Below, piece by piece: positions 1 to 19,043 of a stretch of 19,043 nucleotides of DNA. The stretch is from Waddliaceae bacterium. GTDB taxonomy: Bacteria > Chlamydiota > Chlamydiia > Chlamydiales > SLFE01. The notes under the pieces are model-generated. The model worked only from the letters and a program-made list of their open reading frames with translations. It had not been told where the DNA came from and did not search any database. The position numbers and the translations under genes are program-made. The stretch lies in assembly GCA_963783885.1 (NCBI GenBank), contig CAWAPJ010000023.1, positions 1-19,043 on the forward strand. The letters are read 5' to 3'. Positions within the stretch are counted from its first letter, which is position 1. The number at the start of each line of letters is the position of its first letter.

Positions 1-2
1 TA

Positions 3-122
3 AGGGAATCAGGGTGGCGAAGTGATAGTATGAGCCCCTTTTCGGATTCGCTGAACAACATCGCTGATTTGGAGTCCGAAGTCGGTGATGCGGATGATTC
101 GCGATTTTTTCAAACTTGCTAA
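3..122 (+). CDS. Possible 3' end of an upstream gene (partial, runs in from window edge)
   Basis: Frame 3 is open from the window start (RESGWRSDSMSPFSDSLNNIADLESEVGDADDSRFFQTC) to TAA at 120-122, after which the sequence abruptly becomes AT-rich. No recognisable motif. Confidence 0.35.
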   Translation, partial: RESGWRSDSMSPFSDSLNNIADLESEVGDADDSRFFQTC

Positions 123-204
123 AATTATTTGTAAACAATGTATTCAATAAAATTTAGTAAATATTTAACTTTTAAGTAAATAAACTATATGATATCAATT
201 TATT

Positions 205-1092
205 ATGAATAAAATTTCACAAAACATTAATAGATCTCAGGAACTATAGGTACAGCCCGAAAGCCTTAAAAAACAGGCTGAGCTCGTTTTGGTCGTATCA
301 GAACTTAAGACTGGCATCTTTTCCAACTATCGCGACAGGGCCTATCGTGAACAGTTTAAAGATTTTTCAATCAATGAATCCGGCAAAGAGCAGGATTCTG
401 TTTCAAAAGTCAATGATTTGATCCGTTGCGGCAAATTTTTCTCTTTTGTTTGTGACAACAGACTTCAAACTGCCAAAGATGAAATCATGGCCATTAAAGA
501 CATTAACCTGCGAGCAGAAGTATATGAAAAACTGATCTCGGATGAAATTCACATGAAGTTACCTGATTTCATGAATATATGCCAAGATCTATTGATTGAT
601 AAGATTAAGGTGCTGAGATTGACCGAGCCAATAAAAATGGCACCTCTCCTTTTCGGATAGCCGCGCTGAAAGGCCACCTTCATATCTTAAAATGGCTGGC
701 TGAAAAAGGTGCTGAGATTGACCAAGCCGACAATGGTGGCATAACTCCTCTTTTGATAGCCGCAAACCAAGGCCATCTAGATGTCGTGAAGTGGTTGGCT
801 GAAAAAGGTGCTGAGATTGACCGAGCCAATAAAAATGGCACCACTCCTTTTTGGATAGCCGCTCAAAATGGCCATCTAGATGTCGCGGTGTGGTTGGCTT
901 ACAAAAGGGTCTGAAAAAGAACTAGCCAATGATAAAGTGGGGATGGGGAAAACTGAGGTAAGGCAGCCTTATGCGTTCAATTTTCCCAAAAAAGCAAAGG
1001 TGCTGACTCCTGATGCGAGACTTGGAGATGGACTGTTATTTGAAGATTGATCTTCTGAACCGCCGAAAAAGAAGCATAAGTCAAGAAGTTGA
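205..1092 (+). pseudogene. Disrupted ankyrin-repeat protein (effector-like)
   Basis: ATG at 205 (MNKISQNINRSQEL) is followed by an in-frame TAG at 247-249, then frame 1 continues as the 289..660 ORF. Ankyrin repeats start at 609 in frame 3, immediately after a TAA at 606-608, implying a frameshift. An extra A at ~903-906 returns the ankyrin-like continuation (KGSEKELANDK) to frame 1. A further TGA lies at 1048-1050, then SSEPPKKKHKSRS-stop at 1092. Confidence 0.8.
609..905 (+). repeat. Three tandem 99-bp ankyrin-coding repeats
   Basis: Units start at 609, 708 and 807, each beginning GGTGCTGAGATTGACC. They translate to GAEIDRANKNGTSPFRIAALKGHLHILKWLAEK / GAEIDQADNGGITPLLIAANQGHLDVVKWLAEK / GAEIDRANKNGTTPFWIAAQNGHLDVAVWLAYK, fitting the 33-aa ankyrin consensus G-TPL--AA--GH--VV--L---GA. 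Confidence 0.95.
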
Positions 1093-1920
1093 CCCAAAAC
1101 CCGGTTTTTGGATTTTCACTCCATTCCATTTGACGATCATGTGGTCGGGGTGGAATCTGTTTTTGGCTTCCCGGAGGCCGGGGATGCCGAGGTCTTGTTC
1201 GAGGTTGAAGTAGGTAAAGCCGCCAAGGGCGTGTTTGGCGAACCAGTGGATCATCAGTTCCGAGAGGCCGTGAAAGTCGTGGCTGGTATTTTCCGCGTGG
1301 CCGACGGCTGTCTGGGGGTTGAGTTTTTTGGCAATCATGTATCCCTGGATTTTTCCTTCAATCCGAATAGCCCCGCCAAAGATATCAAAACGATCATAGT
1401 ATTCGAAGAGCCTTTCGGTGGCTCGGCGGTGTTTCGGTTCGAGTTGCAATTTTTTCATAAAAGCAAAACACTCTTGCCGGTTAGAGGAGTCGATAGGTTC
1501 ATAGCGGCACTCGTAGCGGTCCAGGCATCCGTGGACAAGCTGCCGCTTTTTTTGATATTTATGGTCCGGCAGATCTCTTAAGTCCGACACTTTGTAAACA
1601 TAATCGGCGTCATTCGGACTTGTTGAAAATTTCCAGTCGAGGGCATTTGTCGGGAGGGTCGTTCTGACAGCTTTATTTACCGGGAGGCGGTCCAGGACCT
1701 CTTCGAGGGGCAGAGGGCCTGCCGGCGGGCCGAACAGGATCATTTCATTGCTTTCTTCGATCAGAATGGCCAGTGTATCGCTGATTTTACAAAAATATGT
1801 CGGGCGGTCTTGGCTCCACATAAAAAGGTTGCTGAAAGTGCATTCGGAAAAAAGGGGCGGGTATCGGTTAAAATACTCTCTAATTATATCCCTGTTGTCA
1901 AGAGTGAGAGGATGAATCAT
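1081..1920 (-). CDS. DUF2156 / phosphatidylglycerol lysyltransferase C-terminal-like protein (aminoacyl-tRNA-dependent transferase fold), soluble
   Basis: 279 aa with family-typical segments SECTFSNLFMW, DYVY..SDL..L...KYQKKR, FGGAIRIEGKI and EQDLGIPGLREAK...HP. No transmembrane region. Start overlaps the last 23 nt of the upstream NRPS-like gene. Confidence 0.85.
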   Translation of the reverse strand: MIHPLTLDNRDIIREYFNRYPPLFSECTFSNLFMWSQDRPTYFCKISDTLAILIEESNEMILFGPPAGPLPLEEVLDRLPVNKAVRTTLPTNALDWKFSTSPNDADYVYKVSDLRDLPDHKYQKKRQLVHGCLDRYECRYEPIDSSNRQECFAFMKKLQLEPKHRRATERLFEYYDRFDIFGGAIRIEGKIQGYMIAKKLNPQTAVGHAENTSHDFHGLSELMIHWFAKHALGGFTYFNLEQDLGIPGLREAKNRFHPDHMIVKWNGVKIQKPGFGSTS

Positions 1921-4471
1921 CGATTTGTTTTTTTATGATTTGCGCCAGTTGCTTAATGCCCGGAATTTCGAGAATCTCCTTCGAGGTTCCGGGAGCTTTT
2001 TCTATTTTCAGGTTGATGGTGTAGTCTTTCCAGCCCAATGAGGGATCAGAGCGGTATTGATCGGTCTCGTCTTGGGCAATGATAACGGTTAAGGGAATTT
2101 CGCACGATGCCGGCGAGTAGGCTGTCATAGCTTTTTGGAAAATGGCTTTGAGGGATTTGGTGATGATTTCGCCTTCATTGTCGTTTTTGATGCGGAAGAT
2201 ATTGGTCGTTTTTTGCTCAAGCTGCTGCCATCTTGTAATCAGGAAATCCTTTTTTTCCTGAGTTGTAAGTGCAAAAAATTGGGAAGCATTGATTTGCAGA
2301 CGTTTTAGCAAAGCATGCTTTTGGGGAAAGTGGGGAGCATAAGTGTCGATAATGCCGACAAAAGCAATGCCTTTGTTTTTTTCTTTGAAAATCCTTGCCA
2401 TTTCAAATGCAACATAGCTGCCGATGGAAAAGCCCAAAAGATTGAGTTTTCCCGAGGGGCGGGCCTTAAGGATTTTAGCGGCGTAATCCTCGGCCATTTT
2501 TTCTACCGAGTCGTCATCCTCTTCTGCGGGCAAGACAAAAACCGGATAGTCATTTCCCAAAAATTTCGAGAGGAGATAATAAGGATAGATGTCCCCTTCA
2601 AATCCGTGAACGCAAAAAAGCGGAGGCGAGGAGCCATTTTTTTGAAGTTCAATCAGCTCCTGATTAGGCTCCTGGCAAGGGGGCGTGATGATAAGTTCTG
2701 CCATTTTTCCAATAGAATCATGCTTAAGCAGGTGCGCCAGAGAATAACTTTTCCCGAAATGTTGATTAATCCTAAGAAGCAGCCGTTTGACCTGAGCCGA
2801 GGAGGCTTTGAGATCGAAAAGGGTTTTGCAGACTCCTGCGGAACTTAAGTTCATCTCTTCCTTAAAGATCGCCTGCAATTGTTTTTCTATAGGATTATGC
2901 GGAATGTCGTCTTCTTCGGCACCCTCTTCTTCGAGTTGTTGTACGGGAAGCTGCCGGTAGCATATTTTGCCGCTGGCGCCGGTGGGAATTTGATTCAATT
3001 GAATAAACCTTTTGGGCACCATATGCGGCGGCAGCCTTTTTTTGAGCGTTCTTTTAAGGTCCTGCTTGGATGCATGGATCCCTTCAGCCTGAACCCAATA
3101 GGCCACTAGAACCTGCTCGCCGCTGAGTTCAACCAGTTTCACCACGGCGTGGTGGATGGCGGGATGGGAATTCAGGATGCTTTCAACAGCCGAAATTCCG
3201 ATTTTGTCATCTCCTAGGGCTTCCTGCTCATCAATTTTACCTAAATATTCAAGCTTACCGTCATTTCGTTTTCTGACCAAATCTCCGGTTAAAAAGAGCC
3301 TTTCGGGCCTTTTTCCCAGCTGGGTGTGGACGATGAACCGTTTTTGGTTCATCTCATTGTCATGGATATACCCTCTTGCAAGTCCTATTCCGCCAAGGCA
3401 GAGCTGTCCGGCGGATCCGTGCGAAACTTCTTGCATTGTCTTATCCAGGACATAAGCCTTTACGTTGGAAATCGGCTGCCCGATAGGGATGACCAGGGAC
3501 TCTTCGTCGCAGTTGACGGCATACTCTGTCGAGATAATGGTATTTTCCGCAGGGCCGTAGTTGTTGATCAGCGTGAAGGGAAGGGGTTTTTGGGGATGTT
3601 TCTTTAGCTGGTCTCCGCCGGTGAACATGATCCTTAAACTGGTCTCTTTCGGCCAAGCTTGCTGCAGAAGGGTTTCCGTTAGGGGAACCTGAAGATAAAT
3701 GAGGGAGATCCTTTCCTGTTCGATCCAGTTCATCAGGGATTTGGCATTGCCCAGAGTGTCGCCTAGAGGAAATTTTACACAAGCTCCGTTGCAAAGTGCG
3801 GCAGTTGTCTCGACAATCGAAAGGTCTGAGCAGGGCCTGGCCAGAAGCGCGGCGGTATCTTTGCTCGAGAAGGAGTGCCTGCTCCGATACCAAAAGACTA
3901 AATTGACCACTCCCATGTGATTCAGTTCGATTTCATTTTCCTCTGAGAGAACGGTATAGGCGGCGTTTTGCGGCGTGGCAGCTATTTCCAGTGGAGGGAT
4001 GTCATCCGAAAGCGGAGCGGCTAAAAGCTGCTGAAGGGAAAAAGAGGGGACCTCATCTTGCAGATATCCCGGAACTGGACTTATGCTCGAGAGCAGAAGG
4101 TTCGGCTTCGTTTGTGTGAGAATTTTCGAGATGGTTTGTTTTTGCATCAGAGGATCAATCGGAACATATACGCCCCCTGCTTTCCAGATCCCGAACATAG
4201 CGATGACCATATCCGGTCCCGGGTTGGCAAAAACAGCTATACGCGATTGATGCTGAATGCCTTTTGCAATTATATGTCTGGCGAGAAGGGTTGCTTTATC
4301 ATTGAGGCTTTGAAAAGAAATCGAGGTGTGCGGGGTGGATATCGCGATTTCGCCCGGGAAATGCAATGCGGCATCTTCCAAAAGATGCGGAAGAGTTTTT
4401 TTCTTCAAATCGAGCTGCAGCTCTTCGGGAAGCTGCCCTCGACGCTCCATTGTTAACATACGAACCCCCAC
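1898..4471 (-). CDS. Stand-alone NRPS-like protein (adenylation-carrier-thioesterase, A-T-TE) with degenerate catalytic motifs
   Basis: A domain: WKAGGVYVPIDP (A2), FTGGDQL, NNYGPAENTI (A5), GQLCLGGIGLARGY (A6), FLTGDL (A7), LPPHMVP (A9), SGKI (A10). Carrier-like segment LFDLKASS. TE: PLFCVHG, GFSIG, IIDT. No condensation domain. The true start may be ATG at 4459, which has a G-rich SD-like stretch upstream. Confidence 0.9.
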   Translation of the reverse strand: MGVRMLTMERRGQLPEELQLDLKKKTLPHLLEDAALHFPGEIAISTPHTSISFQSLNDKATLLARHIIAKGIQHQSRIAVFANPGPDMVIAMFGIWKAGGVYVPIDPLMQKQTISKILTQTKPNLLLSSISPVPGYLQDEVPSFSLQQLLAAPLSDDIPPLEIAATPQNAAYTVLSEENEIELNHMGVVNLVFWYRSRHSFSSKDTAALLARPCSDLSIVETTAALCNGACVKFPLGDTLGNAKSLMNWIEQERISLIYLQVPLTETLLQQAWPKETSLRIMFTGGDQLKKHPQKPLPFTLINNYGPAENTIISTEYAVNCDEESLVIPIGQPISNVKAYVLDKTMQEVSHGSAGQLCLGGIGLARGYIHDNEMNQKRFIVHTQLGKRPERLFLTGDLVRKRNDGKLEYLGKIDEQEALGDDKIGISAVESILNSHPAIHHAVVKLVELSGEQVLVAYWVQAEGIHASKQDLKRTLKKRLPPHMVPKRFIQLNQIPTGASGKICYRQLPVQQLEEEGAEEDDIPHNPIEKQLQAIFKEEMNLSSAGVCKTLFDLKASSAQVKRLLLRINQHFGKSYSLAHLLKHDSIGKMAELIITPPCQEPNQELIELQKNGSSPPLFCVHGFEGDIYPYYLLSKFLGNDYPVFVLPAEEDDDSVEKMAEDYAAKILKARPSGKLNLLGFSIGSYVAFEMARIFKEKNKGIAFVGIIDTYAPHFPQKHALLKRLQINASQFFALTTQEKKDFLITRWQQLEQKTTNIFRIKNDNEGEIITKSLKAIFQKAMTAYSPASCEIPLTVIIAQDETDQYRSDPSLGWKDYTINLKIEKAPGTSKEILEIPGIKQLAQIIKKQIDDSSSHS

Positions 4472-4565
4472 CGGTCCGTTTCAATGTAAATTTCAAATCT
4501 AAAAAGTAATATTGTATTTATATCTGACCCATATCATTTCTTTATTTATGTGACAAACTTATGAT
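4472..4565. promoter_or_regulatory. AT-rich divergent promoter region (NRPS-like operon / glycosyltransferase)
   Basis: ~94-bp AT-rich spacer between two divergently oriented starts. Individual -35/-10 boxes cannot be assigned confidently. Confidence 0.5.
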
Positions 4566-6140
4566 ATGATAAACGAAGTAACTATGCCGAGTTTCCGAAA
4601 CAGATCCTTTTGGCTTCTCCTGGGAATCCTTCTGATAAAAGCCGCGATTATGGCCTCAGTTATTCAATTTGGGGGCTTTGATCTGGCTCCCGATGAAGCC
4701 CAATACTGGACATGGAGCCAGAGCCTTGACTGGGGCTACTACAGCAAGCCTCCCGGTATTGCCCTTGAGATCTGGCTGGGAACGAAGATTTTTGGAAATA
4801 CTGTTTTAGGAGTGAGAATCGGCGCTGTTTTCTTATCGATATTCATTTCTTTGTCGGTGTATGCACTTGCATTGGCCTCAGGCCTCACGAAGCGGGGAGC
4901 CTTTTGGGCGGGAGTTGTAAGTGCTTTAACTCCAATGGGATTTTTCGCTTCCTACTATGCAACGACCGATGTCGGCCTCGTCCTTTTTTGGACTCTTGCC
5001 TGCATTCCGCTGGCAAAAGCGCTGAAGGAAAACGAAACGCCCAACTATCTCCTCATAGGGTTGTTCATAGCCATGGGGGCTCTTTTCAAGTGGCCGATTT
5101 ATTTGATTTGGGTTCTGGTTTTTTTTGGGATGATTTCTACCACCGCATTTCGCAAGAGGTCTATTGTTGAAGGACTGCTTGTTTCGCTTCTTGGCCTGCT
5201 CCCTCCTTTGATTTGGAACGCCACGCGCGGATGGCCGACTTTTCAGCATGTCTGGTCGACGATGAGAGGGGGGCACAGCCCCAAAACAGGAGGGCCTTTG
5301 CTTCAGGGAAACTTTTTCGACTTTTTTGGCGCTCAGGCAGCCCTTCTCTCACCGATTTTATTTATATTGCTCCTCGTTGCTTTTGCTATTCTCTTTAGGC
5401 GAAAGCATTTAATTCCTCCTGCGGTCCGATTTTTCGGGTACGCCACTTTTTTCATATTGGCCGTTTATCAGGGTTTTTCCCTTTTTCAAAAAATGCAGGG
5501 GAACTGGTGCGTTTTTGTCTATCCAATGGCTATCGTCTTTTTATGTTGGACCCTAATTGACTACTTGCCTCATGGCAGGCGCTGGATTCGCGGAGGTCTT
5601 GCCTTCTCGCTTTTAATGGTCGCCGCTGTTTTCTCCCTTTCAGCAGTCCAGATCAAGGGAGCTTTTCCCTCCCGTCCCATTCCTCAAAAGTTTAACCGCC
5701 TCAATGAATGCTTAGGGTGGAGCGGCATTGGTTCGGGACTGATTAGGGCAGGCTATGACCCGGAAAAAGATTTTTTGTTTAGCGATAGCTATCAGGGAAC
5801 ATCCCTTTTGAGCTTTTATGCCCCTAGGCAAAAAAGGGCCTACTTTTTTAATTTGAAGCAAAGAAGGCAAAATCAATTCACCTACTGGCCGTCTCTTGCG
5901 GACCAGCAGTTGGGACGTTCAGGATTTTTCGTCGTTTTAGAAGAGTACCCCATAAGAAACCGGACTGAAAATGAAGCGGTTGTTGAATTCGAAGACATTC
6001 TTAAGCCATATTTTAAAACCGTCGGATATGCTGGCATGGTACCTCTTCTCCATATGTATGGAAAGCCCCGCAAGGTAATGCTCATTTACCGTTGCGAAGA
6101 GTATAACGGAGCCCCCTGCGAAACTGTTAATCTGTTTTAA
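4566..6140 (+). CDS. ArnT/PMT_2-family (GT-C) polyprenyl-phosphate-sugar-dependent membrane glycosyltransferase
   Basis: 524 aa with many hydrophobic TM-like segments. N-terminal APDEAQYWTWSQSLDWGYYSKPPG motif, later TTD and FKW motifs, and a soluble C-terminal domain. Alternative start at 4584. Confidence 0.85.
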   Translation: MINEVTMPSFRNRSFWLLLGILLIKAAIMASVIQFGGFDLAPDEAQYWTWSQSLDWGYYSKPPGIALEIWLGTKIFGNTVLGVRIGAVFLSIFISLSVYALALASGLTKRGAFWAGVVSALTPMGFFASYYATTDVGLVLFWTLACIPLAKALKENETPNYLLIGLFIAMGALFKWPIYLIWVLVFFGMISTTAFRKRSIVEGLLVSLLGLLPPLIWNATRGWPTFQHVWSTMRGGHSPKTGGPLLQGNFFDFFGAQAALLSPILFILLLVAFAILFRRKHLIPPAVRFFGYATFFILAVYQGFSLFQKMQGNWCVFVYPMAIVFLCWTLIDYLPHGRRWIRGGLAFSLLMVAAVFSLSAVQIKGAFPSRPIPQKFNRLNECLGWSGIGSGLIRAGYDPEKDFLFSDSYQGTSLLSFYAPRQKRAYFFNLKQRRQNQFTYWPSLADQQLGRSGFFVVLEEYPIRNRTENEAVVEFEDILKPYFKTVGYAGMVPLLHMYGKPRKVMLIYRCEEYNGAPCETVNLF

Positions 6141-7119
6141 CAAGATTTTTCATATCGTTGAAATTACCGTGGAGATATTGTCTTAAGTTGTAGACAAATG
6201 TATTGAAGCTTTGATGCTCCCGGGTTATGGGGTAGATGCTCGACTCGTTGGTGAAAATGACATTGGGGCGTTTCCATAAGGGGCAATCCAGCGAAACAGG
6301 AGGAGAAAAGTGGCAGTCGAGTAAAACTCCTCTGAACTTTCCCGTTTTTTCCGTCTCGGAAAGATCATTGAGATTGATGACAGATCCGTCTCCGAATACT
6401 AAAAGAACCGAATCGTTCTTCATCAGATTTATTTTTTCTTTATTAAACCAGGAGGGTCCCTTTCTTCCTCGCGGCATGGCCAGTGAGACAATGTCGGCTT
6501 CGGGGAGAACATCGACAAGCTGCTCCAAGGAAAAGCATTTTTCGCAATCGGGATGGAATGAGGCGAGCTCTTGTATACCCCAAACTTTAAACCCTTCTAA
6601 GTTAGCTCTTTTGACAATTTCGGTTCCAATCCTTCCCAGTCCGATTTGAAGAAAAATCTTGTCATTGACTTTCCACATTCCTTTTCGTAGCCCTGTTAAG
6701 TCAAGATGCTTAGGATCTCTGGATTCGTTTACCCAGCTAAATAATTTTTTTGAAAAAGCCAGGGCAGCACTGATGGCAAACTCTCCAATTTGGATGAGAT
6801 TTTCCTCTTTGGTCGTCGAGATTAAAATATTTCCTAACGTTTTTATAGCATTGAGGCAGAGATTGTCGAGGTAAGGGGACGGACAATGAATCCAGTGCAA
6901 CTGTGAAACCAGATTGAGTTCCTCTTGCGAAAGTTTGCATCCATAGAGAATCTCGATTTGGCTGCAAGCTTCCACTCCCAGCTCATGGAGTGGTTTTTCT
7001 ATATCGATGGACTGGATGGAGAACTGGGGAAATTCCTTAAAAAGCTGGGTTAATTCTTCCGGTTCAAGCGAATCTCGGATTAAAAGAGTGTTCATCATGG
7101 CGAAAATGCCCTTTTTCAT
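6127..7119 (-). CDS. D-isomer-specific 2-hydroxyacid dehydrogenase family protein, NAD(P)-binding, catalytic residues absent
   Basis: LHWIH, IGEFAISAALAFSKKL, Rossmann GLGRIG, VLPEADIVSLAMP, MKNDSVL and PLWKRPNVIFT follow the family layout. Likely start is ATG 7098 or 7095 (AAGGG upstream). Confidence 0.85.
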   Translation of the reverse strand: MKKGIFAMMNTLLIRDSLEPEELTQLFKEFPQFSIQSIDIEKPLHELGVEACSQIEILYGCKLSQEELNLVSQLHWIHCPSPYLDNLCLNAIKTLGNILISTTKEENLIQIGEFAISAALAFSKKLFSWVNESRDPKHLDLTGLRKGMWKVNDKIFLQIGLGRIGTEIVKRANLEGFKVWGIQELASFHPDCEKCFSLEQLVDVLPEADIVSLAMPRGRKGPSWFNKEKINLMKNDSVLLVFGDGSVINLNDLSETEKTGKFRGVLLDCHFSPPVSLDCPLWKRPNVIFTNESSIYPITREHQSFNTFVYNLRQYLHGNFNDMKNLVKTD

Positions 7120-7203
7120 CCATCTAAGGGGATTTTTTATTTGATTTCAAAGGGTAATTTCAGGTATTCTACTTCTACAGCTAGTAAAATTTAGGAGACA
7201 ATC

Positions 7204-7539
7204 ATGTATGCCATAATCAAAACCGGTGGTAAACAGTATAGAGTGGAAAAAGGCGATATCATCGACGTTGAGCTTTTGGGAGAAGAGGAAGGAGCGGCTG
7301 TTGAGTTTGATGTTCTCCTTGTTCATGACGGTAAAAAAACAGCGATTGGCGAACCGACACTGAGCGACTATGTCGTTAAAGGCGAGTTGGTTGGCGATTC
7401 TGCCGGCCCAAAGGTCAATGCCATGAAGTACAAACGCCGCAAGGGGTACCGCCTCCATTTCGGCCACCGTCAGCATTATACAAGAGTTCAAATCACGGAT
7501 ATTTCCAGTAAGAAGAAGCAGAAGAAGGAAGAGGAGTAA
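7204..7539 (+). CDS. rplU: 50S ribosomal protein L21
   Basis: [14 protein letters not shown]...[31 protein letters not shown] upstream. Short K/E-rich C-terminal tail. Confidence 0.98.
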
Positions 7540-7784
7540 TGGCACATAAGAAAGGTCAGGGATCGACACGAAACGGGAGAGACTCCCATTCTCAAAGATT
7601 GGGAATCAAAGCGGGTTCGGGTCAATTGGTGAAAGCCGGAAGCATCATCGTACGCCAAAGAGGAACGAAGTGGCATCCCGGCACAAATGTTAAGCGAGGC
7701 AAGGATGACACTCTTTTTGCCCTAACCGACGGCATCGTCCGATTCCGCAAATCGAATAAGACTGTCGTCTCGGTCGAAGCTTAA
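7539..7784 (+). CDS. rpmA: 50S ribosomal protein L27
   Basis: [20 protein letters not shown]...[29 protein letters not shown] stop/start overlap with rplU. Short form with no N-terminal extension and no intervening prp gene. Confidence 0.98.
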
Positions 7785-7814
7785 TTGATCGCCCATTGAT
7801 CAAATAATTTTTAT

Positions 7815-7843
7815 GAGCCCAGAGGGATACTCTGGGTTTTTTT
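7815..7843 (+). terminator. Intrinsic terminator-like hairpin between rpmA and obgE
   Basis: Stem CCCAGAG (7818-7824), loop GGATA, stem CTCTGGG (7830-7836), followed by 7 T (7837-7843). Confidence 0.75.
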
Positions 7844-7846
7844 ATT

Positions 7847-8821
7847 ATGTTTACGGATAAAGTTAAAATTCACTTGGAAGCCGGAAAAGGGGGCAATGGT
7901 ATTGTCGCCTGGCGGCGGGAAAAGTATCTGCCCAAAGGAGGCCCGACAGGGGGCAACGGGGGCAGAGGCGGGTGTGTCTATCTTCAGGCAGACGCTCAAT
8001 ATTCTACTTTGGACTGGTATCGGAACCGACGCCATTTGCGTGCGGAAAATGGCGTTTCAGGAGGGCCGAATCAAAGGCAGGGAAGAGGCGGGAAAGACCT
8101 GGTTTTAAAAGTTCCTCCCGGAACGCTTGTTAAAAACAGCGAAACCGGACAGTTAATCGATGATTTGATTGAAGATGGCGAGAAAATTCTTCTCTGCAAA
8201 GGAGGCCGCGGGGGCAGGGGGAACGAGAGCTTCAAAAGCCCCACCAACCGCGCGCCGAATTACGCGACTCCCGGAAAGCCCGGCGAGGCAATGACCATCG
8301 AGCTTGAACTTAAATTGATTGCCGATGTCGGCCTTGTCGGATTTCCCAATGCCGGGAAATCGACATTAATGACTGCCTTGACGCGTGTAAAGGCTAAAGC
8401 TGCTCCCTACCCATTCACAACGCTCCGCCCGAATATCGGTTATATTACTGCAGGCTATGACAAGATTTTTATCGCCGACATACCCGGCATCATTTCCGGC
8501 GCCAGTGACAATCGCGGCCTTGGAATGGAATTTCTTCGACATATCGAACGGACAAAACTGTTGATCTTCATTCTCGACGCATCAGGTATCGACGGAAGAA
8601 ACCCTGCCGATGACTTTGAAGTGCTCAAAAATGAAATCAATTCCTACAATCCCGGCATCTTAAAAAAACCGATTCTCGTTGTCCTGAACAAAATTGACGA
8701 TGACGAATCTGCCTGCCATATCAAAAATTTTCCCCATGCGGCGCTTAAAATTTCCGCCCTCACAGGGGAAGGGCTTGACACTCTCTTAAATGAAATTATT
8801 CACACATATAAAGCGGCATAA
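7847..8821 (+). CDS. obgE: GTPase ObgE/CgtA
   Basis: Gly-rich Obg fold (AGKGGNG, GGPTGGNGGRGG), G1 GFPNAGKS, G2 YPFTT, G3 DIPG, G4 NKID, G5 ISA. No long C-terminal domain. Confidence 0.97.
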   Translation: MFTDKVKIHLEAGKGGNGIVAWRREKYLPKGGPTGGNGGRGGCVYLQADAQYSTLDWYRNRRHLRAENGVSGGPNQRQGRGGKDLVLKVPPGTLVKNSETGQLIDDLIEDGEKILLCKGGRGGRGNESFKSPTNRAPNYATPGKPGEAMTIELELKLIADVGLVGFPNAGKSTLMTALTRVKAKAAPYPFTTLRPNIGYITAGYDKIFIADIPGIISGASDNRGLGMEFLRHIERTKLLIFILDASGIDGRNPADDFEVLKNEINSYNPGILKKPILVVLNKIDDDESACHIKNFPHAALKISALTGEGLDTLLNEIIHTYKAA

Positions 8822-8950
8822 ATTTAATCAGAAAAATATTGTGCTCTTGCCCATTGTTTTTTTTAATCGGGAGCGAGCATGATGTTTTCTTTCCCAAGTT
8901 CGCAGGAACTTGCTCAACTTGTAATTGACACATTACGTTGGCTAAGAGAA

Positions 8951-9892
8951 CTACTGCCATTTCCAGCAAAAGAGAGTAGACTCGGTTTCGAGATTGATAG
9001 CGATGGCGATGGTAATTTCCCACCCCTGGATAGCCTGAACAGCTTCTTCTCCAAAAACCATCGTGATGAGCCAGATGAAAGATTCATCTAGTTCGGACAG
9101 GTCTGTAAACAGATGCGATTCCTGTATGATTCTGACTTCGTCTCCCGGAGACCAGCCCTGAAGTGCTGCAGATTGAGATGGATCGATGCTCCAGTCTCCT
9201 TCCAATTGGTTGAGAGTCATTGTCAGCGCTTCGTCATTTACCTGTTTCAAAGTTCCGGATAAATACTCTTTTGAATCCACCTCGCGAATTTCACGGCGGT
9301 CAAAGTTGATGAGCGCTTCCTCGCAGAACTGCTGGTCGGATTCCTTATTGTCGTATCTCACGAGGAGAATCTCCTCTCCTTGCTGCCATTCCTCGTACGA
9401 ATCGGGGGCGGGTGAAATGGTATAATAAAGGTCATTGTTTAGAAGGTACAATACAAGATCAATGTCAGGATCGAATAGTGTGAAAAGCTCGTCTTCCGAC
9501 TCGATGAGTTCTGACAGAAAATATTGAAGCGTGCCTATCAAATGATGCTTATGTATTTTTTCGAGATTCAGCGCCTGTTTTGTTGCGTACCCCATGGGAG
9601 AAGCAAAAAAGATTGCGCTGCTTGTTAGGTTGTAGAAAGTGGCTCCGTTTGTGCATTTCACGGTATCTCCTTCGCGGGGAAATGCCTCTGCAGCTGTATA
9701 CTTTCCTTTGACGATTCGCCAGACCGTGCCGTTATCAAGGAGTAAAGCGGTATAAGGCTCTTCTTCCAAATCTGCGTCGGGTAAGCCGCAAAGAACAGCA
9801 GTCACAATATTGGCTTCACAAGGAGGGGTGTCTTCGGCAAATAAAAAGGTTCCCGTTAACAAAAGAAGACAGACGGATAAAAGGCTTTTCAT
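8951..9892 (-). CDS. Secreted acidic hypothetical protein with internal repeats
   Basis: ATG at 9892 follows SD-like GGGAGA and gives a signal-peptide-like N-terminus (MKSLLSVCLLLLTGTFLFA/EDT). The longer 9958 start would overlap the divergent neighbour. Rich in D/E. Confidence 0.75.
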   Translation of the reverse strand: MKSLLSVCLLLLTGTFLFAEDTPPCEANIVTAVLCGLPDADLEEEPYTALLLDNGTVWRIVKGKYTAAEAFPREGDTVKCTNGATFYNLTSSAIFFASPMGYATKQALNLEKIHKHHLIGTLQYFLSELIESEDELFTLFDPDIDLVLYLLNNDLYYTISPAPDSYEEWQQGEEILLVRYDNKESDQQFCEEALINFDRREIREVDSKEYLSGTLKQVNDEALTMTLNQLEGDWSIDPSQSAALQGWSPGDEVRIIQESHLFTDLSELDESFIWLITMVFGEEAVQAIQGWEITIAIAINLETESTLFCWKWQ

Positions 9893-9914
9893 GGTCATTT
9901 CTCCCGGTTTGATG

Positions 9915-9920
9915 TATAAT
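9915..9920 (+). promoter_or_regulatory. Putative sigma70-type -10 box for the PLP enzyme gene
   Basis: Perfect TATAAT 9 nt before ATG 9930. TGGTCA at 9892-9897 lies at 17-bp spacing (4/6 to TTGACA). Confidence 0.45.
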
Positions 9921-9929
9921 AATACCGCT

Positions 9930-10859
9930 ATGATTAATAAGTTACAATCTTTAGTCACCGGTAAGCCTCAAGAAAACTACCCGGTTTCATCCCGTGTTCA
10001 TCGGCTAAACACTATAGATGCTTATGTCAAGCGCGATGATGAGCTGGGTTTCGGGATTTCAGGGTCCAAGATTAGGAAATACCGGTCTCTTATTCCCGAG
10101 TTGAGGCAGTATCGGGAAATTTTTATTATAGCCGGCCCCAATTCCAACCACGCTGCCGGAATCATACAGCTTTTGATTGAAAACGGAATTTCTTATCGTC
10201 TTTTTTTACGAGGCGGCTATGGTAGCGGAATCAACGGGTCCCTGATGAGGCTGATGACTTCCGATTCAAAAATAAGGGTTATTGACAGAAGAGATTGGGG
10301 CAGGGCTTTAGAAATTGCTCGAAACGCGGCAGGTCCGGAAACTTTTGTTTTGCCCGAAGGCGGCTCTGTTGCCCCCTCGCTTCCGGGAGCCCTCACCTTG
10401 CCTCTGGATATCGCCAAAGAGGATATTGAATTCGATCATATTTTTGTTGATGCGGGAACGGGATTGATGGCCATCGCTTTGATTTTGGGGCTTGCCTTTT
10501 TAAGCAGGGAAACAAAAATTCATGTTTTACTTGTCGCTGGCAGCGAAAAGGAATTTTTCGAAAAGCTGCGGTCATTTCATTCCGAGTTCCAGAAAATGTT
10601 TGCAACTATGTGCCCCTTCCCAAAGAATTATCAGCTTTATTATCCGACAAATGCGAAATCATTCGGGTCGACAAACCAAACCCTTTTGAGCGAAATTCAA
10701 ACGATAGCGCAAAAAGAGGGTTTTTTGGTCGACCCGATTTATTCGGGAAAACTGTTTTATGAAGCGAGAAAACTGATTCCTAAGTTAAGCGGCACCAAAC
10801 TGATTATCCACTCAGGGGGCGCCGCCTCGCTATTCGGGTTCTCCTCTTTTACTCTTTGA
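9930..10859 (+). CDS. PLP-dependent D-cysteine desulfhydrase / ACC deaminase family protein
   Basis: [19 protein letters not shown] (PLP lysine), [28 protein letters not shown]. Start placed at ATG 9930 because earlier starts overlap the divergent gene. Confidence 0.85.
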
Positions 10860-12192
10860 GCGAGAGCAAAAACTCAATGTTTGAGCTCTTTTTCAAGCGG
10901 CTGAGCAAAAGATTCATGGCGTCGATCGGTGTTAAGTCGGCAAACAGTTTGCGAAGAATGTATATTCTTTCGAGCTCGTCCTCATGATAGAGAAGCTCCT
11001 CCTTGCGGGTTCCGCTCAGACGGATATCGATAGCAGGCCATATGCGCCGCTCGGCAAGCATCCTCGTCAGAACAAGCTCCATATTGCCTGTACCCTTGAA
11101 CTCTTCAAAGATCACCTCGTCCATGCGGGAGCCGGTTTCGATCAGGGCGGTAGCTAAGATCGTGAGGGAGCCTCCGTCTTCGACATTACGAGCCGATCCA
11201 AAGAATCTCTTCGGTTTATGGAGGGCGTTTGCGTCCACGCCGCCTGTCAGGATTTTACCGGAATGGGGCTGGACGGTGTTGTAGGCTCGGGCGAGCCTGG
11301 TAATATTGTCGAGCAGGATGACGACATCCTCGCCATGTTCGACCAGCCGCCGGGCTTTTTCCAAACACATTTCGGCAACCTGGACGTGCCTTTCCGGGGG
11401 TTCGTCGAATGTGGAGGAGATCACCTCCCCTTTGACGATCCGCTGCATATCGGTCACTTCTTCGGGTCTTTCATCAATCAGCAGGACTAGAAGGTTAATT
11501 TCGGTATGATTCTGGGCGATGGCCCTCGCCATATGCTGGAGCAGTATGGTTTTACCGGACCTCGGAGGAGCGACAATCAGCCCTCGCTGCCCTTTTCCGA
11601 TCGGAGCGATCAGGTCGATGACTCTTGTGGTCAGAACGTCTTTTGTGGTTTCGAGAACAAGACGTTCTTCCGGATAGAGCGGAGTTAAGTTCTCGAACAG
11701 AATTCGCTCCCGGGCTTTTTCGGGAGGGACGCCGTTGATGGCGTCGACTTTTAGCAGGGCGAAATATTTTTCCTTTTCTTTAGGAGGCCGGATCGTTCCG
11801 GTCACAGTATCCCCTTTTTTCAGGTCGAAGCGCCGGATTTGCGCCGGAGAGACATAAATGTCTTCGGCGGAAGGGAGATAATTGTAGTTAGTTGATCGCA
11901 GAAAGCCAAATCCGTCGGGCAGGATTTCCAAAACTCCTTCTCCCACGAGGAGCTCCTTCGGATCCATTGACAGGTTTTTGACGATTTCAAAAACCATTTG
12001 GGATTTGGTTAGGGATCCGAGATGCTTGAGGCCCAGCTTTTTGGCTAATTGATTGAGCTGGTCGATATTCATCCGTTGGATTTCGGAGACCTTGATGATC
12101 TCTTGCTTGTCCGAGGTTTGCGTTTTTGGGGGTGTACGTTCCTCTGATAGTTCGGCAGCGACTGCCCTCTTTTGGTTATTTTCTGAAGTCAT
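10849..12192 (-). CDS. rho: Transcription termination factor Rho
   Basis: [28 protein letters not shown], Walker [43 protein letters not shown]. Confidence 0.99.
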
Positions 12193-12259
12193 AGAAAATA
12201 AGACTCCTTCATCGGTTGGTAAGAATGGTTTATTGAGGGAATTGCTTTTGCAATTCCAT

Positions 12260-12850
12260 CTATTGTGACGTTAATATTTGATAAATGTTTTCAACTTGTT
12301 TTTCTAAATGGTCGATATTTTGATCATTCAAAATGACAAAATCGGCATTTTTAACTTTTTCCTCCAGTGGAATTTGATGCGAAATTCTTTGATTGAAATC
12401 ATCTCCGGCATAACGTTTGCGGCGAAGCTCTTCAGGAGCGTCGACGACAATGACCGCATCGAAACCGGATTCCCACCCTTCGGCTTCGTAAAGAACCGGG
12501 ATTTCGGCGATAAATAACGGCGCTTCTTTTTGCTTTGCGGCCTGTTGAAACTGTTCATCAATCTCTTTTTTAACTACCGGATGGATCAATTTTTCAAGCG
12601 ATTTTAATAAATCGGAATTGTTGAATACTTTTTTTGCAACAGCTTTTCGGTCGATACGGCCTTCAATCACAACATCAGAACCAAGTGCTTCTTCTATCTT
12701 TTTGATTAATTCCGGGTTATTAGAAAGATGCCAATGAACAATCTCATCGGCGCTGACTACATAAGCGCCTAATTTTTTAAAGATTTCGGTTACTGATGAC
12801 TTGCCTGAGGCTAAACCGCCTGTTATTGCTGTCTTCTTTAATTTTAACAT
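12260..12850 (-). CDS. coaE: Dephospho-CoA kinase
   Basis: [53 protein letters not shown] at 12850 overlaps the polA stop (ATGTTAA). Confidence 0.95.
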
Positions 12851-15486
12851 TGCTCCCAATTTTTGCCAACTTCGATATCTACGATTAAAGGAATACTCAG
12901 CTCCCACACCCCTTCCATCGCATTTTTAATGATAGGAGTGGCCTCATCGATGAGGCTGTCGGGAATTTCAAATAATAATTCATCGTGAATTTGGGATATC
13001 ATAAGCTGGGGGTATCCTTTTTCAGCGAATAGGCTGTCGATTTTAAGCATTGCCAGTTTAATCAGGTCGGCAGCTGTTCCCTGAAGAGGGGTATTGACTG
13101 CAAGCCGCTCGGCCTGAGAGCGTATCATTTGATTTTTGCTGGAAATTTCAGGGATTGCCCTTTCCCTGCCGGTCATAGTCACCGCTTTTTTTGATTTGCG
13201 GCTTTTTTTGATGCAGTCATCGACGAATTTCCTGACATGGGCATATCTCTCAAAGTATTTTGCGATGAACTCTTTCGCTTCTTTCCTTTTGATGCCAAGT
13301 TGTTTGGAAAGGCCGTGCTCTCCCTGGCCGTAAATGATGCCGAAATTGACCGCTTTGGCCCGAAAGCGCATTTCAGAGGTGACCCGGTCCAGGGGAACGT
13401 CAAAAATTTGGGAAGCGGTAAATTTGTGGATATCCTCGTTGTTTTGGAACGCTTTGACCATTTCGGGGTCGCCGCTCAGGTGGGCGACAAGTCTGAGCTC
13501 GATTTGCGAATAATCGGCCGAAAGATAACTCCAGCCGGATTTTTCAGGTTTGAACGCGGCCCGGATTTTTCTTCCCAGTTCAGATCTTGCAGGAATATTT
13601 TGCAGATTGGGATCCTGGCTGCTGAGGCGCCCCGTCGCGGCGACGGACTGATTGAAGTTGCAATGAATGCGATGGGTTTTAGGGTTTACCTGAAGGGGAA
13701 GAGTGTCGATATAAGTCGATCTGAGCTTCTCGAGCTGGCGGTAATCGAGGATATGCTCGACAATGGGATAATCGCTCCGAAGAGTTTCGAGCACTTCGGC
13801 GTTTGTCGAAAAACCGGTTGTTGTTTTTTTCAGCGGGGGTATTTCAAGCTTCTCAAATAAAATATGGCTCAGCTGCTTGGGCGAGTTGAGATTGAATTCT
13901 TCACCGGCCATTGCGAAAATTTCCAACTCTGAGGCCGAAATGCGTCTTTGAACTTCTTTTGAGAGTTTTTGCAGGTAAGGGATGTCGAGATACATGCCTC
14001 TCCTCTCCATTTTGGCAAGAACCCTTGTCAGAGGAAGTTCGATTTCAAAAAGGATATGGGAGAGATTTCGCTCTTCCAGCTCTTCCTGAAGCTGTTTTTT
14101 AAGCCTGAAAGTGTAGTCGACATCTTCTGAGCAATAGTCCGAGACTTTTTCGATCGGAACATCTTTCATGCTGATCTGTTTTTTCCCCTTGCCGATGAGA
14201 TCGGTAATCGGGGTCTTGACTTTGCCGAATCTCTCAAGGGATAAGACATCAAGAGAGTGCTGCCGCTGCTGGGCGGCGAGAACATAGGACCCCAAAAGGG
14301 TGTCGAAACAAAGATTGGCGATTTCGATTCCGTAGTTCATGAGAATGTGGTAGTCGTATTTGACATTGTGGCTGAAAAAACCAATCTTTGAATTTTCAAA
14401 AAGGGGTTTTAAGATTTCTAGAACCAGCGGCTCATTATAGGGAACGTAATAAGCTTTGCCCTTTTCCATGCAAAATCCGACGCCTACAAGCTCAGCTTCC
14501 ATGGGGTTTAGAGATGTGGTCTCAGTGTCGAAAGAAATTTCTTTGGCTTTGCTAAGCGTTTTGACAAGCTGCTTCAGGGATTCTAGGTCGTCTACGGTTT
14601 TATAGTCGAGCTCCTCGGTCTCTTCGGGAGCGTAATCTTCTTCCAGTTCTTTCAAAAATGTCCGGAAGTTTTTGTGCAGAAAAAACTGTTTAAGCTTTTC
14701 AACTTCAGGTTTCGCGGGAGAAAAAAATCCGGGATTTCGGGGAAAGTCGATATCGGTATCAATAGTGACGAGCTGAAGGCTCATTTCCGTTTGATCAGCG
14801 TTTTCTTCCAGAGCTTCCCGCTTTTTTCCCGAAAAATCATTTATATGTTTCAGTATATTCTTTAGCGATCCGTATCGGTTCAATAATGCCGCCGCTGTTT
14901 TCGGGCCGAAACCCGGTATTCCCGGAACGTTGTCGGATGCGTCGCCGACGATCGCGAGATAGTCCCTGATCATGCGGGGAGGGATGCCGAAAGACTCCTC
15001 GACTTCGTCCGGGCCGATAATTTTATTATTTTTGTGGGTATGAATCATGAAAATTTTGTCGGAAACAAACTGGCAGAGATCCTTGTCGGAGGAGAACATA
15101 AAGACTTTGGCTCCTTTCTTTGCCCCCCAGAGAGCGACGCTGGCCATTGTATCGTCGGCTTCGACTCCTTCGACATCCAGAAAAGGGATGCCCGCCAGCT
15201 TGCAATATTCTCTGGCCCAATCCATTTGATGAAAAAGATCGGGAGGCTGCTCGCGTCGGTTGGCCTTATAGTCAGGGTAGATGTCAAGGCGGGATTGCCA
15301 GCTGTAGGGGCCATCGAAGACAGCGACGACATGTTCGGGATCAAAGTCTTTGAGTATCTTTAAAAGGGAACGGATAAAGCCGAAGAGAGCATTTGTCGAC
15401 TTCCCTTCGGCATTGGTCATATTTTGAATAGCGTAATAAGATCGATAAATGAAGCCCGAGGCATCAATGATATAGAGATCTTTCAT
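12844..15486 (-). CDS. polA: DNA polymerase I (5'-3' exonuclease, 3'-5' exonuclease and polymerase domains)
   Basis: IDASGFIYRSYYA, EADD, GDASDNVPGIPGFGPKTA; Exo I DTET, Exo II HNVKYD, Exo III YCSED all present; TGRLSSQDPNLQNIP, ADYSQIELR, AKAVNFGIIYG, QIHDEL. Confidence 0.99.
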   Translation of the reverse strand: MKDLYIIDASGFIYRSYYAIQNMTNAEGKSTNALFGFIRSLLKILKDFDPEHVVAVFDGPYSWQSRLDIYPDYKANRREQPPDLFHQMDWAREYCKLAGIPFLDVEGVEADDTMASVALWGAKKGAKVFMFSSDKDLCQFVSDKIFMIHTHKNNKIIGPDEVEESFGIPPRMIRDYLAIVGDASDNVPGIPGFGPKTAAALLNRYGSLKNILKHINDFSGKKREALEENADQTEMSLQLVTIDTDIDFPRNPGFFSPAKPEVEKLKQFFLHKNFRTFLKELEEDYAPEETEELDYKTVDDLESLKQLVKTLSKAKEISFDTETTSLNPMEAELVGVGFCMEKGKAYYVPYNEPLVLEILKPLFENSKIGFFSHNVKYDYHILMNYGIEIANLCFDTLLGSYVLAAQQRQHSLDVLSLERFGKVKTPITDLIGKGKKQISMKDVPIEKVSDYCSEDVDYTFRLKKQLQEELEERNLSHILFEIELPLTRVLAKMERRGMYLDIPYLQKLSKEVQRRISASELEIFAMAGEEFNLNSPKQLSHILFEKLEIPPLKKTTTGFSTNAEVLETLRSDYPIVEHILDYRQLEKLRSTYIDTLPLQVNPKTHRIHCNFNQSVAATGRLSSQDPNLQNIPARSELGRKIRAAFKPEKSGWSYLSADYSQIELRLVAHLSGDPEMVKAFQNNEDIHKFTASQIFDVPLDRVTSEMRFRAKAVNFGIIYGQGEHGLSKQLGIKRKEAKEFIAKYFERYAHVRKFVDDCIKKSRKSKKAVTMTGRERAIPEISSKNQMIRSQAERLAVNTPLQGTAADLIKLAMLKIDSLFAEKGYPQLMISQIHDELLFEIPDSLIDEATPIIKNAMEGVWELSIPLIVDIEVGKNWEQC

Positions 15487-16529
15487 AGTCCGGGTTGGTA
15501 AAGGTACAAAAACTTGTTGCTAAATTCCGGAGGGAGCTCAAAACCCAGATTGATCTTGTGCTCGATTTTTCCGGTGAACAACGGTGATTGTACATGAAAC
15601 AGGTTTTCGAACCAATTCTCTTTTTCCAAGCGGATGACTTGATAATTTTCTGCGATGCCGGCTTCCTCTGTAAGGGCGGCTAAAACGGCTTCCCTGCGGG
15701 CCCCTGTCTGATCGATATAACCGTACTCTTTTGCGATATGAGCGGGGAAGACCCGGGCTCCGTATTCATTGACCAGCTTGTCTTTTGAGATGTTGGGACG
15801 GTTTTTTGCCACCAGGTCGACGAACTGGTTGTAGTAATTATCGACGAGCAGTTTCAAGTTTTCCGATTCATTTTCATTCCACGGTCTCAGCGGGTTCAGG
15901 GCATCCTTCCCTTTCCCTGCGGATATGGTCATGGTTTTCACTCCGATCTTATCGAGGGCATCGTTGAAGTTCATGAAAGTGGACAGAAGAACTCCCACAC
16001 TTCCTACCAGGCTTACATCGCTTGAATAAACCTTATCGGCTGCCGAGGCGATGTACATTCCGCCTGAGGCGCAGATGCCGTCGACGTAAGCGTAGATAGG
16101 AACTTGATATTTTTCTTTATAGGATTTCAGGGCTCTGTAAATGCCGTCGGAATCGAAAACCGTTCCTCCCGGCGTGTTGATGCTTAGGAAAATTCCTTTG
16201 ACCGGTCCGTTTTCAAAGCCCCCTTCCCTGGATTCAAGAAGCATTTCCTCAATGACCCGGGTGTTGAGTTTGTCCGATCCGATCAAACCCTGGATATCGA
16301 TTTGTAAAATTTTGGGCTTTCCCGTTGCAAGGAACTCCCTTTTGCCATTGGCATCGGGAAGGACGGCTTCATCGAAGGTCCTTTCGGGCATATTGTCTTT
16401 AAACGAGGCGACCCCTCCTATAATTAATATAATGGGGATCAGGACGACGACAAATCCGATTCCTTTGCAGAAAGCGGATAAAAAAGCTCTAATTGACGAG
16501 CGGAGAATGGATTCATGTTTATCAGACAT
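15483..16529 (-). CDS. sppA: S49 family signal peptide peptidase (SppA/SohB-like)
   Basis: N-terminal TM anchor, INTPGG, GICASGGMYIA (catalytic Ser), VGSVGV, AGKGKD (Lys). ATGA overlap with polA. Confidence 0.88.
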   Translation of the reverse strand: MSDKHESILRSSIRAFLSAFCKGIGFVVVLIPIILIIGGVASFKDNMPERTFDEAVLPDANGKREFLATGKPKILQIDIQGLIGSDKLNTRVIEEMLLESREGGFENGPVKGIFLSINTPGGTVFDSDGIYRALKSYKEKYQVPIYAYVDGICASGGMYIASAADKVYSSDVSLVGSVGVLLSTFMNFNDALDKIGVKTMTISAGKGKDALNPLRPWNENESENLKLLVDNYYNQFVDLVAKNRPNISKDKLVNEYGARVFPAHIAKEYGYIDQTGARREAVLAALTEEAGIAENYQVIRLEKENWFENLFHVQSPLFTGKIEHKINLGFELPPEFSNKFLYLYQPGL

Positions 16530-16609
16530 AGTAATTCCTCTATTAATGAAAAAGAAATTTTAACATAAAAGATTATAAAAGACAAGTTTTCATTTTTTTC
16601 AAAAAAGGG

Positions 16610-16615
16610 TATAAT
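16610..16615 (+). promoter_or_regulatory. Putative -10 box for the cysJ-like gene
   Basis: TATAAT 9 nt before ATG 16625. TTTTCA at 16587-16592 lies at 17-bp spacing, within an AT-rich divergent spacer. Confidence 0.45.
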
Positions 16616-16624
16616 GATTTCATC

Positions 16625-17761
16625 ATGTATGATAAAAACCGCCCCTATTTAGCAACTGTTAAAGAAAAAATTTTACTTTGCGGAGGAGTCTCCGAGAAGA
16701 AGACCCAGCATGTCGTCATCGATCTTGAAGATTCGGGGATCTCTTATGAGGTGGGCGATTGCCTGGCGGTCTATCCCTGCCACGATCCCGATCAGGTTGT
16801 TAAAACCTTAAAAGTTTTGAAAGCTTCTGGCGACGAATCGGTTTATGACAGCAGAACAGAGGAGACGCTTTCCCTTTACGATTTTTTGCATTATCGAAGA
16901 AACATTGCCGATGTTAATCGGAAGCTCATCATGCAAGCGGCATCGGGCCATCCCGTTGAAGAAAACAAGCTTTTCCTCATGTCGCTTTTGGAAAAAGAAA
17001 ACCGAGACAGGCTCAAGCATTTCATTGAACGTCCCTTGTGGCGGTTTCTCGAGGAGCATTTCCACGAGCATATGTCCCTGCAGGACGTTTGCGACTGCCT
17101 TCAGCCCTTGCTTCCCCGCTTCTATTCGATCGCCTCTTCTCAAAAACAGCATGGCCGGGAAGTCCATTTAACCGTTGCATTAGTCGAATACGATTACGAG
17201 GGGCATCAAAAGCATGGCGTCTGCACCCACTACCTTTGCAATCTGGTGCAGGCGGAAAGGACGCGTGTTCCGATTTATATCCACAAACACCGGGGGTTCA
17301 CCCTGCCCGAAGAACCATCGACCCCAATCATTATGATTGGGCCGGGAACAGGCGTCGCCCCCTTCCGCGGCTTCATGCAGGATCGCATAGCGGATAGCGC
17401 CTCGGGAGCCAACTGGCTCTTTTTCGGGGCGAGGCACTCCGACCAGGATTTTTACTACAAAGATTTCTGGCTCGAGCTTGTCCGGCAGCAAAAGCTCAGG
17501 CTCGATCTGGCGTTTTCCCGCGACCAGGGCCAAAAAATTTATGTTCAGGACAGGATGGCTGAAAATGCCGAAGACTTCTACAAATGGCTTCAGGCAGGCG
17601 CAATCGTTTATGTTTGCGGAGACGCCAAGCGGATGGCCAAAGATGTCGACAAGACCCTCCATGATATCGTGCGGCAGCAGGGCGGACTCACTGAGCAGGG
17701 GGCAAAAGATTACATCTTATCCCTTCGGAAAGAGGGCCGCTACTTAAGGGATGTTTATTAG
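16625..17761 (+). CDS. cysJ: Sulfite reductase flavoprotein-like NADPH:FAD oxidoreductase (FNR module only, no flavodoxin domain)
   Basis: PRFYSIASS, GVCT, MIGPGTGVAPFRGF, WLFFGAR, AFSRDQ, KIYVQDR, YVCGDA..MAKDV, C-terminal RYLRDVY. At 378 aa it is too short for the FMN domain. Confidence 0.88.
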   Translation: MYDKNRPYLATVKEKILLCGGVSEKKTQHVVIDLEDSGISYEVGDCLAVYPCHDPDQVVKTLKVLKASGDESVYDSRTEETLSLYDFLHYRRNIADVNRKLIMQAASGHPVEENKLFLMSLLEKENRDRLKHFIERPLWRFLEEHFHEHMSLQDVCDCLQPLLPRFYSIASSQKQHGREVHLTVALVEYDYEGHQKHGVCTHYLCNLVQAERTRVPIYIHKHRGFTLPEEPSTPIIMIGPGTGVAPFRGFMQDRIADSASGANWLFFGARHSDQDFYYKDFWLELVRQQKLRLDLAFSRDQGQKIYVQDRMAENAEDFYKWLQAGAIVYVCGDAKRMAKDVDKTLHDIVRQQGGLTEQGAKDYILSLRKEGRYLRDVY

Positions 17762-17762
17762 T

Positions 17763-18248
17763 TTACTCGTAGGTGGTGATGATGGCGGTGCAGCTTACCC
17801 CGGCGCCAAGGCCGACTTCGGTGAGGCCTTCCCCCGACGTGGCCGTGATCCCCACTTGAGAGACTTCAATGCCTAAAACTTTGGCGACGCTTTCCCGCAT
17901 TTCCTGAATCCTTTTTAAAAAAATCGGTTTTTTTGCTTCCAGGGCAATGGAAACATGGGTGATTTTCTGGCCATCCAGTATTTTGAGGGCTTCTTTCACA
18001 TAAGCGGAACTGTCGGTGATTCCTCCGTTGATGCACAGGTCGTCGGCAATGCCCCCCAAAACGAGGACGCCTGTCAAGCTGGAGATCGCATTGCAAATGG
18101 CATGAAAAACGACATCGCCATCCGAGTTTGCATGGAAGCCGGGGATGTCGTCGAAAATCAAACCGGCGATAACGCAGGGTTTCGAGGAGTCGGGGGGGAG
18201 AAACCGATGACTGTCTTGACCAATTCCGGTGCGAACCTTCATAATCAT
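17763..18248 (-). CDS. ispF: 2-C-methyl-D-erythritol 2,4-cyclodiphosphate synthase
   Basis: RTGIGQDSHRF, NSDGDVVFHAICNA, VGITATSGEGL. Start is 18248 or 18242. Confidence 0.93.
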   Translation of the reverse strand: MIMKVRTGIGQDSHRFLPPDSSKPCVIAGLIFDDIPGFHANSDGDVVFHAICNAISSLTGVLVLGGIADDLCINGGITDSSAYVKEALKILDGQKITHVSIALEAKKPIFLKRIQEMRESVAKVLGIEVSQVGITATSGEGLTEVGLGAGVSCTAIITTYE

Positions 18249-18274
18249 CTATTTTGACACAACGAGTTTTTTTG

Positions 18275-19043
18275 ATGAAACGATTTTCCCGATTATACAT
18301 TGCGAATACGGAATTTGAATTGGAATTGATGCGGGATAAACCGATGAGTCCCTTTTCGTTTCACCATCCCATTTCAGTTCAGCTTCAATGCCTTCCTTTT
18401 CTTTTTGCCGGACCTGCCGACGGGATCGTGGTGAAAGGACAGCTTCTTCCCGATTACTTTGAACACCTTTGCTCTATCGGCCTTCCCGATTTTTCCAAGA
18501 ATGTCGTGTCTTTTGATGAAGAGGTTGCATGCGAGTCGGTCAAATCGTGGGGAATGAGCCTCGGAGTTGCCGGGTGGGCAAAAGAAAAGGGACTTTCTTA
18601 TGACATGCCTGCGTGGGAAGTTGTCCGAGAGGTTAACAGCAAGCTGTTTAGTTTCAATCAATTGCCCGGTTTTGAAGGTTCCCGGTTAATTGAAAATAAA
18701 GAGGCTTTGAGAGCGTGGCTGAAGGAATTGACAGGCAAGGGAGTTTTAAAAACCTGCTTCGGATTTTCGGGAAAAGGAAAGGTGATCGTGGACGATTCAC
18801 TTCCCTTAGAGAGGCTCCTTCCGTTTTGTGAAAAAGAGTGGAGCAGGGGCCGCCCTTTGATCGCCGAGCCTTGGCTGGATAAGGAATTGGATTTCAGTTC
18901 TCATTGGATCATTGGGAAAGAGATTGAGTTTTTGGGGCTGACGCAGGTCGCCAACGATTCTTTCGGGGCCTATCGGGGATCGACGGCCGGGCCGCAGGTA
19001 GAGATTCCTTTTACCGCGGACCATTTGCCAATAGTGGGAAACA
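18275..19043 (+). CDS. Hypothetical protein with ATP-grasp-like motifs (partial, runs off window; absent from ORF track)
   Basis: Open frame from ATG 18275 to the window end, 256 codons with no stop: MKRFSRLYIANTEFELEL...SWG...VVREVNSKLFSF...VLKTCFGFSGKG...IAEPWLDKELDFSSHW...GAYRGS. Confidence 0.8.
   Translation, partial: MKRFSRLYIANTEFELELMRDKPMSPFSFHHPISVQLQCLPFLFAGPADGIVVKGQLLPDYFEHLCSIGLPDFSKNVVSFDEEVACESVKSWGMSLGVAGWAKEKGLSYDMPAWEVVREVNSKLFSFNQLPGFEGSRLIENKEALRAWLKELTGKGVLKTCFGFSGKGKVIVDDSLPLERLLPFCEKEWSRGRPLIAEPWLDKELDFSSHWIIGKEIEFLGLTQVANDSFGAYRGSTAGPQVEIPFTADHLPIVGN

Follow-up and report, generated by a model that had tools for sequence, protein, structure and literature searches.

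A degenerate A-T-TE synthetase gene forms a conserved pair with a soluble DUF2156 gene in one family of environmental chlamydiae

Introduction

Termination modules of NRPS systems and stand-alone A-T-TE proteins, exemplified by LgrA, SrfA-C, EntF and AB3403, combine adenylation (A), carrier (T) and thioesterase (TE) domains, and NRPS-like A-T-TE proteins of the TdiA/RalA type use an active A domain, a holo-T domain and a catalytic TE on one or two acid substrates. The A-T-TE protein described here has the same domain order and folds as the former, but in contrast to active NRPS modules it has lost the P-loop, the A8 motif and the TE His, half of its clade has lost the carrier Ser, and an Sfp-type PPTase, a C domain and MbtH were not found in its genome. 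It departs from the TdiA/RalA type at A3, A8 and the TE His.

The gene lies beside a member of PF09924, the family in which MprF, ErdS and VlmA are described as using aminoacyl-tRNA. The synthase domain of MprF (4V34-36, 5VRV, 7DUW), ErdS and VlmA have PF09924 and the tandem-GNAT fold in common with the DUF2156 protein here, which lacks the flippase/aaRS domains of MprF and is 12-14% identical to it in structural alignments. BT_3689 (2HQY) and HPB8_1270 are, like the protein here, soluble tandem-GNAT proteins of ~280-300 aa with no membrane domain, but identity is 24-25% and no NRPS-like neighbour is reported for those two. BT_3689 of Bacteroides thetaiotaomicron was reportedly crystallized with acetyl-CoA, and for HPB8_1270 of H. 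pylori a part in the lysine acetylation of RNase J is implied by the one in vivo study on which an acetyltransferase role of 2HQY-type proteins rests (PMC10700544).

Several systems bring such enzymes close to carrier or ANL-fold proteins. In the LnmJ/GnmT/WsmR trans-AT PKS modules (ACP-ACP-DUF-SH-TE), a DUF2156 domain stands beside carrier and TE domains, as here (PMC3870968, PMC8479088, PMC7618002). That domain is fused in cis and followed by a PLP lyase, with carrier and TE intact, whereas here DUF2156 is a separate protein beside an eroded T-TE; the two are likened by domain order alone. PacB and Sba18/Sbb17 are tRNA-dependent GNAT-fold enzymes that perform an amide-forming step in carrier-based pathways; they have active NRPS partners and are Fem-like, unlike the PF09924 protein here. 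PacB is reportedly an aminoacyl-tRNA-dependent transferase within an NRPS-type pathway. Finally, the acuA gene of Bacillus subtilis, encoding a GNAT-fold enzyme, adjoins the gene of the ANL-fold enzyme AcsA, as in the pair here, and the two proteins are reported to form a complex in which AcsA is catalytically active (PMC11255334); AcuA differs in belonging to another GNAT family, in having a single domain and in the divergent arrangement of the genes. The initial annotation of the locus knew of no described system with its two-gene architecture, and we found none in the papers searched.

Results

An overlapping gene pair in one chlamydial family

The window, by which we mean the whole 19,043-nt stretch of DNA analysed, belongs to a genome (G000) whose assembly is 88.9% complete. 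On its minus strand, the A-T-TE gene (1898..4471) encodes an apparent NRPS-derived pseudo-synthetase of 857 aa from a GTG start, or of 853 aa from an ATG four codons in, the start used in database entry P0123; one public record labels it 'linear gramicidin synthase'. The DUF2156 gene (1081..1920, minus strand) encodes a soluble tandem-GNAT protein of 279 aa in the BT_3689 (2HQY) subfamily of PF09924/DUF2156. Its ATG (1920-1918) and the TGA of the A-T-TE gene (1900-1898) mark the ends of the 23 nt that the two genes share on one strand (1898..1920), confirming the co-orientation and overlap given in the initial annotation. A prediction scan found no minus-strand terminator-like site between the two genes. 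The promoter of the pair is presumed to lie within the 94-bp divergent intergenic region (4472..4565) that separates the A-T-TE gene from a PMT_2 glycosyltransferase gene; the one sigma-70-like match (minus strand, 4590-4561) was weak and scored no better than shuffles.

The two genes were adjacent and co-oriented in 6/6 genomes of one chlamydial family, spanning three genera, at identities as low as 31% (A-T-TE) and 38% (DUF2156). By ORF coordinates they overlap in five of the six loci (23, 23, 29, 23 and 4 nt in G000, G001, G002, G003 and G004); G005 is the single non-overlapping locus, and there a PPTase gene intervenes. The clade A-T-TE gene was accompanied by the DUF2156 gene in every case (6/6 genomes), and three more metagenomic A-T-TE/DUF2156 pairs were detected, for which we infer co-location because the longest contigs of both genes agree in length. 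None of 78 non-chlamydial DUF2156 loci had an A-T-TE neighbour. The co-occurrence check suggested at the outset thus shows the pair not to be unique to G000; the pairing is not due to chance, and the module is restricted to one family of environmental chlamydiae. Consistent with the single operon initially proposed, the two genes probably form a conserved, translationally coupled unit (6/6 adjacent, 5/6 overlapping).

The genes around the pair are lineage context, with PMT_2 present in 35/61 and gene X in 58/61 genomes of the order.

An arrangement of unrelated neighbours, in which the A-T-TE gene would have an independent and possibly new function and the overlap would reflect compact packing, is unlikely. 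Adjacency, order and orientation persist in 6/6 loci and three genera despite rearranged flanks (a 2-gene insertion downstream in G003, the PPTase gene in G005), and a clade A-T-TE gene was never seen without its DUF2156 companion. In line with unrelated neighbours, PMT_2 and gene X are conserved as lineage context only, relatives of the DUF2156 gene are solitary in 78/78 non-chlamydial loci, and its orthologue is solitary in G016 (84% complete), where this query did not find an A-T-TE gene. Because of the solitary G016 orthologue, the GNAT enzyme can exist without an A-T-TE partner.

Both genes are under purifying selection

Between G000 and G001, dN/dS was 0.18 for the A-T-TE gene and 0.15 for the DUF2156 gene, with 0.15 for the PMT_2 neighbour and 0.06 for Obg as controls. 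Within the A-T-TE gene the values were 0.19 (Acore), 0.09 (Asub), 0.28 (T) and 0.16 (TE). Overall dN/dS was 0.11-0.18 and every domain stayed below 0.3, similar to PMT_2. The ORFs are intact in 6/6 genomes, the A-T-TE ORF measuring ~2.5 kb at 31-88% identity. All A-T-TE domains and DUF2156 are therefore under purifying selection; the initial annotation had raised values near 1 and frequent frameshifts as signs against the pair, and the range by domain is 0.09-0.28 with reading frames open throughout. Since G000 and G001 share the P-loop deletion described below, this constraint postdates it. The dN/dS values already bring close to refutation the reading in which both genes are decaying relics with no present function, which we consider very improbable. 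A mosaic loss of catalytic residues and a narrow distribution would fit decay, but the long ORFs remain intact and a remodelled segment of the A domain is conserved throughout the clade.

The adenylation domain is altered at A3 and A8

The A-T-TE protein matched Pfam AMP-binding in two stretches (6.6e-46), AMP-binding_C (1.7e-09), PP-binding (3.1e-05) and Thioesterase (5.1e-17), with no match to Condensation. All three domains folded confidently in an AF2 model (mean pLDDT 84.2), and PDB chains of LgrA (6MFZ), SrfA-C (2VSQ), EntF (5JA1) and AB3403 (4ZXH) were matched at E values of 1e-116 to 5e-56. In alignments with C-A-T-TE relatives, the N-terminus corresponds to their C-A linker. Motifs were tabulated for 10 clade members (the P-loop in 9), and column retention was scored in an alignment of 9 clade rows and 22 canonical sequences.

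The adenylation (ANL) domain (2927..4396, minus strand; residues ~26-515, from Pfam AMP-binding and AMP-binding_C and the LgrA 6mfz alignment) contains the best-conserved stretch of the protein, residues 326-500. Its A3 P-loop (3920..3958, minus strand; residues 172-184, YTVLSEENEIELN) is degenerate and carries a 5-residue deletion relative to LgrA (6mfz) and to 6 canonical A-T-TE proteins: residues 175-180 read LSEENE where canonical sequences have YTSGSTGxPKG, bearing out the loss recognized in the initial annotation. The deletion is common to G000 and G001, and the loop of G002 is nearly full (SDETTGNFKG); a canonical P-loop ((T/S)SG(S/T)TGxPKG) occurred in 0/9 clade members as against 6/6 outgroups. 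The A8 motif (3179..3226, minus strand; residues 416-431, QEALGDDKIGISAVES; canonical equivalent QVKIRGxRIELxEIE) is remodelled, with GKIDEQEALGDDKIG replacing the hinge/hairpin GRxDxQVKIRGxRIE in G000. No clade member has a canonical A8 (0/10); residues K418, R420, G421, E425 and E428 are substituted in 9/9 clade rows, and the remodelled form, together with a GKRPER-LFLTGD segment, is conserved in 10/10.

The canonical outgroup proteins kept the P-loop, A8, carrier Ser, TE nucleophile, TE His and A10 Lys in 6/6 cases. In the 22 canonical NRPS sequences, 120 columns reach 90% identity or more; G000 retains 73 of them, 36 are retained by all 9 clade rows and 15 by none, the losses being concentrated in A3 and A8. 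The Asp of the A7 TGD (D397) and the A5 Glu (E309) are present in G000 and in 9/9 clade rows, and the A10 Lys (K502 in G000) is kept in 8/10 members despite an altered surrounding motif, with Arg in G003 and P0129. In the specificity pocket, whose register was provisionally mapped by known motifs, 6/9 clade rows have D and 3/9 have E at the Asp235 equivalent, and five other mapped positions differ between genera. Because these positions vary, an intact shared ligand pocket is unsupported; the fallback offered in the initial annotation, a non-catalytic sensing or scaffold complex, otherwise fits better than carrier loading.

Carrier and thioesterase residues are kept in part of the clade

The carrier (T/PCP) domain (2681..2890, minus strand; residues 528-597), matched at 2690-2881 by PF00550 in a whole-genome profile search, has the lowest conservation and the highest dN/dS within the protein. 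Ser558 (2798-2800, minus strand) lies in a non-canonical LKASSA context (KASS, not GGxS). A Ser occupies this column in 5/10 clade members, namely genus g1 (G000 to G002), G005 and P0127, of which G005 (GGNSL) and P0127 carry the canonical GGxSL motif; the other members have E, V or P. In the thioesterase domain (1901..2635, minus strand; residues 613-857), where the Pfam match spans only profile positions 1-110 of 226, Ser682 (2426-2428, minus strand; GxSxG, GFSIG in G000) and Asp709 are present, and His is replaced by Ser at position 830 (1982-1984, minus strand), leaving the Ser(Cys)-Asp-His triad of type I thioesterases incomplete in G000. The His is found in 22/22 canonical sequences versus 3/9 clade rows; in the motif table, the TE nucleophile is present in 3/10 members, the His in 4/10 and both in 0/10. 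Genus g1 keeps carrier Ser and TE Ser together. The initial claim that these two serines remain thus holds for G000 (S558, S682) and fails across the clade (5/10 and 3/10), and it overlooked Ser830 at the His position. Residues missing from half of the orthologues cannot underlie a conserved function.

Neither the window, as already annotated, nor the whole 88.9%-complete assembly yielded an Sfp-type PPTase, a C domain or MbtH; the sole ACPS-family match in G000 is a 123-aa AcpS-type ORF on another contig, whose product might modify Ser558. With the G005 PPTase as query, a search of G000 to G004 that had no positive control gave no hit. The Sfp-type gene between the A-T-TE and DUF2156 genes occurs in 1/6 genomes. 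By simple parsimony on the tree, a single gain on the way to G005 is preferred to three losses, and an ancestral PPTase can therefore only be conjectured.

Supply of an aminoacyl group from tRNA to the carrier by the DUF2156 protein, as first suggested for this pair, is unsupported, since the residues needed are not conserved, an Sfp-type PPTase was not found in G000 to G004 and the protein falls in the 2HQY subfamily. A version restricted to the carrier-Ser keepers (g1, G005, P0127), in which the T domain would be phosphopantetheinylated and then loaded by DUF2156 from aminoacyl-tRNA or acyl-CoA, bypassing the dead A domain and ending in a non-canonical release, is distinctly unlikely. The five retained serines, the GGxSL motifs and the PPTase gene inside the G005 operon are consistent with it, as are the fold similarities of DUF2156 given below and the action on ACP-bound chains proposed for the DUF2156 domain that follows the ACPs in LnmJ-type modules (PMC3870968, PMC8479088, PMC7618002). 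However, both genes remain constrained in the five members with E, V or P in place of the carrier Ser, the TE Ser/His pair is complete in none, and no part of the protein is under weaker constraint than the T domain.

The DUF2156 protein is well preserved

PF09924 (LPG_synthase_C) covers the 279-aa protein end to end (8.8e-29; 100.9 bits against a gathering cut-off of 27.5). There is no MprF-type N-terminal flippase, and the AF2 model (pLDDT 91.7) shows no long hydrophobic helices. Foldseek gave a TM of 0.87 to 2hqy over the full length; the next-nearest folds were the aminoacyl-tRNA transferases MprF, Sbb17/Sba18 and FemX (0.56-0.68 together; 0.64-0.68 for MprF synthase domains and 0.56-0.59 for Sbb17/Sba18). 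A profile search placed the protein in the BT_3689 subfamily (2HQY, E 3.9e-73) and reached no MprF structure at E<=1. All columns (26/26) that are invariant among 27 aligned sequences from chlamydiae, Desulfobacterota and archaea, query included, are retained. The basic helix region KYQKKRQ falls at what we take, as a candidate mapping, to be the position of the tRNA-binding helix of MprF-type proteins. Within the pair, catalysis probably remains with the DUF2156 protein alone, whose acyl donor may be either acyl-CoA or aminoacyl-tRNA; because the nearest solved relative is 2HQY, reported with acetyl-CoA, and not MprF, aminoacyl-tRNA is a family-level guess only.

Alternatively, the pair might resemble AcuA-AcsA: DUF2156 would be an acyltransferase of protein lysines and would act on the ANL-fold A-T-TE protein, for instance at the A10 lysine. 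The acetyl-CoA reported with 2HQY and the implication of HPB8_1270 in RNase J lysine acetylation (PMC10700544) fit this proposal, as does the reported acetylation and binding by AcuA of its adjacently encoded ANL enzyme (PMC11255334), and the A10 Lys persists in 8/10 members amid a changed motif. We nevertheless consider it quite improbable: the residue is Arg in G003 and P0129, there is no obvious purpose in regulating an adenylation that the A-T-TE protein has lost, AcuA belongs to a different family and has one GNAT domain only, and the acetyltransferase role comes from that one in vivo study.

Discussion

The catalytic residues of the A-T-TE protein are lost, yet its gene stays intact beside a well-preserved DUF2156 gene, suggesting that its role is now probably non-enzymatic rather than peptide building. 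The reading we favour, tentatively and with slightly less than even confidence, is that a relic mini-NRPS has turned pseudoenzyme and partners an active tandem-GNAT acyltransferase in a non-catalytic capacity. From the conserved overlap and translational coupling only, we infer a physical partnership of the two proteins.

Under this pseudoenzyme reading, the A-T-TE protein would descend from an ordinary NRPS termination-type module, and the ancestor may have been a small carrier-dependent pathway of A-T-TE, Sfp-type PPTase and GNAT enzyme. The A domain would have been altered first, the A8 change being common to all members, and the carrier and TE residues would have drifted later and independently in each lineage. 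Adenylation, carrier and TE chemistry would thus have been lost piecemeal while purifying selection held the three folds, leaving a protein that may serve the DUF2156 enzyme in a non-catalytic way, as scaffold, adaptor or regulator. Signs of such a relic are the PPTase gene between the pair and the canonical GGNSL in G005, the C-A linker alignment, and the absence of a C domain and MbtH from the G000 assembly.

Some findings run against this reading. Residual chemistry is possible in some members, because g1 keeps the carrier Ser and TE Ser and G002 a near-full P-loop; the solitary DUF2156 gene of G016, the lack of such a neighbour in 78/78 non-chlamydial loci and the presence of the PPTase in 1/6 genomes also speak against it. 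More doubtful still than the alternatives of carrier loading and lysine acylation is a working carrier-dependent system of a novel type, in which the adenylation-dead protein is charged or acylated in trans by DUF2156, on a phosphopantetheine arm or a side chain, from aminoacyl-tRNA or acyl-CoA. If true, a GNAT transferase would have replaced adenylation in an NRPS-type module, at least in the carrier-Ser keepers, and the Sfp-type PPTase encoded in the G005 operon would be a surviving witness.

General importance is limited, because only a few lineages of uncultured chlamydiae carry the module. For genome mining the locus advises caution, since a gene labelled 'linear gramicidin synthase' almost certainly has no peptide product. 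The pair offers a tractable two-protein system for tandem-GNAT donors and acceptors and for the uses of a 'dead' synthetase scaffold. If the pseudoenzyme reading is right, the pair would be a clear example from nature of an entire NRPS module (A, T and TE) retained as a pseudoenzyme under purifying selection, and the soluble 2HQY-type DUF2156 proteins, a large family of obscure function, would gain their first genomic partner.

Two overlapping genes and their surroundings

The A-T-TE gene (adenylation, carrier and thioesterase domains; positions 1898-4471, minus strand) encodes an 857-aa protein that carries the Pfam AMP-binding, AMP-binding_C, PP-binding and Thioesterase domains, has no Condensation domain by Pfam, and falls among NRPS modules in NCBIfam, far under every equivalog cut-off. 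On the same strand lies the gene of a 279-aa PF09924/DUF2156 protein (1081-1920, minus). The co-orientation and 23-nt overlap described in the initial annotation are borne out by the ORF coordinates and Pfam domains: the A-T-TE stop codon (1900-1898) falls inside the DUF2156 gene, whose ATG is at 1920. A promoter and terminator scan gave match counts no better than shuffles. Condensation and MbtH domains, which had been noted as missing from the window, are missing also from the whole assembly of its genome, G000 (2.16 Mb, 88.9% complete, with the window as one entire 19,043-bp contig), whose sole ACPS-family match, and only PPTase, is a 123-aa AcpS-type ORF. A third PP-binding match in this assembly (C3:24968-25111) lies within a 910-aa ORF, probably a relative of the ANL-domain ORFs of ~900 aa that many genomes of the order carry.

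Two flanking genes were considered as third components and rejected: the PMT_2 glycosyltransferase gene (4566-6140) occurs across the order (35/61 genomes) and never adjoins a DUF2156 gene outside the family, and the downstream gene for a ~295-aa HExxH membrane protein is a core gene (58/61). Because both flanks are widespread and unlinked to DUF2156 elsewhere, we take the module to be the pair itself, set between the PMT_2 and HExxH genes in the window's family. The HExxH protein (L038:7043-7945 in the related genome G001; G000 orthologue at C2:144650-145537) has the motif GHELCHVGR, two hydrophobic C-terminal helices and no Pfam family; by these features it would be a putative membrane metallopeptidase, uncharacterised so far and part of the chlamydial core. 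Its gene is the next after DUF2156 in the five other family genomes; in G003 alone, two additional genes separate them, one for a Na+/H+ exchanger with a TrkA_N domain and one of the PsiE family (L041:6301-8533). In G000 the HExxH gene is on another contig, and the start of the window (600-950, and the whole of 1-1080) holds ankyrin-repeat coding fragments with broken frames (e.g., GHLDVVKWLAEKGAEIDRANKNGTTPFWIAAQNGHLDV; read by eye), so that the contig break probably lies within a repeat-rich insertion.

Elsewhere in the window, the orthologue of the 2-hydroxyacid dehydrogenase gene (6127-7119) appears in G001 to be broken into two ORFs that overlap, one of 172 aa and one of 232 aa (L038:13185-14199), matched separately in tblastn by query residues 1-196 and 122-330; possible causes are an assembly error, a frameshift and partial duplication. 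Two minus-strand ORFs, of 140 aa (7147-7569) and 335 aa (8951-9958), have no Pfam family; the latter overlaps the annotated TTG start of a PALP-domain ORF (9810-10859, plus strand) by about 150 nt, and one of the two starts is therefore probably wrong.

Distribution of the pair

Among the 61 genomes of the order, full-length A-T-TE orthologues occur only in the six genomes (three genera) of the window's family, with 88, 69, 49, 39 and 31% identity to the G000 protein in the five relatives. A co-oriented DUF2156 orthologue (92, 67, 56, 51 and 38% identity) adjoins the A-T-TE gene in all six, so the pairing is not unique to G000, a possibility that the initial annotation had raised against it; the two genes overlap in 5/6, the exception being G005, where a 230-aa PPTase gene lies between them. 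Database entries whose longest contigs are of equal size (P0126/P0008, P0127/P0007, P0128/P0009 and P0129/P0010, the last nearly identical to G003) suggest three further co-located pairs.

Outside the family the pair was not found: none of 78 non-chlamydial loci of DUF2156 relatives (flanks up to 7 kb) had an A-T-TE neighbour, and among all 80 such loci the only two that did were chlamydial (contigs of G005 and G004). Neighbours of these relatives showed lineage-specific synteny only and gave no functional clue, the example sequences resembling IspH, FtsY and Lon as judged by eye. A metagenome scan with the clade alignment returned three loci and no new pair, one locus being apparently the G005 contig, another 100% identical to the G004 locus, and the third an unrelated weak ANL match. 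The pair thus recurs throughout the family, and we consider it unlikely that the two genes are unrelated neighbours. A complex prediction pairing the DUF2156 protein with residues 1-612 of the A-T-TE protein (A and carrier domains) scored 0.00, with no verdict either way.

Erosion of catalytic residues under constraint

We compared the clade (family A-T-TE proteins plus metagenomic entries) with canonical proteins in two alignments, one setting 10 clade members beside six canonical A-T-TE proteins, the other nine clade rows beside 22 canonical NRPS sequences. The loss of the A-domain P-loop (A3) reported for the window holds and extends to the clade, where this motif is canonical in 0/9 members. 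The lesions differ by lineage, with a 5-residue deletion in G000 and G001 and a 4-residue deletion in G005 and P0127, while G002 still reads SDETTGNFKG. Other changes are common to all clade members: A8 QVKIRGxRIE is swapped in 10/10 for another, conserved sequence (Q-E/D-A/S-I/L-G-D...), and E356Q, Y393F and a Leu in place of the A7 Arg/Lys are shared, so the A domain had already been remodelled in the common ancestor. Of 120 columns that are at least 90% identical in the canonical sequences, 73 are kept in G000, 36 in all nine clade rows and 15 in none, and the specificity-pocket positions mappable by motif register differ between genera.

Losses in the other domains form a mosaic. The carrier Ser stands at the canonical column in 5/10 clade members (E, E, V, P and P in the rest), and the TE nucleophile Ser is found only in the three genomes of genus g1 (G000-G002), with Gly in six others and Asp in one. 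The TE His is kept in four members (G005, G004, P0128 and P0130), the corresponding G000 position 830 being Ser, so that nucleophile and His occur together in 0/10; the TE Asp is present in 7/10.

The A-T-TE ORF is nevertheless open in all six family genomes. Between G000 and G001 its dN/dS is 0.18 (Acore 0.19, Asub 0.09, T 0.28, TE 0.16), similar to the 0.15 of the PMT_2 neighbour and the 0.15 of DUF2156, with Obg at 0.06; G000 versus G002 gave 0.11, with dS near saturation. Frameshifts and a dN/dS near 1, which had been named as signs against a functional pair, were thus not seen in these comparisons. Since G000 and G001 both carry the P-loop deletion, selective constraint acted after it arose. 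Conservation is highest at residues 326-500, including a clade-specific GKRPER-LFLTGD segment, and lowest in T and TE, and the AlphaFold2 model has each of the three domains folded (mean pLDDT 84.2). A protein whose catalytic residues are lost in mosaic fashion while its fold stays under constraint bears the signature of a pseudoenzyme, and judged by these sequence comparisons the A-T-TE protein is not decaying. Plain decay of the pair, to which the scattered losses might be ascribed, is highly improbable given the open frames and low dN/dS. A literature search on inactive A domains gave only ubiquitin-E1 papers.

The DUF2156 partner and its possible donors

The DUF2156 protein keeps 26/26 invariant columns of an alignment of 27 sequences, itself included, that extends to Desulfobacterota and archaea. 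In the PDB its family profile matched 2HQY (BT_3689) with an E-value of 3.9e-73, and MprF structures gave no match at E<=1. The predicted model (pLDDT 91.7) superposes on 2HQY with a TM of 0.87, followed by MprF synthase domains (0.64-0.68), FemX (0.57-0.65) and Sbb17/Sba18 (0.56-0.59); the acetyl-CoA tandem GNAT from clavulanate biosynthesis reaches 0.43-0.48. PMC10700544 reports acetyl-CoA in the 2HQY active site and a contribution of the H. pylori DUF2156 protein HPB8_1270 to RNase J lysine acetylation. Aminoacyl-tRNA is reported as the donor in other DUF2156 family members (MprF, ErdS and VlmA), and for the LnmJ-type DUF domain PMC3870968, PMC8479088 and PMC7618002 describe a proposed addition of thiocysteine to an ACP-bound chain. 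With donors mixed among relatives, the initial premise that a DUF2156 domain implies an aminoacyl-tRNA donor is therefore not safe for the 2HQY subfamily.

The initial proposal that the DUF2156 protein loads the carrier in place of adenylation is likewise not supported. Selection for such trans-loading should have preserved the carrier Ser along with a functional release domain, and it preserved neither; we therefore regard it as quite unlikely, even when restricted to the members that retain the Ser. Acylation of the ANL protein by the DUF2156 protein, in the manner of AcuA and AcsA, would sit with the acetyl-CoA reported in 2HQY and with an A10 Lys present in 8/10 clade members; we rate it as quite improbable. 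Our tentative preference, short of probable, is that the A-T-TE protein would serve an active tandem-GNAT enzyme as a putative non-catalytic partner. The remaining weight is left for readings not thought of.

Origin of the pair

In a maximum-likelihood tree, the family DUF2156 proteins, that of G016 (a genome from another chlamydial family) and two metagenomic sequences form one 100/100 clade. Its neighbours in the tree come from Desulfobacterota, Spirochaetia, Verrucomicrobiota and Kiritimatiellae, and a Brocadiaceae sequence branches immediately outside; a further eight DUF2156 proteins of chlamydiae fall in a distant clade. The G016 orthologue (L043:7961-8788), whose branch is very long at 1.96 changes per column, is a lone gene following a DUF6268-like one, with no A-T-TE gene matched by the query in this 84%-complete assembly.

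The gene between the pair in G005, and in that genome only, encodes an Sfp-type 4'-phosphopantetheinyl transferase (L040:4567-5259; AASDHPPT_N 1e-09, ACPS 6.6e-07; motifs GIDVE and WTQTEAYLK). Its W-x-x-K-E motif reads WTQTE, with Lys replaced by Thr. The G005 carrier motif is canonical (GGNSL), and the N-terminal part of the clade A-T-TE proteins can be aligned to the linker between C and A in C-A-T-TE relatives. We infer that the pair descends from a small carrier-dependent pathway that once worked, although simple parsimony would rather place one gain of the PPTase in the lineage of G005.

We found no description of the pairing in the DUF2156 literature searched, which held few subscription journals, and nothing relevant on chlamydiae and NRPS by title or abstract start among the matches listed. 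Both parts belong to known families and the pair is narrowly distributed.
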